The notes below the pieces were generated by a model. That model did not search any database, was not told the origin of the DNA, and saw only the letters and a list, made by a program, of their open reading frames with translations. Positions 1-64,000 of a stretch of 64,000 bases of DNA are shown here, in pieces (position 1 is the stretch's first letter; the number at the start of each line of letters is the position of its first letter). Source of the stretch: a virus; IMG/VR virus record IMGVR_UViG_3300025778_000010, positions 32,001-96,000 of that record; one strand, given 5' to 3'. The position numbers were made by a program, and so were the translations under genes.

Positions 1-318
1 AGATGGCTCAGCAAGTGTTGCTTCTGGAACTGGGTCTCCTGGTTTATGATCATCTGGTGCAACCCATCCTAGTGGTGGAGGTGGAGTTAATGGTGCTGGG
101 TTTCCTTCATGATCTGTCCAATTAAGTGCTGTATGAATAGCATTAATGTGATCTTGAACTTGAACCTGCTCATCACTAATTCCGTTGTATTTGTCTACAA
201 CTTTTCCATCTTTTAATTCAAAGCGATGTGGGAGAGAGGATTCAAAAGGTGCTTCGTACTCTCCCGACTCACTAAAGCTTCCCGCAAAGCCTTCGCCTGC
301 AAAATGCATTTTTTTCAT
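1..318 (-). CDS. hypothetical tail-cassette protein, 3' end beyond window
   Basis: Read manually: MKKMHFAGEGFAGSFSESGEYEAPF..., open to position 1; ATGA overlap with the stop of 315..1799. Confidence 0.75.
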   Translation of the reverse strand, partial: MKKMHFAGEGFAGSFSESGEYEAPFESSLPHRFELKDGKVVDKYNGISDEQVQVQDHINAIHTALNWTDHEGNPAPLTPPPPLGWVAPDDHKPGDPVPEATLAEPS

Positions 319-1799
319 CGTATTTCTCCTCTTCTCCAGTGTGCTACTGGTACTAAGTGTGGATAGTTTGTGCTTGTATACCAAGTATCAAATAATCCGT
401 ATTGTTGATTTGCTGTTAAGTTAATTGTTCCTCCATTGGTAATTGTACCACTTGTAACACGTCCGTAGGTTTTTGCACCTTCTGGATCAATTACATAAAG
501 TCTCATACCAATGTTACCGTCTGAGTTTTCAATAGAACGGTTAAACATAAATTTGTTTGATTTAAATGGAACTAACTGCTGGCCATTACCAGTGTCGCCA
601 TTTTGTCCAATAAAGTAATTACGTGGGTCACGGGAATCAATAAAATAAACATTCATTCCAGAACCGTAGTAGTAATATGCATTGTATGCTGCTACCCAGT
701 TATTATCCCAAGTAATTTGATGACGCATACCGTATTTGTTTCCATTATCAATTCCATACGATGTTGTTAAAGAAATTGTGTTTAGCTGGGTTAAAGTTGA
801 TGATGATGGTGTGTAGTAAGCATAAGCTGATACGTTTGAAGGCACCATTCTTGCAAGACCAACAATGTTGTTATCACCAGGAATAACACGCATACGATAA
901 CGAGATTCGTTATAGTTTTGAGATGAGTTTGCTTGCCATTGGAAATCATAATAGTTGTAAGATCTTCCAGAACCACCAAGCTTTGCTTGTGAAAGGAAAA
1001 GATTTAAAGTTCCAACGTGATAATTTGCATCATTTAATGAAATAGAAGTGTTTACCCAAATGTGCATACGATAGTTATTGTTACCATCTTTTGCTTCAAG
1101 AGCAACAAGGGTAGAGGTTCTTTCATTATAACCAATCATTCCATAGGTTGTTCCGCCATACCAAGTAGAATAAGAACCGCTGTTAATACCAACTTGTTCC
1201 ATAAATCCAAAAGCACCTCTTGTAGCAACAGCTAAAGTAGTACCATTTAGGTAAAGAGAAATTTTTTGTCTTTTACCTGATGTTCCAACTACAACACCAT
1301 AGAAAGGCATATAAGATTCTTGAGCATCTGGGTTTTTATGATAATAGCCATAGTTAGCGTTTGAAATATTAAACATCCAATGGCCGTCTGCTTGGTTAAA
1401 TGGTGTTGCACCTGCCCAATAGCTTGTCCAGCCATTTGAACCAATATTACCATTTGTATAGTTGTTACCTGTCCAAGTTGAATGCATTTCTGCGTTTGTA
1501 TCATATTCTGCAGAACCAGAATATCTCATATTTGAATCCCAAATAGAAGCATATGGTTGGTTGTTAAAGTTTGAATATGTTCCAAAATATGGATAAGGTT
1601 CTGATGAAGGTAATGCTGAAAGGCTTGCACCAAGTGCAGCAATATTTGTATTTAATGTGGCAGGAGAACCAGCTAAAGCAAAGTTTGAGATAATCTGAGC
1701 AATTGTAGCATTGCTATTAATTGCAGCATTTAAATTTGCTTGTGCGTTGGCATCAATACCTGGTAATACGATTTGAAATGTACTATTAACTACAGCCAT
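315..1799 (-). CDS. virion structural / receptor-binding-like protein
   Basis: 494 aa, rich in N/Y/G/S/T, beta-rich appearance, in tail gene block. Confidence 0.6.
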   Translation of the reverse strand: MAVVNSTFQIVLPGIDANAQANLNAAINSNATIAQIISNFALAGSPATLNTNIAALGASLSALPSSEPYPYFGTYSNFNNQPYASIWDSNMRYSGSAEYDTNAEMHSTWTGNNYTNGNIGSNGWTSYWAGATPFNQADGHWMFNISNANYGYYHKNPDAQESYMPFYGVVVGTSGKRQKISLYLNGTTLAVATRGAFGFMEQVGINSGSYSTWYGGTTYGMIGYNERTSTLVALEAKDGNNNYRMHIWVNTSISLNDANYHVGTLNLFLSQAKLGGSGRSYNYYDFQWQANSSQNYNESRYRMRVIPGDNNIVGLARMVPSNVSAYAYYTPSSSTLTQLNTISLTTSYGIDNGNKYGMRHQITWDNNWVAAYNAYYYYGSGMNVYFIDSRDPRNYFIGQNGDTGNGQQLVPFKSNKFMFNRSIENSDGNIGMRLYVIDPEGAKTYGRVTSGTITNGGTINLTANQQYGLFDTWYTSTNYPHLVPVAHWRRGEIR

Positions 1800-1824
1800 T
1801 TATTTGTTCCCCTTTAAATTAAAA

Positions 1825-2142
1825 TCAAGATGATGTTACTTTTACACCAGAAACAAACACTGTTACTGATGAAGCTGCGGTAGCTGAAAGCTGAATTGAA
1901 TCTCCTGCATTCATTACCTGCTTAAAATCAAGGACCATAATCTGGCGAGGTGCTAGATCAAGATTCTGATAAAAACCAACGCCAGCAATAGACATTGTTG
2001 TCTGAAGTGCTCCGTTAGTTGAATTATTAATTGTTACAGATGTAATAACATCTGTTTCACCTGCTGGTACAGTATAAACTGTTCCGAGTGAAGTTCCGAG
2101 TGTTCCAGCATAAAATCTAGCTGGTAAGCTTACGACTGCCAT
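1825..2142 (-). CDS. small virion structural protein
   Basis: 105 aa beta-sandwich-like (YTVPAG...GDSIQLSA), tail context. Confidence 0.55.
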   Translation of the reverse strand: MAVVSLPARFYAGTLGTSLGTVYTVPAGETDVITSVTINNSTNGALQTTMSIAGVGFYQNLDLAPRQIMVLDFKQVMNAGDSIQLSATAASSVTVFVSGVKVTSS

Positions 2143-2145
2143 TTT

Positions 2146-2478
2146 TTAAAATACCCCCATGTTTGCGTATAGTGTGTAATTTGAAACTGCGGTATTTACA
2201 TTTGAAATAGCTGCAGTACCTGCTGTATTAACAGCAGAAATTTGTGTTGCTCCCGCAGAGGTAACTGCGGTAATTTGACCAGTTCCCGCATTTTGTACAT
2301 TCAGGATTGATGTATTGGTAGCACCAAGTACATCATTAACGCCTAAAAGATTTCCTAATGATTCTAAAGATTTTGCAAGAAACACAATGTCTTGTGCTAC
2401 AAGCGTTGTACTTTGAAGAGCATCAATTTTTGATTTTACAATAGCTACTTCTGAGCCAAGTGTTGAATAGTCTGTCAT
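2146..2478 (-). CDS. tail-fibre anchor/adaptor protein, paralog of the N-terminus of 8257..8928
   Basis: MTDYSTLGSE...IDALQ...LGVNDVLGATN shared with 8257..8928. Confidence 0.6.
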   Translation of the reverse strand: MTDYSTLGSEVAIVKSKIDALQSTTLVAQDIVFLAKSLESLGNLLGVNDVLGATNTSILNVQNAGTGQITAVTSAGATQISAVNTAGTAAISNVNTAVSNYTLYANMGVF

Positions 2479-2568
2479 GTTTGGTCCACCTCTTTGATTA
2501 TTGTATCAGCAAATCTTAAAAAGTAATAATATATAGACCGCTAACTTCATTAATTATAGCATTAAATT

Positions 2569-3480
2569 CTATAAACCAGTAGTTAGGGTGTGGATAAAAC
2601 CAACCATTACTACTACTCCACAAATTGCAGCCAATGTCCTATAATAGTCTTTCCAAACCGCCCCAAAATACCTTTGCCCTAAAAGCATGCATTTATGGAG
2701 TGGTGACAACATATAGCCAGACCAGCCAATTGCAAACAAGACTGGCAAATAGGTGATGCCAAAAATTGATGCTGTAAGAGCCACAACTCCAGTAAATTTT
2801 TCGCTGCTTCCAAAGGCCCAGCTCATAAAAAATACTAAAAGAAGTATTGGGAACAACAGAACGTGCTTATCTGTATTAGCTAACAAATGATCAAAAAACC
2901 CTGAGTTATAATAAATTATATTGCCAATAATATCCAGAGCTAGTACAAAAAGTACTGTAAAAATTCCTTCTTTAAGATATTTGATTCCATCTAAATTTTG
3001 ACGTTCTCTATGGCCTCGAACAACAATATCTACATCTTCTTCTTTAACTACCCAAAAATCATAAACTAAACTACAAATAATTGCTGCTGTAAGAATTGGC
3101 CAAATACGTCCAAAAAAACTCCAATACCCAATATGTAATGCAGCCATAGGTAATATAACTGATGCTTCTAATGGGGACCAAAAATAAAAATGATGTGCAT
3201 TTAGATAATCAACAATAGCAAATTTTTTACGTTTATTTGGATCTTCTGGTGCAATAGTTCTTAGTACCCCGCCAGAAATAACTGTCCTACCGTTAATTGG
3301 CATTACAGCGGTAGTTGCAGAAGTTAATACCATGACCGCTCTTTTTGATTTAATTCTATTTGCTAACCAACCAAAAACTGGTTGAAAGACATCATATTTT
3401 GTAGCATAATATGAAAGTACAAGAACAAACGCTAATGCTGCAACATATTGCCAATCTGTTAATAAATAACTAAGTGTCAT
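2569..3480 (-). CDS. multi-pass membrane permease (DUF401-like, ion-transporter superfamily)
   Basis: About 8-9 hydrophobic segments; HHFYFWSPL and GYMLSPLHKC motifs. Confidence 0.55.
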   Translation of the reverse strand: MTLSYLLTDWQYVAALAFVLVLSYYATKYDVFQPVFGWLANRIKSKRAVMVLTSATTAVMPINGRTVISGGVLRTIAPEDPNKRKKFAIVDYLNAHHFYFWSPLEASVILPMAALHIGYWSFFGRIWPILTAAIICSLVYDFWVVKEEDVDIVVRGHRERQNLDGIKYLKEGIFTVLFVLALDIIGNIIYYNSGFFDHLLANTDKHVLLFPILLLVFFMSWAFGSSEKFTGVVALTASIFGITYLPVLFAIGWSGYMLSPLHKCMLLGQRYFGAVWKDYYRTLAAICGVVVMVGFIHTLTTGL

Positions 3481-5120
3481 TTTTCAACTACCAATACATA
3501 TATGCCATTCCACCAATCTTTTTCAGATTCAGTAGAATTTAGGACTTTCTTTGAATATAAAACCTTAAGGTTAGATTTTACTATTCCTTCATTTGCTCCC
3601 GCCACAACATTAGTTCCGTTAGCATCATCAAATATCATTATAGCGTTTTTAGCAAAAGATTGTGAATAATATAAGACAGCTTTTGCTGTAGTTTCTTGAT
3701 CATGTGGTCCGTCATAAAAAAACAAATCAATATTTTTAATTAAAGATAAATTTACATCAAACAAATCTGTATTACATACAAAAATTTTGTTTTCTCCAGC
3801 ATATGGCTTGATGTTTTTTTTAAATTCTTCTAAACTATTAATATTTGGAGTTAATATATCTAATCTTTCAGGTTGTGGTGCAATTTCCCATTTATCAACA
3901 AAATAAGCATTTAATTTATTATCTTTAAGGGCTGAAGCTGCGGTAGCACCTAAATATGATCCTACCTCTAAATAATTACTTGATTCTTTTGCTAAAGAGT
4001 TAATTAAAGATTGCACTCTTGAACTTGTTAACCCTGGAACATCAATATCAAGGTCCACATTTACAGAATCAACTAATTGATTAATTACAAGAGTAACTTT
4101 ATCATTTTGTTTTTCTGGATATTTAGCTTTAATAATTTTGTCACAAAATCCACAATCCCAGCAATCAAACTTGCAGTTTTTAATTTTATTACGCCATACA
4201 TTAATGGGTTTATCAACAAGATTTGTCTCTTCAATAAAATCGTTAAAGCCATCAAAAAGTATTGGTTCGTTTGCCACATACTTTTTAATAATATCCATAG
4301 TCTCACGAAGCCTTACATGAGACTCTCGCCCATGCATCTTAATTACATCAATTCCTAAATTATCCAAAAATTCCTGCCAATCTTCACGCCATGGTGGAAA
4401 ATTAGCTACCTTAAGGGATGTAGCAGCATCTTCTTTTTGCCATTTAGGGCATGATACACGACTTATTGGATCATTAAAATATTGTGGTCCTTCTGAACGG
4501 GTATTATTAAATTGATAATGCTCATCCATCATAATACAACCGCCATAGCAGCCTTCATTTGCAAGTAAAGATAGTTTAACGCCATATTTTTCTTTAGCTT
4601 TTTTAAATCTTAAAAGCTTTTCATGATCTCTCATAAGATCTCTGTCAAGATTAATATAATCAAATCCTGCTTTAGATAACTTTTCAATATCTCTAGGTTC
4701 TGATACATTTCTAAGAATTGTATTTTTTACAAACAACTTTGGGAATTTAGATTTAATTTGTCCCGTTGACATCCAGTGGGTGTGAGGAATTGTAGCTGAT
4801 CTAATACCTGCATCATATAAAGGCTTAAAGTTTTTAATCCATAGGTCTAAGTTATCTTGTGAGGGCCTTACCTCTATATTGTTAAAAACTGCTGATGCGG
4901 TTACACCAGTAAATTCTTGAATATTTAAAGCTAGATCAATTAAATATTTATGATCTTCTTCTCCACCAATAAAATTATCCCCCATAGCATCTTGTGTAAA
5001 TGGGGGTATTCGGCAGGTAAAATAAAAATCATAGATAACATGATTGTACTCTTTAAGGAATAAGATAAATTCCTCAAGCTTATCTGGAGCAAGCTTGGGG
5101 TTTAAAGGAACACTAAACAT
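3477..5120 (-). CDS. peptidase-U32-like Fe-S protein fused to a class I SAM methyltransferase
   Basis: LLANEGCYGGC...H, IKMHGRE and CKFDCWDCGFC in the N-part; YLEVGSYLGATA, DLFFYDGPH and IFDD in the C-part. Confidence 0.7.
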   Translation of the reverse strand: MFSVPLNPKLAPDKLEEFILFLKEYNHVIYDFYFTCRIPPFTQDAMGDNFIGGEEDHKYLIDLALNIQEFTGVTASAVFNNIEVRPSQDNLDLWIKNFKPLYDAGIRSATIPHTHWMSTGQIKSKFPKLFVKNTILRNVSEPRDIEKLSKAGFDYINLDRDLMRDHEKLLRFKKAKEKYGVKLSLLANEGCYGGCIMMDEHYQFNNTRSEGPQYFNDPISRVSCPKWQKEDAATSLKVANFPPWREDWQEFLDNLGIDVIKMHGRESHVRLRETMDIIKKYVANEPILFDGFNDFIEETNLVDKPINVWRNKIKNCKFDCWDCGFCDKIIKAKYPEKQNDKVTLVINQLVDSVNVDLDIDVPGLTSSRVQSLINSLAKESSNYLEVGSYLGATAASALKDNKLNAYFVDKWEIAPQPERLDILTPNINSLEEFKKNIKPYAGENKIFVCNTDLFDVNLSLIKNIDLFFYDGPHDQETTAKAVLYYSQSFAKNAIMIFDDANGTNVVAGANEGIVKSNLKVLYSKKVLNSTESEKDWWNGIYVLVVEK

Positions 5121-5681
5121 TTATAAATCTATCTTTGCTTCTTTTTCAGGGTACTTTTGAATACCAAAATTATAATGCATTAAATCAGATGTCTCTTCCA
5201 TATCTTTGCACTCGTCAATTCTTTCTTGCATACCTTTTTTTCTTGCATAAAGATCTTCTAAGGAAAGGTATCCCATTTCTGCTTTAAAAATATCTGGAGT
5301 ACCTAAAAACATGTAAAGTTTGTTATTATAATATTTATTTAACATACAATGCATGATAGCTTTTTCAAATAAATGAGCATTATATTTATCTTCTTCTGTA
5401 AGCGTATATCTTAATTTTTCGCCAACTTGCTCTAATTTATCTTTATCTGTTTGATCATATTGATTGGTGTCTGGCCTTACATTAAAATAACCTTTTCTAC
5501 GTCCAGCAAACTTATAAGCTAAAGCTACTTTTTCTGGAATCACCATGCACTCTGGCAGAGTATCTCTGTAAACAATAAATTCTTCTGTTCTTCCAATAAG
5601 AAAACCTGCATATTGACCAATTTCTTCAATAAAACCTTTTCTTTCATTTACTAAAGAATGCTCATAAATAAAATAAATCAT
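5121..5681 (-). CDS. hypothetical protein (U32 cassette)
   Basis: ORF; start moved to MIYFIYE, directly after the upstream stop. Confidence 0.7.
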   Translation of the reverse strand: MIYFIYEHSLVNERKGFIEEIGQYAGFLIGRTEEFIVYRDTLPECMVIPEKVALAYKFAGRRKGYFNVRPDTNQYDQTDKDKLEQVGEKLRYTLTEEDKYNAHLFEKAIMHCMLNKYYNNKLYMFLGTPDIFKAEMGYLSLEDLYARKKGMQERIDECKDMEETSDLMHYNFGIQKYPEKEAKIDL

Positions 5682-5682
5682 T

Positions 5683-6417
5683 TTATAAATCCAATTCTGC
5701 CCAACCAGCTTTATCTGAACTTTCAAGTTCTAACTTATTCATAACATCTTTTTGTACTAATTCAAGTGTTTTTTGAGTAATAATTGTTTTTTCAACAGCA
5801 TTTTCTAATGCTTTCATTCTTACTTCTTCTGGAAGTTGATAGATAGCTTCAAGATTACCACCATTAATTCTTCCATAGAACATTAAATCATAAGCAGCTT
5901 GACCGCCAAGGCGGGTTGCCCAAAGTTCTGCCTCTAAACGCTCTTCTTCATCATAATCACCAATAATGTCTATATAACGTCTGCCATCTGGCATTTTGCC
6001 TTCTTCAGATTCATTAAACTTAGTAATTAAAGCCATATATTTATCACGTTCTTCGTAAACCATTGTAACTAAATTTTTTGTATTGTAAATAGATCTTTCT
6101 TTTTCACGAATTGTAATATTATGAATTTTCTTTTGAGCAGGAGAATCTGTTTTTTCTAATAATTCTTTTTCTAATTCTACTTCTGCTTGCAATTTTTCAA
6201 TTTTAAATTCATATTCAACAATATTATCTTCTCTTGATTTTAATTCAAGAAGAAATTGTCTTAGCTTTCCAAAATTGCTATATTGTGCTCCTCCAACAAA
6301 GTTATCAATCTTAAATGTTGGAACGCCCCAATTTCTATTTACTGCATATAAAAGCATATCTCTTTGTTCTTTTGAATAGCCGTCAACACGACTTGTAATA
6401 TCGTTAATATATCTCAT
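5683..6417 (-). CDS. coiled-coil hypothetical protein (U32 cassette)
   Basis: 244 aa with E/K-rich heptads. Confidence 0.7.
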   Translation of the reverse strand: MRYINDITSRVDGYSKEQRDMLLYAVNRNWGVPTFKIDNFVGGAQYSNFGKLRQFLLELKSREDNIVEYEFKIEKLQAEVELEKELLEKTDSPAQKKIHNITIREKERSIYNTKNLVTMVYEERDKYMALITKFNESEEGKMPDGRRYIDIIGDYDEEERLEAELWATRLGGQAAYDLMFYGRINGGNLEAIYQLPEEVRMKALENAVEKTIITQKTLELVQKDVMNKLELESSDKAGWAELDL

Positions 6418-6432
6418 TAATTTATCTTTCTT

Positions 6433-7350
6433 TTATGATCGTTGTGAGTTGTATGCAGAACTTCTGCCTGCGGGTCCTTGAGGTTGCATTGAAGATCCGC
6501 CCTCGTACCCTGAATCTGTTATATAGCTATAACGCCAAGCTCTTCTGTTTTGTGATCCATCGTAATTACCCATGCAGTATTGATGGTCTTGACCCATATC
6601 AAAGTTTTCTTCTCCGCAGTTACCAATTGGTTTTGAAACGTTACCTACGTTTGTTTCTGTTGCAACTGACCAACGACGTAAATAATAGCCTCCATTATAA
6701 CCTCCTTCATTACCTGCATAAAGGTAATTTAATTTAGAGGAAATACCTTTTTGTTGACCCCAATATCCACAAACGCTTGATTGTGATTGTGTTTCTGTTG
6801 CAAAAACAAATTTCATACCAATATTATTGTCTGCCCATGTATAACCAACATATTCATGATAAAAAGATGAACCACCCGAACCACCAGTAGTGTTTGAATA
6901 AGCATTTGACAAAGATGTTTGCCAAGTTGCATTTATCATATTAAATTTTACGATAGTTGTTGAAACATTTGCATTACCGTAAGCAAATTGTTGTTCTTTT
7001 TGCATAAATACACCTGAATTACCCAGTGAAACTGGAGCTGAAGCAGCAGTTGAGCCAACTTCTGTTCTCATATTAAACTGCATTACTGCTGGATCTGAAC
7101 CACCTACACCATTATTAGCTTTTGTAATCCAAGCTACGTTGTCATTGGCAAATCCTCCTGGATAACCCGTAGCTGCTGTAAGCACATCTCCTAAAGAAAC
7201 TGGAGTATCATTTGAGTGTAAATATCTATTTACATTTTTCCAAGGTGAGCTATTTTGGTATCCAGAGTGAACATACCCTGTTGTGATAACAGTTCTTAAT
7301 AAAAAACTTACTCTTGGATTATTGTGAATAGTACTTTGTGGAAATGGCAT
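6433..7350 (-). CDS. Kelch-like beta-propeller, probable fibre-tip protein
   Basis: About six 40-45 aa repeats ending in F/Y-x-x-x-T-E/D (FNMRTE, FVFATET, WSVATET, YSYITDS). Confidence 0.55.
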   Translation of the reverse strand: MPFPQSTIHNNPRVSFLLRTVITTGYVHSGYQNSSPWKNVNRYLHSNDTPVSLGDVLTAATGYPGGFANDNVAWITKANNGVGGSDPAVMQFNMRTEVGSTAASAPVSLGNSGVFMQKEQQFAYGNANVSTTIVKFNMINATWQTSLSNAYSNTTGGSGGSSFYHEYVGYTWADNNIGMKFVFATETQSQSSVCGYWGQQKGISSKLNYLYAGNEGGYNGGYYLRRWSVATETNVGNVSKPIGNCGEENFDMGQDHQYCMGNYDGSQNRRAWRYSYITDSGYEGGSSMQPQGPAGRSSAYNSQRS

Positions 7351-7859
7351 TATGAACTCACAATGTAGCTTAATTTAACCCCTTGAACGTTAAGAGAAGG
7401 ATATTTTACGTCAAATGGATCAGCAATATTATCTGGCAAATCTCTTAAAGCTTGGCGATATTCAATAATTTTTTGTTGATCTTCTGCAGAAAATTTAGAA
7501 AAATAATCTGAAAGTACAAGATAGTCTGTTTCCTTAATCATATTATTTCTATTATATCTAATAGCATTAATTTGAGTATTAACTGATTCTAATTTTTCAT
7601 CATCAGTCATGTCAACTGCAACAACATGTGATGTTGGAACATTATTTTCAACAACTGTTACATACTCTAATTTTTGATTTTTTGGATCATATCCAGGTAA
7701 TGTTGGGTTAGATACAACTGGTTTCCAATCATCAAAACCAATTACATGTTCTTCATTAATATCTGCTGGAAATAGCGTTGATGGATAAAGAGATCTGAAT
7801 TCATATTCAGAAATAACTTGACCCAAAGAACCATCTGAGTTAATTTTTGCAAAGTTCAT
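7350..7859 (-). CDS. tail fibre assembly chaperone
   Basis: IRYNRNNMIKETDY...YRQALRDLP motif; start at MNFAK by ATGA overlap. Confidence 0.75.
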   Translation of the reverse strand: MNFAKINSDGSLGQVISEYEFRSLYPSTLFPADINEEHVIGFDDWKPVVSNPTLPGYDPKNQKLEYVTVVENNVPTSHVVAVDMTDDEKLESVNTQINAIRYNRNNMIKETDYLVLSDYFSKFSAEDQQKIIEYRQALRDLPDNIADPFDVKYPSLNVQGVKLSYIVSS

Positions 7860-8257
7860 CGTGTATCCTTCATTACTATATTGCCTCTCCAAGTTGTACC
7901 ATTATCATAACTTACAAATGTTAATGTGTCAACTCCTGTGCTTGTTAGTGTTGGTGGGGTTGCTGATGGATATTTTGAACCCGCAAATGTTAATGTATAC
8001 TGTCCTCCATTTGTAATGGATATTGAAAATGATACTGTACCTGAAGATGGAACGTTAATTGGGGTTAATGTAATTGAAGCTCCTGCTGTAAAAGTAAAAT
8101 CATTATATTGAGAAAGATCTAGGTTTGTATTAGTTGTTAAAGTTCCAAGATCTTGTCTCTTTGTATTATAACCAGCAAGTGTAAATGTGTTTGCTGTTAA
8201 ACCTGTAACAGTTGCACCTGTAAAACTGGCATTAATTACATCTGATAAATTTGTCAT
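7856..8257 (-). CDS. tail fibre protein domain
   Basis: PPTLTSTGVDTLTFVSYDNGTTWRG C-terminal motif typical of fibre proteins. Confidence 0.65.
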   Translation of the reverse strand: MTNLSDVINASFTGATVTGLTANTFTLAGYNTKRQDLGTLTTNTNLDLSQYNDFTFTAGASITLTPINVPSSGTVSFSISITNGGQYTLTFAGSKYPSATPPTLTSTGVDTLTFVSYDNGTTWRGNIVMKDTR

Positions 8258-8928
8258 TAGAATACTCTCCATCCATATGTGGAGTTAGAGTAAATAAATC
8301 TTTTACCCGCTCCATTTACGTTAAAGTTAAATGTTGTTATTGAACCTTGAATAATACCACCTGCACCTGCAGTAACAGTAAATGGAGTTGATGCTGATGT
8401 TCCTGCAGCATCTACAATAATAACTTCTGCTCCAATTGATGGGGCAGAAGGTAGAGTAATTGTAAGTCCTGAAGCTGGAACCACAAAATATCTATCTCCA
8501 TTTACAGCAAGTTTATTTGCAGTAATAATTTGCCATGGATTATAGGAAGCTAAAGCTGAAACTGCAGCAGATGCTGAGTTTGCTGTTGCTGCAATATTAG
8601 AAGAAACTGATTCAAGAGAAGCAATGCGACCATTGTGGTTTGTATAAAGAATATTTAAAGCATTGTATTGGCTTGATAGTGATGATACAGCAGAACCATT
8701 TGATGTTCCATTTACAACGTTAATTGTTGAAGCTCCTGCAGCTGCTACTTGAGCAATTCCCGCATTTGTTGCACCAACAACGTCATTAACACCCAAAGAT
8801 GTTCCTAAAATTTGCAAAGCTTCAGAAAGATAAAGAATATCTATAGCAGCAATAGTGCTACCTTGTAAAGCATCAATTCTGTTTTGAATAGTTCTAGTTT
8901 CACTACCCAGCGATGTATAGTCTGTCAC
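8257..8928 (-). CDS. tail fibre protein with anchor domain, coiled coil and T4 gp34-like repeat
   Basis: ITLPSAPSIGAEVIIVD...YSNSTYGWRV repeat; N-terminus paralogous to 2146..2478. Confidence 0.65.
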   Translation of the reverse strand: MTDYTSLGSETRTIQNRIDALQGSTIAAIDILYLSEALQILGTSLGVNDVVGATNAGIAQVAAAGASTINVVNGTSNGSAVSSLSSQYNALNILYTNHNGRIASLESVSSNIAATANSASAAVSALASYNPWQIITANKLAVNGDRYFVVPASGLTITLPSAPSIGAEVIIVDAAGTSASTPFTVTAGAGGIIQGSITTFNFNVNGAGKRFIYSNSTYGWRVF

Positions 8929-8940
8929 TTTATCTCCTTA

Positions 8941-11900
8941 TTATGCTTGTGCTTCAGTCCAAGACAAACGAGCCAAAATATTAGCCGATGTCAAACCAAT
9001 GTTTGTTGCTGTAATTGTAAGAATATCTGGTCCATTAGGAAATGCTGGCCACGCTTGGTTTCCATTACCTGAAAGAATTGATGTTCCTAAATCTCTAACT
9101 TGTGAAAGATCAAATACGGTAGAGTTATAAGCTGTACCACCGCCGTTATCTGAGTAGAAAGCAAACGCCTGATCTCCGCCAGAAACTGTAGTTATTGGGC
9201 TGGTAACTGGAACGCCAGTTACACCCGTATTATCATGGTAAATAACTTGTGCAAGTGAACCTGCACCTACACGAAGTAATTCCCAATCGTTAGGAATTGT
9301 TACGCCTGTTGGAAATGATGCTGGGTTATGAAGTCCCTGAATTAAGAATTGTCCTTGAGCAAGCACACCAACAGATGATAGCTTTAATTGCATGGTATTA
9401 ATAAGTTCACGAATACCATAGTTTCTTCCAATACCATTATCTACTGAAGGAGCAATACGAATTGAAATAAGTGGGTATGCTCTTTGTACGTTACCAAAAC
9501 TTTGTGTTACAACACCTGCAGGTGTAACAATAGAAGAAGGTAATGTAGATGTATTTGAAATTGTATAAGTAATATTTTGACCTGAAGAAGAAATAACGTT
9601 AAATGTTCCGTTATAAGTTGTATTTTCAGTTACAATTGCAGATGTTGAGCTAACTGAAGTAGATACCACGTTAACTGCTGCTTTATTATAAGTAAATGTT
9701 GTAGATGATGGAGCAGATGTAATTGTATATGTTCCATTAAATGTTGTATCAACACCTGAAACTGTTACTGTTTGTCCCGCAACAAGGTTGTGAGCACCAG
9801 AGGTAGTAAGTGTTGCAACTGTTGATGTTAAAGATTTATTTACAATTTGAGCAACTGTATTAACACCAGAAACTGTTATATTGTATCCAGCTTGGATGTT
9901 GTTTGTTCCTGATAATGTTAAAGTTGCAGTTCCTCCTGTTGCAGACTTAGATGCTACAGAACCTGTTACAGAACCAGAACCTGGAACCTGCATAAAGCGT
10001 TGCATACCTGCTGTAAACAAAAAGTTTTTATCGTCATCAAAACGTCCATCCATAATAACAGATGAACCCCAGTGGCTAATTACTGGTGCACAAGTATTTG
10101 TAATTGTTTGTACTGATACTTGAGCGTTACCTGTTCCATTTTGAATAGATGAATCTGGAATAAATGCAACGTTAGCTGATGTAGCAGACAATGTTGTTGC
10201 AACACCAGAAATGTAAGTTGTCATAGGTTGTCTGCGGTTAATATTAACTGCGTACCCACCTGCTGATGATACATAAGATGTATTTGTAATTGTATAAGAA
10301 CAAATTTCAGTATTTTGATCATCTTTAATAATCAAATATCCTGATGTTGGCCAATATTGAATGTTATCTACATACATAACAATTTCTGTAGGGTTAAGTG
10401 TAGAGCCTACAACTGCAGATCCGCCTGAAACTAAACGGGCATTAAAGAATGGTGAGTTAATAGCCTCATAACGTGCAGGTAAGTTACCTGAACGCATATA
10501 AGCTTCTGTATTAATGTTATTGTTAGCCATTTTGTGGCAATAAAGAATATTTCCTTCTGTAGTACGGAAACCAAAACGAATAAATCCTGCACCATACCAT
10601 GTATAGTCAATATAAACCATCTGCATCTTTGATGGGTCAAGTGTATATTGTGATGGACCTGTTCCATCCATTCTATCTACGTTCCACTGAGTTTGTGGGA
10701 CACGAATTTCTTGAGTTAAAATATAACGACAGTTAGCATTTGTTGAACCTTTATATGATGGAGAAATTTTCATTGTTGTATCGTTATTAATTTCAATAAC
10801 AGTATAGTTGGCACCTTTAATAACAATTTGGTTTCCAACCACAAGCTGCTTACGGAATCTTGTTCCTGTTCCTGTTACAACGTTAGAATACTGTGTAACA
10901 GCAACTTGTCCGTAAAGTTCTTTCTTTGAAAAACGACGAACTACATATAAGTATTGTCCATCGTATTCAAAAAAGAATCCATTTTGATCATTATATAGTC
11001 CGCAACGAGTTGCTGCACCTGTCCAAGAAAGAGCGGTAATCTTTGTATCAATACCGCCTGGCTGAGCATCTGTTGCAAGCATATTTTGTGTTAAATTCAT
11101 TACATAAGTAAAAGAATTTGGCCCTGTTACTGTTGCTACAGTAAATGAACCATTCCATGGGTTGTAAGAACCTGCGGTAGTTAAACCTTCAACCAAAATT
11201 GTGGCACCTGGTTGTAATCCGTGTGCTTGAATTGTAGTTGTTGTAACTGTTACGTTACCAGCTAGGTAGTTGGCTGCTTGAATTGAGTCAATATCATATG
11301 TTGGTGTAAATTTAGCACCAGTTGAAAATTGAATTGCTTTACCTGCTTGATAACGGAAATTACGTCGAGTTTGACGAATAACACGGGTTCCACATACGTT
11401 ATCTTGTGTTGAAAGAATTACACCACCATCAAATGGACGGTGTTGAACGAATCCGTTTGGCTTAGCATATAAACCAGTATTTGTTGTAGTAACAGGATTT
11501 GTAATTGTTTGATTTGCATAAAATTTAAACGTTGTTGGATTTGGAACGTTAATAATTCTATATTGACCTTGAATAGTACATGCTGCATTTTGATTACCAA
11601 TAAGAATTGGTTGTCCTGGAAGCAATCCATGTGCTGTTGGAGTAATTACAGTAATTGTAGAATTTGCTGCACCGTCTGAAAATGCTGTCCATGCATTAAG
11701 GCCAGCGGTTGTAGTGCCTCCTGGGATGTGAGCAGAATCATAAATTCCACCACCCGAAACGTTTGTTAAAGTTCCATCTTTAATTGAACCTGAAACAACT
11801 CCAGAGGCTTTGTACGTAAAGGTATATCCATCTGCAGAAACAGATGCTACTGGGTAAGTTCCTTCAGCAAGAGTATTTGTAGCTTCTTGTATAGAGATAA

Positions 11901-12453
11901 TATCTCCTACGTTTAAGTTTGATTGTGGGAAAGAAACAACGCAAGTAATTAATGAATATGGTGCTGAGCCATCTCCAGTAATAGAAACTAAATCAAAAGA
12001 GTTACCACCTGTTGATTTAGCAAAAAATGATGGGTAATTAGCAGCAAGAACTAATGCTTCCCATTTAGAACCTTGAATACCATATTCAAAGTCAGTATCA
12101 ATAAGAGACTGAGGTGCTGCTACACGCAACTTATTAACTGGATCAAGAAGTGTTTCTGTAAATGTCATTACTTCTGCTTCTTCATCAACAATAATGGCAA
12201 GTGAATCAGTTGACGACATAGCAGAACAATTGTATTTAAGATTAATGGTTGTTGTTGGAGTGTTTGTTGAACCACCAGTAATAGTAAAAGAGTTTGCATT
12301 TAATGTATTATCTGCAAAATTATAGATTACTGTGCCACGTGTAGTGTTAGTAATCAACATTAATCTATCTTGTCTAACAATACGAGGAATTACAATCGTA
12401 TTTGTTGCTGGATTAAAGGTGTAGTATACCTTTTCAATCATTCTTCTTGCCAT
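8941..12453 (-). CDS. large virion structural (tail/baseplate) protein
   Basis: 1170 aa; repeated T-x-x-AHGL-x-x-G-x-x-I beta modules. Confidence 0.7.
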   Translation of the reverse strand: MARRMIEKVYYTFNPATNTIVIPRIVRQDRLMLITNTTRGTVIYNFADNTLNANSFTITGGSTNTPTTTINLKYNCSAMSSTDSLAIIVDEEAEVMTFTETLLDPVNKLRVAAPQSLIDTDFEYGIQGSKWEALVLAANYPSFFAKSTGGNSFDLVSITGDGSAPYSLITCVVSFPQSNLNVGDIISIQEATNTLAEGTYPVASVSADGYTFTYKASGVVSGSIKDGTLTNVSGGGIYDSAHIPGGTTTAGLNAWTAFSDGAANSTITVITPTAHGLLPGQPILIGNQNAACTIQGQYRIINVPNPTTFKFYANQTITNPVTTTNTGLYAKPNGFVQHRPFDGGVILSTQDNVCGTRVIRQTRRNFRYQAGKAIQFSTGAKFTPTYDIDSIQAANYLAGNVTVTTTTIQAHGLQPGATILVEGLTTAGSYNPWNGSFTVATVTGPNSFTYVMNLTQNMLATDAQPGGIDTKITALSWTGAATRCGLYNDQNGFFFEYDGQYLYVVRRFSKKELYGQVAVTQYSNVVTGTGTRFRKQLVVGNQIVIKGANYTVIEINNDTTMKISPSYKGSTNANCRYILTQEIRVPQTQWNVDRMDGTGPSQYTLDPSKMQMVYIDYTWYGAGFIRFGFRTTEGNILYCHKMANNNINTEAYMRSGNLPARYEAINSPFFNARLVSGGSAVVGSTLNPTEIVMYVDNIQYWPTSGYLIIKDDQNTEICSYTITNTSYVSSAGGYAVNINRRQPMTTYISGVATTLSATSANVAFIPDSSIQNGTGNAQVSVQTITNTCAPVISHWGSSVIMDGRFDDDKNFLFTAGMQRFMQVPGSGSVTGSVASKSATGGTATLTLSGTNNIQAGYNITVSGVNTVAQIVNKSLTSTVATLTTSGAHNLVAGQTVTVSGVDTTFNGTYTITSAPSSTTFTYNKAAVNVVSTSVSSTSAIVTENTTYNGTFNVISSSGQNITYTISNTSTLPSSIVTPAGVVTQSFGNVQRAYPLISIRIAPSVDNGIGRNYGIRELINTMQLKLSSVGVLAQGQFLIQGLHNPASFPTGVTIPNDWELLRVGAGSLAQVIYHDNTGVTGVPVTSPITTVSGGDQAFAFYSDNGGGTAYNSTVFDLSQVRDLGTSILSGNGNQAWPAFPNGPDILTITATNIGLTSANILARLSWTEAQA

Positions 12454-12465
12454 TTTATATCTCCT

Positions 12466-13083
12466 TTAAAATAAGTAGCTGCTTGCTGCAAACTTACTTG
12501 TTAATTGTGATTGTGTTAAGGTACTTGTGTATTTTGGATACCAAATTCCTAAATTTAATTGTGCATCATTTGCATACAACTGCATTGCTGCATATGTTGA
12601 GTTTGCTAATGCACTTCCTGAAGGTCCCGTTGGGCCAGTCGCACCAGTTGCACCTTGTGAACCTGTTGGTCCTTTAAGATTTCCCTGCAATGTCCATGTA
12701 GGTGTAGGTGTTGCACTATATTGAAAATAATTTCCTGTTGTTGTATTTAAATATGTATCTAATGCTGCTGGCGATGCTGGATTTGTTCCAACTACTGGGT
12801 CAGCGATTCCTGTATAAGCATATGAGCCACGTTGTCCCGCAACACCCTGTGGTCCTTGTGAACCAGCTGCACCCGCTGGAATTGAAAAATTAAGAACTGC
12901 AGCTGAAGCAGTTCCAGAGTTTGTGACTGATGCATTTTGTCCTGATGCAAGAGTTGTTGTTGTTCCAATTGCAATTGTTGCAGAGGAACCCGCTGGTCCT
13001 GTTGGACCTGTTGGGCCTTGTGCACCTGGTTGTGAGCCAGCAACGACTACCCAAGCACTACCGTTCCAATATTTTAAAGACAT
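12466..13083 (-). CDS. collagen-like tail fibre protein
   Basis: Three Gly-X-Y tracts (GAQGPTGPTGPAG, GSQGPQGVAGQRG, GPTGSQGATGATGPTGPSG). Confidence 0.8.
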   Translation of the reverse strand: MSLKYWNGSAWVVVAGSQPGAQGPTGPTGPAGSSATIAIGTTTTLASGQNASVTNSGTASAAVLNFSIPAGAAGSQGPQGVAGQRGSYAYTGIADPVVGTNPASPAALDTYLNTTTGNYFQYSATPTPTWTLQGNLKGPTGSQGATGATGPTGPSGSALANSTYAAMQLYANDAQLNLGIWYPKYTSTLTQSQLTSKFAASSYLF

Positions 13084-13138
13084 TTATTACATCACACTCC
13101 TTTTAGAATTATATCACCTTAAGCTTAAAAACCTAATA

Positions 13139-13942
13139 TTATACTAAACCTGCTGACATCCATTCTAATGCTGAATTATCTAAGTTTTTTAAACTTAGGT
13201 TATATGCAAAATTTGCTGTTTGATTAACTGAATCTAACAAGTAGTTAGCGTCAGAAATTGTTGAAAGTCCCACCCAGTTTCCATTATATGCATAATAAAC
13301 TTTTCCAAACTGTGCTTCTTGAACAATTCTGCCAGGGACTGTTGAAGGGTCTGGAAAATTAGAAAATGTTGTATAAATCTGAGCATATTGAGCTACATTA
13401 GTTGTATCTGTTGGATCTGCCCAAAACTCATAAATAGTAGGATCTGGAGCAGTTGTAGCAATAGTAACAGCATTATTGCTTGTAATATCATTACTTGCCC
13501 AAAACTCTCCAACATATGGATTTGTTGGTGCAACCGATGAAGTATAAAATAATGCTCCACCATAATCTGATGGGTCTGCCCACAATTGATATTGTGTTGG
13601 GTCTGGAGCAGATCCTGCTCCTTGATACAAAAGGTTTGGTGGGATTGTAGATTGATCATCTGTAACAATCCACATATCTCCAACAAGAGGTTGAGCTGGA
13701 GCATTTGTTTTTGACCCTATAACAAAATATTGATTATTAACAATTGAATTACCTTGATAATTAACAAATATTTGTCCAGTTCCACCGCCACCGCCTGAAC
13801 CTGAACCTAAATCTTGCCAATATGTTGTATACCCACGAAATTTATTTGTAGTTGTATTAAAATAAACTTGACCAGGAAGTCCCACAGATGGATCGGTAGT
13901 TAAACGAGCTACTTGCAAAGCTGTTAAATATGATTTAGCCAA
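13139..13942 (-). CDS. tail fibre-like protein with short AP...W repeats
   Basis: Repeats APAQPLVGDMW, APDPTQYQLW, APTNPYVGEFW, APDPTIYEFW. Confidence 0.6.
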   Translation of the reverse strand: MAKSYLTALQVARLTTDPSVGLPGQVYFNTTTNKFRGYTTYWQDLGSGSGGGGGTGQIFVNYQGNSIVNNQYFVIGSKTNAPAQPLVGDMWIVTDDQSTIPPNLLYQGAGSAPDPTQYQLWADPSDYGGALFYTSSVAPTNPYVGEFWASNDITSNNAVTIATTAPDPTIYEFWADPTDTTNVAQYAQIYTTFSNFPDPSTVPGRIVQEAQFGKVYYAYNGNWVGLSTISDANYLLDSVNQTANFAYNLSLKNLDNSALEWMSAGLV

Positions 13943-13956
13943 GTGGGACTCCTAAA

Positions 13957-16371
13957 TTATCCAGTAATTACTACGTTGTAAAGAATTCCTGTTGATGGAG
14001 CAGATGCAAATCCAATTGTTACCGTATTTGTATCTTTGTGAGTAATATCTACTTCAACTTCAGCCCATTGAGTATCTGGTGATGCTGAAGCTTGATAAAC
14101 AGCAACTGTAACATCTCTTGTTGATAAGTTATGAACAATATCAAAGCTAGATGCTGAGTTATTACCCGTAATTGTAGCAGATAGTTTTTGGATTCCATAT
14201 GTTCTTGCTCCACCGCTAACACCTGTTGCAGTTTGTGAAACCGTATCAGATGAAAGAATAATGTTATTGCTTGAAATTGCAAGACCAGTTCCAACATTTA
14301 CCTTTAATCCGCTATTTGTTGTTGACAAACCACCTGCGGGATTAAGATTTAATTGAAGTGTTCCGTTGTAAAGGGAAAGACCTGAATTACTTGTAGGTCC
14401 CGTGCTTGTTGTGTCAGAAGAAGAACCTAATGATACTGAAACTTGTGAACCAACAACCAAAATACCATTTCCAGCTGTAATTGTTCCAGAACCAGAGAAC
14501 TGTGTCCAGTTAATTGGATCAGTTCCAATAACAATAGATTGTTTGTTTCCTGTTCCTTGGGTGTTCATTACCCAACCAGTGTTATTTTGTGTTGGTACTG
14601 TTACATACTCGCTTGTGTTTACAGCAACGAATACTAAGTCTCCAGGTGCTACTTGTCCAGCAATATGGTTATCTGAATCTACTGCACGAGTAAGTACCCA
14701 CTTGCTTGAAGAACTACCAGTATTTGTTACAACATAAATACCGTTCCATGTTGCATTTGTTTCATTCTTAATAAGAACACGATCATATTGATCTGGTGTG
14801 TAATTATCAATTGTAAATACACCGTTAATTCCAGATGTAAGTGTTGCACCTACACCGTAACCTCCGCCATTATCAGCTGTTCCAGCAGTATAAACTACTG
14901 TTCCATAAGTTGATCCTAATGGTGCTGTGGTTGCTGCCTCTACTGCATCGTGTGAGTTAAATCCTGTTCCTAAGTTATCAACATATTGCTTTGTAGCAAC
15001 TTGTAGAGCTTGACTTGGATCTGCAGAAACATATACTTGAGCAAATGTTGGTGTAGCTGTTGATCTAATATCTTGAGCTGTATCAAGAGTAATTGAACCG
15101 CTGCCATTTGTAATTGTTACGCCATTTGTTGCACCTTGTGAAAGTGTAGCAACTGCATAAGTTCCATCTGCTTTACCGATTAAAATCTTTCCTGATGTAG
15201 GAGTTGTTGAGGTACCTGTGCCACCTTGTCCAACTGAAAGAGCTGTTGTTAAACCTGAAAGGCTTGTAATACTTGAGTTAGCTCCAGATTCTGCTGCACC
15301 CAAGTTAGTACGTGCACCAGCTGCTGTTGTTGCTCCAGTACCGCCATTTGTAACACTAAGAGCATTTGTTAAGCTAAGTGTTGGAATTGTTACTGTTCCA
15401 GTAAATGTTGGAGATGCAAGTCTTGCAACAGATGCAGGAATATCAGCATCTACAAGAGACCTAAATGTTGGTGTTGCATCTGAACCAGTTGCTGGGCCAG
15501 CAAAAACTGTATTCTTTGCTTGAGTATTAAGTGTTGCTGTAAGTGTTCCAGTTGTTGTTACTGGTGAATTACTTACTGTAAAGATTGATGGGAGTGACAA
15601 AGCAACGCTTGTAACACCTGTATTAGCAATAGTTAATGTATCGCCAAGATTTGTTGTTACAGTTGATGTACCACCATTTACAGAAATTCCAGTTCCTGGG
15701 GTTACTGTAATTGAAGGGTGTACAAGTGCTGAGTTAGGAATATTTGTAAATGTATTTGTTGATCCTGACAAAGATTTATTTGTAAATGTTTGTGTTGAAT
15801 CAAGATCAGCAATTGTATGTGTTCCTGAGTTGTAATAAGCCTTAAATCCTGCTGTTGAATCTAACCAAATATCACCAGCTACTGGTGCAGTTGGTGCAGA
15901 TGTTGCAACTGGAATATTAATTGATGCTCCACCTGTAGTTGAAGCAGTAAATGTTGACTTACCGCCTGTTACAGTAAGAGTTCCGCCCAATGTTGTTGCT
16001 GAACCGTTTGGTACAGCCAATGATCCTGGTAATGTAAGAGCAGAGGCAAGAGAAATAGTAACTGTATTTGTGGCATTAGATACAACTACTTGATTGCTTG
16101 TTCCTGCTACTGTTACGGCTCCAGTAAAGTTGTTTACAGAGCTTACTGTATTGTAGGTAGAGCTAATTTGCTCCCAAGCATAAGTTGCTGGGGTTGTTGG
16201 GTAGTTTGACCAATATGATTGGTAAAGGGCACCACGATTGTTGTTTGCGGTGGTGCTAAAGTATAGTTGACCTGCATTATAAATTGATGGTGCAGATGAT
16301 GCTGAATGGATTACAGCATTTAATAGCTGATTTCCTTTAAGATTAATATTTGTTAAAAACGTTTTTGCCAT
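13957..16371 (-). CDS. long tail fibre protein
   Basis: 804 aa, T/S/G-rich; GGTGATTAAGARTNLG, VATKQYVD and RVLIKNET...NGIY fibre motifs. Confidence 0.8.
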   Translation of the reverse strand: MAKTFLTNINLKGNQLLNAVIHSASSAPSIYNAGQLYFSTTANNNRGALYQSYWSNYPTTPATYAWEQISSTYNTVSSVNNFTGAVTVAGTSNQVVVSNATNTVTISLASALTLPGSLAVPNGSATTLGGTLTVTGGKSTFTASTTGGASINIPVATSAPTAPVAGDIWLDSTAGFKAYYNSGTHTIADLDSTQTFTNKSLSGSTNTFTNIPNSALVHPSITVTPGTGISVNGGTSTVTTNLGDTLTIANTGVTSVALSLPSIFTVSNSPVTTTGTLTATLNTQAKNTVFAGPATGSDATPTFRSLVDADIPASVARLASPTFTGTVTIPTLSLTNALSVTNGGTGATTAAGARTNLGAAESGANSSITSLSGLTTALSVGQGGTGTSTTPTSGKILIGKADGTYAVATLSQGATNGVTITNGSGSITLDTAQDIRSTATPTFAQVYVSADPSQALQVATKQYVDNLGTGFNSHDAVEAATTAPLGSTYGTVVYTAGTADNGGGYGVGATLTSGINGVFTIDNYTPDQYDRVLIKNETNATWNGIYVVTNTGSSSSKWVLTRAVDSDNHIAGQVAPGDLVFVAVNTSEYVTVPTQNNTGWVMNTQGTGNKQSIVIGTDPINWTQFSGSGTITAGNGILVVGSQVSVSLGSSSDTTSTGPTSNSGLSLYNGTLQLNLNPAGGLSTTNSGLKVNVGTGLAISSNNIILSSDTVSQTATGVSGGARTYGIQKLSATITGNNSASSFDIVHNLSTRDVTVAVYQASASPDTQWAEVEVDITHKDTNTVTIGFASAPSTGILYNVVITG

Positions 16372-16393
16372 GTTTTGTTACTCTCCCTTTTGA

Positions 16394-16948
16394 TTATGAT
16401 AAATACGCATAGCCTGATACAGGTGTATTGAAATCTAATTCAATATTATTTGCATCAATTTGCGTGATATCACATTCTAAATTATTCTGACCATAATCCG
16501 TGACTTGCACATTTGGGCGATAATGCAGGTTATGGTTTATATGCCAGGTCGTGCTGTTTGTTTGCTGCTCGTAAATATAAGAAAAATTTGATGGATTTAC
16601 AAGAACTTGTCCTGCATTCCATGAGTCACCTAGTTTTGTATAAACAGTATTGTTTGACGAATCAATAAAAATATCACTAGGATATCCTATTGTGTTTGAT
16701 GGTGTAGTTGTTCCAATGTAGATCTGTTGTCCACCAATTGGAAAATTTGGTGTTCCCCAGCCATTTTGGGTTTTTGGCCCATAAAATTGTTTTGAAGCAG
16801 AATCAATATAGTAATCACCAACAACTCCTAAAGTTGAGCTTGGTGTACCAACATTACTATAAATAATGCTTCCACGAGGACCTTGGACTCCTGTAGAAGA
16901 AATGTTAGCAATGTTATCTTGTTTGATAACTGTTACATTTTCTGCCAT
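16394..16948 (-). CDS. tail-associated structural protein
   Basis: GDYYID/GPKT repeats and WHINHNL...GYAYLS C-domain. Confidence 0.65.
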   Translation of the reverse strand: MAENVTVIKQDNIANISSTGVQGPRGSIIYSNVGTPSSTLGVVGDYYIDSASKQFYGPKTQNGWGTPNFPIGGQQIYIGTTTPSNTIGYPSDIFIDSSNNTVYTKLGDSWNAGQVLVNPSNFSYIYEQQTNSTTWHINHNLHYRPNVQVTDYGQNNLECDITQIDANNIELDFNTPVSGYAYLS

Positions 16949-17304
16949 TACATAATCACCCCTGGTTCAACTAAAAGCCAACCTTGAAGAATTGTTTGAG
17001 CAATTCCACCACTGCTGGTAAGTTGTATTTGATAAGCACTTCTTGGAAGAACAAAGTTTTTTGTCATTGAAGGTGGTAGATTAATTTGAATGATACCTGA
17101 TTGAAGATTTGGAATTGTAATTCCACTTCCAATTATTCCCGTTGCACAAACAATTTTACCGCCTGGCTTATCTCTTACTTCAATAGTTGCGGTATATCCA
17201 GTTAAATCAATAGGAATATTATTTGAGTCTGTATAGGTAATACTCAAAGTGAATGAATCACCCTGAATAACATTATAGTTGACTTCTTTTTGATTCACGG
17301 ACAC
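16948..17304 (-). CDS. baseplate/fibre attachment beta-sandwich protein
   Basis: QGDSF...PIDLTGYTA...YQIQL pattern. Confidence 0.6.
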   Translation of the reverse strand: MSVNQKEVNYNVIQGDSFTLSITYTDSNNIPIDLTGYTATIEVRDKPGGKIVCATGIIGSGITIPNLQSGIIQINLPPSMTKNFVLPRSAYQIQLTSSGGIAQTILQGWLLVEPGVIM

Positions 17305-17362
17305 ACCTCTATATTAAAGTATTTCAGTATTGATTATAGCATTTTAATTTGTTAATTCATAG

Positions 17363-17401
17363 AAAAACCCCTGCCACGTATTCGCCGTAGAAACAGGGGT
17401 T
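17363..17401 (-). terminator. intrinsic terminator after nrdJ
   Basis: AACCCCTG...CAGGGGTT stem followed by a T-run on the minus strand. Confidence 0.65.
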
Positions 17402-17417
17402 CTTAAATTAAATTATA

Positions 17418-19352
17418 TCAGTTTTGACCAATATCAACAATTTCACATTCTCCAGATACGCAAGCTAATGCTTGTGTCCCTGTAGTACTATCTTCAAGTT
17501 CATACATTGACAAAGCAGCCCAATTAATTGATTTTGGCATCTTTGCAACCATTTCTTCATATGCAGCCTTATTAACTTCTTGATAAGGAGCTTGTACATA
17601 AGTATGTTCTGAATATGGCAAAAATGAAATTCCTGAGCATTCATCAAAATGCTTGTACACCCAAGCACCTACTTCCATCCACTCATCTTCTTTTACAGAA
17701 ATTGTTACAGATGGCTTATGTTCGCACCAATGGCGTTGGTAAACAAGCCAAATTTCAAGTTGTTCTAATGCTGAAACTTTATCTCTTGTAATAGCATTTT
17801 TTGGTGCTTTTACTGGAAATGAAAATACAGTAGTAGCGTCTGGTTTCATTACATCATCTTCTGCAGGAATACCTGAATCTTGTAAGAACTGGGTGATAGG
17901 ATCTTTCTTGTCACCACGAACTGTGCGAATATAATACTCTGAATGCCATGCATGCATTCCTGAAGACACCCCGACCAATTGAGATACTGTGCCCGAAGGC
18001 TTAACGCAAGTAATTGCTGCTGAGGCGGGAATCCCAATTTTCTCTGCCTCTTCAATATTTGTTGTAACTGCATATTCACGAAGTCTGCTTAAAACATCTC
18101 CGAGTTTATCTAATCCTTCTTGTCCAGAAAAGAACTTATGTCCAAACTGTCCAGTAAGAGAAACTCCTAATAAACGCTCTTCTTCTGTATTGTCTTTCCA
18201 AATTTTACGAATGTACTTAAAGTCTGTAAGAGTTGATTGCCATGTCCCAAGAATTGTTGCAAGACGGACTTTATTAGCAACATCTTCAACTGTATCTTTT
18301 TCACGAAGTACGACTTCTGAAAGATTACAAAACTGGTAAGGACGTAAAATAATTTCTGAGCAAGGGTTAGTTCCATAGTGAATATCTGCACTACGTCTTC
18401 CGTACTTTGCTGCTTGAGCTTGGGCTGCTGCCACATTGTAGATACCTCTTTCGCCCGACTTTGAATCATATAAAGACTTCCATTCTGAAATAAATTGTGC
18501 CATCTCTGGTTTGCGAGAATAAGCAACAGAGTTATTTGATAAAGCACGTTGGGCATTTGATTCCCACCAGTTACCAGCTTTTGCTGCTGCCATTTCAATA
18601 TCATTAATATTAGAAAGAGAAATTAATGCTGAACGACGAACTCCTCCAACAACTACAACTTCTCCAATTTTACACATTATGTCATGAGCTTCAATTGGCT
18701 TAAGTTGACGACCAAGTGCTCCTTTAAAAACTTTAATTGTAAAATCAAAAAGATTAACTAATGGTTGTGGTCCTGAAGATCTTCCTCCCATTGTCTTTAA
18801 GCGAGCACCTGAAGGACGAACTTTACTTATATCAACTTGAGGAATATGTCCTGCCCATAAAAGTCCAAGGAGTTCACGATAAGCTTTAGCCCAACCTTCT
18901 TTTGAATCACTAACAATAATTGTTGTGTTTGATTTGTCTAATGTTTCTGGAAGAACGGGGAGTTTATTAACATATTTATATTCAACAGAAAAACCAACAC
19001 CAGTGCCACACATAAGAATATACATTGCTTCATCAAATGATCTAGGATTATCAACTGGAATAAATGAACAATTATATCCAGCAACATTTTCTCTTTCTAG
19101 TGCTGGACCAGCAGTCATAATAGAACGCATAGATGGCATTACATTACGATTAAATACTGCATCACGTAACTCTGCAACAATCTTTGGGTCAGGAGAATAA
19201 TTATTATTTTCTTTTAACTTTGAGACCATAAAGTTAAAGTAACGATCTACTGTTTCACCCCATGTCTCACGACGATTTTCGTGTTCTAACCATCTTGCAT
19301 ATCGAGATAAAGCAATAAAATTTTCATATGGATTTTCGATAGTATTAGACAT
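17418..19352 (-). CDS. nrdJ: class II (adenosylcobalamin-dependent) ribonucleotide reductase
   Basis: YNCSF, GTNPCSEI...FCNLSE, TCVKPSGTVSQL and C-terminal CVSGEC. Confidence 0.92.
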   Translation of the reverse strand: MSNTIENPYENFIALSRYARWLEHENRRETWGETVDRYFNFMVSKLKENNNYSPDPKIVAELRDAVFNRNVMPSMRSIMTAGPALERENVAGYNCSFIPVDNPRSFDEAMYILMCGTGVGFSVEYKYVNKLPVLPETLDKSNTTIIVSDSKEGWAKAYRELLGLLWAGHIPQVDISKVRPSGARLKTMGGRSSGPQPLVNLFDFTIKVFKGALGRQLKPIEAHDIMCKIGEVVVVGGVRRSALISLSNINDIEMAAAKAGNWWESNAQRALSNNSVAYSRKPEMAQFISEWKSLYDSKSGERGIYNVAAAQAQAAKYGRRSADIHYGTNPCSEIILRPYQFCNLSEVVLREKDTVEDVANKVRLATILGTWQSTLTDFKYIRKIWKDNTEEERLLGVSLTGQFGHKFFSGQEGLDKLGDVLSRLREYAVTTNIEEAEKIGIPASAAITCVKPSGTVSQLVGVSSGMHAWHSEYYIRTVRGDKKDPITQFLQDSGIPAEDDVMKPDATTVFSFPVKAPKNAITRDKVSALEQLEIWLVYQRHWCEHKPSVTISVKEDEWMEVGAWVYKHFDECSGISFLPYSEHTYVQAPYQEVNKAAYEEMVAKMPKSINWAALSMYELEDSTTGTQALACVSGECEIVDIGQN

Positions 19353-19401
19353 TGGTTCTCCTAGTTAGATTGAATTTAGAACTTAATTGTAGCACATTTT
19401 T

Positions 19402-20406
19402 TTAATTGAAATATTGCTTTTCAATTTCTTGAAGCCTTTTAATAGCTGGCTTAGAAACTTTTTCCCAGTTGTAATCTTTATGAATTAAAAATGCATTTTT
19501 ATAAGTTTGTTCTGCATATTTTTCATAATTTTTTACAACATCTTTCATGTAAAATTTTAAATCATCATATTTTGGTTTTAACATAGAGCCAGGGTGAGTT
19601 TGTTGCCAAGGAGATGGGTGCCAATCTGAATCTAATGGCATAATGATAAATCTTTTATATGTTGCCCAGCCTTCGGTGCAGATAGTTGGCATTCCTGAAG
19701 CCATTGATTGTAAAGGGTTAAAACCAAAACCTTCTCCCCAAGATGGATAAACAAATACATCACATAAATCGTATAGACCTTTCATTTGTTCTACCGATAA
19801 AAATGATTCAATAATTTTAATATTTTTATAAAATGCATTTGGTGAACCAATTACTGCTTTTGTAACTGGGTCAAAAATTTTTGTTGTATTTAAATTGCTG
19901 CATTTTAAAACAAGCTCGTAATTTGGATCATCGCCATATAGTTCAATAAAAGCGTTGACTACTGATTGAGCATCTTTTCGAACTGCTGGCTCACCAATAT
20001 GTAAAAATCTAAAAGGGCGGGAAGGATCTAAAACTCTTTTCTTAGGAATCCATTCATCTTCAATACCATGCTCATATACAAATACAGGAGTTGTAGTTTT
20101 AGATCTATATATTTGAGCTACCCATTCAGATGTTGCCCAAATTTCATTACACACTTTATTAAAAATATGATCCCAGCCAACATAAAGATCTGTTGATTCC
20201 CATGGGGTGTATCCGATTTTAAATTGATTTAATCCAAATTTATAATCTTGTGGTTGAGAAAATGCTATACCAATATTTGGTTTTGCAGAATTAATTAAAC
20301 ATTCAATTCCATTTTTAGTAAATTCATTATATACGTGAAATGATGCTTCACCATAGCCTACATTGCGATCCATATACTCTGGAGCACCAGTAAAAGATAC
20401 TTTCAT
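19402..20406 (-). CDS. GT-B (GT4-like) glycosyltransferase
   Basis: FVYPSWGEGFGFNPLQSMASGMP motif; start at MKVSF. Confidence 0.85.
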   Translation of the reverse strand: MKVSFTGAPEYMDRNVGYGEASFHVYNEFTKNGIECLINSAKPNIGIAFSQPQDYKFGLNQFKIGYTPWESTDLYVGWDHIFNKVCNEIWATSEWVAQIYRSKTTTPVFVYEHGIEDEWIPKKRVLDPSRPFRFLHIGEPAVRKDAQSVVNAFIELYGDDPNYELVLKCSNLNTTKIFDPVTKAVIGSPNAFYKNIKIIESFLSVEQMKGLYDLCDVFVYPSWGEGFGFNPLQSMASGMPTICTEGWATYKRFIIMPLDSDWHPSPWQQTHPGSMLKPKYDDLKFYMKDVVKNYEKYAEQTYKNAFLIHKDYNWEKVSKPAIKRLQEIEKQYFN

Positions 20407-20481
20407 TGATTTCCTGACTTGTTTTTCCCAGTATATCATGATACGATAGATTTTACTACTCTTTCCTCAAGGAGGTTCAAA

Positions 20482-21165
20482 ATGAACAATGAGAACAAAA
20501 CAAGGATAAGAACAGCATGGGTAATGATTGGTGTGAGTATTATCACAATGATTTTTGGCATCAATCCCGCACATGCAGCACAAATGCAAGAAGCAATAGT
20601 GTATAATAAAAATATATTATATATTAATAAATATACTAATTTAGTTAATATTAAAAATATTATTAATATAGATATATTAAATAATAATAAAGAAAAAAAC
20701 AGTAACACAGATTATTTAATTAATGATCTGTCTTCTGGAAAAACTTTTTTAATGCCCGCTTATAGCATCAAGCTAAATTTAAATCAAAGAGTAGATCAGC
20801 GAGTAATAATTTCAAGACTAGCAAATGCAATCAAGTCAGTGGAAACTGGCGGGGTTAACGCATATTATCGCAAGTCTTATTCCAGTAGTGCATGTGGTGC
20901 CTATCAGTACATGCAAGATACGTGGAACAACTTTATGGGATATAAGAGTGCATGCGATGCACCAGAATGGGTACAGGATCAACGTATGATTGCCGAACTA
21001 AAATCGTCATATAAAACTTACGGTTCTTGGCCCGCTGCCGTCGCAGCCCATCTTTGCCCATCAAGGGCGGGCAATGTAAAGACTTGGTTCAAACCAGTAC
21101 CAGGCAATCCTACTGTCTTCCAATACGTCTCAAGTATTTTTCAACAGGCAAATATCGCATTCTGA
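20482..21165 (+). CDS. secreted lytic-transglycosylase-like protein
   Basis: AGGAGG RBS; signal peptide (AHA); IKSVETGG...GAYQYMQDTW...QD lysozyme-like motif. Confidence 0.75.
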   Translation: MNNENKTRIRTAWVMIGVSIITMIFGINPAHAAQMQEAIVYNKNILYINKYTNLVNIKNIINIDILNNNKEKNSNTDYLINDLSSGKTFLMPAYSIKLNLNQRVDQRVIISRLANAIKSVETGGVNAYYRKSYSSSACGAYQYMQDTWNNFMGYKSACDAPEWVQDQRMIAELKSSYKTYGSWPAAVAAHLCPSRAGNVKTWFKPVPGNPTVFQYVSSIFQQANIAF

Positions 21166-21401
21166 TGAAGATACAAGTCTTTTCTCAGTATTACAATTTG
21201 GCTAGGGCAGGCAAAGTTAAACCTTTGTACTGCCCTAATCATCAAAGTGAGTATGCTCACAACGATGGGTACCTTTATTGGCTAGTTCACAAAATGGTAA
21301 GTGAAGATATCGTGTTATACTGTACAGCATGTGGGTATGAACAAAAAGCAGGCCTACAACTTTACGAAAACATTTTAAAGGAGATAGTCAATGTCACATG
21401 A
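21165..21401 (+). CDS. zinc-ribbon hypothetical protein
   Basis: CPNH and CTAC; start MKIQV by TGATG overlap. Confidence 0.7.
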   Translation: MKIQVFSQYYNLARAGKVKPLYCPNHQSEYAHNDGYLYWLVHKMVSEDIVLYCTACGYEQKAGLQLYENILKEIVNVT

Positions 21402-21870
21402 ACCAGTTGTTGGAGATTACTTTGTAGTACATACTACAGGTTGGGCAGCAAAGTTAATTCAATTAGGTACATGGTCTAAATGGAATCATGCTGGAATCTA
21501 TATTGGCGATGGCAAAATTATTGAGGCCCGTCCGACGGGAGTTTCAATTCAAAATCTTTCAAAGTATGATGGCAAGCCACTTATGTGGAGCGATGAACCA
21601 TCTTTAACAGAAGATCAAAGACATAATATTGTAGAATTTGCAAAACATTTTGAACATTTTAAATATGGCGTTTGGTCAATTATTGCTCTTGGCTTTAAGT
21701 GCCTTGGAATTAGCTTATTTCCTGCTGTAAAGAGAGCTGAAGCTGAGAATAGCGTTATCTGCTCACAACTAGTAGCCTGGACCTATTCGCACGTAGGAAT
21801 TAAGCTTTCAGTTAAACAACATGCTTTAGTAACACCTAAAGATTTGGCCGAACGATTGAGCCGAAAGTAG
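21391..21870 (+). CDS. permuted papain-like NlpC/P60 amidase (YiiX/YebB-like)
   Basis: GD...WNHAGIYIGDGKIIEA...ICSQLVAWTY. Confidence 0.8.
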   Translation: MSHEPVVGDYFVVHTTGWAAKLIQLGTWSKWNHAGIYIGDGKIIEARPTGVSIQNLSKYDGKPLMWSDEPSLTEDQRHNIVEFAKHFEHFKYGVWSIIALGFKCLGISLFPAVKRAEAENSVICSQLVAWTYSHVGIKLSVKQHALVTPKDLAERLSRK

Positions 21871-21876
21871 GATCTC

Positions 21877-22389
21877 ATGGATTTTCTACCTATAGTTGAA
21901 GGTAGGTCCTGCGGGGACTGTACAAAATGCTGTGAAGGGCATTTGAGGGCTGATATCAACCTAAAAGATGGAACCCCTACAGTCTGGATGGGTATAGATG
22001 AGGTTGGTCGTAAACCTTGTGCATTTGTAAAAGTTGGAGAAGGATGCACAGTATATGAAAAGCGTCCTGATAGCCCTTGTGCAATATTTAGATGCGACTG
22101 GTTAACAAATCCCGATATGCCTGAATCATTTAAACCGTCAAGAAGTAATTCTATATTTACTACTCGGTCAGTACGTGGAGTTCAATACACAAAATTGATT
22201 GAGGCGGGACGGAAACTGGATTCAGAAGTACTATCTTGGGCATTTGAGTATTATATGGGCAATGCACTCAATTTTTCTTGGAATGTGCTCGAAAATATTT
22301 TTTGGCTCGGATCAGAAGAATTTAATAATATGATGGAAGAAGATTATCCTTTGCTGGCTAATCCTGGACATGGCAAAGATTCGCATTGA
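21877..22389 (+). CDS. YkgJ-like CxxCxxCC cysteine-cluster protein
   Basis: CGDCTKCC...C...CTVYEKRP...C. Confidence 0.75.
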   Translation: MDFLPIVEGRSCGDCTKCCEGHLRADINLKDGTPTVWMGIDEVGRKPCAFVKVGEGCTVYEKRPDSPCAIFRCDWLTNPDMPESFKPSRSNSIFTTRSVRGVQYTKLIEAGRKLDSEVLSWAFEYYMGNALNFSWNVLENIFWLGSEEFNNMMEEDYPLLANPGHGKDSH

Positions 22390-22615
22390 AAGAGCTTATA
22401 TCGAGCCTCATGACAAGTATGAAGATAATTTTGCCATTACTTTAGAGATAAAAGATGGAAAAGATTTAATTTTGGTGGGGAAGATAGATTTGGATAATCC
22501 CAAGCCTTGGCTATATACTATGAATAACGAAGATAATGATCTAGTGATCAATAATTCGGCGGGAATGGAAGCCAACAAATGGGATTATATAACCAAGGAG
22601 ATATTAGGTGGGTAA
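22370..22615 (+). CDS. hypothetical protein
   Basis: ORF overlapping both neighbours. Confidence 0.6.
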   Translation: MAKIRIERAYIEPHDKYEDNFAITLEIKDGKDLILVGKIDLDNPKPWLYTMNNEDNDLVINNSAGMEANKWDYITKEILGG

Positions 22616-22841
22616 TTTGGGGGAAGAGATTATAAACCAGGAAGCCTTTGATATATTAGTTAATATGAGAGAGCTATTAGGGGCTATATTTATTCAAAGC
22701 CAGAGGAATTATGATATGTTGTCCATTATTGCTGATAAGCTAGGTGCTGATGCTACTGCTTTGACTAAATTGCACGAATCTGGACAGATTCTAGCTCCCG
22801 CCCCATCTTTTGTATTTGAAGAAGATGAAGAAAATGCCTAA
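22608..22841 (+). CDS. hypothetical protein
   Basis: AAGGAG RBS, GTG start. Confidence 0.6.
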   Translation: MGNLGEEIINQEAFDILVNMRELLGAIFIQSQRNYDMLSIIADKLGADATALTKLHESGQILAPAPSFVFEEDEENA

Positions 22842-22997
22842 AAGATATTTTTTAAAACACGCTAAGCAGATACACTATCGTGATCTGCCTCGTTTTCAGA
22901 AGATCTCATCTTTTGAACGCATGATAAACAAAATCGCAAAGTTTTTCCATCTTTAATACTTAAAAATCTAGCTTTAAAATAACCACATCTGTTACAA

Positions 22998-23666
22998 TTA
23001 TTTGTTTCTTGAGATAAAGTCATTTAAGATAGCCTCCGTTGCTGTTAATCCAAATCTTGTAGCTCCTGCATCATATAATTCTAGTAAATAATCTAAACTT
23101 CTGATCTTCCCCGCAGCTTTTACCTCTACTTTTTCAGATACCGACTCTTTCATGAGCTTAATATGCTCAACTTTAGCACCTTCAGGAGCATATCCTGTTG
23201 AAGTTTTCACAAAATTAGCTCCAGCTTGCTCAGATAACCAGCATCCTTGCTCAATTTCTTCATCTGTAAGGTATGCAGTCTCTAAAATTACCTTTAAAGG
23301 TCTCATTTCTACTGCTTGCTTTACAGTTTCAATGTCTTTTACCACCACATCATACTGTTTTGACTTCAATGCAGCGATATTTAAGACCATATCAAACTCA
23401 TCTGCTCCATGCATTACCGCAATTTTAGCTTCTAACATCTTTACTTCATGAGTATTATAGCCAAAAGGAAATCCAATGACTGTTCCAATTTGTAAACTAC
23501 TCGATTGACTGAGATTTTTTGCAAATTGTACATGTGTTGGTCTTACCATTGCTAATTTTACACCATATCTTAAGGCCAAATTAATGCCTTCTGCAATTTC
23601 ATACTCAGTTAAAGTAGGTTGTAGCAATGAATGGTCAATCATATTTGCTAATTGTGTGTAATTCAA
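22998..23666 (-). CDS. deoC: deoxyribose-phosphate aldolase
   Basis: IDHSLL, VIGFPFG, GADEFDMV, LKVILET, FVKTSTG, VKAAG. Confidence 0.93.
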   Translation of the reverse strand: MNYTQLANMIDHSLLQPTLTEYEIAEGINLALRYGVKLAMVRPTHVQFAKNLSQSSSLQIGTVIGFPFGYNTHEVKMLEAKIAVMHGADEFDMVLNIAALKSKQYDVVVKDIETVKQAVEMRPLKVILETAYLTDEEIEQGCWLSEQAGANFVKTSTGYAPEGAKVEHIKLMKESVSEKVEVKAAGKIRSLDYLLELYDAGATRFGLTATEAILNDFISRNK

Positions 23667-24218
23667 TTAATATCTTTCTAATGTAGTAGGATTTAAGTTC
23701 TTAATTTGGTCATTTGACCAACCAGTATAAATCATACCAGCTCGGGGAGCTTCTAATGTAATAACTCCATGTTTCCATCCTTCAGGAATATAGATTACAT
23801 CTCCTGGTTCCATAATATACTTAACTTCCTTGCCATTTTCTATAACTGTCCATAATGCTTTTCCTATGCAATTCCAGTGAATTTGCTTACCAGGATCAAC
23901 ATGCATAAAAAGTCCCGACCCATGCTCTGTTGTTTGAGAATAGATCATTACTGGTTCGTTCCAAAGATAGAGTCCAAAAGCTTTGAGCATTGCATCCTCA
24001 AATTCTTTAAACCCATTAAAGGCATAAAGCATAGGAAGCTTTTCTCCAGTGTAGTAAATTGTCAAAAATTCATTTTCTTTTCTAAGCTTACTTTTTGGTA
24101 CCATCTGACTGCTTTTTACAAAAGTTTCAAAATTAGGCACAACAGGAAAAGCGTTCTTAAAATGAACAACTTTGTCGTCTTCTAATCTTGCTTGTTTCAT
24201 TCTTTCTATAAAACTCAT
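23667..24218 (-). CDS. cupin/JmjC-like oxygenase
   Basis: HVD...PGDVIYIPEGWKHGV facial-triad pattern. Confidence 0.75.
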   Translation of the reverse strand: MSFIERMKQARLEDDKVVHFKNAFPVVPNFETFVKSSQMVPKSKLRKENEFLTIYYTGEKLPMLYAFNGFKEFEDAMLKAFGLYLWNEPVMIYSQTTEHGSGLFMHVDPGKQIHWNCIGKALWTVIENGKEVKYIMEPGDVIYIPEGWKHGVITLEAPRAGMIYTGWSNDQIKNLNPTTLERY

Positions 24219-24397
24219 ATGCTATATTGTAGCACATTTCCACCAATTTTTTACAATGTAACGTGTATCACACTAAATTAGATTTGATCAAAATGTTAAT
24301 GGATTTTTAAAATGCATGATTCACTTTTAAAAACAAAAAATCAAATTTGAATAGTGCGCCCGAAATGTCCAAATTGCCCTGGTATGTACCCTAAAGA

Positions 24398-24413
24398 TGT
24401 GGTCTATCTCACA
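24398..24413. promoter_or_regulatory. CRP/GlxR-type palindrome
   Basis: TGTGG-TCTATC-TCACA. Confidence 0.55.
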
Positions 24414-24454
24414 AAGTTTTTTTAAAAGATGTCCGATTTGTACGCATTTTGGAG

Positions 24455-24483
24455 TTGAAAATGTCAGTGGTGTGTGTTATAGT
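24455..24483 (+). promoter_or_regulatory. SigA promoter with PafBC-type element
   Basis: TTGAAA-17-TATAGT containing TGTCAG-N10-TATAGT. Confidence 0.8.
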
Positions 24484-24539
24484 TACACTATAAGAAATTA
24501 ACAAAGGTTGTTAGTTTAACTTAAAGAAAGGAAGTCAAA

Positions 24540-24764
24540 ATGACTTCACTAAATAACTACTATAATGAAATCCGTATGGATATTGCTAAAGATTTTGGTC
24601 TAGAGGCAGGTGGCTATGCTCCCCGCCCTAAGTTAATGCCTATCACTATCGCTCAGCGTATTAACGCTAAGTATCCTAGTGTAGATAATGGCTCTCGTTG
24701 GGGTCAGCCTAATCCAAAGGCTATCCTAATCGCTAAGCGTTATCACGCTCTGTTTGTGGCGTAA
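24540..24764 (+). CDS. hypothetical early protein
   Basis: AAAGGAAG RBS, first gene after promoter. Confidence 0.7.
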   Translation: MTSLNNYYNEIRMDIAKDFGLEAGGYAPRPKLMPITIAQRINAKYPSVDNGSRWGQPNPKAILIAKRYHALFVA

Positions 24765-24820
24765 GTCACAATCACGGCACGGCGTGTCGAGTTGATTTTG
24801 TCAGCCCTATCTGATAGACT
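24755..24820 (+). promoter_or_regulatory. composite promoter: CRP-type box, GACAC box, -35, PafBC-type element, extended -10
   Basis: TGTGG-N6-TCACA; CGGCGTGTCG; TTGATT-17-TAGACT with TGTCAG-N10-TAGACT. Confidence 0.8.
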
Positions 24821-24850
24821 TCCAGTCATACAAATTAAATAAAGAAAAAT

Positions 24851-24924
24851 CCTAGTTGAGCCTCTGAGCCTTAGCAAATAATCCGAAAGGTGAGCCTAAG
24901 CAAATAAGAGCAAATAACACTAGG
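24851..24924 (+). ncRNA. structured leader RNA with three identical internal loops
   Basis: Nested stems CCUAGU/ACUAGG, CUC/GAG, CUUAG/CUAAG and CC-GAAA-GG separated by UGAGC/CAAAUAA loops. Confidence 0.7.
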
Positions 24925-24975
24925 CAAGGAAAGATAGATAAAAGGTTTATCTATAAAAAAAGAAAGGTGACTAAT

Positions 24976-25122
24976 ATGTCATACTCATTCGATAATAATA
25001 ATAAAGACCGTTGGTCAGAACTAGCAGACAATTATCAATCAATGCTAGATGAACTAGCAGAATCAGAATCAGAATCTGTATTTATCCCCGTACCTGCGTT
25101 TGATGTAGACGAGGTGCTCTAA
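24976..25122 (+). CDS. small acidic early protein (48 aa)
   Basis: Read manually: MSYSFDNNNKDRWSELADNYQSMLDELAESESES...; GAAAGGTG RBS. Confidence 0.65.
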   Translation: MSYSFDNNNKDRWSELADNYQSMLDELAESESESVFIPVPAFDVDEVL

Positions 25123-25215
25123 TGACTATAAATAGTTTAACTCTCATTTCACTATTGCTAGTGTCGTACCTATCTGCTAAACTACTAACCGATAAAGAAT
25201 GGGGAAAGAATAAAA

Positions 25216-25422
25216 ATGAAAACTAAGATTATCGTACTAGGATTAGCACTCGCTCTAATTCCCGCCGTTGCTAACGCTCGTGGCACAAGCCATCATTCTT
25301 ATAGCCTGTCTAGTGTAGGTCGCTACACTTATCACTATCACAAGCCTAGCCATATCTATTGCCCATATCAAGGCTGTAAAAAATCGTTCTCTAGTTTCAC
25401 TAGCACTAGTGGCGGAAACTAA
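25216..25422 (+). CDS. small secreted His-rich protein
   Basis: Signal peptide (ANA-R), His/Tyr-rich, one Cys pair. Confidence 0.55.
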   Translation: MKTKIIVLGLALALIPAVANARGTSHHSYSLSSVGRYTYHYHKPSHIYCPYQGCKKSFSSFTSTSGGN

Positions 25423-25444
25423 TGTCAGTGGTCTATGGTAGACT
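25423..25444 (+). promoter_or_regulatory. PafBC-type promoter without canonical -35
   Basis: TGTCAG-N10-TAGACT. Confidence 0.7.
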
Positions 25445-25479
25445 ACTATTAACAACAACAAGAAAAGGAAAATAAATAA

Positions 25480-25644
25480 ATGACAATCGAAAATCGTACT
25501 TACCAAATCGGTGACCTATTCACCACACAACGCTCAAAGGTAACAGGAACAATTAAGGAAATTGTAAATGTAAAGCCTAACCAATCTCGTGTGAAGTTGG
25601 AAGTTGACGGCAAAGACCGCTGGACAACTGTCACAATCAAGTAA
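25480..25644 (+). CDS. small beta-barrel-like protein, paralog 1
   Basis: MTIENRTYQIGDLFTTQRSKVTG...; AAAGGA RBS. Confidence 0.75.
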   Translation: MTIENRTYQIGDLFTTQRSKVTGTIKEIVNVKPNQSRVKLEVDGKDRWTTVTIK

Positions 25645-25663
25645 AGTTTAGCAAATCGCTAAA

Positions 25664-25691
25664 CGACCTGAGCAAGTCGGAAAAAGGCTCA
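25664..25691 (+). ncRNA. H-type pseudoknot motif, copy 1
   Basis: CGAC-CUGAGCAA-GUCG...GCUCA; same architecture at 48342-48375. Confidence 0.5.
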
Positions 25692-25723
25692 ACTAATACC
25701 CAACAAAGAAAAGGAAAAAAAGA

Positions 25724-25894
25724 ATGACACTACACGGATACACTTATCAAATCGGAGATTTATTCACCACATCAAAGACAGGCGTAACTGGACGAATTAA
25801 CTCGTTCTCTCCTGTATCAAATAAAGTAACTCGTGTTGGTCTAACTTTAGCAAATGGCTCAAAGCGTATTGCTATGGTAAAGACAACGAAGTAA
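25724..25894 (+). CDS. small beta-barrel-like protein, paralog 2
   Basis: MTLHGYTYQIGDLFTTSKTGVTG...; AAAGGA RBS. Confidence 0.75.
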   Translation: MTLHGYTYQIGDLFTTSKTGVTGRINSFSPVSNKVTRVGLTLANGSKRIAMVKTTK

Positions 25895-25975
25895 AAATAA
25901 AATAAGTTTAGGCGGGACTGCACACTAATAACGACACTCCCGCCTAATTCACAAAACACGAAAGGAAAACTAATT

Positions 25976-26158
25976 ATGTCAATGTCACGCAAGGACTATG
26001 TTTCAACCGCTGAAATTATTAATTCTTATGCTTCAGAAATTAAACTCGAAGTGCTAGAAGATCTAGTAAATGATTTCATCGAAATGTTCGCATCAGATAA
26101 CGAGCGATTCAATAGCGATAGATTTTGGGACGAGTGTTTTAAAAACACAAATCACTAA
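25976..26158 (+). CDS. hypothetical early protein
   Basis: GAAAGGA RBS; MSRKDY...DNERFNSDRF. Confidence 0.75.
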   Translation: MSMSRKDYVSTAEIINSYASEIKLEVLEDLVNDFIEMFASDNERFNSDRFWDECFKNTNH

Positions 26159-26172
26159 ATAAAAATAAAAGC

Positions 26173-26205
26173 TTAGGCGTAGCAAAATTGCTACGCCTAA
26201 TTTTA
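26173..26205 (+). terminator. intrinsic terminator
   Basis: TTAGGCGTAGCAA-AA-TTGCTACGCCTAA followed by TTTT. Confidence 0.75.
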
Positions 26206-26314
26206 TTAAAAAATAAAAAAAAATAACGGCGTGTCGGCTTGACAAAGCCGAGCCGAGGGGCTGGCCCAAAAAATCGGACATTTACGGCATTTAAGACATT
26301 CGATATACACAGAT

Positions 26315-26335
26315 TTATCCACAAGCTGTGGATTA
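26315..26335. promoter_or_regulatory. inverted pair of DnaA-box-like sites
   Basis: TTATCCACA (perfect) and TGTGGATTA (1 mismatch). Confidence 0.5.
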
Positions 26336-26364
26336 TTGTTCATCTTAAATTAACCTAAAACTTA

Positions 26365-26404
26365 CGGCGTGTCGCTTGATTTTTTCGATTTTATCTGATA
26401 AACT
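26365..26404 (+). promoter_or_regulatory. GACAC-box promoter, diverged copy of the 24780 promoter
   Basis: CGGCGTGTCG; TTGATT-17-TAAACT. Confidence 0.7.
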
Positions 26405-26437
26405 TCCAGTTATAAAATTAAATAAAGATATAAAAAA

Positions 26438-26453
26438 TGTGATGTACTTCACA
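26438..26453. promoter_or_regulatory. perfect CRP/GlxR-type palindrome
   Basis: AAA-TGTGA-TGTACT-TCACA. Confidence 0.65.
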
Positions 26454-26562
26454 AAGTACACGCTCCAAATATTGAGACTACTCCCCAGTATACTCGATAG
26501 TAGCGAAAAAGTATGTTAAACTAGCGATAGTTAAACAGTTAAAAAAGAAAGGTGGTCATAAA

Positions 26563-26862
26563 ATGGCTACACTAGAAGTAAAAGTAAATGATAGTTTTGT
26601 TCCGCTTGAGTATGCTCCAAGCGATGTAAAGATTTCTCTTGAGTGGGCGTTAATGAATAATGCTCCAATGGTAGTAAAATCCACTACCCCCGCCGTTGTT
26701 CGTGTTTGCAAAGTTTGCGAATATGCACACGAAGGTTTGTATTGCACAAATTGTTTCACGGGTGAGCGTGTAAATTGCTCCCCTGCTGGCAAGTTTAATA
26801 AATGGTCAAAAGTGATGCGAATCACACCAACTACTTGCAACAAATCTCGGCGTGTCGCCTAG
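26563..26862 (+). CDS. Cys-rich hypothetical early protein
   Basis: GAAAGGTGG RBS; CKVC and CTNC. Confidence 0.65.
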   Translation: MATLEVKVNDSFVPLEYAPSDVKISLEWALMNNAPMVVKSTTPAVVRVCKVCEYAHEGLYCTNCFTGERVNCSPAGKFNKWSKVMRITPTTCNKSRRVA

Positions 26863-26888
26863 ATAATGTCAGTATAATCTGATATAAT
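26848..26888 (+). promoter_or_regulatory. GACAC-box plus PafBC-type promoter
   Basis: CGGCGTGTCG; TAGATA-17-TATAAT; TGTCAG-N10-TATAAT. Confidence 0.8.
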
Positions 26889-26922
26889 TCCAACTATCAA
26901 CAAAAAGAAAGGTGGCAACTTA

Positions 26923-27147
26923 ATGCTAATCTCAGAAGCCTTAGAAGGCAAATATGTAAAGTCCTCAAAAGGACAAGGCATAATCCAATATGCAGATTTC
27001 CGAAAGGATATGCACCACTCTACCCCTGAGGGTTATCTTGCTTATGCTTGCAAGGTTCGCCCTACTTATAACCCTGAAGTGCATAAGTTTATTCCAGAAG
27101 ATTTCTGGACAACAATTTATGTCGGATTGGATAGTGAATTACTATGA
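26923..27147 (+). CDS. hypothetical early protein
   Basis: GAAAGGTGG RBS. Confidence 0.7.
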   Translation: MLISEALEGKYVKSSKGQGIIQYADFRKDMHHSTPEGYLAYACKVRPTYNPEVHKFIPEDFWTTIYVGLDSELL

Positions 27148-27350
27148 CAATTAAAATTGGTGGGCTAGGGCAGACAATTTCTGCCTATTGCCCAGTATGC
27201 TCTCAAAAGATGACCCATATGTGTATCGCTACACTTGGAACGGGTAAAACAATTCGCTATGAGTGGCAATGCCAGCCTTGCGAATTATCTCTAAAGTCTG
27301 ACTCAACAGGCTATGCTCATCTACTCACAGAAATGGCTTACTATGTCTGA
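27144..27350 (+). CDS. zinc-ribbon hypothetical protein
   Basis: CPVC and CQPC; ATGA overlap. Confidence 0.65.
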   Translation: MTIKIGGLGQTISAYCPVCSQKMTHMCIATLGTGKTIRYEWQCQPCELSLKSDSTGYAHLLTEMAYYV

Positions 27351-27459
27351 TAAAATTTTCATATGTGATGAATGTGATACCCTTGCCACAATGTCAGTGC
27401 AAGGTGATACAATAACTATAAATAAATGTAAGTGCTTAACTTTAGAATGGAGCAACTAA
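27343..27459 (+). CDS. 38-aa Cys-rich protein with an embedded PafBC-type promoter
   Basis: MSDKIFICDECDTLATMSVQGDTITINKCKC...; TGTCAG-N10-TACAAT at 27392-27413. Confidence 0.5.
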   Translation: MSDKIFICDECDTLATMSVQGDTITINKCKCLTLEWSN

Positions 27460-27665
27460 TGTACAAAATTACAACAACCTATGACGGAAATCCCGTCCCA
27501 CACTCTATTCACTCTTATGCTGATGCACTTGATGCGTTTGACTCGTTTGGTCGTTGCACCGATTGGGGATTTGCAGATGAATATGCAACCTACAATTTAA
27601 CTTTACCTGATGGAAAAATGTACACAAAGATTTTTTATCGTAGCGGAAAAGTTGGTGGAAAGTAA
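27459..27665 (+). CDS. hypothetical early protein
   Basis: GGAG RBS, start MYKITT. Confidence 0.7.
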   Translation: MYKITTTYDGNPVPHSIHSYADALDAFDSFGRCTDWGFADEYATYNLTLPDGKMYTKIFYRSGKVGGK

Positions 27666-27962
27666 TGGCAACAACAATTCACCTTGGCGGAATAGAATCA
27701 GAATGTGAGAAGTGTCGTGAAATTGCGGGAGAAAATAATGAATAAAGTAAATCGTGTTCAAGAGTTGCGGAGATCAAATGCTGCAACTCCAATTCGTAAC
27801 AAGAAAAAATATACACGTAAAAATAAATATAAAAATAAATTTGAATAAATATTTATAACATTGCATAGCTATGCGACACGCCCGAGTGCGGCTGGCCCCT
27901 GTCAACTCGACACGCCGATTACGGGGTGTGATTTTAATCTCCCAAATACTGGCGGGTACAAC

Positions 27963-27991
27963 TAGATAATGTCAGTGGGTTCTGCTATACT
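27963..27991 (+). promoter_or_regulatory. PafBC-type promoter
   Basis: TAGATA-17-TATACT; TGTCAG-N10-TATACT. Confidence 0.8.
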
Positions 27992-28021
27992 TCCGATATC
28001 AAGAAAAGAAAGGGGCATTAA

Positions 28022-28249
28022 ATGTCTACTGTTGCCACATATTGCAAAGATTGCAATAAGCGTTTATCTGATATTTCAGTATATGACGCTCCCTATACTT
28101 CCGATTCTACTTGCTGGGAGTGTATCTTCAAGTCCTGCGATAACTGCTATGGTCAAGGAATTACTGGATGGGTATCTCCAGATGGTGATTTTGATTTTGA
28201 TTATTGCGAGTGCAACCCACTTTGCCTAACACTAGAAGAGGTCAAATAA
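28022..28249 (+). CDS. Cys-rich zinc-finger protein
   Basis: GAAAGGGG RBS; three CxxC and one CxC. Confidence 0.7.
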   Translation: MSTVATYCKDCNKRLSDISVYDAPYTSDSTCWECIFKSCDNCYGQGITGWVSPDGDFDFDYCECNPLCLTLEEVK

Positions 28250-28440
28250 TGACTAATGAAACTATTTTTGAAGTAGCCTGCCTATACTATGAAGTATGCG
28301 GTACAAGCGAAGTATTCTACTCTGAAGAAGAGTATGATATCTATGGCGATGATTATGTCTGCCCTGAGTGCTATTATCAGATGGCGGAAATGGAGTCTGA
28401 TTCCTTCCCGCTATCTTTAGAATATGATGAGGGGGAATAA
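28249..28440 (+). CDS. small acidic zinc-binding protein
   Basis: GAGG RBS, start MTNETI; D/E/Y-rich; CPEC. Confidence 0.65.
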   Translation: MTNETIFEVACLYYEVCGTSEVFYSEEEYDIYGDDYVCPECYYQMAEMESDSFPLSLEYDEGE

Positions 28441-28518
28441 TGTCTGACAAGTCTGCTCAAGATCTATTTAATGAAATGGATACCCTTTGGGATAATTTCA
28501 AGAAAGCCACATGGCAAA

Positions 28519-28540
28519 TGTCAGTGGTGCCTGCTACAAT
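28519..28540 (+). promoter_or_regulatory. PafBC-type promoter
   Basis: TGTCAG-N10-TACAAT. Confidence 0.75.
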
Positions 28541-28563
28541 AACATCCTTAACCCAACCAAAGA

Positions 28564-29049
28564 ATGGAAACTAACATGACAACAACCCTAACCCGTGGCG
28601 AAGCCAAAGATACAATTGATTTCGCAATTGAACAATTTATCAACGAGATTGAAGTCTCTGATGATATGCTATTAACGATTACCTATGCCGTAAATAATGA
28701 CTTGCAGATTCGTGATTACTTCCTTGGGCTCCCGTCCGATTATGGTATGCAGGTATGCGTTGATTTTGTCAACTATCTTTCACGAGTAACTAATGCACGA
28801 GAAGGATATGCATATGACACAATTTCTGCAATGTATCATATTGAACAAGGCAACACAGACTTGGCTAAGTCTCTGCTAGAAATTGCAGAAAAAAATAATC
28901 CTGATTATAATCTCATGAAACTTGCGAAGAGAATTCTTTCAGCAGGTTGGCCAGGTTCCGAATTAACTAGAATGCGTAATGAATTGCATTCTTCAGTTGT
29001 GGATACTATCACCGAAGAGCCAAATATTTTAATTGAAGAGGTGGCGTAA
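28564..29049 (+). CDS. helical hypothetical protein (DUF4192-like)
   Basis: DLQIRDYFLG...PDYNLMKL resembles the actinobacterial DUF4192 C-part. Confidence 0.5.
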   Translation: METNMTTTLTRGEAKDTIDFAIEQFINEIEVSDDMLLTITYAVNNDLQIRDYFLGLPSDYGMQVCVDFVNYLSRVTNAREGYAYDTISAMYHIEQGNTDLAKSLLEIAEKNNPDYNLMKLAKRILSAGWPGSELTRMRNELHSSVVDTITEEPNILIEEVA

Positions 29050-29207
29050 TGTCAGCACCATATGCAACAATTAACGGCGTTGAGGTTCATGAGGACCTCA
29101 ACGGCTATGCCGTGGTCATGAAGAATGGCAAGGTAATTAAAAAGTATACCAACTCAAGAGAAGACGCATTAGGCAAAGCAATGCACTATGCACAGGAGAT
29201 TAAATAA
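29049..29207 (+). CDS. hypothetical 52-aa protein
   Basis: Read manually: MSAPYATINGVEVHED...; GAGGTGG RBS. Confidence 0.6.
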   Translation: MSAPYATINGVEVHEDLNGYAVVMKNGKVIKKYTNSREDALGKAMHYAQEIK

Positions 29208-29423
29208 ATGGCAAAGCATCCACCAGTCAACAGTGCACAATGGCATTCTGTATTTGCAGATGATCAATGCAAAATTTATCAAGACGGTAACGATGATATT
29301 TTTTTCAAGGTCATGATCAAGGGCCAACGTGTTAAATATTTTTATAATGAAACAGCTCATAGCGACGTTGCACGTTACTGCAGCGACGAGCTTGGAATTA
29401 GCTATTGGTCCGTATTAAATTAA
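29208..29423 (+). CDS. hypothetical early protein
   Basis: AGGAG RBS. Confidence 0.7.
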   Translation: MAKHPPVNSAQWHSVFADDQCKIYQDGNDDIFFKVMIKGQRVKYFYNETAHSDVARYCSDELGISYWSVLN

Positions 29424-29684
29424 TTTAACTTGGGTGGGGAATAAAATGCAAGCGGTAGCATATGTATTGGTCTATGGATCTGCATTCGCTATCGCATGCA
29501 TTTTTTATTTTATATTTTCTAAAAAAGATTTTTAAATGCGGTGTGTCGAGTTGACAACCGTTGATTTTTGGGCTGGCCCGTCAAGCCGACACGCCGTTTA
29601 CGGGGCGTGATTTTAATCACATGGAATGGGCGGGGACAAAACGGACATATCAGACAAATCATTATTTAACTTAGGCTTTACGGG

Positions 29685-29714
29685 TAGACAGATGTCAGCC
29701 TTATCTGCTAGAAT
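29685..29714 (+). promoter_or_regulatory. PafBC-type promoter
   Basis: TAGACA-18-TAGAAT; TGTCAG-N10-TAGAAT. Confidence 0.8.
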
Positions 29715-29745
29715 AGGCATACATTAACAGAAAGAAGGAAAAAAT

Positions 29746-30786
29746 ATGACTAACCCAATGTCACAGGTTCATCGCTCAGAAGTTGAGGATGGTTCTGTAT
29801 CTCTTGCTGTATCACTTCGCACAAATCCTGCATGGCACTCTTTTGCTAACAAGGTATTTGCTAAGGATGAGCAAGTCACAACCGCACAAATGCTAGATGC
29901 TGCTAAACTCTCAAATTGGAATGTTTCTCTTGAGTCTGTTTCAGATTTATTGCCAGACAACTATGATTCTGTTAGCGAGAATTTTTTGGTTGTTCGTGAT
30001 AACCCTTACACAGCAGGACAAAAAGATGTTCTCTCAGTTGTAGGCTCACGCTATAAGGCTGTTCAGAATGAAGAACTCTTTTCTTTTGCAGATAACCTAC
30101 ATGATGGAAACCCTGATGTAAATTGGGAAAGTGCAGGTTCTCTAAAGAATGGTCGTGTTGTATTTGGCACAATGTCAATTCCCCGCACTATGGTTCTTGA
30201 CCCTAATGGTGCTAATGACACTACCAATCTTTATCTCGTAGTTTACACTTCACACGATGGTTCAGTTGCGGTTCAATCTGCAATTACCCCTGTTCGTGTT
30301 ATGTGTCAAAACACTCTTAATTTCGCTATGCGTAAGGCTAAGCAATCTTTCAAGATTCGCCACACTCAGACAGTAGATGGAAAAATTGCTGCTGCTCGTG
30401 AGACTCTAGGTCTAACTCTTGCGTACATGGATGAATTCGAAACACAAGCAAAAGAACTTTTCTCTCGTGAAGTGACAAATGCTAAGTTTAGCGAAATCAT
30501 TAACAAGATGTATCCTAAGCCAGAGGCAGATGTTAAGGGTTCAATCAAGAAGTGGGAAAACAAGGTTGTTCTGCTTGATGACCTTTACCATAACTCTCCT
30601 ACTAATGCTAATATCAAGGGTACAGCATGGGGCGTTGTAAATGCTCTAACCGAACGCCTTGATTACTATCGCACAGCCCGCAAGGGAAACAGCGATTCGC
30701 TAATGGCAGGTGCAAGCGGATTTGACCCTGTTATCACAGCAGAAAAAAATAAAATTGTTAAGCAGGTTCTTGCACTTACCGCTTAA
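29746..30786 (+). CDS. DUF932 family phage/plasmid protein
   Basis: PAWH, Y-x-x-VQN, ESAGSLKNGR, SHDGS, TPVRVMCQNTL, GTAWGVVNALTE. Confidence 0.85.
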   Translation: MTNPMSQVHRSEVEDGSVSLAVSLRTNPAWHSFANKVFAKDEQVTTAQMLDAAKLSNWNVSLESVSDLLPDNYDSVSENFLVVRDNPYTAGQKDVLSVVGSRYKAVQNEELFSFADNLHDGNPDVNWESAGSLKNGRVVFGTMSIPRTMVLDPNGANDTTNLYLVVYTSHDGSVAVQSAITPVRVMCQNTLNFAMRKAKQSFKIRHTQTVDGKIAAARETLGLTLAYMDEFETQAKELFSREVTNAKFSEIINKMYPKPEADVKGSIKKWENKVVLLDDLYHNSPTNANIKGTAWGVVNALTERLDYYRTARKGNSDSLMAGASGFDPVITAEKNKIVKQVLALTA

Positions 30787-30792
30787 TAAATT

Positions 30793-30814
30793 GTGAGGGG
30801 CGAAAGCCCCTCAC
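30793..30814 (+). terminator. GC-rich hairpin with GAAA loop (terminator or processing site)
   Basis: GTGAGGGGC-GAAA-GCCCCTCAC. Confidence 0.6.
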
Positions 30815-30821
30815 CTCTCTT

Positions 30822-30895
30822 GATTCCATAGATCAATTGGTTAGATCGCTACCCTGTCACGGTAGAGGTTGCGGGTTCAAGTCCCGTTGGAATCG
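30822..30895 (+). tRNA. tRNA-Asp(GTC)
   Basis: Cloverleaf; anticodon arm CTACC-CTGTCAC-GGTAG; no encoded CCA. Confidence 0.93.
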
Positions 30896-31045
30896 CAAAG
30901 TTTAAATGGTCATCACGGCGTGTCGAGTTGACAAAACAGCTGGGGCGGGCTGGCCCCATAAAATCCATAATGTCAAGTCTTTACGGATGTGATTATAAAC
31001 ACATTTACGGATGACCGATATGTCCGATTTGTCTGCGTGTCTAAA

Positions 31046-31074
31046 TTGATTACTCATGGGTAACTTGCTATAAT
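31046..31074 (+). promoter_or_regulatory. SigA promoter, near-leaderless
   Basis: TTGATT-17-TATAAT with TG extension; ATG 8 nt downstream. Confidence 0.7.
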
Positions 31075-31082
31075 ACTCACCT

Positions 31083-31724
31083 ATGGAAAATGTAAAAGAA
31101 ACTTGGTTCAAATGGGATTATGTATGCCCAAATTGCGATGCACATATTGAGATGACTATTAAATCTAATGGTCATCCACATAGCGAGATTTGTTCTAAAT
31201 GCTATGAGCGTCTAACTCTGATGTCAGTGGTAGATGCTACAATATACCCAACTCAAAAGAAAGAAGAACAAACTATGGAAACAACAATCGCTGAACTTTA
31301 TAACCCAAATATGTTGGTTACATATAAGAAGATTACTGATGGTAATACTGAATATATTACTGATAAGGTAACTGATATTGAGTGGGCTCTTGCTCAATCC
31401 CGCCGTAACTATGAGAGCCTTACAGAGCAACAAAATAATTGGTATCTCAAAGAGTCAAAACTACGCACTTTGCTAAATGATGTATTTCACGATTCAGAAG
31501 ACCAAGACACACTTGAAAAAATTGCTGATATTTTTGATGTTCCACTAACTAAGGAAATCGAAGTAACCGCTTGGGTCAATGTCAATATGACTATCGAAGT
31601 TGATATGCGTGAAGGCGAATATGATGTTGAAGACCTTGTTCGCAATAATCTCACAGTAGATGCCTATGGTGGAGAAATCACAGTTCACGACTTTGATGTA
31701 GACCGAGTAGAGGAGCAATACTAA
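31083..31724 (+). CDS. hypothetical protein: N-terminal Zn ribbon and likely second in-frame start at 31275
   Basis: CPNC and CSKC; internal TGTCAG-N10-TACAAT at 31222-31243 before METT. Confidence 0.7.
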   Translation: MENVKETWFKWDYVCPNCDAHIEMTIKSNGHPHSEICSKCYERLTLMSVVDATIYPTQKKEEQTMETTIAELYNPNMLVTYKKITDGNTEYITDKVTDIEWALAQSRRNYESLTEQQNNWYLKESKLRTLLNDVFHDSEDQDTLEKIADIFDVPLTKEIEVTAWVNVNMTIEVDMREGEYDVEDLVRNNLTVDAYGGEITVHDFDVDRVEEQY

Positions 31725-31996
31725 TGGCAGTAGCAGTTATTGAAGTCCCGTCCCCTGCTCGTATGGCGAACGGGATTAGCAAATGCCTAACCGCTGGAAT
31801 TGAATATGAGATGCTGGGTGGGATGCAGGTAGAGATTACTTGTGCTGATGAGATGAAGTTAGCTAGAATAATTACAGCCTTTGGCGGTAAAATCCTAAGT
31901 GCTTTTAATCATAAACCAATCACACCAGATGCCCCTAAGCACGAAGTCCAATATGCTAGGACACATAGACCAATTCAGACACGCCGAAAGAATTGA
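31724..31996 (+). CDS. hypothetical protein
   Basis: GAGGAG RBS, TAATG overlap. Confidence 0.65.
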   Translation: MAVAVIEVPSPARMANGISKCLTAGIEYEMLGGMQVEITCADEMKLARIITAFGGKILSAFNHKPITPDAPKHEVQYARTHRPIQTRRKN

Positions 31997-32022
31997 CATA
32001 AGCACCCCGCTTGTGTTAGAAT
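31978..32022 (+). promoter_or_regulatory. GACAC box plus SigA promoter
   Basis: GACACGCCG; TTGACA-18-TAGAAT. Confidence 0.7.
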
Positions 32023-32061
32023 ACAACCTCAACCCCTAACAAAGAAAAGGAAAACCCAACA

Positions 32062-32478
32062 ATGGCAAAAGCAATCTCAGTTAAAGTAGCAACACCAAAG
32101 GTAATCGCCGCTTTGGAAACAAAGTTGGAAACAATAAAAACAACTAAGGCAAATGAAAAGCAATTAGAGGCTGCTTTCCAAGAAGAACTAAAGGCTTGGA
32201 ATAAGGCTTTGTTTGATTATGCTCTATCAAAGTTTGACTCTGCTACAAATATCCGCACCAATTATCGTAGTTGGTCAAACTCTCTTAACATTGACTTTGA
32301 TGTTGATACACAAGGCAAGGATTTTCCTGCTCAACCTACTCGTCAATTTGAGCAACTTCACGACCACAACTATCGTGAAATTGTTGATGAAATTGAGAAC
32401 GCAATTCGTATTCTCAAAATGACAGATGAGGAAACAGTTAATGCTTCCACATTTAAGTCAATCGCACAGTATCTCTAA
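32062..32478 (+). CDS. hypothetical early protein
   Basis: AAAAGGA RBS; 138 aa. Confidence 0.75.
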   Translation: MAKAISVKVATPKVIAALETKLETIKTTKANEKQLEAAFQEELKAWNKALFDYALSKFDSATNIRTNYRSWSNSLNIDFDVDTQGKDFPAQPTRQFEQLHDHNYREIVDEIENAIRILKMTDEETVNASTFKSIAQYL

Positions 32479-32607
32479 TTAGTTAATCACTTGGGAGGGA
32501 AGTCTTGACTTCCCTCCCCTTATCTGATAGGATACGCAAATGGCAATCATATTTTTATTAGGCACAATTTTTGTAATCGCAGTAATAGCACTAGGAGGAA
32601 TACTATA

Positions 32608-32976
32608 ATGGGAGCACGAGTTAATTTTGTTTTCAAGACCGAGGAAGACAAGCCAAAGATTGTTTTGTATAGTCATTGGGGAGAATACTCATGGCGTGAA
32701 GATTTGGCTAATGCCTTAGATAAGGCAACACCTAGATTAAAAATGGGTGATAGTTCATATGCTCTCCGTATTATCATTGACCAACTAACAAAAGAAGGTC
32801 GGGATGAAGAAACAGGCTTCGGTCTTTATATTGCGGATGAAGACCAAATGTATTGGGATACCACAGTTGAAGTAGACCTTACAACTCAACAGGTAAATGA
32901 TGAAGGAAACTGGCATTCATTTTCATCATTCATTGAATATCAAGGTGAGGTGTTAGAGTATCATGTTGGGGTATAA
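32608..32976 (+). CDS. hypothetical phage protein
   Basis: AGGAGG RBS; MGAR...LYSHWG motif. Confidence 0.75.
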   Translation: MGARVNFVFKTEEDKPKIVLYSHWGEYSWREDLANALDKATPRLKMGDSSYALRIIIDQLTKEGRDEETGFGLYIADEDQMYWDTTVEVDLTTQQVNDEGNWHSFSSFIEYQGEVLEYHVGV

Positions 32977-33140
32977 ATTAGAGGATTTGAATAAGATGAT
33001 TGATGCTACTTATTTAGCTTTAAATTATCTTCCCCCCGCACAAACAGATCTTGCAGATAATCTAGCCAAAGCAAATGATTTTCTCCAGGGTCTTTGGGCA
33101 GAGGGCTACTTTGAGTAGCCTGAGCCTGACCAGTAATTTG

Positions 33141-33215
33141 GACATTTACGACATTACGGACATTACGGAGGATCGCTTGAACACATTTACGAGGGGCTTG
33201 ACAAAACCTTTTACG
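33141..33215 (+). repeat. CATT(T)ACG direct-repeat cluster
   Basis: GACATTTAC-GACATTACG-GACATTACG, then ACATTTACG and TTTTACG. Confidence 0.65.
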
Positions 33216-33233
33216 ATAGGATAAAATAGGGCT

Positions 33234-33419
33234 ATGAAAGAATACGAGATACTAGCAACCCAATCAATTTACCTATCAAAGAAGGTAATGGCTGAAACAG
33301 AGGCAGAAGCAAATGCTATTGCTGCAAACACACCAGTAGATGAGTGGACAACTGATTCTACTGAATTAATTATTGATTTCCTACGCACAGAACCTGTGCA
33401 GTTACGACTTGACATCTGA
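33234..33419 (+). CDS. leaderless hypothetical protein
   Basis: TTGACA-18-TAAAAT at 33198-33227; ATG 6 nt later. Confidence 0.7.
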   Translation: MKEYEILATQSIYLSKKVMAETEAEANAIAANTPVDEWTTDSTELIIDFLRTEPVQLRLDI

Positions 33420-33472
33420 TATCTTGATGTAGTAGAATACCCATACTGACCAACTAGTAGAAAGAATGACAA

Positions 33473-34195
33473 ATGCCAAACTGGGTGTATAACGGATTAA
33501 CCATTGAAGGTAGTCCTGAATCTGTAGATAAACTTGTATCTCAACTTAATCAACCATTTACTGTGATGCACGAAACATGGGATATTTCTACCAATTCTTT
33601 TATTAAGAAAAATACTCTTTATTCAAACCCTGTTTTTGCATTTTGGAATATAGTTAAACCAACAGACATGGATGCATATTATGGTCCAAGTCCAAAAGTT
33701 GATTTAAATAAGCCTATTAGATTTGATTCAAATCATTGGTACGACTGGAATGTGCGTAACTGGGGAACAAAATGGGATGTAGCCATATCTGTAACTGAAA
33801 GCCATCCAGAAACATATATGGAAGGCCCTATTAATAACGGTGATAATAAAGTAGTTTATTATAACTTTAATACTGCTTGGAGTTATCCTGAGCCTGCTAT
33901 TAAGAATCTTTCTTTACAGTTCTCCGACCTTTTATTTACGTTAGGCTACGAAGAAGAAACAGGCTGGGGTGGCGAAGCAGAATTCCTTAGAGGCGAAATA
34001 ATTAGTCATAATCAATATGACTACAAATGTAAAGACTGTGAATATGCAACTAGTGATGCATTAGAGTTTTGCGAAGACTGCTCAGATTATCCTTGTCCGC
34101 AATGTGGTTGGGCGAGTGCAGTTGACGAATGCCCTGTCCATAGTGTAGAATACGACCAGAAACAAACCCAACTACAGGAGGCAAATAATGTCTGA
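33473..34195 (+). CDS. DUF1281/YubB ferredoxin-like domain protein
   Basis: MPNW, WYDWNVRNWGTKWD, FNTAWS, Cys-rich tail; promoter TTGACA-18-TAGAAT at 33409-33438. Confidence 0.75.
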   Translation: MPNWVYNGLTIEGSPESVDKLVSQLNQPFTVMHETWDISTNSFIKKNTLYSNPVFAFWNIVKPTDMDAYYGPSPKVDLNKPIRFDSNHWYDWNVRNWGTKWDVAISVTESHPETYMEGPINNGDNKVVYYNFNTAWSYPEPAIKNLSLQFSDLLFTLGYEEETGWGGEAEFLRGEIISHNQYDYKCKDCEYATSDALEFCEDCSDYPCPQCGWASAVDECPVHSVEYDQKQTQLQEANNV

Positions 34196-34448
34196 CCAAT
34201 TAACTTTAGACCCATATCTACAACGTATGGTTGAAGCAGGTATGGACGGTGCGGATATCATGCACGGTCATCTTAAGGTCCTAATGGCACGTGCAGAGAG
34301 TGCATTAGCAGACGCCATAGAGGACGAAGAGGCTTCGGGTGAGGCCATGGATAGCATGGAGCGACGGTACTGGGAGGGTGTGGAAGAAGCATACTCAGAA
34401 CTGTATAAATTAACTTATGCTATTGCATTTGCAAAGGCGGGTAAGTAA
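34188..34448 (+). CDS. hypothetical protein
   Basis: AGGAGG RBS. Confidence 0.7.
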   Translation: MSDQLTLDPYLQRMVEAGMDGADIMHGHLKVLMARAESALADAIEDEEASGEAMDSMERRYWEGVEEAYSELYKLTYAIAFAKAGK

Positions 34449-34572
34449 TGAAGACTTATCGTATCACTTTTATCTGTGATGAAAAATGGTTAGAAGCCAT
34501 TAATAAATTTACAGATGTAGATGTATATGACAACGAAATATTATACATAGAGCACTTTGAGGAGATCAACTA

Positions 34573-34887
34573 ATGTCATCATCAATGTTTGTACAAACCA
34601 ATTCATATCTAGATAATCTAAAATGGGAGTTTCCTAATCATGCCCCGTTGGTCCTATTGTACATGTGGGACATCACCCGTGATGTCTTTCAAGATATTGA
34701 ATTATCTGACGGGGATTCTTCTTGGGGAGAACTTATCCCAGTTCCTGGAACTACTTTAGAGGATGTATGGAATAAGTTTATTAAAGATCCTTGGGGCGGA
34801 TTTGACGTAGAAGAATATGATGTAGTACAATGGTTGTCCCGTGAAGACTTTATCCAAGACTATGAGGGCGAGGAAGTAGATGAATAA
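34573..34887 (+). CDS. acidic hypothetical protein
   Basis: GAGGAG RBS; D/E/W-rich. Confidence 0.7.
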   Translation: MSSSMFVQTNSYLDNLKWEFPNHAPLVLLYMWDITRDVFQDIELSDGDSSWGELIPVPGTTLEDVWNKFIKDPWGGFDVEEYDVVQWLSREDFIQDYEGEEVDE

Positions 34888-35176
34888 ACTAGAAGAGCGT
34901 ACATATAAAAAGCTTGTAGAAGGCCTTGGACACAACGATGTCTCACCTGCAGCAATGGCAAGACATATGTTAAATGAATCTCGTTATGTTAACGAATCGT
35001 TCATCCAATTGTTTACAAACTACATAATCCAAATGGGCACCGCACATACGGTCCCACTATATCTAAAAGAATCACACGATTTGTGCAAGTACATGCTTAC
35101 CACCCTGCAGGAGTTGGGCCTAATGGGAGAATATGGAAGAATGGAACTTGACACAAACGAATACCTGTCGGTATAA
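34880..35176 (+). CDS. hypothetical protein
   Basis: Overlapping ORF, last gene of plus-strand island. Confidence 0.7.
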   Translation: MNKLEERTYKKLVEGLGHNDVSPAAMARHMLNESRYVNESFIQLFTNYIIQMGTAHTVPLYLKESHDLCKYMLTTLQELGLMGEYGRMELDTNEYLSV

Positions 35177-35182
35177 TAGGTA

Positions 35183-35271
35183 TTCGAACAAAATCCTAGC
35201 GTTCAGGTGTCAGCCAAGTTAGGTATACAAGGGCAGTTCACGAGTCATTCCGTGAACTGCCTTTCTCTTTT
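35183..35271 (+). ncRNA. candidate ~90-nt sRNA
   Basis: TTGACA-18-TATAAT (35148-35177) followed by an ORF-less stretch ending in a terminator. Confidence 0.5.
35232..35271 (+). terminator. intrinsic terminator
   Basis: GGCAGTTCACG-N8-CGTGAACTGCC-TTTCTCTTTT. Confidence 0.85.
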
Positions 35272-35296
35272 CCCAGAGCCAGAGATCTAAAAACCC

Positions 35297-35820
35297 AGAC
35301 ATTACGAAGGGGCTTAAAATTCACGGGGAGTTTGCTGGTTTAAACTAACACATTAATAAAAATATATCAAAGCCAGTATAAGAAATATACCAGACATTAC
35401 GAAGGCATATACGGTAACATTTGTCAAGAGATATCTGTGTGATCTTGATCATATATTTATATAAAATGTATAATAAAATAAAAACATTACGATTTCGATC
35501 AAAATTCACACGATATTCTATACATTTAGATCAAAATTGTCTAATATTATATCAAAATTGTCAAAAATGTGTGCAAAATCACCCATATTTTTATGTGATA
35601 TATATCATATCGCACGGATTTGACATTACGAAGGGCATTATGGTATGCTCTATAACTTGATACAATCTATCTATATATACTAACTGAGTTTATTTAACAT
35701 AATACTGTGTATATTCTCCACTTTGCTCCACAATGCTCCACATATAGCCCATAAAAAGGGCGGAAACGAGCGTTAGCGAGTCTACTTTATATAGCCAGAT
35801 AGCAACCTATAGCCCTATAG
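35297..35820. repeat. non-coding AT-rich convergence zone with several short direct-repeat families
   Basis: ACATTACGA x4, ATCAAAATT x3, CTCCAC x3 at 10-bp period, ATAGCC x3. Confidence 0.65.
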
Positions 35821-36152
35821 ATTAAATTTCTTTCCATATCTATTCTGCTCTAATCTCATCCATGCCTTGACCATATTGTTGATATCATGATCCTTCTGGA
35901 TAATAGATGCTCCATCTGGAAATGTGATCTTACATGATTCTTGGTCATATTGTTCTATCTTGATATTCTTCTTACCCATTATATTATCCTTATCTATTAT
36001 AGCTATTATAGGCACGTATTTGGACGAGATCCTTTAGGGATTCCCGCCTAATTTTCTCCTACTTTTCCGCTCATTTTACTTCGTATATTTGACCACAATA
36101 ATCGCACTTCATTTGCTGTGCAACTAGTGTCCATTTATGCTTACATTCTTCT

Positions 36153-36644
36153 TTATTCTTCAAAATTCTCCATAGATTCAAATAGGTCTGGTTGATTATC
36201 TATATCCAGTGTAGTCTTAATTGATCTTTCTTCTGCTGGAAATACATTATTGGCAATCCCCGCCCATTGTGAAGATTCATATTGAATTGGCATGGCATTG
36301 CGAAGGGCAGAATTTTCCGTCTTTAATGCCTTAACCTGAGCTTTTAAGGCCTGATTATCCACATCTAGGATTTCGTTGATCTCCAACTGATAATGTATGG
36401 CACTATGCTCTGATTCATAGGCATTTTCATATAAACCTGCCTTATCCTCTGCTTTTCTCGCTAGATCGTTATATTGACTGGCAAGTTCAGATACATTACA
36501 ATATGCGTTATATGTCTCAATAAAATCTTCTTCTAACTCTTTATAATCTATATTTAATTTGGTAACCTTATCTTCATAATAGTATAATAAACCTATTGTA
36601 AATAAGGCTTCAAATCCCATTGTTGTAAGTATTAAGGCTATCAC
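36153..36644 (-). CDS. membrane-anchored coiled-coil protein
   Basis: N-terminal hydrophobic helix followed by heptads. Confidence 0.6.
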   Translation of the reverse strand: MIALILTTMGFEALFTIGLLYYYEDKVTKLNIDYKELEEDFIETYNAYCNVSELASQYNDLARKAEDKAGLYENAYESEHSAIHYQLEINEILDVDNQALKAQVKALKTENSALRNAMPIQYESSQWAGIANNVFPAEERSIKTTLDIDNQPDLFESMENFEE

Positions 36645-36800
36645 TTTTGCTCTTCCGCTGCCTTATTTTGAGCTTCTACCATTGCTTGCATAGCCTTGAC
36701 TCTATATGCAAGGTCATTAAACTTCTTAAGTTCCTCAGATCGTTTCTTTCGTGCCACATTCTTCATATGACGCTTATGTCCACGTGCTGAAACTTCCTTA

Positions 36801-36989
36801 TTATTCTTTCTCATTTTTCCCCCTTTTTTGCCTCAATATCTCGTGCGTTTCATAACACTGATTACATGCATAATGCAATATTGCACCATCTGCTACCAAC
36901 TGCGTTTTACCCTTTTTCTTACAGTAATAACAGGTAGATTGTTTAATCTTATTTATTTCTCTAAAGGCTTCTTTATATATCTCTGACAT
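36801..36989 (-). CDS. zinc-finger hypothetical protein
   Basis: CYYC and CNQC. Confidence 0.55.
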   Translation of the reverse strand: MSEIYKEAFREINKIKQSTCYYCKKKGKTQLVADGAILHYACNQCYETHEILRQKRGKNEKE

Positions 36990-37109
36990 CTGTTAGCCTT
37001 TTTAATTGCTCCCGCAAATTATCATTAATCTGTTTTTCTTGTCTAAGTTCAAATTGCTCCAGCTTTAATCTAAAGAATAAGATTAAACATAATGGAATAA
37101 GACAGTAAA

Positions 37110-37433
37110 TCAAACTTGTGCCTGCTTCCACTCATCCGCATCTTTGTATCCTAATAATAATTGATCTTCGTCTAGTTCAAACCTGTAATCTTCTTTTTCT
37201 GGCTTGTACTTTGAGATGATGTTTGTAATCTCTTTAAACTGAGATAGATAGGCAAATGCTTTTGCTTCCGCCTCTTCAACTGTACGTGCTTCGCCTTGAT
37301 CAATATTGCCATTGAACTCTGCCCAGTACAGCCACGCTGTTGAACCCTCTGTAAACTTATCTAAAGAGAATAATGCTACTGCTTCTGTGTTACTTGTCAT
37401 CTTTGCTATCCGCCTAACTTGCGACTTGCTCAT
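37110..37433 (-). CDS. hypothetical protein
   Basis: ORF co-oriented with neighbours. Confidence 0.6.
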   Translation of the reverse strand: MSKSQVRRIAKMTSNTEAVALFSLDKFTEGSTAWLYWAEFNGNIDQGEARTVEEAEAKAFAYLSQFKEITNIISKYKPEKEDYRFELDEDQLLLGYKDADEWKQAQV

Positions 37434-37776
37434 AGTTATATGGTACCATTTTTCCGCCTTTTAGTCTATAGAAATCCATATCTAAGGCTTGTGCTACTAT
37501 TGCTTCTAACTTTGCCCCTCTTGATTCCCGCCAACCATCCAACAATAAAATGCTATCAGCCATCATAAGCATTTTTAAATCTTCACGCATATACTTGCCC
37601 CAAGAATGACCACTGATTTTAGCGTGTTTAACTGCTTCTTCAAGAGTATAACCATCTTGCCATGCTGGGTTCAATGCTACGTAACCCAAGCTTCTTATAA
37701 ATTCCTCTGCATCAAAGAATGCTTTAAAGTTGTAGTTTGTATGCCCTGTCATTGGACCTGAAATATAGATTTTCAC
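37414..37776 (-). CDS. DUF4406 / nucleoside-deoxyribosyltransferase-like protein
   Basis: KIYISGPMTG...LNPA...GWRESRGAKLE. Confidence 0.8.
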   Translation of the reverse strand: MKIYISGPMTGHTNYNFKAFFDAEEFIRSLGYVALNPAWQDGYTLEEAVKHAKISGHSWGKYMREDLKMLMMADSILLLDGWRESRGAKLEAIVAQALDMDFYRLKGGKMVPYNYEQVAS

Positions 37777-37927
37777 TCTGGGTTGTATCCTGGACCTTTA
37801 TAGTTTCCAAACAATACATTTACAAAAAAATTAAAATCTTCATCTGTTACAGGTTCATATGTAATGCCTTTTTGCTGATCCAGCAACTCTTGCATCTTTT
37901 GCTTATCCTGTTTTTCGCTCAATTTTG

Positions 37928-38302
37928 TTACCATAACTGCTTTCTTTTTGGTAGGGGTATTCTAGGAAAGTTTATTTTAATAAACTTCATAAACTGAAAG
38001 TGCCAACATAGCCACCATTTTTTGTTTTCATCCCACATATAAGTACGATAAAAGCCTATTCGCCTATCTTCTTTTTTACGCCAATCTTTTGCAAAGTTAG
38101 CCAAATCTGTGTCACATATCTCGCAGGACATATCACCAATTTTAGAGTCTGCACAATCGCAAAAATCTTCTTTCATAATGTCTTCAAGTGATAAGTTAAA
38201 TCTTTCAAGTGTTTTAACGTATACAAGCCCCACCAAAAAAGCAATATAACCTAAAACTGTTGCAGATATGATTATAACCAAGAGAATGTAAGCAAAGATC
38301 AT
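37928..38302 (-). CDS. membrane-anchored hypothetical protein
   Basis: N-terminal TM helix; CDC and CEIC. Confidence 0.5.
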   Translation of the reverse strand: MIFAYILLVIIISATVLGYIAFLVGLVYVKTLERFNLSLEDIMKEDFCDCADSKIGDMSCEICDTDLANFAKDWRKKEDRRIGFYRTYMWDENKKWWLCWHFQFMKFIKINFPRIPLPKRKQLW

Positions 38303-39215
38303 TTGCGTTTAGATTCCTTTAACTTTTTATTTCTGTTAGACCAAGCAAGCTTTTGTAGTTTTTCAAGCTTTCTATACTCATCTAATGGTGGACATTCATT
38401 ACACCAGTGAAAACTAGTTGCTTGCCAATGCCCCCGCTTTACCGCACACATTTCATAAGTCATTACTTATGCTCCTTTGATATATGATTATTTAAAGTAT
38501 GATGTGCAAACCCAGAGCGTACTTCTACCTCCCGTTTGCATTCAGGACATATTACTATCCTAGCCATTTTCTTTTTGCTCCTTTACCCAAGCATCTCCTG
38601 CCATCTCTTCATAGCAATCGCCACATATCTTTTGATCACCCAGCATCATATAACGCTTTCTGAGGCTTTTGCAATATGGGCATCTATTATAAGTCCCGCT
38701 CATTTTTTAGTCGCTATCGCCCAAATTGCAGTAGCAATCATTGCAATTACTCCAGTTCCCCAAATTCCAAGAACAATTCTATACCACACAATTCCTTGCA
38801 GGAACCCTTTATCTCTTGTGTCGTAACCCATTAGTAACCACCTAAACAATTAATAGATTTAGTATGTCTTGTGTATTGCATCAGATATTCTGATTTACTT
38901 GGAGCATAAAAGTCTTTACCACAAGCCCCGCAATTACCTGACCATTCTTCTTCAAAGAAGTTATATGTCATGATCTTAATGCGTGGATTTGTAGTTACTG
39001 GCGATGTCTTTTTTTGTTTCCGTATTTGTTCTCTACGTCTTGTTTGCATTTGTCTACAATCGCTTTCGTTAGTAGTTCAATACGACGGGAAGATTCAAGA
39101 GCACGTATATCATCCCAGTCCATAGGATCTTCTTGTTGGTTCATACTGTATTATATCAATCAGTGTTGTGTTTTGTCAATAGGGTATTCATCATCAAACT
39201 CTTTTTCATTTATCA

Positions 39216-39650
39216 TTAATTAATCCATTCATCAAACAATGTATATTCTACATCATCATCTTCTAATTGTAAATATCTAATTTCATCAATAAAATTATAT
39301 TTTAAAGCAGCTTTTAACATTTTGTCTGACGAGCTACCTTCAACTGGATAAGATGAAAAATAAACAATGTAATATGCGTTAGCGTTTACTTTTTTTAATA
39401 ATGCTCCATTAGCAATTGCTTTTTTAACATTATCTGTTCTCTTAGCCCCTGGACGCTTTTTATCGCCTTCTGCCCCGCCTTTTGCTTCAATATAATGGCC
39501 ATAGTCGCCAAAAAAATCAACTTGAATGCCAATTTCAGGAATATCAAAATTCTTTTTTAAATCAATATATTCACGATTAATTAAATCTTTATATACTAAG
39601 TCTTCAAACTTATCGCCAGATCTTTTAGATTCGGCTTGAAAGTCAATCAT
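39216..39650 (-). CDS. PD-(D/E)XK endonuclease-like protein
   Basis: GDKFE...QVDF...YIEAKG; start MIDFQ. Confidence 0.65.
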   Translation of the reverse strand: MIDFQAESKRSGDKFEDLVYKDLINREYIDLKKNFDIPEIGIQVDFFGDYGHYIEAKGGAEGDKKRPGAKRTDNVKKAIANGALLKKVNANAYYIVYFSSYPVEGSSSDKMLKAALKYNFIDEIRYLQLEDDDVEYTLFDEWIN

Positions 39651-39948
39651 TCTTCTCCCAGTAAGGTATCCCGTTTTCATCATAATCAGAACCAAGTTTA
39701 TCAAACAATTCTGCATTTTCGTACATTACTTTTTGTATACTAGCTTTCATTAAATCCATTTTTTTAATATGCCAATTATCCTCAACTGGAGGCTTAGGGT
39801 ATATTTTTGGGTTGATTTCATATAGTAACTGCCATAGTACTAAACAATCGTCGTGCTTCCACCATAAGTCGCAGGTGTAATCTTTAATCTGTGGACACAA
39901 CAAATATCTGTCCAAAATTAACTGAACAATATCTTCTTGATCTTTCAT
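39643..39948 (-). CDS. hypothetical protein
   Basis: ORF overlapping downstream gene. Confidence 0.55.
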   Translation of the reverse strand: MKDQEDIVQLILDRYLLCPQIKDYTCDLWWKHDDCLVLWQLLYEINPKIYPKPPVEDNWHIKKMDLMKASIQKVMYENAELFDKLGSDYDENGIPYWEKND

Positions 39949-40070
39949 TAGGCTATCCTATCAGATAGGTGACAATTTTGTCAATTATTTCTTATGTTTA
40001 TTAGCATTATGACATTTAAAAGATAAAGCCATAATAACAAGCATACTAAAATACATTAATAAGCATTGCA

Positions 40071-40445
40071 TTAGATTTCCCCCTCATCTTCTTCTTTGAG
40101 GACTCTAATGTCTTCTCGAAGATCCCTTACGGCTTCTAGAATTTCTTCCGTCATCCAGTTGGTCTCTTTTGTATTGCTTAATGTTTTTCTAGATATTTTC
40201 TTTTCTGCTTCGCCTTCACGATTACTTGAAGACAAAATAAGTGCTGACAATATAATAGCTTCTAAACTTAAAATCATAGTTAAAAGCCCATATGGAAAGG
40301 GTTCTACTTTAAACCCTATCCAACAACCCCACCAAACAGCGTGAATAATAAGAAACCAAGGGCTTGCGGACGTTTCTGCTGTCCAGTCTGCCAGTTCCTC
40401 TATTCTTTTTTCAAATATTCTAAAAGAGTGCTTGATTTTTTTCAT
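40071..40445 (-). CDS. DUF1003 family membrane protein
   Basis: SPWFLIIH...EPFPYGLLTMILSLEAI...NR. Confidence 0.8.
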   Translation of the reverse strand: MKKIKHSFRIFEKRIEELADWTAETSASPWFLIIHAVWWGCWIGFKVEPFPYGLLTMILSLEAIILSALILSSSNREGEAEKKISRKTLSNTKETNWMTEEILEAVRDLREDIRVLKEEDEGEI

Positions 40446-40474
40446 GATATAGCAATTATATCATGTTTAGTTAA

Positions 40475-41206
40475 TTAATTATAATTCTTTTTGTTCCAAA
40501 AACTTTTTTTATAATTATCTTCAGTTAATTTTGTTGCTTCATACCCCGATGAATCGTACTGACTATATTCTCTTGTAACAGATTTCCAATCTTTTCTTTT
40601 AAACGGAATGATTTGTATAAGAGGTGTACCAATTTCAAGCTTACCAGTAAATCCTTTTTTCATTAAAAATGGAAAATTGATTGGCATAGGATGAGTATCA
40701 GTATCAACAACTCCCGACATAGTTGTAAATGGCAAATCAAATCTATTTAATGGATGTGTAAATAAACAAGACCACCCAGGAGCTGTACGAATTATATTTA
40801 AATTACGCCATTTATAAGCCATTGGAACATACTCTGGTCCTGCTGCAAATCCTTGAACTTGTCTACCATCATGACCTTGGATCATATCAATATCTGAGTT
40901 ATGGCCAAATGTAAAGGTTTCTTCATCATAAGCTAATTCAATAGGAAGAGAGTAAATATAACCAACACTCAATGCATCTAAAACTGGAATACACTTTTTA
41001 ATTGTACCCATCGGCACTGAATTTAATTTAGGGCTTTTTTGTTTTTCTTCTTGAGTCACATCCACATTTCTAGCAATATTTTTATACCACTCGGGAATAC
41101 TTTTTACTGCTGGTTTTGGTTGAGAATCAGAAAAAAAAGATGAAGGTGCAATTGGCTGAAAATGAATTTCGCCTTCTTTAATTTTATTTTGTTTGAATTT
41201 GAACAT
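40475..41206 (-). CDS. conserved phage beta-fold protein
   Basis: PEWYK, TIKKCIPVLD, GVVDTD, GTPLIQIIPFKR motifs. Confidence 0.6.
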   Translation of the reverse strand: MFKFKQNKIKEGEIHFQPIAPSSFFSDSQPKPAVKSIPEWYKNIARNVDVTQEEKQKSPKLNSVPMGTIKKCIPVLDALSVGYIYSLPIELAYDEETFTFGHNSDIDMIQGHDGRQVQGFAAGPEYVPMAYKWRNLNIIRTAPGWSCLFTHPLNRFDLPFTTMSGVVDTDTHPMPINFPFLMKKGFTGKLEIGTPLIQIIPFKRKDWKSVTREYSQYDSSGYEATKLTEDNYKKSFWNKKNYN

Positions 41207-41426
41207 TGCTCTTTGCTGATTCCGCTAGTGCAACTAATTCATTAAATTTAATCATGTATGCATTAATAACATATACTGTGTCATCAATAGCATTTTGAGC
41301 AGCCTTATCTTGCTCTGCTTCTTCGTAACGACCATTAATTGCCCAATGCTCTAAAAGCTCACCTGCAACCTGTGTTACTAAATCTTCTAATTGTTTAAAA
41401 TGTAATGGAACTGAACCGTCTGACAT
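41184..41426 (-). CDS. hypothetical protein
   Basis: Translationally coupled ORF. Confidence 0.65.
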   Translation of the reverse strand: MSDGSVPLHFKQLEDLVTQVAGELLEHWAINGRYEEAEQDKAAQNAIDDTVYVINAYMIKFNELVALAESAKSNVQIQTK

Positions 41427-41707
41427 TATTTACTCTTTCTATAATTATGGAATGGGTTAAATGTAAACATGCTTTTAACCCTTGCTTTCTTTTCATCTGA
41501 TAGCCATTTATTTATATTTAATGAATAAACTGCAATATAAATTGTTGATCCAAAAATAAATCCCCATTGCTTAGTGTTAATAGAATATGCTACCCATGCA
41601 CACTCGTTTGCAATTCCCACCGCAAATCCGTACCATTTCTTTTTACCTGTAAGCCAAATTCCAATAACACCTAATATTGAAAGTGCCCACGATACCCACC
41701 ATGCCAT
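41426..41707 (-). CDS. small PnuC-like membrane protein
   Basis: Three TM helices; GIWLTGKKKWYG. Confidence 0.5.
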   Translation of the reverse strand: MAWWVSWALSILGVIGIWLTGKKKWYGFAVGIANECAWVAYSINTKQWGFIFGSTIYIAVYSLNINKWLSDEKKARVKSMFTFNPFHNYRKSK

Positions 41708-41772
41708 TTATATCACCTATTCTATTATACCAAAGAGGGTAGACTTTTGTCTACCCTCCCCAGTTGTAATAC

Positions 41773-42801
41773 TTACTTAGTAAGTAATGGCTGACGAAAA
41801 CGCTTAGCCAAAACATTATACTTGGCAAAAAGTGCCTTGTATGACTTATTTACTGCAGCAATTGCTGCGGTGTTTGTAGCATTATCTGCAGCGTGTGCTG
41901 CCTTTTCAACTGTAAGTGCAGTTGTTGCTGCATCCGACGCAGACTTTGCTGATTCAATCTGTGCATTAAGTGATGCAATTTGTGCATTCAAAAATGTAAT
42001 CTGACCACTTAAATCTGATACTGAAAATGTTGCAATAGCAGACTTAACTGCTGTTGGTAGGCCAACAGATGTTGCTGCAATTGATGAATCAGTTGCAAGG
42101 ACTGTAACTGTACCCGCTGCTACTGCAGAAAGTGTACCTGTTGCTGAACCAAGAACTGTTACTGGTGTTACACCTGCTGCAGAAGTAACTGCAGAAGTTG
42201 TAAGAGTCTTTGTGATTGATGCATCAGAGAAAGTTGCACCAACAAGTGTTACAGAAATGGCCTCAGACGCTACTGGATTACCAAATACGTCAGTTGCTAA
42301 AACTGAAATTGTAGGAGCAGTATTAACTGCTGCCGATGCTGGAACTGAAACTGCAACGTTTGCTGCAACTCCTGCTGTTCCTTGAATATAGACAATTGTT
42401 GAATATGAACCGTTTGTAATGGTTACTGATCCAACAGTTGTGCTTGTTGTATAAGCATATACTGTTACGGCAACACCTTGAGATGTTAGTGAAAGTGATG
42501 ATACCCCAGATGCTGAATTTACTGGAGCATTTGTTGTGTTAAGTGCTGAAACAAGCTTAACGCCTGAAGCAACATATGTTACAACAGTACCTGTATCTGC
42601 TGTAGAAGCAAGTGCTACTGTATTTGACGAATCAATTACATTTGATACTGGAACTGCTACTGTCTTTGGTGCTGCAGAAGTTGTTACGTTTGTTACTCCT
42701 GCTACTGTTACCGCAAGCGGTGTAGCGTGAGCAACGGTTGATACGCCTACGATTGCAAGGGCTGCAGCAGTTGCAATAGCGATCTTCTTTGTTACCTTCA
42801 T
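41773..42801 (-). CDS. secreted Ig-like, A/T/S/V-rich surface protein
   Basis: Signal peptide (AHA), TDVFGNPV Ig-like motif, C-terminal coiled coil. Confidence 0.65.
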   Translation of the reverse strand: MKVTKKIAIATAAALAIVGVSTVAHATPLAVTVAGVTNVTTSAAPKTVAVPVSNVIDSSNTVALASTADTGTVVTYVASGVKLVSALNTTNAPVNSASGVSSLSLTSQGVAVTVYAYTTSTTVGSVTITNGSYSTIVYIQGTAGVAANVAVSVPASAAVNTAPTISVLATDVFGNPVASEAISVTLVGATFSDASITKTLTTSAVTSAAGVTPVTVLGSATGTLSAVAAGTVTVLATDSSIAATSVGLPTAVKSAIATFSVSDLSGQITFLNAQIASLNAQIESAKSASDAATTALTVEKAAHAADNATNTAAIAAVNKSYKALFAKYNVLAKRFRQPLLTK

Positions 42802-42859
42802 GTTTTTCCTATCTATTTAGTATCCCTGTACAGGATAATGGTTGATTATACAACCAATT

Positions 42860-43033
42860 CTATTTGTCAATTGGAGTGGGTGCTGTTAATAAAGTGCCAC
42901 ACTCTGAGCACTGTGCACTTAGCTTATAGAATACCAGCTCGTAAGTATCCTTGTCAAATTTTGCAGTAATATTAAATAAATCTGAAGAACATTCTGGACA
43001 TTCTGCAGTTGGTATTCCTCTAACATCTAGCAT
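42860..43033 (-). CDS. zinc-ribbon protein (57 aa)
   Basis: Read manually: MLDVRGIPTAECPEC...CSECGTLLTAPTPID. Confidence 0.7.
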   Translation of the reverse strand: MLDVRGIPTAECPECSSDLFNITAKFDKDTYELVFYKLSAQCSECGTLLTAPTPIDK

Positions 43034-43575
43034 TATTTTTTAACTTGTTTCTGTTGTTTAACAATCTGAAAAGGTCCAGACGTATAAATATCATTGTTAG
43101 CAGCAATTTCTAGAGCTTTTTCTACACTTGCTCCAGCGTACAACGCACCAATAGCGATTTGTGAACCTGATCCTACACCATAAATGCCGTCGCTATTCAG
43201 CAAAACACTAAAATCATTTCCTATATCAAATATCTCTCCGTCAAATGCAAAGAGCATATTAAACCCTGAATCTTTTTCTTCTTTATCTTCTTTCCACCCG
43301 TACTCTTCTAAGCATTCTTTCATGGCTGGAATAAATTTAACAACCATAAAACGATAAAGATTTTCTCTTTCCTTTACGGTAGGAACTGGTGGTACAAAAA
43401 CATGTTGCAATATATCACAAGGTTGTGAGTCACCGCTACCAGCAATCATCCAACCATTATTTTTGGTAATCTTCTGCATGCTGGCATGCATATTTGGACG
43501 GGCACCATCGGTAACTTGAGAGTCAGCTCCCATTGTGACATTACCATTTTTACATACTGCAACAATAGTTGTCAT
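43033..43575 (-). CDS. HslV/proteasome-beta-like Ntn protease
   Basis: N-terminal M-T-T-I, GADSQVT, GSGS. Confidence 0.85.
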   Translation of the reverse strand: MTTIVAVCKNGNVTMGADSQVTDGARPNMHASMQKITKNNGWMIAGSGDSQPCDILQHVFVPPVPTVKERENLYRFMVVKFIPAMKECLEEYGWKEDKEEKDSGFNMLFAFDGEIFDIGNDFSVLLNSDGIYGVGSGSQIAIGALYAGASVEKALEIAANNDIYTSGPFQIVKQQKQVKK

Positions 43576-43868
43576 TTACCTAGCTCCTCCAAAATTGCTT
43601 CAGCAGTACGTGATTCAATACGATCAACAATCTCTCCTCGCTTCATTGTAAAAATTTGAGGAATACTCTTGATTCCATAATATTCTACAGTAGATGAGTC
43701 AATTTTGTCAACATCTACCAAATAATAATTAGTTTCAGCATCAATTACGGATACTTTGCCGTAATGTGGTTTTAACTGTTTGCAGGGATTACACCAGTCT
43801 GCTGTAAAATAAACTACACATTCATCTTCAGCAATAAATTCGTTTACATCATTTGTAATTTTAAGCAA
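43572..43868 (-). CDS. thioredoxin
   Basis: WCNPC and SIP motifs. Confidence 0.9.
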   Translation of the reverse strand: MLKITNDVNEFIAEDECVVYFTADWCNPCKQLKPHYGKVSVIDAETNYYLVDVDKIDSSTVEYYGIKSIPQIFTMKRGEIVDRIESRTAEAILEELGK

Positions 43869-44091
43869 TTAATTCCTCCGCTGAAATTGTTTTACCAACA
43901 TAACGATGCTTAAGTATATAATCTCTTACAGACTCAGGACCATTTTGTCTTCCGCCAAGGATAATAACCCATCGTGGCTCAAATTTTTGATCAATACAGA
44001 CCTGACACATATAGAGCATTACTCCATTAATTATATCGGATTTTTGTGGATGTAGCTCATTTTTTGATTTTCCACAGCTAAAGCACAGCAT
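43861..44091 (-). CDS. zinc-finger hypothetical protein
   Basis: CFSC and CQVC. Confidence 0.7.
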   Translation of the reverse strand: MLCFSCGKSKNELHPQKSDIINGVMLYMCQVCIDQKFEPRWVIILGGRQNGPESVRDYILKHRYVGKTISAEELIA

Positions 44092-44315
44092 TATAGACCT
44101 TCCGTCTCATCAATATAACCTATTCCTATTTCATCTACTATATTAAACTCATCATTTGGCACTTCTACCAAATATTGAACACCGCCTTCAAAATATTCAA
44201 TTAAAGATACCCAAGCACCATGTCTTTTTACAGTTCCATAGACATCTTCGTATGGAAGATATACGTAGGTGATTGAATCTTCAGCGTTGTCCCCGTCTTG
44301 CCCTTGCTTGCTCAT
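44091..44315 (-). CDS. hypothetical protein
   Basis: Coupled ORF. Confidence 0.65.
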   Translation of the reverse strand: MSKQGQDGDNAEDSITYVYLPYEDVYGTVKRHGAWVSLIEYFEGGVQYLVEVPNDEFNIVDEIGIGYIDETEGL

Positions 44316-44559
44316 CAGTGTATTTCATCCCTTCTATTTCGCATGGAGTCCCAAATGCTTGAATTAATTCACGAACATGAAGTAAGTATTCCATGATCTG
44401 CATTCTTTGACTTTCGTTGTATTCCATAACATTACTTTCATAAACAGTTAAAGCAAGGTAGTTTGGTCTTGCTCTGACATCTAATATAAGATTTTTAACA
44501 GGACATTTAATTGCCCTAATCCTTTTAGCCATTTCAACTGTGTAAGATATTTTTGCCAT
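44281..44559 (-). CDS. hypothetical protein
   Basis: Coupled ORF. Confidence 0.65.
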   Translation of the reverse strand: MAKISYTVEMAKRIRAIKCPVKNLILDVRARPNYLALTVYESNVMEYNESQRMQIMEYLLHVRELIQAFGTPCEIEGMKYTDEQARARRGQR

Positions 44560-44860
44560 GAATTTTCTTTAACTGACTCCATATTTCTGGGTCTTTGTGT
44601 GAGTTATTTTGTTTATCTATACGACCTAAGTCCATAAAAATACCGCCTCGTACACCAAACTCTTTATTTGCTACACCTTCTTTATGACATTGTTTAATTA
44701 CTGGACAATGTAAACAAACTTGATCAATTTGTTTGGCAAGCTCTTTATCTGATTCATAATCATCATAAAACCAATTAATTGACATATTTGTGCATGCTGC
44801 AAGGTGATACCATTTGATATCAACTTCATCAATTCCTAAATGACTAAATAAACCTGGCAT
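44534..44860 (-). CDS. whiB: WhiB family Fe-S transcription factor
   Basis: W...AAC...VCLHCPVIKQC...FGVRGG (four Cys plus a GVWGG-like turn). Confidence 0.85.
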   Translation of the reverse strand: MPGLFSHLGIDEVDIKWYHLAACTNMSINWFYDDYESDKELAKQIDQVCLHCPVIKQCHKEGVANKEFGVRGGIFMDLGRIDKQNNSHKDPEIWSQLKKIHGKNILHS

Positions 44861-45074
44861 ACTTATCGCTAACCTTCCAAGTACCACGGTTAGTCATTTT
44901 ATAATAAGTTGCGTATCCCCACTTACCTTTTCTAAACAAACCATTTGTTGCCATGTAACCATCAGGGTTTTGATTCCACTTTACTAAAGTATAACCGTCC
45001 CAAAAAAAATTGTTTTTAATATTTTTTTCTACAAAAGCATGTGCTTCTTCGTAGTTTAATTCAAAAGATGGCAT
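44844..45074 (-). CDS. hypothetical protein
   Basis: Coupled ORF. Confidence 0.7.
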   Translation of the reverse strand: MPSFELNYEEAHAFVEKNIKNNFFWDGYTLVKWNQNPDGYMATNGLFRKGKWGYATYYKMTNRGTWKVSDKYARFI

Positions 45075-45382
45075 TAGTTGTTTTCCTTTACAACTCCAAG
45101 GAGATTTCTCCAGTTAATAAATTGATATTTTTCGCTATCATCATCTTCAACTTCTGTTGCATGATTATGAGAATAAATTACAGTGTCGCCTGGCTGTAAA
45201 GGGATATCATAATGATTGCCTGCATTATCATTATCCCCTGGACCTACTTTAACAACTACGCCACGAGACAAATTTGATTCAGCTACAGTTGCAGCAATAA
45301 CCAAACCTGATTTTGTTGTTCTATCTTCTTGTTTGTTTTCTTTGACAAGTACGAGACTACCTAGCGGTTGAATCTGTGTCAT
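45074..45382 (-). CDS. groES: co-chaperonin GroES
   Basis: IQPLGSLVLV, TKSGLVI, GVVVKVGPG, GDTVIY. Confidence 0.9.
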   Translation of the reverse strand: MTQIQPLGSLVLVKENKQEDRTTKSGLVIAATVAESNLSRGVVVKVGPGDNDNAGNHYDIPLQPGDTVIYSHNHATEVEDDDSEKYQFINWRNLLGVVKENN

Positions 45383-45446
45383 ATTTTTCCTTTGTTAGTA
45401 GGGACCTTATATTTATTGTATCATTTATAAAGATGGTTTGTCAAGC

Positions 45447-45815
45447 CTATTCTTTAATAAATCTATAGGGAATTGCATATTCTTTTAAAAATTTTTCACA
45501 CGTGTAAGTTCTTTCTGATGTTCCAAAAAGCAATACAAAATCAGCACCTTTTTCAATTAATGTTAAATCATTTAAAGATGATTTAAGTTTAACTAATTCT
45601 TCTTTAATTGAATAACCTTTTTGACGCATGTATTTTTCTACTTTACCGATATACTCAGTAACCATGTTATCAGCACCTTGATGCCCGCCATGAACAAAAA
45701 CGTGGGACTTATCATCTGGATAAAAATGTTTACGATCATCAAGCAATACTGTTATTTGACGCATTAGCTCGTTATAATCTGTATAGTTTTTACTACCAAA
45801 TACTATTACTTTCAT
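45447..45815 (-). CDS. SLOG/YspA-like protein
   Basis: KVIVFGSKNY...VHGG..GAD. Confidence 0.7.
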   Translation of the reverse strand: MKVIVFGSKNYTDYNELMRQITVLLDDRKHFYPDDKSHVFVHGGHQGADNMVTEYIGKVEKYMRQKGYSIKEELVKLKSSLNDLTLIEKGADFVLLFGTSERTYTCEKFLKEYAIPYRFIKE

Positions 45816-45835
45816 AATCTACCTTTCTGAAACAC

Positions 45836-45859
45836 ACAAGGACGGTTTCCCGTCCTTGT
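45836..45859. terminator. hairpin terminator
   Basis: ACAAGGACGG-TTTC-CCGTCCTTGT. Confidence 0.6.
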
Positions 45860-45883
45860 TTGAATATATACGTATATATTAGT

Positions 45884-46714
45884 TTACTTTGTAAATGGGC
45901 TAAATGCTCCACCCCAAAGTGATTTCTTCATTTCAGCCTTCTCATCTGCAGCAGTTTCCTTGGAATCTTCTTCCTTAGACTCTACTTCATCTGCAGCCTT
46001 TGTTACAGCTTGATCATCAGCATTATCTTCTGTGACCTCATCTGCTGATGCAGCCTTTTCGACCTTATCATCTTCTTCTGAAGCGTCAGCTTTGTCCATG
46101 TTGCACATATGAACTGCAGGCTTACCGCAATCTGGGCACATATCAGCCTTGTAGACTCCTGCTCCGCCTGTTGAAACATCTGGGTTGATGTGTTCAGCTG
46201 CTGATGGGGTTACATCGCCTTCTGGACGTGTTTCTTGTGCAATTGTTGTAACTGCATCTGGACGTGTTGCATTAGGAAGATCCTTTTGTACAGCGATATC
46301 GCCTTGTGGATCTGGTTCTGTTGTATTTGACACTATATTACCTCCTGTCCCATTAGTAGGGGTGTTTGTATTAAAATTCCCTCTAACATAATTTTCGACA
46401 GATCTTTCATCTGCCTCTTGATTTGCTGAAGATGATGTTCCAATTGCTTTTTCAATAGCATCTTTAACATCATCAATAAACTTGGTTACCTTCCAATCTT
46501 TTGGAAGTAACTTTGCTGCATTTAATGCTTTAGCCCTGGCAATGATATGCTTTTTAGCTTCAGCATAATTTGATGCACGACCTATAGACTGGATAGCATT
46601 ATGAAGATCGGTAGTATTTTCGATTGGAAAAGAACCGTCTGGAAGTGCATGACCTTTGTCTGCCAATTCCTTACGCTTCTTATCAGAGAATTCTCTTTTT
46701 TCTACTAATTCCAT
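45884..46714 (-). CDS. probable internal head protein
   Basis: ALPDGSFPI...NAIQSIGRA domain, low-complexity acidic linker, repeated x-x-K-A/S motifs; start MELVEK. Confidence 0.55.
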   Translation of the reverse strand: MELVEKREFSDKKRKELADKGHALPDGSFPIENTTDLHNAIQSIGRASNYAEAKKHIIARAKALNAAKLLPKDWKVTKFIDDVKDAIEKAIGTSSSANQEADERSVENYVRGNFNTNTPTNGTGGNIVSNTTEPDPQGDIAVQKDLPNATRPDAVTTIAQETRPEGDVTPSAAEHINPDVSTGGAGVYKADMCPDCGKPAVHMCNMDKADASEEDDKVEKAASADEVTEDNADDQAVTKAADEVESKEEDSKETAADEKAEMKKSLWGGAFSPFTK

Positions 46715-46715
46715 T

Positions 46716-46952
46716 TTACTTTGATCCCGCCTCTGTTGTGGTGATGTTTCCTCCAGCATACTGTGGAGTGGTCATTGAAACATCACTTCCCTTAAAAGGA
46801 GATGCTACGCTCATAGAGCCAGGGTTATTAACTCCGAGATCTGTTTTTGCATCTGAACGAAGGCCTGCCTCTGGACCTGCCTGCTCTGTAACTGGTGTTG
46901 CTGCAGCAGGTTGCTGCACTCCACCTTCCTTACCTTGTTGATTGTTATCCAT
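46716..46952 (-). CDS. low-complexity hypothetical protein
   Basis: GGTGGTG RBS; Q/P/G/T-rich. Confidence 0.6.
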   Translation of the reverse strand: MDNNQQGKEGGVQQPAAATPVTEQAGPEAGLRSDAKTDLGVNNPGSMSVASPFKGSDVSMTTPQYAGGNITTTEAGSK

Positions 46953-46974
46953 ATTTAAATCACCACCTTATAGG

Positions 46975-47307
46975 TTAATTGTCTGGAATTTCTTCTTCAT
47001 CAAAAGAAAATCCTTGTCTAATTAATTCCTCTTTAGCTTTTTCTGTTAAGCTAAATTGGGCATTTAGATTTTCATCATAAGATACTTCTAGTAAATCTCT
47101 TTGATATAAATCAATTAATGTTTGATCCATATCATCCATCATTACTTGGTGTAGTTCTGGCATAACTTCTTCCAAAACATCCATGTCAAACTTATAAAAT
47201 GGCTCACCGTCTTCATCAATTCCGTCAATTTCTGCAGCACCTTCTGAAACAAGGTACTCCATAATCTCTACGTGATCTTCATCAGATGGATCGTATTCCA
47301 TTTTCAC
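46975..47307 (-). CDS. acidic hypothetical protein
   Basis: Promoter -10 and GAGG RBS upstream; very D/E-rich. Confidence 0.7.
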   Translation of the reverse strand: MKMEYDPSDEDHVEIMEYLVSEGAAEIDGIDEDGEPFYKFDMDVLEEVMPELHQVMMDDMDQTLIDLYQRDLLEVSYDENLNAQFSLTEKAKEELIRQGFSFDEEEIPDN

Positions 47308-47351
47308 TTCCTCATAACCTATTATACCTTATTTATTATTTATTACTTACG

Positions 47352-47424
47352 TGCCCTTGGCAGGAATCGAACCTGCGACGCAGACCTTAGAAGAGTCTCG
47401 CTCTATCCCCTGAGCTACAAAGGC
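47352..47424 (-). tRNA. tRNA-Arg(TCT)
   Basis: Cloverleaf; AGACT-CTTCTAA-GGTCT. Confidence 0.92.
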
Positions 47425-47425
47425 G

Positions 47426-47498
47426 TACCCCAAGACAGATTCGAACTGTCGCTGTATGGATTTTAAGTCCACTATCTCTACCGCTGGATTACTGGGGC
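47426..47498 (-). tRNA. tRNA-Leu(TAA), short variable loop
   Basis: Cloverleaf; GTGGA-CTTAAAA-TCCAT; 5-nt variable region. Confidence 0.85.
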
Positions 47499-47572
47499 AA
47501 ATAGAAAAGGACCTATTTCTAGATCCTTTTGTAACATTTTTACGAAAGAAAAGAGATGAAAGACCTTTGTAG

Positions 47573-48043
47573 TTACATTATAGTAGGCTTTAAAGTGCTT
47601 GTCAACTGCCATTGCCAGAATTTGTGTGCTTCTTGTCTTCCTGCAATAAAATTACAAATACCTTGCTCATCTAATTCATTTGCTACATCATATGTATGTT
47701 TAAGTTGGTCCATAACAATAATGTTTGTGTTAACTAATTCTTGAAGCATTTCACGAGCATTAAGATCAATTGAATCATTAATTTCTAATTCAGGGCTTAA
47801 TTCTGTCCATGACTTTAATCCAAATGGAGCTTTTGCACCCAGCTTACGAATATTTTCTGCAATAGGATCAATTGACTCATATAAATCTTCATAAATCTTT
47901 AAGAAAAACTTATGATATTGTGGAAAGTTTGATCCTTCTACATTCCAATGATAACCGTGGGCTTGCACATAATGCTTAACCACCATTGATTTTAAAATTT
48001 TTAGTTCTTTAATTAAATCTTCATTAGTTGCCATGATTTCCAT
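47573..48043 (-). CDS. dps: Dps / ferritin-like DNA-protection protein
   Basis: HGYHWNVEG..F..YH..F...D.IAE.IR. Confidence 0.9.
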   Translation of the reverse strand: MEIMATNEDLIKELKILKSMVVKHYVQAHGYHWNVEGSNFPQYHKFFLKIYEDLYESIDPIAENIRKLGAKAPFGLKSWTELSPELEINDSIDLNAREMLQELVNTNIIVMDQLKHTYDVANELDEQGICNFIAGRQEAHKFWQWQLTSTLKPTIM

Positions 48044-48320
48044 CCTTTTTATGTAATTCTGCTACCATATCCAACAAAATATCAGCGTCTGGTTTTTCTT
48101 TGTCATTATCTGTATACAAAGCTTTCAAAGTCTTTTCATCTTCTTTTCTTTGTGATCCCTCGCCCATCATAATAAGCAACATTGCAACTGGAATAAATAA
48201 TCCAATTGGAAAACTTGCCCACATGTGCGATACATTAAGAATTATTGCTGACATATATCCAGACATTCTGGCTGGGTACTTGTCTACATAAAAAGATATA
48301 TGGTTAATGACTTTTTTCAT
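48024..48320 (-). CDS. small membrane protein, leaderless
   Basis: Two hydrophobic segments; TATAAT 7 nt before ATG. Confidence 0.6.
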   Translation of the reverse strand: MKKVINHISFYVDKYPARMSGYMSAIILNVSHMWASFPIGLFIPVAMLLIMMGEGSQRKEDEKTLKALYTDNDKEKPDADILLDMVAELHKKDGNHGN

Positions 48321-48341
48321 ATATCTAATTATACATTAATA

Positions 48342-48375
48342 TGAGCAGTTTTGAAAAGGACATGCTCAGGTCCTT
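48342..48375 (-). ncRNA. H-type pseudoknot motif, copy 2
   Basis: AAGGAC-CUGAGCAU-GUCCUU-UUCAAAAC-UGCUCA (6 bp + 6 bp). Confidence 0.6.
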
Positions 48376-48422
48376 ACCCTGCGACTCCCCGATGAAAGGG
48401 TGCAGTGATTATTATTATATCA

Positions 48423-48881
48423 TTACTTAATTCGGATTGTTTTTGGTTTTGCTTCCTCTGGAACTTCCCGTTCAATCTTGACGGTTAAAATTCCATTTTC
48501 AAGTGAAGCAGATTTAACAATCATATACTCACCAAGAGTGAAGGTCTGTGTAAACTTGCGACCAGCGATTCCTCTGTAAAAGAATTCTGATTTGTCTTCA
48601 TTTTCACGATCACTTTTGATAATTAATGTATCTTTATCTACAGTAATATCAAGATCTTCACGATCATATCCTGCAACAGCTAATTCAACAACATAAGTAT
48701 CATCATCAATCTTCTTAACATTATATGGTGGAAATGAAGATGATGTTGTTTTATTTGTTGTCCAACGATGGAATTGATCACCAAATCCTAAGAAAAACGG
48801 ATCATTAAATACCGTTTCTAATGTTGCAAATGGATTTTGAGTGTAGAGATAATTGCTATTTTGTGTTCTTAGATGTGTCAT
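48423..48881 (-). CDS. small heat-shock protein (Hsp20/IbpA-like)
   Basis: FPPYNV, ELAVAG, RGIAGRKF, LENGILTV, PKTIRI. Confidence 0.92.
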   Translation of the reverse strand: MTHLRTQNSNYLYTQNPFATLETVFNDPFFLGFGDQFHRWTTNKTTSSSFPPYNVKKIDDDTYVVELAVAGYDREDLDITVDKDTLIIKSDRENEDKSEFFYRGIAGRKFTQTFTLGEYMIVKSASLENGILTVKIEREVPEEAKPKTIRIK

Positions 48882-48957
48882 TATTACTTGCTCCTTTTCA
48901 GCGAGTTAGTTAGATTTTTGAACCCCCAAAGGCAGTTCATATATATTATATCAGATT

Positions 48958-49848
48958 TTATGAATTAGATCTACCGTGTTTGTCTGATCGGTTTCCGTAC
49001 CCCGCTGATGGCTTTCCATCTTTCTGTGGTGGGCTATTGTATGTCGAGTTGTATCTCGCATCTTGCATTACTGAACCCATCACGGGTGCAAAGGATCCTG
49101 ACCAAAAACTAAACGAACCAATACCTTCTTGCTCATCTTGCTTTGTTTGATCAGACTTAGTTAAATCTGGTTCATTTACTGCTATGGCGTCCATGGCTTC
49201 CTGTGCATGTTCTTTAGTTGTATAACAACCAATTACTTGTCCAGTTCCCGCCTTTGTAATGGCATAACCACCTAAACAATCTGGAACATTGTATTCTAAT
49301 TTAAATCCTACACCACCAGAAATTCTTCCAGCACCTGCAGATTCTTTTTCAATTTTATTTTCTTTATTTACAATGGCACGAGACCAAGCATATCCTGCAT
49401 CCCCGCCCCAAGCATTCCACATAATTTTTCCGTGAGATGGCTTATCCCAATCTTTTCCTTGCTTATCAACTTCATGACGTGAGAAGAAAGAATACATACG
49501 CTTTACTGTATCAAGAGACATTGATCTTCCCGCAACGATATCACTTGCACGTCCCCAGCCAACTGGTGTACCTGCTCCGTTTGCTAATCCATCTTCTTTC
49601 CATTTTAACGCACGACGTGCTGCTGCTTTCATTCCTGCATTTGGCTGGTAACCATCTGATTTTTTGACGGGAACGCAATTAGGAACAGTCTTGCCATCTT
49701 TTTCTTTAGTTCCAGCATATTCGTAGCCATCCCAACATGGGCCTTGACCTTTATCAATGCATGATGCACATTTTTCTGTATCTGAAATATAATGATGATC
49801 ATTACCTAGATCATCACATCCGCAAGTCATGCATTTATTTGTTGACAT
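48958..49848 (-). CDS. multi-domain probable head-associated protein
   Basis: PCWDGY...VPNCVP and KRMYSFFSRH...WNAWGGDAG modules. Confidence 0.55.
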   Translation of the reverse strand: MSTNKCMTCGCDDLGNDHHYISDTEKCASCIDKGQGPCWDGYEYAGTKEKDGKTVPNCVPVKKSDGYQPNAGMKAAARRALKWKEDGLANGAGTPVGWGRASDIVAGRSMSLDTVKRMYSFFSRHEVDKQGKDWDKPSHGKIMWNAWGGDAGYAWSRAIVNKENKIEKESAGAGRISGGVGFKLEYNVPDCLGGYAITKAGTGQVIGCYTTKEHAQEAMDAIAVNEPDLTKSDQTKQDEQEGIGSFSFWSGSFAPVMGSVMQDARYNSTYNSPPQKDGKPSAGYGNRSDKHGRSNS

Positions 49849-49855
49849 TTTTATC

Positions 49856-50353
49856 CTATCCTACGTTATAAATTGTTAGATTAGCACTTGGTGATGCTGG
49901 TCTTGCTGGATTTGTTCCTGCTGCTGTAGCCAATAATGACATTCCCGCTGCACCTGACCACCAGTGAAATTGAATATAATCTCCTGCATTAACAATAATT
50001 GGTGATTCAATATTTGCCAATACCTGTGAACCTTGAGCACTTGTAGTTGTAAATGTAAATGCGGATGAAGGTACATTTACTCCATTTTTAGAAAACCAAG
50101 TTGTAATATTGTAATTAGATGCTCCACCAGTAAAGTTAAATTGACCTAAAAAGTTAAGGTTGTATGTACCTGGAACTTGAAAAGTAATTTTTGTGGCATC
50201 AGTATTACTAATTGACATACCTTTTGAAAGATTTGTTGTGTCCCAAGTTATAACGTTATCTGTTGTTGTACCGCCAGATGACATATTTGTTGAACGTGCA
50301 AAGTTTCCGTAATAAAGAATTTGAGCGGGAACTGTTGAAACTTTAATGCTCAT
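49856..50353 (-). CDS. beta-sandwich virion/decoration-like protein
   Basis: ITFQVPGTYNLNF...GDYIQF (C1q/BclA-like). Confidence 0.55.
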   Translation of the reverse strand: MSIKVSTVPAQILYYGNFARSTNMSSGGTTTDNVITWDTTNLSKGMSISNTDATKITFQVPGTYNLNFLGQFNFTGGASNYNITTWFSKNGVNVPSSAFTFTTTSAQGSQVLANIESPIIVNAGDYIQFHWWSGAAGMSLLATAAGTNPARPASPSANLTIYNVG

Positions 50354-50354
50354 A

Positions 50355-50642
50355 TTAAACCTCTGCTGCTAATACTGCGACATTTGGAGTTCCAGATGAT
50401 GCAATAGCATAAAGTTGATCGGAAGCAAGAAGATCTACTGTGTATGTTTGACCTGCTAAAAGAGCAAAACCATAAGATGATGTAGTAACTAAAGAAGATC
50501 CTAGATATACAGTAATTACTGGATCTAAATTTTGAACAGAAAGTGAAACTCTGCTTTCATATACAGCTTCATTTGCTGATGGAATACTTACTAATGTTGC
50601 TGTAGAAGCATTAAGAGCTACTACTTGGTGTGTTATTGCCAT
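50355..50642 (-). CDS. small virion structural protein
   Basis: VQN...VYLG...G..L...LYAI beta pattern. Confidence 0.55.
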   Translation of the reverse strand: MAITHQVVALNASTATLVSIPSANEAVYESRVSLSVQNLDPVITVYLGSSLVTTSSYGFALLAGQTYTVDLLASDQLYAIASSGTPNVAVLAAEV

Positions 50643-51141
50643 TTATTTCTCCTTGTTTTTCTTTATTTGTACTAATTATATCATTAATCTTGCGAGATTT
50701 CATTTTATTTGGATTTGCCACTACCTCTGCTGCTGGTAGTGTTCCATTTTTTCTAAATCGCATGGTTTCCCATAAAGCGTGTGGGAGCGTATGAATACCG
50801 TAATGTGTTCTGTGATGGTTTGTACACAAAACCTCTAGATTTCCTGGACTCTCTAACCATTGTTGAAATTCCCCGTCATCTTTAAAATTTAAACCAAAAT
50901 AAGATTCTATCTTTTTAACATCAGCATTTGGTATTTGTGAGAATTCTACATGGGTATGATGCAATTCTGGTTCTCCACCACATAAATCGTCATTAATGAC
51001 ACATCTCCACATACCCGCATCTTTAATTTTCTTTTTAGCAGCGATAAAATACTTGTAATTTGGATCGTGCTCTCGTGGGTCATGTTCTGGAATATGTGCC
51101 AAAATATGTAAAGTCATATTTTGATCGTGTTCATCTGTCAT
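50611..51141 (-). CDS. HNH-like protein
   Basis: ELHH...NLEVLCTNHH...GIH. Confidence 0.55.
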   Translation of the reverse strand: MTDEHDQNMTLHILAHIPEHDPREHDPNYKYFIAAKKKIKDAGMWRCVINDDLCGGEPELHHTHVEFSQIPNADVKKIESYFGLNFKDDGEFQQWLESPGNLEVLCTNHHRTHYGIHTLPHALWETMRFRKNGTLPAAEVVANPNKMKSRKINDIISTNKEKQGEINGNNTPSSSS

Positions 51142-51165
51142 AATAGTTTAATTATACATTGTTTG

Positions 51166-51236
51166 AGCGAATAGCGGGAATTGAACCCGCACATTAACCT
51201 TGGCAAGGTTACGCACTACCACTATGCAATATTCGC
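51166..51236 (-). tRNA. tRNA-Gly(GCC)
   Basis: Cloverleaf; TAACC-TTGCCAA-GGTTA. Confidence 0.92.
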
Positions 51237-51243
51237 AAATAGG

Positions 51244-51358
51244 GGCTATATGTGAGTATTCCAGCACCGAATGACGCTGCCCTATCTCCCCGAACTCTTA
51301 TACTCGGGTACATGTTTATGTGTAACTATATCCATACTAAGGTGTGTCACATATAGCC
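51244..51358 (-). ncRNA. unknown structured RNA between tRNA-Gln and tRNA-Gly
   Basis: 12-bp closing stem GGCTATATGTGA/TCACATATAGCC with internal hairpins. Confidence 0.55.
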
Positions 51359-51361
51359 TTG

Positions 51362-51432
51362 CTCTCAGACCTGGACTCGAACCAAGATACTTGCCTCCAA
51401 AGGGCAATGTCCTACCATTAGACGATCTGAGA
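51362..51432 (-). tRNA. tRNA-Gln(TTG)
   Basis: Cloverleaf; TTGCC-CTTTGGA-GGCAA. Confidence 0.9.
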
Positions 51433-51439
51433 AAAGTTA

Positions 51440-52027
51440 TTACCTCTTAGAAGTTTTTACCTTTTTTGCCTTTGTTATTTTTGTTGTAGAAGGAAATGAA
51501 AACGTATTTATAATGTTTTTAGGAATACCAGCTGAAAAATCAGGTAACAAGAACCCAGAAGGGGTTGGGGTTGGAGTATGCGTAACAGCAAAACCTGTTG
51601 GTTCAGTTGCAATCACATTTGAAGCTGTTGTAGCACTATTATCAGGAAGAACAACTGGAATTGATTGTGATGTCGTATTAATTGGAACAACATTGTTTTG
51701 AACAACTGGTGTAATCAAATTATTTACAACAGGAGTTACAATTTCAACTAAAGTTTGCTGAACAATTGTTGGTGAAATTGCTGGTGTTGGTTGCTGAACA
51801 ATTGCTGGTGTTTCAACTGATACAGCAGGAACAGGCCTTCCATCAGCTGGAGGAATAATAAAAGTTGGTGAAACTGAAGATGAAGCAGGTGGCAAAGTAT
51901 ATCCGTATTGAGCTGCGTTTGCTGCTGCTCTTGCTGCTACTTCTGCGGGGCTATCTGCTAATGCCGATGAAGTTGAATAAAATAATGATAATACGACAAT
52001 TGGAAAGATCAATTTCTTGAGCTTCAT
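51440..52027 (-). CDS. secreted Pro/Thr/Val-rich protein
   Basis: Signal peptide (ALA-D), mucin-like body, basic C-terminus. Confidence 0.65.
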   Translation of the reverse strand: MKLKKLIFPIVVLSLFYSTSSALADSPAEVAARAAANAAQYGYTLPPASSSVSPTFIIPPADGRPVPAVSVETPAIVQQPTPAISPTIVQQTLVEIVTPVVNNLITPVVQNNVVPINTTSQSIPVVLPDNSATTASNVIATEPTGFAVTHTPTPTPSGFLLPDFSAGIPKNIINTFSFPSTTKITKAKKVKTSKR

Positions 52028-52050
52028 TGTTTATCCTTTGTTAGTAGTTG

Positions 52051-52290
52051 TTAGTATGATTTGCCAATTAGGCGATTTTCTTGAATTTTTTCCCGCTCAT
52101 CAATTGTTTCATAAGCAAACTTTGATAAAGCAGATTCATTTTTAGCATAGTGATGACCGCAAAACATAAGTTCTCCCGTCACACCCTTTACAATAACCAA
52201 AGCAGAAGCACTGCATTGATCACATCTATCATTAAGAGTAAGAATATATTCTTTTTTATCTTCTAAAACTTCTTCTTTAGTCATTATCAT
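52051..52290 (-). CDS. actinobacterial-type zinc-finger protein
   Basis: DRCDQC...LMFCGHH. Confidence 0.7.
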   Translation of the reverse strand: MIMTKEEVLEDKKEYILTLNDRCDQCSASALVIVKGVTGELMFCGHHYAKNESALSKFAYETIDEREKIQENRLIGKSY

Positions 52291-52324
52291 AAGTATATCT
52301 CTTTCTCTAATTAGTTAATAATCG

Positions 52325-52397
52325 CTGCCCCAAGTGGACTCGAACCAATAACCTGCCGATTAACAGTCGGCTGCTCTGCCAATTGAGCTATGGGGCA
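52325..52397 (-). tRNA. tRNA-Asn(GTT)
   Basis: Cloverleaf; GCCGA-CTGTTAA-TCGGC. Confidence 0.92.
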
Positions 52398-52403
52398 ATA
52401 GCG

Positions 52404-52691
52404 TTATTTTACATTACCAAATGGGTTTTTGTCAACCATCTTTAGTAAATCTTCTGGAGTATCAATCATGCGTCTTTGTGCTTCAAATTTACCAAGCTCA
52501 ACCATTTCTTGAGCAATTGTAAACATCATGTCAACTAAACCAGCGGCGTAACGTTGGTCTTTAAGGTCAACACTTTCAATTTCTTTTCGCATGTTGATTG
52601 ATGATTGTGTAAAATAATCACACAATGATGTTAAAGATATATAAATATCTTTTTCGTCTTCTATTGTTTTAATTGTTCCGTTTGCTATCAT
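52404..52691 (-). CDS. hypothetical protein
   Basis: ORF after terminase. Confidence 0.7.
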   Translation of the reverse strand: MIANGTIKTIEDEKDIYISLTSLCDYFTQSSINMRKEIESVDLKDQRYAAGLVDMMFTIAQEMVELGKFEAQRRMIDTPEDLLKMVDKNPFGNVK

Positions 52692-52703
52692 GTCTGTATT
52701 CTA

Positions 52704-54551
52704 TCAAAGTATTCTAAAGCTGTCAATACGCATTCGCTCATCATCTTCATCTTCTTCAATATTCATAAACTCTCTTAAGTTAGCTGGAATAGACTTTCTT
52801 TCTGGCATCTTAATTGTATGCTTAAGTCTTTCATCAGACTCTTTTCTTAATTGCTCTAACTCGTTTGCAAAAACTCCATCATAAGAATAAATTTCTACTT
52901 CCCTATCAAGATCAGGGGGAGTTAAAGCAATAGCGTTATAAATAGACCCACATACTGCATCTGAAAGGTCTTTTGATCCTTTTCTAGGGTGATCTACTTT
53001 GTCTTTAACAATTCTTAATTGTAATAACTCATCAACAAGCAATTGAATTCTTGGCCCGTGTAATCTTTCTTCAGTTAAAGTAAGAGACATATCTTCATAA
53101 TGTTTTTTGGCTACTGAAAGAATTTCTGTTTTAATCCCGTGTACACCGAGTTGTTGCATCATGTCGTGTGAGTTCCATCGGTCAAATGTAACAAGTTTAA
53201 GATTAAACCCACGTTCTCTGACGCTTGTAATGTAGTCTTTAACTTCTGTAAAATCAACAGATTTTGATGCGGTAGGTGTCCAATATCTTACTGCATCTAC
53301 TACAACTCTAGGTGCTGCTTCCTTATATTGCTCACCAATTTTCATTGTTACCCAGCCTTCCACGTGAGCTAATGATACTGCACAGTGGTCATGTTTTTGT
53401 GCCAAGTCAACGTGCATAAAATATGTACGATCTGGGTTTGGCTTAAAATCATCATCAAATCTTCCATATGAATCTACATTTAATTTAGGATTACTAAATG
53501 CTTTTTCAATTACTGCACGATTTTTAAAGAATGCATCTGTTGCATCTGGAGGCATACATGCAAAACGAGATAATGCATCTGTTGGGTCTGTGTAAAAATC
53601 AATTGTAAAATCTTCAATTTTACGTGTTGGATTTACGTCCCAAGTAGGTCTTTTTAATGCAAATACTCTTGGTACTTTGTATGAAATAATATGATCTTCT
53701 TCCCACTCAATTTCAAATTCATTACCTTCAGTGCCGTCTGGCAGTTCTGGATCTACTTTAAATCTACTATGTCTAAGAACAACTTCTTTTTCAGCAACAA
53801 CTTCATTATATCTTTGTTGAATATAATCGTTTTTAAATCTTGGGAATGAAAGTAAAATTACTTTACCAAAATCTGGAAAACGTGAGTTGACTGATGCACG
53901 ATACATCTTGTAAATTGATGATGCAGTTTTAGCTTGATCATGCCCAGAGGTTGATTCAAGTTCAAAACCTGAGATCTCATCAAGAATAACTACAAGTACG
54001 TTATAACCTTCCCAAGCTTCTCTTTCTGAGTGGCCTGAGTGAACTGTTACACCTTTATCAAATTCAACCATATTGGCTTTAGCAACATATCTTCCTTGAA
54101 ACCAAGGTGACTTTTCAATACGTTGGTTAAAACCTTTAAAGAAAACTCGATTAGCTTGAATAGCGTTAATAGCAATATTGATAATATCAATTGCATCCCC
54201 TGGAGGTTTTCCAAAATATGCTGCTGGATCTTGTAAGCATAAAAGAAGATATACCATGTAAGCACAAGCAATTGTAGAGGTATAATCTTTTCCAGAGCCT
54301 TTACCTAATTGCAAAATAACTTCATTACATGTTTGTTTAAATATCTTGTTACCCTCATCTTCTCCGTAGATTTTGATGAGTGTTTCTTTTTTATAAATTT
54401 GAGTTGATGCACGGATCATCGTGTATTGATTTTCTGATAAAGGTGGCAATCCAAGATACGCTTTATCTGTAACAAATTGTTCTAGTGTTACTGGAGTTTC
54501 TGAAAATTCATCCCCACTTAATGCATCTAAGAATACGTTAAAGTCACTCAT
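52704..54551 (-). CDS. terL: terminase large subunit
   Basis: Walker A LGKGSGKD, Walker B VVILDE, nuclease HVDLA...DH...KDLSDA. Confidence 0.9.
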   Translation of the reverse strand: MSDFNVFLDALSGDEFSETPVTLEQFVTDKAYLGLPPLSENQYTMIRASTQIYKKETLIKIYGEDEGNKIFKQTCNEVILQLGKGSGKDYTSTIACAYMVYLLLCLQDPAAYFGKPPGDAIDIINIAINAIQANRVFFKGFNQRIEKSPWFQGRYVAKANMVEFDKGVTVHSGHSEREAWEGYNVLVVILDEISGFELESTSGHDQAKTASSIYKMYRASVNSRFPDFGKVILLSFPRFKNDYIQQRYNEVVAEKEVVLRHSRFKVDPELPDGTEGNEFEIEWEEDHIISYKVPRVFALKRPTWDVNPTRKIEDFTIDFYTDPTDALSRFACMPPDATDAFFKNRAVIEKAFSNPKLNVDSYGRFDDDFKPNPDRTYFMHVDLAQKHDHCAVSLAHVEGWVTMKIGEQYKEAAPRVVVDAVRYWTPTASKSVDFTEVKDYITSVRERGFNLKLVTFDRWNSHDMMQQLGVHGIKTEILSVAKKHYEDMSLTLTEERLHGPRIQLLVDELLQLRIVKDKVDHPRKGSKDLSDAVCGSIYNAIALTPPDLDREVEIYSYDGVFANELEQLRKESDERLKHTIKMPERKSIPANLREFMNIEEDEDDERMRIDSFRIL

Positions 54552-55071
54552 TTACAATTACAGCCTCAACTTGGCCAGTAACTTGAGATAGCCTTCTTGA
54601 TACTTCCCACTTACAATGATCACAATTTGCTGTAACTTCTTTAAGAATCCCGACCAAAACTTCTTGTTTACGCTCTGATTCTAAAAGTTGATCCGTCATA
54701 TCATTATTTTCAAGAACGCCAGCTTTGTTAAGCATTTCAATACGCTTTGCTTCAATATCAGCAATTAGCTTTAAAGATTGTGCTTTAACATTAAGTGCAT
54801 CTTGCATGTCTGCTTGCTCTACTGTACGCCAAGCTTCTTTGATAAGCATGCTGTAATGCTCATCTGCTCCCGCTAAAGCTTCTTTGGCTCTAGATTTAAT
54901 TGCTGTATTGTCGTGCACTAAATCTTTCCAAGTATTAATATGTGCTTCAACCTGAACACGTGTTAAATCTAAACTACGTGCGATTTGGGCGGAAGTATTA
55001 CCTTTTAGTAATTCTTCAACCACCTTGTTCATTTGATCAAATTTTCCTGCAACTTCTAATTCATTATCCAT
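54544..55071 (-). CDS. HTH protein, possible terminase small subunit
   Basis: TSAQIARSLDLTR HTH plus helical body directly upstream of terL. Confidence 0.55.
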   Translation of the reverse strand: MDNELEVAGKFDQMNKVVEELLKGNTSAQIARSLDLTRVQVEAHINTWKDLVHDNTAIKSRAKEALAGADEHYSMLIKEAWRTVEQADMQDALNVKAQSLKLIADIEAKRIEMLNKAGVLENNDMTDQLLESERKQEVLVGILKEVTANCDHCKWEVSRRLSQVTGQVEAVIVNE

Positions 55072-55243
55072 TGTCTGTTTTATAAAACCCTGATCCTTTA
55101 AATTGAATGCCTGCAGGAGAATAAACCCTAGTCATTTTATAGCCACAACTTGAACATGGGGGTACGTTTTCAGGTTCATTAAAGCCTCTGACTACATCTA
55201 GGCTTTCATCACATTCAATGCATGCATATTCATAAGTTGGCAT
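55064..55243 (-). CDS. FmdB family zinc-ribbon protein, leaderless
   Basis: Read manually: MPTYEYACIEC...CSSC...FKGSGFYKTD. Confidence 0.85.
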   Translation of the reverse strand: MPTYEYACIECDESLDVVRGFNEPENVPPCSSCGYKMTRVYSPAGIQFKGSGFYKTDNG

Positions 55244-55264
55244 ACTTAATTATACCTCTTTATA

Positions 55265-55591
55265 TTACTTCTTGTCAATTGCAATTTTAAGTAAGATTAA
55301 ATAACCAATCAAATCATCAATGTCGTTATCTCCAGCAAAACCTTGATTATTTTTTACACGATTTAATTTATCATCAATTCTTACTTTCAACTGTTCAATA
55401 TTGTCAGATTGTGCAAATATTCTGTTTGGCGATAAAGCTGAATCTCCATATGAAATGTTTTTTTCTATAAGAAGTTGTGCAATTTCGTGGCAAGCATCCC
55501 AAATTCTTTTGCCAGAAGGGGCACTGGTTGAGTGTAAATATAAATCATTACAACTAAATTGTCTAACATCTTGAAATACTGGTTTAAGCAT
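55265..55591 (-). CDS. MazG-like / DUF1599-type nucleotide-modification-associated protein
   Basis: KNISYGDS...RIDDKLNR...DDLIGY. Confidence 0.65.
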   Translation of the reverse strand: MLKPVFQDVRQFSCNDLYLHSTSAPSGKRIWDACHEIAQLLIEKNISYGDSALSPNRIFAQSDNIEQLKVRIDDKLNRVKNNQGFAGDNDIDDLIGYLILLKIAIDKK

Positions 55592-56595
55592 TACATTAAC
55601 CTTTCTGACCAAGTTTTAGGAGTTTTTTCTGTAACAAACTCAAGTGGCAAATGATAATCAAATGGCTTTGTACCCTTTATTTTAATCCATTCTACCAATT
55701 CTGTCAAGCCCTCATCAAGAGTTTTAGATGTTTTATAATTTAATAATTGTCTTGCTTTATCTGCAGAACAATTAGCATGTTTTACTTCTTGGGGTCTGCC
55801 TGGCATATACTTAATATTAAGATCAAATCCAATAATTTTAGCTAATTTTTGAGCCAATTCATTGATTGTAATAAATTCTTCGTCTGGTCCAATATTAACA
55901 ACTTGACCATCAACTACATCTGATTCACATGCAATCATTAATGGATTTGCTACATCTTCCCAAAAAGAAAAACAACGCATTTGATTTCCATCTCCATAAA
56001 CTATAGGCTGTTCACCTTTAAGCATACGGTTAATCATAATTGATGCTACATTTCTAAATGGGTCGTCATATTTTTGACGTGGGCCAATAATATTATGAGG
56101 AACAAGAATAACATATTTCATTCCGTGTGTTTCACAAATGTTTTTAATTAAAAGCTCTGCCCCATATTTTGCAATGCCGTAAGGATCTTGAGGTTTTGGA
56201 ATCATGTCTTCTTTAAATGGAACTGTATCTTGTGTGCCGTATCTAGCCATTGATGACATATGAACAAATTTTTTAACCCCGCCCCTAATAGATGCTGAAA
56301 GAGCAACTGTTGTAATGTGTGAGGTGTTGCGAGTTACAAGTGCAGGACTAAACACTGATAAGCCTTCGTAAGCAGTGCATGCTGTATGAACAACTAAATC
56401 TATTCCTTTAAAATGTTCTTTAACGGAATCAAAATCTCCAAGATCTTTTGAATAAAATTCAACACCAGTGGGTACATTTTCATAATAACCGCCAATTAAA
56501 TTATCAATACCAACCACAGAATGTCCACGTTTTAAAAACTCATCAGCCAAATGGCTACCCATAAATCCAGCAACGCCTGTGATTAAAACCTTCAT
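55591..56595 (-). CDS. NAD-dependent nucleotide-sugar epimerase/dehydratase
   Basis: TGVAGFMG, SSMARYG, YGIAK. Confidence 0.9.
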   Translation of the reverse strand: MKVLITGVAGFMGSHLADEFLKRGHSVVGIDNLIGGYYENVPTGVEFYSKDLGDFDSVKEHFKGIDLVVHTACTAYEGLSVFSPALVTRNTSHITTVALSASIRGGVKKFVHMSSMARYGTQDTVPFKEDMIPKPQDPYGIAKYGAELLIKNICETHGMKYVILVPHNIIGPRQKYDDPFRNVASIMINRMLKGEQPIVYGDGNQMRCFSFWEDVANPLMIACESDVVDGQVVNIGPDEEFITINELAQKLAKIIGFDLNIKYMPGRPQEVKHANCSADKARQLLNYKTSKTLDEGLTELVEWIKIKGTKPFDYHLPLEFVTEKTPKTWSERLM

Positions 56596-56596
56596 G

Positions 56597-57250
56597 TTAT
56601 CCTCTTAACCATTCATTTTCACGTCTTCTTGTAAGATCCCAGCCTTTAACTGTATAATCGCCTGATCTTTTCTTTTCTCTGTAATATTCTCCATTTTTAT
56701 TAAATGTTTCATGATTTCTATTCATTAATTTTGCATCGCTTTTAATTGTTTGTGAGCCACCGTGATCATCAACTTGTATTCCTGGACAAATAATACTGTC
56801 AGATAATCCTGATAATACCATCCTGTCATCATAATCGTTATCTTCAAAATAGGCTGGATAAATATATTCATCAAACAAACCAACTTTTGCCACTATGTTT
56901 TCTCCAATAGAAAAACAACTATAGTGTGCGTTGCTTTTTACAAACTTATTGGGGGAACTAAACGAATGCATCTTTTCTAATTCACCAGATCTAAAACTTG
57001 TATCTGCAGAAGAAATAAGCCAATAAGGAACATGGGGGTAAAGCTTGATGCCTAAATTCCATGAGCCTGCTATCCCTTGATTTGAAGGAAGATTTAAAAC
57101 TCTAAAGTTTAAATCAAATCTTTTAGGAACGTATTCTTCAATTCCATTATTAATAATTAATATCTCATTAATTGGATAATCAATTTCTTCAAGAGATTCA
57201 TCAAGCAAATCATATCTGTTTAAAACAGGAATAATTAATACTGGTACCAC
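56597..57250 (-). CDS. GT2-like glycosyltransferase
   Basis: IIPVLNR, SWNLG, VGLFDE...YFEDND. Confidence 0.8.
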   Translation of the reverse strand: MVPVLIIPVLNRYDLLDESLEEIDYPINEILIINNGIEEYVPKRFDLNFRVLNLPSNQGIAGSWNLGIKLYPHVPYWLISSADTSFRSGELEKMHSFSSPNKFVKSNAHYSCFSIGENIVAKVGLFDEYIYPAYFEDNDYDDRMVLSGLSDSIICPGIQVDDHGGSQTIKSDAKLMNRNHETFNKNGEYYREKKRSGDYTVKGWDLTRRRENEWLRG

Positions 57251-57423
57251 TACTTAGTCCACTTTCTAGGTTTCTTAATCAATTCAAATCTTTCTAAAGC
57301 CCGCTGAATTGTCATATGAGAGCATTTTGCTTCCATAGCCATATCCAAAACACTTTTCTTTTCAACTACGTATCTTTTGTATACCCAGTCTTTATTTTCC
57401 CAAGGTTTAAAATTTTTAGCCAT
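57250..57423 (-). CDS. small HTH DNA-binding protein
   Basis: Read manually: MAKNFKPWENKDWVYKRY...SHMTIQRAL. Confidence 0.7.
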   Translation of the reverse strand: MAKNFKPWENKDWVYKRYVVEKKSVLDMAMEAKCSHMTIQRALERFELIKKPRKWTK

Positions 57424-57432
57424 TATACCTCC

Positions 57433-57990
57433 TCACACGATTTCGTTGATTGCATACCAGGCGATCCCCGCAGCATCTGCAACATTGTCGGATTCAGTCT
57501 GGATGCCAAGCGTTCGCACAAAATCAATAGTACGCTGTTTTCTGCGTTCTCTGATTTTTCCTTTGATCCAGTTGTCGGATTTGTTTGGAAATTCAAGTTT
57601 GATAGCCTCTTTTTCAGCCTTAGTGTAGTTCTTGTTTCCAAGATATGATTGCCAAGTTATTGGATGAACTTCAACAACTTCCATATTATCACTAAGTAAC
57701 TCTCCCATTATAGCACCAAATACGTAAGCCATCTTCATTCCCGTTGCTACGGATTTGACTGAAATAGCTGCTTCAATTACAACAAAATCTGCATCAAGTT
57801 CTTTTTTAAAAGATTTAATTTTTCTTTTGGCATCAAGAATTCTTTCGTATACGTCTGAGCCTTCAAAATTAATTTCTCCCCATTTAACAGCTTTATCATG
57901 ATGCATAAGGCAAAATGCAAGACTATTTGTACTTGCATCAATACCCAATACTTTGTTAGATTTTGGTTTAACTAATTTTGCCAGAGACAC
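57433..57990 (-). CDS. RuvC-like Holliday junction resolvase
   Basis: VLGIDAS, VVIE, NVADAAGI. Confidence 0.8.
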   Translation of the reverse strand: MSLAKLVKPKSNKVLGIDASTNSLAFCLMHHDKAVKWGEINFEGSDVYERILDAKRKIKSFKKELDADFVVIEAAISVKSVATGMKMAYVFGAIMGELLSDNMEVVEVHPITWQSYLGNKNYTKAEKEAIKLEFPNKSDNWIKGKIRERRKQRTIDFVRTLGIQTESDNVADAAGIAWYAINEIV

Positions 57991-58270
57991 TTTGTACCAT
58001 TCTTAAAAGTTCTTGACGTTCTTTTTCTTTTTCTTCTCCTACGCATTTATCACAAATATTTGTAGTATTGTATCTACTTAAAACAACATTGCAATTTTTA
58101 TTTTTACAAATTCTTTTTGCTCCTGCAAGCCTAGCTTTTTTTTCGTAATATGCTTGTTTTAATTTTTCATTTGTTGCGATTCTACAACACTCATCAGAAC
58201 AATATTTTTGATTATGTGTTTTAGGAGTAAAATTTATACCGCTTGTACATTTTTTATAAGCACATTTCAT
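57968..58270 (-). CDS. Cys-rich hypothetical protein
   Basis: QKYCSDECC and additional Cys pairs. Confidence 0.7.
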   Translation of the reverse strand: MKCAYKKCTSGINFTPKTHNQKYCSDECCRIATNEKLKQAYYEKKARLAGAKRICKNKNCNVVLSRYNTTNICDKCVGEEKEKERQELLRMVQSVSGKIS

Positions 58271-59055
58271 TTTTCAAGTACCAAAGGTTCAATATAAACA
58301 TCGCCTTCTTCTGCTTTCATATCTTTCCAACACACTGTTTTTACAGGACAACCTTTACATGCCCACTGCGATTTTGTAAAAGTCCTCTCTGGCAAAGTAC
58401 CTGATTCATAAGCAGCATAAACTTTACGCATCCAATCCCAAACGTCATTAATAAGCTTTGTATTACGCTCATCCATATTAATTGGAATAATTAAAAAGCT
58501 GTTATCATTTTTGTTTTCATAAAAGAAAAATCCTTGATCTGCACCACGGATCTTCATGTATGTTAAAAGCTGTACTTTATGATAAGGGAGACCTTGCATC
58601 TCTGCTTGTCTAATTGCAAATACTTCTTCTTTAGCAGACTTGATTTCTCCTACTACTTCTTTTCCATTCCATTCAATAAATGTGTCTGCAAAGCCTCGAA
58701 TTGGTGGATCATCATGGGTAACTTCTGTTTCATTTGCTCTGAAGACTGATGTTTTAGCAAGGACTTTCTGAATGCGTTCATGAACATACGTACCGTTATC
58801 CATATTAACGACACCCATAGCATCGGTTTCATTTTCAAACTCAGCACCAGTAAAAGCAATGAACCAATATCTAGGGCAGTTACCATTACCATAGCCAATA
58901 CTACTAGGACTAAAAGTTTTCTTTTGAGTAAATTCATTTGGTCTCTTTCCAGCTAAAACAGCTTCTTCATACATATTTGCAAAAGCAATTGGATCAAATC
59001 CTTCTGGGTTAGACATTTTTTGAAATCTTAAGTTAGCTATTAAATCTCTTCCCAT
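58267..59055 (-). CDS. Cas4-like PD-(D/E)XK exonuclease
   Basis: CPR, GTYVH, D...EIKS, Q...Y, CKGCPVKTVC. Confidence 0.85.
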   Translation of the reverse strand: MGRDLIANLRFQKMSNPEGFDPIAFANMYEEAVLAGKRPNEFTQKKTFSPSSIGYGNGNCPRYWFIAFTGAEFENETDAMGVVNMDNGTYVHERIQKVLAKTSVFRANETEVTHDDPPIRGFADTFIEWNGKEVVGEIKSAKEEVFAIRQAEMQGLPYHKVQLLTYMKIRGADQGFFFYENKNDNSFLIIPINMDERNTKLINDVWDWMRKVYAAYESGTLPERTFTKSQWACKGCPVKTVCWKDMKAEEGDVYIEPLVLEK

Positions 59056-59382
59056 TTATGCCCCATATCTTGCTGAATACTTTAACGCATCCACCAATCT
59101 GTTAATTGCTTCTTCTGCTGTGTAATATACATTTTTCTTTTTGCTATTCTCCCCACCTTTTTCAAAGGTTGTGTAATAGCGTGACATTACTGCAAACTTA
59201 GCAGACAAAGCTTGCATCTTTACAATAAGGTCTGGAGCTTTAGATGACGGAACATCGGGCTTAGCAATAAGCTTAATGATTAGATCTAGGGCATAGTCAA
59301 GATCAGCATCATTCATATAAGCTTTAATATCATTAAACTCTGTTAGCTCACTGATTAATTCAATTACTGGTTTATCTGTCAT
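59056..59382 (-). CDS. hypothetical protein
   Basis: ORF in recombination block. Confidence 0.7.
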   Translation of the reverse strand: MTDKPVIELISELTEFNDIKAYMNDADLDYALDLIIKLIAKPDVPSSKAPDLIVKMQALSAKFAVMSRYYTTFEKGGENSKKKNVYYTAEEAINRLVDALKYSARYGA

Positions 59383-59385
59383 TTA

Positions 59386-59853
59386 TTACCTTAGATTCTG
59401 TTCAATAAAAATCTCTAATTGCTCTGGCTTAATTTGTGGATTAAAGTTTAAAACAGAACCATCTTTTAAAATCAAAAATTTTTCAAAATTCCATTCTATA
59501 TCAGCATTATTCTTTGAAACAGATTTTAAGTATTTATAGATTGGATGAGCATTTTCACCATTAACTTCAATTTTAGAAGCAAGATCAAAAGTAATATTAT
59601 AGTTCAAATTGCAAAAACTCTTAATATCTTCATCACTGCCTGGCTCTTGTTCATTAAACTGATTACATGGAAAACCTATAACCTCAAATCCCTGACTATT
59701 AAACTTTTTGTAAAGACTTTCTAGTCCAGCATATTGCGGAGTAAAACCACAATAACTTGCTACGTTTACAATTAATAAAACTTTGTTTTTAAAATCAGAC
59801 AAAGAGATTTCTTTGCCAGAGTTACTTAAATAACTATAATCATAAATATCCAT
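59386..59853 (-). CDS. glutathione-peroxidase family peroxidase (Cys type)
   Basis: NVASYCGFT, GFPCNQF, WNFEKFLI. Confidence 0.92.
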   Translation of the reverse strand: MDIYDYSYLSNSGKEISLSDFKNKVLLIVNVASYCGFTPQYAGLESLYKKFNSQGFEVIGFPCNQFNEQEPGSDEDIKSFCNLNYNITFDLASKIEVNGENAHPIYKYLKSVSKNNADIEWNFEKFLILKDGSVLNFNPQIKPEQLEIFIEQNLR

Positions 59854-60036
59854 TTATTCTAACTCCAGCACCTTAATGCAAAAAACACAAGGATCTCCGC
59901 CATCATCAAACTCTTGCATTTGCTCATCATTAAGCGGTGGGCCTTCATGAGTATCGCAGAACACATCACTAATCCAGCCCTGTTGGTAACCGTATTGCAT
60001 CCATTCATTAAAATCTAAGTTCTTATATTTGCTCAT
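59854..60036 (-). CDS. hypothetical protein
   Basis: CDTHEG...DPC motif. Confidence 0.65.
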   Translation of the reverse strand: MSKYKNLDFNEWMQYGYQQGWISDVFCDTHEGPPLNDEQMQEFDDGGDPCVFCIKVLELE

Positions 60037-60337
60037 TATGTGTCTCCCAACACTCTACTAATTGCTCTAATAACGCCCATTCGATAACAGCCAATCTAGT
60101 TTTTTGACCCTCTCCTCCAAGGATAAGCTTAAGAACTGGGTATTTATCCCTAGAGACCTTAAACGTATCCGTGCAAATTTTAGCCCAAATTTCCTTACTA
60201 ATTGAAATTGACTTTGCATACTCTTTATAGTCAACCACGAAATTATTCCAGATAGCATCACCTTTTTGATAATCCCCACGCCCAGAATTTTTTTGTGCTT
60301 TAGCACCATCTCTTTTTACTTCTCCACGTTCTGACAT
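60023..60337 (-). CDS. Hjc-like resolvase/nuclease
   Basis: SG...KGD...VDYK pattern. Confidence 0.65.
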   Translation of the reverse strand: MSERGEVKRDGAKAQKNSGRGDYQKGDAIWNNFVVDYKEYAKSISISKEIWAKICTDTFKVSRDKYPVLKLILGGEGQKTRLAVIEWALLEQLVECWETHNEQI

Positions 60338-60531
60338 TAAAGCTTAATCTCCGATTCATGATTTTTGCTACAATACCATACGACTGTATTTGTAACAACA
60401 TCATACTTGGCTTCTAATACTATCTCCATACATTCGTCATTTTGACAAGTAAATGTTCCAGACATATTTTCAAGATCTGCAAGAATTCTTTTTCTTTTAT
60501 GGCGATTTAAAAAATCATCAAGACTTGTCAT
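60337..60531 (-). CDS. zinc-ribbon hypothetical protein
   Basis: CQNDEC...CSKNH. Confidence 0.6.
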   Translation of the reverse strand: MTSLDDFLNRHKRKRILADLENMSGTFTCQNDECMEIVLEAKYDVVTNTVVWYCSKNHESEIKL

Positions 60532-61522
60532 AAATCTCCTGCTTAATTTTATTTGCTACATCTAAATTGTCACGCAAATATTCAACAGCTTTAGCACGAC
60601 CTTGTAATCTTTCTTCATTTACTGTATACCAAGCTCCGCCTTTTTGAACAATACCCATCATCTCCGCTGTATCTAGGATTTCTCCTATTGTATCAACTCC
60701 GATTTTATCCCCTTGGAAGTAAAAATCATATTGACCGCTGAGGCCCATTGGTCCAGTTTTATTGTAGTCAACGATCCAGTTAACGGGCCTGCCAACTTTT
60801 TGTTCAATGATCTTGTCACCAACTTGGACTCCAGACTTAATAGCATTTGCATCGGCTTCGGATGCCCAAAGCTTGATGACGGTGCTGGAGAAAAACTTAA
60901 CTGCCATGCCCCCTGTCGGGATATGCGACGCATGCATAGAACCAAATTGGTTTCTCTGCTGAGAAATAAGAACGAGTAGCGTATTTTTGTTAGCGTAGTT
61001 AAGCATTTTGACTGCATGTGTCATGTCCTTTGCTTCTGCACCAATCTGTTTGGTGTCTTCTAGTTTCTTAAGGTCAGAGCTGTCTTTTTCAAAATAGATA
61101 GCGGGTAGTAGTGCTGAGATAGAATCTACAACAATAATATCTACTCCCGCTTCCATTAATTGTTGTGCAACGTCCACCATATCATTAATTGATTTAGCTG
61201 GTGAATAGATAAGTGATTCTGAGTCAACACCTAAGCGAGCAGCCCACGCTGGATCATATGAAGCTTCTGCATCAATCCATGCACATGTCTTGCCTTCTTT
61301 TTGTGCTTGACCAATCATTTGTAAGCAAAAAGACGATTTACCAGCAGACTTATTTCCCCAAATAAGAACTTGACGACCAAACCCCAAACCACCCTTAAGG
61401 CCCATTGTTAAACCAATGCTAGGAGTCTTTTGTTTTTCTACGTTTACTGTTGTTGCTAATTGCAGCCTTGCTCTTGTTTTTGGGTCTAGCTTCGCTAGAA
61501 TTTCTTCTGTTACCATCGTCAT
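60518..61522 (-). CDS. recA: RecA/UvsX recombinase
   Basis: GNKSAGKS, WIDAE, IVVDSI, GGMAVKF, GAWY. Confidence 0.9.
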   Translation of the reverse strand: MTMVTEEILAKLDPKTRARLQLATTVNVEKQKTPSIGLTMGLKGGLGFGRQVLIWGNKSAGKSSFCLQMIGQAQKEGKTCAWIDAEASYDPAWAARLGVDSESLIYSPAKSINDMVDVAQQLMEAGVDIIVVDSISALLPAIYFEKDSSDLKKLEDTKQIGAEAKDMTHAVKMLNYANKNTLLVLISQQRNQFGSMHASHIPTGGMAVKFFSSTVIKLWASEADANAIKSGVQVGDKIIEQKVGRPVNWIVDYNKTGPMGLSGQYDFYFQGDKIGVDTIGEILDTAEMMGIVQKGGAWYTVNEERLQGRAKAVEYLRDNLDVANKIKQEIYDKS

Positions 61523-61679
61523 GCAAACTCTTTTCTAATTCAATAGCAAGTTCTTGTATAAAAAGAACTTTACTTTCAGATAACTCATCAATAATTTTGT
61601 AGACTGATTTTTTATCTTCTATTCTAATCACAAGAAGATATTCATTTTCTGTTCCTGCCAGTATGTACGCTTGGGACAT
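61419..61679 (-). CDS. hypothetical protein, near-leaderless
   Basis: TATAAT 9 nt before ATG. Confidence 0.55.
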   Translation of the reverse strand: MSQAYILAGTENEYLLVIRIEDKKSVYKIIDELSESKVLFIQELAIELEKSLHDDGNRRNSSEARPKNKSKAAISNNSKRRKTKDS

Positions 61680-61700
61680 AATATATCTATTATACCTTGT

Positions 61701-61967
61701 TTAAGCGTTTTCTGCTGGAGTTTCAGTTGCTGGAAGGTCTACCAATGCAAAAACAAGAACATTCTTCTCATCATCATGCTGAATTTGGATTGTCTTTCCA
61801 GAATAATTCTTGAGAACGTCTGCTACTGGAATCTCAGTAGTGCCGATCTGGTTAAGAATTGATGCACAAATCTGCTCAAGAGTAATCTGAACGTTTGTTA
61901 ACTCTTCATTTACTGTTGCAGCTGGTGTGCCTTCTGGTGCTGTACCTGTTACTTCTACATCTGCCAT
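61701..61967 (-). CDS. hypothetical protein
   Basis: GGAGGTG RBS. Confidence 0.7.
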   Translation of the reverse strand: MADVEVTGTAPEGTPAATVNEELTNVQITLEQICASILNQIGTTEIPVADVLKNYSGKTIQIQHDDEKNVLVFALVDLPATETPAENA

Positions 61968-61968
61968 A

Positions 61969-64000
61969 TTAAATCACCTCCTTAACATATAGGGTTCCGT
62001 CGTCCATTCTCGCAATTGCTGGATCACAAACAGTTCCTGGTTTCATTTTACCAAGTGCTGTTGTGTACATTTTTGGGAATGCAATGACTCTTTCTAAATT
62101 CTTATCAGAATCAGAAAGAATAATGTGTGCCATCATCTTGTTGGCTTTTGTTTTATAATGTGTAAAATCTAACACTAATCTTTTGCCACTATCTATCTTT
62201 AACTTATCTTTGTAAAGCCATGTAACAAATGGGTCATCTAACTTTTCAACCACTTCGTTAATTGTAACATACTTATGAATTCTATTGTCACCAACTAAAA
62301 AGAAATACATCATTCCTGTTTCAATTTCTGTATTTTCGGCATGGAATATACCAATAGACCCAGTATCATCTACAAGCTCTACACGGCTCCAACCTTGACC
62401 TTTTTTGATTGATTTAACCATAGCAAGCAATACGTAGCAACCTTCTTCTAAAAATTCTTCAAGCGGATTAACTTGAGATTTAATTGCGGGACTTAATTTA
62501 CCTGTATCAAATTTTGGTATACCAAGATATTCGTAAAGATTTTCATTTTCATTTCCCTTGCGTTTGTTATCTGGAAATGCAGCAGCACCAATTGTGTTAA
62601 GGGAGTCAACAGCACGAGAATTAATACCGCTGCCTTTTTCCATAGCGTGAGAGAGGAAAGATTTATAGTCAGCATAAGGTCTTGCACCGATAATTTTGCT
62701 ACCAATACCATCTGAAATATATTTAATATTAGATAAACCAAATCTTAATGCGTTTCCTTGTATGCTGAAGTCAAGGCTAGATTCATTAACATGAGGTAGC
62801 AATACTTTGATTCCCAATCGCTTAGCTTCAAGCAAATAGTCAGTACGTGCATCTTTATCTTTTTCATTTTTAAGAATGGCAAACATAAATTCAATAGGGT
62901 AATAATGCTTAAGCCAAGCAGTATAATAACTGAGCATAGAATAAGCAATTGCGTGAGAACGGTTGAACGAATATCCCGCATGAGCTTCAAAGTCATGCCA
63001 TAACTTTGTGGCATCCTCAACAGTAATATGTTGTGAAGCACCCGTGATAAATTGGTCTTTATACGCATCAAACTCACTCGCATCCTTTTTCTTTCCGATA
63101 ATCTTTCTAACCTTATCAGCATCAGCCCATGACATCCCGCCCAAATACACACAAGCCTGCATAACCTGCTCTTGATAAATAATTACACCATAGGTACGCT
63201 TTGTAAACTCCTGCATAATTGGATGTGCATACGTAATCATTTCATCGCCACGCTTACGCTTAATATACGAAGCACCTACAGTATTCATTGCACCTGGACG
63301 AACAAGAGCGTTAGATGCTGCAAGGTCTTCAAATGTACTGACACCCATCTTCATAAGTAGATTTGTGTATGGTGTTGCTTCTGCTTGGAATACACCCTTT
63401 GTAAAACCGCTTGATAAATCAGCAAATACATTCTTATCATCTAGCGGTATGTCTTTTAAAATTATATCTTTTTTCTTGTTTGTCTTAATAATATTAACTG
63501 CATCATCAATAACAGAAAGTGTTTTAAGACCAAGTACGTCAAGCTTAATTAGTCCCAGGTCAGCAGTCTGCTCCATATCATAAGCAACTACAGGTATACG
63601 TCCAGATACAGAGTCGTCTGGATCTTTGCGAGTTTCAATAGGGACATACTTGCTGATATCATCTTTTGCAACTACAACTCCAGCTGCATGCATACCATTT
63701 CCACGAATTTTACCACGTAGCATAGAGGCATACTTAGTTACCTCTGGATATTTTGCTCTAAACTCTGATGTGCTTTGAGATGACTCATATTCCTCAAATG
63801 TTTCAACACCTTTTAGGGCTTTATTAACTTCTCCTAGCGGTATTAAAAATGCACGAGCAACGTCACGAATTACGCCCTTATCTTTAAAATATGTATATGT
63901 AGAAATAGAGGCAACATGCTTAAACTTTTTACGCAAATATTCTTTTACTTCTCCACGACGACGGTCCATGAAGTCCGTATCAATATCTGGGAAGTCATTA
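61969..64000 (-). CDS. dnaE: DNA polymerase III alpha subunit, 5' part beyond window
   Basis: FPDIDTDF at the window edge, HAAGVV, KLDVLGL, YQEQVM, YSFNRSH. Confidence 0.95.
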   Translation of the reverse strand, partial: NDFPDIDTDFMDRRRGEVKEYLRKKFKHVASISTYTYFKDKGVIRDVARAFLIPLGEVNKALKGVETFEEYESSQSTSEFRAKYPEVTKYASMLRGKIRGNGMHAAGVVVAKDDISKYVPIETRKDPDDSVSGRIPVVAYDMEQTADLGLIKLDVLGLKTLSVIDDAVNIIKTNKKKDIILKDIPLDDKNVFADLSSGFTKGVFQAEATPYTNLLMKMGVSTFEDLAASNALVRPGAMNTVGASYIKRKRGDEMITYAHPIMQEFTKRTYGVIIYQEQVMQACVYLGGMSWADADKVRKIIGKKKDASEFDAYKDQFITGASQHITVEDATKLWHDFEAHAGYSFNRSHAIAYSMLSYYTAWLKHYYPIEFMFAILKNEKDKDARTDYLLEAKRLGIKVLLPHVNESSLDFSIQGNALRFGLSNIKYISDGIGSKIIGARPYADYKSFLSHAMEKGSGINSRAVDSLNTIGAAAFPDNKRKGNENENLYEYLGIPKFDTGKLSPAIKSQVNPLEEFLEEGCYVLLAMVKSIKKGQGWSRVELVDDTGSIGIFHAENTEIETGMMYFFLVGDNRIHKYVTINEVVEKLDDPFVTWLYKDKLKIDSGKRLVLDFTHYKTKANKMMAHIILSDSDKNLERVIAFPKMYTTALGKMKPGTVCDPAIARMDDGTLYVKEVI

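Follow-up and report, generated by a model that had tools for sequence, protein, structure and literature searches.

The window analysed here (the whole stretch of 64,000 nucleotides) is part of the 108,356-bp genome of an uncultured lake phage, the hosts of which are probably actinobacteria. The only island of + strand genes in the genome, the early island, lies at about 24.5–35.7 kb of the window. An earlier note had reported four copies of the sequence GGCTGGCCC (hereafter the word) in the same orientation, and it was confirmed that the word is present on the + strand at positions 26259, 27890, 29571 and 30948. The genome has no further copy on either strand, and 4 of 4 are intergenic, between early operons inside the early island. 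The chance expectation is 0.05 copies per window, and at least four copies were obtained in 0 of 100 shuffles.

Module 1 lies just after an intrinsic terminator (26173–26200, + strand; a 12-bp stem followed by a T run) that closes the upstream operon. It starts with what we call a W unit, a GGCGTGTC box and a consensus TTGACA (26227–26244, + strand) lacking a −10, with no TAnnnT at 17 ± 1 bp, followed by the word (26259–26267, + strand), which starts 14 bp past TTGACA. An unstranded inverted pair of 9-mers, TTATCCACA and TGTGGATTA, at 26315–26335, which resemble DnaA boxes, is also kept in the related contig L002, and the module ends in a promoter unit composed of TTACGG, the box and TTGATT-N17-TAAACT with a TGn (26362–26404, + strand). 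Module 2 has a different local order: a reversed CGGGCGTGTC-type box (27874–27883, − strand), the word (27890–27898, + strand), a reversed box and TTGACA unit 1 bp beyond the word (27900–27917, − strand), and then, at 27919–27991 on the + strand, TTACGG, a CRP-like half-site and a PafBC-type promoter (TGTCAG-N10-TATACT; motif from PMC8635444).

In module 3, a box (GGTGTGTC) with TTGACA (29539–29556, + strand) is followed after 14 bp by the word (29571–29579, + strand), which adjoins a reversed box and TTGAC unit (29580–29597, − strand), so that the inverted pair that had been described around this word is real and spans 29539–29597. Downstream, at 29598–29714 on the + strand, are TTACGG, a CRP-like box (29606–29621), CGGACA repeats and a PafBC-type promoter (29693–29714). 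Directly upstream of module 4, in the + strand segment 30793–30896, are a terminator-like hairpin (30793–30814) and a tRNA-Asp gene (30822–30896). The module itself consists of a box with TTGACA (30916–30933, + strand), the word 14 bp past it (30948–30956, + strand) and, at 30971–31074 on the + strand, TGTCAAG, two copies of TTACGG, a CRP-like box (30988–31003) and the promoter TTGATT-N17-TATAAT (31046–31074). A normal promoter is found within 70–120 bp after each word unit and downstream of every module (26376–26404, 27963–27991, 29685–29714 and 31046–31074), and with the terminators at 26173 and 30793 the layout is one of repeated promoters plus terminators. Wordless promoters made of the box and TTGATT, the promoter class of box unit, are found at 24780–24820 (+ strand) and at 26848–26888.

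The GGCGTGTC or GACACGCC box occurs nine times in the genome, always within 24780–31986 of the window, and TTGACA or TGTCAA and TTACGG are further module parts. All of the parts listed in the earlier note are present, but the CRP-like box (TGTGA-N6-TCACA) varies: modules 3 and 4 have it with one mismatch, module 2 has no more than a half-site, and that of module 1 lies at 26438, downstream of the promoter. Sites of this CRP/GlxR type with at most one mismatch number 12 in the window versus 3.1 expected; they cluster at 20.5–35.6 kb and are kept in relatives. The promoters at 24797, 26865, 27970 and 29693 match the PafBC-type motif tGTCgg(N10)tA(N3)T (PMC8635444), and the phage genome encodes a WhiB. 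At the level of sequence, the view of the blocks as composite control regions ahead of early promoters, with motifs shaped like host-regulator sites, is borne out by about 80 related contigs.

Geometry of the word slot

The three units of modules 1, 3 and 4 have the same build, namely the box, 2 nt, a consensus TTGACA, 14 bp and the word. The spacing of exactly 14 bp is a feature absent from the earlier note, and the three spacers are unrelated in sequence; the flanks on both sides of the 9–10 bp identical word are unrelated as well. Module 2 breaks this N14 geometry. The slot taken by the word, +15 to +23 (9 bp), is the span of the extended −10 (TGnTAnnnT) in the early promoters made of the box and TTGATT, and no −10 (TAnnnT, 16–18 bp past the −35) was found in the window's three box-TTGACA-N14-word units.

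The same division into two classes was found across 80 relatives. A TAnnnT −10 was present in 3 of 142 box and TTGACA units, whereas 69 of 83 units with the box and another hexamer (TTGATT-type) had one; conversely, the slot was GC-rich in 40 of the 142 former units and in none of the 83 latter. That TTGACA units lack a −10 and TTGATT units have one is a testable rule of promoter build. An N14–15 geometry with different words was found in ten relatives (L001, L002, L009, L011, L016, L018, L020, L026, L035 and L037), and L001 and L009 contain symmetric TTGACA-N14-word-N14-TGTCAA units with palindromic words.

Words of related phages

The comparison covered the early loci of about 80 related contigs. 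Every relative has its own GC-rich word, often palindromic, in 4–9 modules, among them GGGCCGACCC, GGCGCGCC, GGGGCCCC, GCCGACGC and GCTGGCGC. The earlier note had counted a core not conserved in relatives against its reading; the sequence of the word is indeed not kept even in near relatives, whereas its place and the module layout are. The polarity that had been ascribed to the word holds in the window genome but not in the relatives, where words occur in both orientations (within L009, L010, L034 and L038). In near-complete relatives the word is restricted to the early block, and the site-bearing block, in these and in the phage studied here, spans about 5–11 kb.

With the box masked, 27% of module pairs within a genome had a GC-rich 8-mer in common, compared to 3.7% of pairs between genomes. 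In the sister contigs L013 and L015, the flanks are 84–94% identical and the word block is different in every orthologous module, having been swapped as a 13–15-nt unit beside a conserved box. The words of the window and of L016 differ at a single base, each genome being fixed for its own variant in every copy, and six contigs of one sample, 3300032236 (L006, L007, L016, L018, L031 and L035), have six different words. A database scan found box-TTGACA-N14-GGCTGGCCC in none of the other IMG/VR contigs; the 72 matches to TTGACA-N14-GGCTGGCCC were all single and chance-like or coding, in unrelated, mostly GC-richer contigs.

The words of L002 and L018 are reversed GACAC boxes, and so more than one kind of site may be included among the words. 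A distant clade has as its matching element GCCCGCA (often CTGGCCCGCA), which resembles a hairpin or palindrome arm with compensating changes. The sequence GCTGGCCC recurs in the modules of this clade, but at only 1–2 copies per genome, and the constant word of the clade is GCCCGCA, which weakens the idea that the window phage shares a factor with it.

Because the relatives keep the layout and each carries its own GC-rich word, the likeliest role of GGCTGGCCC is that of a recognition site for a protein, specific to the lineage, and not that of a nick or crossover point. Among the three ideas for the core that had been put forward, a site for a phage protein fits best, the word being private, identical across modules, at a fixed distance from TTGACA and present in the early block only.

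Candidate readers and competing readings

To find a protein that reads the word, the 4,363 ORFs of 81 loci were compared all against all, and the families were scored for association with word class. The top candidates were family 3 (26923–27147 in the window), family 9 (31083–31724; a weak DpnI-like zinc-ribbon match), family 12 and the DUF945 N-terminus, all of which were rejected as readers on the ground that the distribution of the words is not reflected in their trees or alignments. No early-island protein family tracks the word, in a comparison limited to early-island families. Pfam or PHROGs searches on 40 proteins yielded no DNA-binding protein except WhiB, and Pfam scans of the genome gave no HTH_3 and no sigma region 2 domain. 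Neither a repressor homologue nor an integrase was found in the genome, and as HTH_3 was not detected either, the phage is probably lytic.

The word could alternatively be the site of a host factor that varies among host strains or species, either a regulator or a specificity of the modification or restriction type. All of the other module parts are shaped like host sites, so the word would copy a host site too; the search for a phage reader gave none, GCTGGCCC recurs in the distant clade, and short GC-rich palindromes, of the kind recognised by type II enzymes, are common among the words. However, modification or restriction sites are not expected at a fixed 14-bp phase to TTGACA, sister contigs carry different words, and six words coexist in one sample, although the hosts in it may differ too. 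We regard a host factor as having a small chance of being the reader.

It is similarly improbable that there is no sequence-specific reader, the slot being merely GC-rich (a hairpin arm or, in a decoy promoter, a clamp or 'anti −10' that cannot be melted) and the identity within a genome resulting from module duplication and gene conversion. Modules of L004 and L009 are identical over 30–85 bp, so module copying or gene conversion does occur, and the replacement of the word block as a unit beside the box in L013 and L015, the general word shape GGG-N2-6-CCC, the compensating arms of the distant clade and the coincidence of the slot with the −10 position are all in keeping with such an origin. 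In the window, however, the word is identical while the flanks of modules 1, 3 and 4 are unrelated, and so conversion had no homology to act on; the one base that separates the window from L016 is fixed in every copy on either side, and the word is paired differently in each of the four predicted folds.

The box-TTGACA-N14-word units would be real promoters of a later class if the word replaced the −10 and were read by a phage-specific factor on the host RNA polymerase. The exact overlay of the word on the extended −10 slot, the direction of all four words along transcription, and the symmetric units of L001 and L009, which with their palindromic words would serve both strands, are consistent with this. 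It is nevertheless distinctly improbable, as a sigma region 2 domain was not detected in the genome scans, melting would be difficult at a GC-rich −10, a correctly placed −35 is missing from module 2, and each unit already has its normal promoter downstream.

Very improbable is the proposal that the word serves for programmed nicking or modification, or as a crossover point at which early-gene cassettes are shuffled. The content and order of cassettes between modules do vary among relatives, modules 1 and 4 are places where homology with relatives ends abruptly, the orthologous L002 module lacks the box-TTGACA-word unit found in module 1, and shuffling between repeated regulatory cassettes has a precedent in the PeSL cassettes of T4-type phages (PMC2839356). 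However, homology breakpoints are equally strong at module-free gene boundaries (25400, 25900, 27300, 27600 and 29200), a stretch of 9 bp does not suffice for homologous exchange, and the word differs between relatives and thus cannot supply homology between phages, so a crossover role is unlikely. The nick or modification site is without enzyme support: the Pfam scan of the genome, which could miss divergent enzymes, detected neither methyltransferases (C5 or N6/N4) nor an HNH nuclease, with no match to PF00145, PF01555 or PF01844, and neither an integrase nor a resolvase.

Several other roles were rejected. Against a hairpin or terminator, the four module folds pair the word differently (z-scores −0.6 to −3.1); no Rfam family matched the word modules, and a terminator-like match at the word was found in module 4 only, on the minus strand. 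Inspection by eye showed neither the conserved −12 GC of a sigma-54 promoter nor the −35 of an ECF-type promoter. The start of the word, GCTGG, resembles E. coli Chi, but a Chi-like polar site was rejected because the word keeps its phase to TTGACA and relatives have words in mixed orientations. A MITE-like neutral repeat was rejected because the spacers differ while the word is constant.

Proposed control of the early operons and known systems

Our preferred interpretation, to which we assign a probability of roughly 0.45, is that the modules control the early operons through host-type sites combined with a private word that is read by a sequence-specific factor in the manner of a stoperator. 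The four blocks would each control one in a row of early operons on the + strand island, each placed after the terminator of the previous operon, with motifs shaped like host-regulator sites in series (the GACAC-type GGCGTGTC box, CRP-like box and DnaA-like boxes) and the early promoter, PafBC-type or −35/extended −10, last. The word would sit on the 9 bp of the extended −10 in a promoter-shaped, −10-less docking unit, where a trans-acting factor, probably phage-encoded, may read it at all early operons at once and co-ordinate them, probably by a timed shut-off or switch. The specificity of this factor may have diverged between related phages, as in the repressor/stoperator pairs of cluster A mycobacteriophages. 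A more specific form, in which each lineage has a private 8–10-bp word in the −10 slot, read by a fast-evolving phage factor with the host RNA polymerase, is possible but doubtful; the factor could be a repressor, giving a lytic phage stoperator-like control, or a specificity factor converting the −10-less units into promoters of a later class. Related phages in one lake, or even in one cell, would in that case not cross-regulate.

If the preferred interpretation is correct, the timing of early genes in uncultured freshwater phages of a large and abundant group is set at two levels, the first consisting of shared sites copied from host master regulators and the second of a private word that changes with lineage. 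Comparison of word with genome also offers a simple handle by which a new family of proteins, either binding DNA at specific sequences or associated with the polymerase, could be found.

Multi-copy operators beside actinophage early promoters are known from phiC31, in which conserved inverted repeats (CIRs) near early promoters are bound by the repressor. The CIRs are 17-bp palindromes of a temperate phage with a known repressor, whereas the words described here are of 8–10 bp. In WhiA/WhiB-activated actinobacterial promoters, a GACAC-containing box is located directly 5′ of the −35 (PMC10243135). The abutting GACAC-type box and the PafBC-type promoter motif are like those of WhiA/WhiB- and PafBC-dependent promoters, and such sites would explain the phage box and promoters but not the word; the phage box is, moreover, a longer conserved 10-mer than the known box.

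In the PeSL cassettes of T4-type phages, as here, composite terminator-plus-promoter repeats separate small variable early genes, the content of which is shuffled between relatives (PMC2839356, PMC4122927). A PeSL is a plain sigma-70 promoter and stem-loop, with the repeat itself the recombination substrate, whereas the modules here are longer mosaics with a private word, and breakpoints are not concentrated at that word.

The stoperator motifs of cluster A mycobacteriophages are genome-specific and diverge together with the repressor, and the L5 stoperator overlaps a −35-like TCAAG/TTGACA sequence (PMC6550527, PMC9283540). The stoperators of L5, Bxb1 and TipsytheTRex are distributed genome-wide and in one orientation and have a cognate repressor that tracks the motif, whereas here there are 4–9 sites in one early island, the searches gave neither a repressor homologue nor an integrase or HTH_3, several relatives have words in both orientations, and the word keeps a constant phase within a mosaic module of greater length. 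Both are nonetheless many-copy, short and often asymmetric intergenic words of actinobacteriophages, uniform within a genome and different between related genomes. If the comparison holds, operator/repressor co-evolution would extend from temperate mycobacteriophages to large, apparently lytic environmental phages of actinobacteria.

The word and its modules in the early island

The short GC-rich core of each module, GGCTGGCCC (hereafter, the word), was found at positions 26259, 27890, 29571 and 30948 of the window, each time on the + strand. The earlier note had reported four copies in the same orientation, and these were borne out: the chance expectation in shuffled sequences was 0.05 copies, and 0 of 100 shuffles contained four. 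The parent virus record (CheckV completeness 100%), of which the window is bases 32001-96000, has the same four + strand copies in its 108,356 bp and none on the reverse strand. The GACAC-type box GGCGTGTC occurs nine times genome-wide, with every copy (24780-24789, 26227-26236 and others) inside 24780-31986 of the window.

A greedy call of ORFs of at least 60 aa over the whole genome (window positions -31788 to 76027) placed nearly all of them on the minus strand; the + strand has only a brief run of ORFs at 20.4-22.8 kb and, at about 24.5-35.7 kb, an 11-kb island in which the genes are small and where all four modules lie. Each module is preceded by an operon end and closed by a promoter. 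A terminator at 26173-26200 lies upstream of module 1, and another at 30793-30814 is followed by tRNA-Asp (30822-30896) and then by module 4; the end of tRNA-Asp also precedes the orthologous module in three related loci (L001, L002 and L027). Two of the four module promoters, and two further island promoters, match the PafBC consensus tGTCgg(N10)tA(N3)T (PMC8635444).

The module parts listed previously are present, with two qualifications on the CRP-like box. Module 2 has just half of this site, and module 1 has it downstream of the promoter, its place being taken by a DnaA-box-like inverted pair of 9-mers (TTATCCACA and TGTGGATTA, 26315-26335). This pair is kept in L001 and L002, and copies of TGTGGATAA are present in the modules of many relatives. 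The inverted pair said to flank the core of module 3 was confirmed at 29539-29597. At 29590-29609 and 27911-27930 the reversed box pairs with the beginning of the CRP-like box in a 6-bp hairpin, CACGCC..GGCGTG, which has TTACGG as the loop and a T-rich tail; relatives have a perfect inverted pair, ACACGCC-gtttac-GGCGTGT. In one module class TGCATA..TATGCA palindromes were seen upstream of the word (27861-27875 in the window, 7080-7110 in L004, 7105-7128 in L015 and 7155-7177 in L027).

The first gene after module 1 (26563-26862) codes for a CxxC...CxxC protein of 99 aa that has a basic tail. Across the 80 loci it has one homologue, in L022 (71%), and the majority of relatives have a different gene, of family 21, at this place. 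The gene after module 4 (31083-31724) encodes a 213-aa protein with an N-terminal zinc-ribbon region, which matched the DpnI/Dam-replacing family PF06044 at 24.2 bits, below the cut-off of 26.7. Neither an integrase nor a resolvase was detectable in the genome. The phage encodes a WhiB protein (PF02467, 37.6 bits, 44639-44812), and because Wbl proteins are described in PMC6282962 as exclusive to Actinobacteria, the host is probably an actinobacterium.

A shared layout with a word private to each genome

Relatives were represented by 80 IMG/VR loci, retrieved with the DUF945-type gene that separates module 3 from module 4; amino-acid identities for this gene were 53-92%. The core is not conserved in sequence: GGCTGGCCC is absent from every near relative. 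The box and the module layout are kept in all of them. A module opens with a terminator or with box and CTTGACA; the GC-rich word follows after about 14 bp, and then come a CGGGCGTGTC box or reversed box with TTGACA, TTACG, TGTGA-N6-TCACA, CGGACA repeats and a promoter. Every genome uses a word of its own in 4-9 modules, for example GGGCCGACCC in L004 and L013, GGGYCGRCCC in L009, GGCGCGCC in L014 and L015, GGGGCCCC in L027, GCCGACGC in L020, GCTGGCGC in L016, GGGTCGACCC in L001, TGCGCA in L011 and GGCCCAGG in L010. With the box masked, a GC-rich 8-mer was common to 27% of module pairs within genomes, compared to 3.7% between genomes, and the word was restricted to the early block in three near-complete relatives. 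No contig with this architecture turned up when IMG/VR was scanned for TTGACA-N14-GGCTGGCCC, although the scan may have missed records closely similar to that of the window. In a distant clade (about 67% identity) the element is GCCCGCA, and because it often occurs there as CTGGCCCGCA, the 8-mer GCTGGCCC recurs in that clade, but in only one or two copies per genome.

Two other motifs were seen in relatives. Palindromes resembling an SOS box, TCGAAC-N4-GTTCGA, which are candidate LexA sites, lie directly 5′ of the word in modules of L016 (about 2690-2705), L020 (about 2195-2210), L023, L026 and L035. A second GC-rich motif, GGGCGGGA/TCCCGCCC, is present outside the word slot in 5-8 copies per locus in many relatives (L001-L039).

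In modules 1, 3 and 4 of the window the 9-10 bp word is identical and starts exactly 14 bp after TTGACA, and the 14-bp spacers and the sequence 3′ of the word are mutually unrelated. L016 and the window can be aligned at module 4, where their words are one base apart (GCTGGCGC versus GCTGGCCC); every one of the 4-5 copies in each genome has that genome's variant. The sister phages L013 and L015, with flanks of 84-94% nucleotide identity, differ at every orthologous module, where one phage has GGCCGACCCGCAC and its sister GGCGCGCCCCCGAGG. In L002, the nearest relative by gene content, the flanks of modules 2-4 are kept with GGGTCGAC(A/C)C where the window has the word, and the box-TTGACA-word unit of module 1 is wholly missing. 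The fixed phase and the concerted differences between genomes suggest that the word sequence itself is under selection. We consider it improbable that the word is read by a host-strain-specific factor, and equally so that it is a GC clamp that owes its uniformity to copying or gene conversion.

Position of the word within promoter-shaped units

The true early promoters of the island consist of the box, 1-2 nt, TTGATT or TAGATA, 17 nt and TAnnnT, and because TGn sits at +15..+17, the extended -10 spans +15..+23. In the word units, the box is followed by 2-3 nt, the consensus TTGACA, 14 nt and the word, which occupies the same +15..+23. Among non-redundant units from all loci, a G+C content of at least 7/9 in this slot was found in 40 of 142 units with box and TTGACA and in 0 of 83 with box and another hexamer. 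Because TAnnnT at 17±1 was present in 3/142 of the former versus 69/83 of the latter, the perfect -35 units are promoter-shaped yet not ordinary promoters. A class of promoters without a -10, recognized by a phage factor bound to the polymerase, seems to us somewhat less probable still than a host factor or a clamp.

L001 and L009 contain symmetric units, TTGACA-N14-word-N14-TGTCAA, in which the word is palindromic or near-palindromic. The two N14 arms lack mutual complementarity, which argues for protein assembly on duplex DNA over a long hairpin. Folding did not favor the word as a common hairpin, as the four window modules gave four different word pairings with modest z-scores, and the only match in an Rfam search was the tRNA.

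Readings of the word and comparison with known systems

We prefer, with a probability of roughly 45%, to read the word as a site recognized by a sequence-specific, trans-acting factor. Such a factor would act jointly at all early operons, docked beside the box or -35-type site, where one would expect host polymerase or WhiA/WhiB-type factors, and its specificity would have diverged from lineage to lineage. Distribution and geometry of the word, the separation of promoter units from word units and the concerted differences among genomes are observed; we infer the existence of this reader, its phage origin and its function. When each gene family from 81 loci was scored for association with the word, no candidate had a tree tracking it, and the search for a reader detected neither a canonical DNA-binding domain nor a sigma region 2, a methylase or an HNH nuclease. 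The 213-aa protein encoded after module 4 was rejected as a candidate, its tree not being in step with the word. The slot may hold more than one kind of element, because the words of L002 and L018 are reversed GACAC boxes and the distant-clade element resembles an arm of a hairpin or palindrome in which changes are compensated.

That the word is a nick, modification or crossover site is the least probable reading. With regard to crossover, cassette content and order vary among relatives, and modules 1 and 4 are points of broken homology, but equally strong breaks fall at several gene boundaries without modules, and the words, because they differ between phages, could not supply the homology for crossover.

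For a word recognized by a trans-acting factor, the nearest precedent would be the operator/stoperator system of cluster A mycobacteriophages, in which each genome has a motif that tracks its repressor (PMC6550527, PMC9283540). The word likewise behaves as a multi-copy phage operator with its own motif per genome. However, stoperators are defined by a cognate repressor and a genome-wide spread, neither of which was found here, and so the word is not a stoperator. The modules behave much as PeSL regulatory cassettes do (PMC2839356), but are probably not members of that family. A literature search found no paper on these modules. What this analysis adds is that the central word is private to each genome and lies where a promoter-shaped unit would have its -10.
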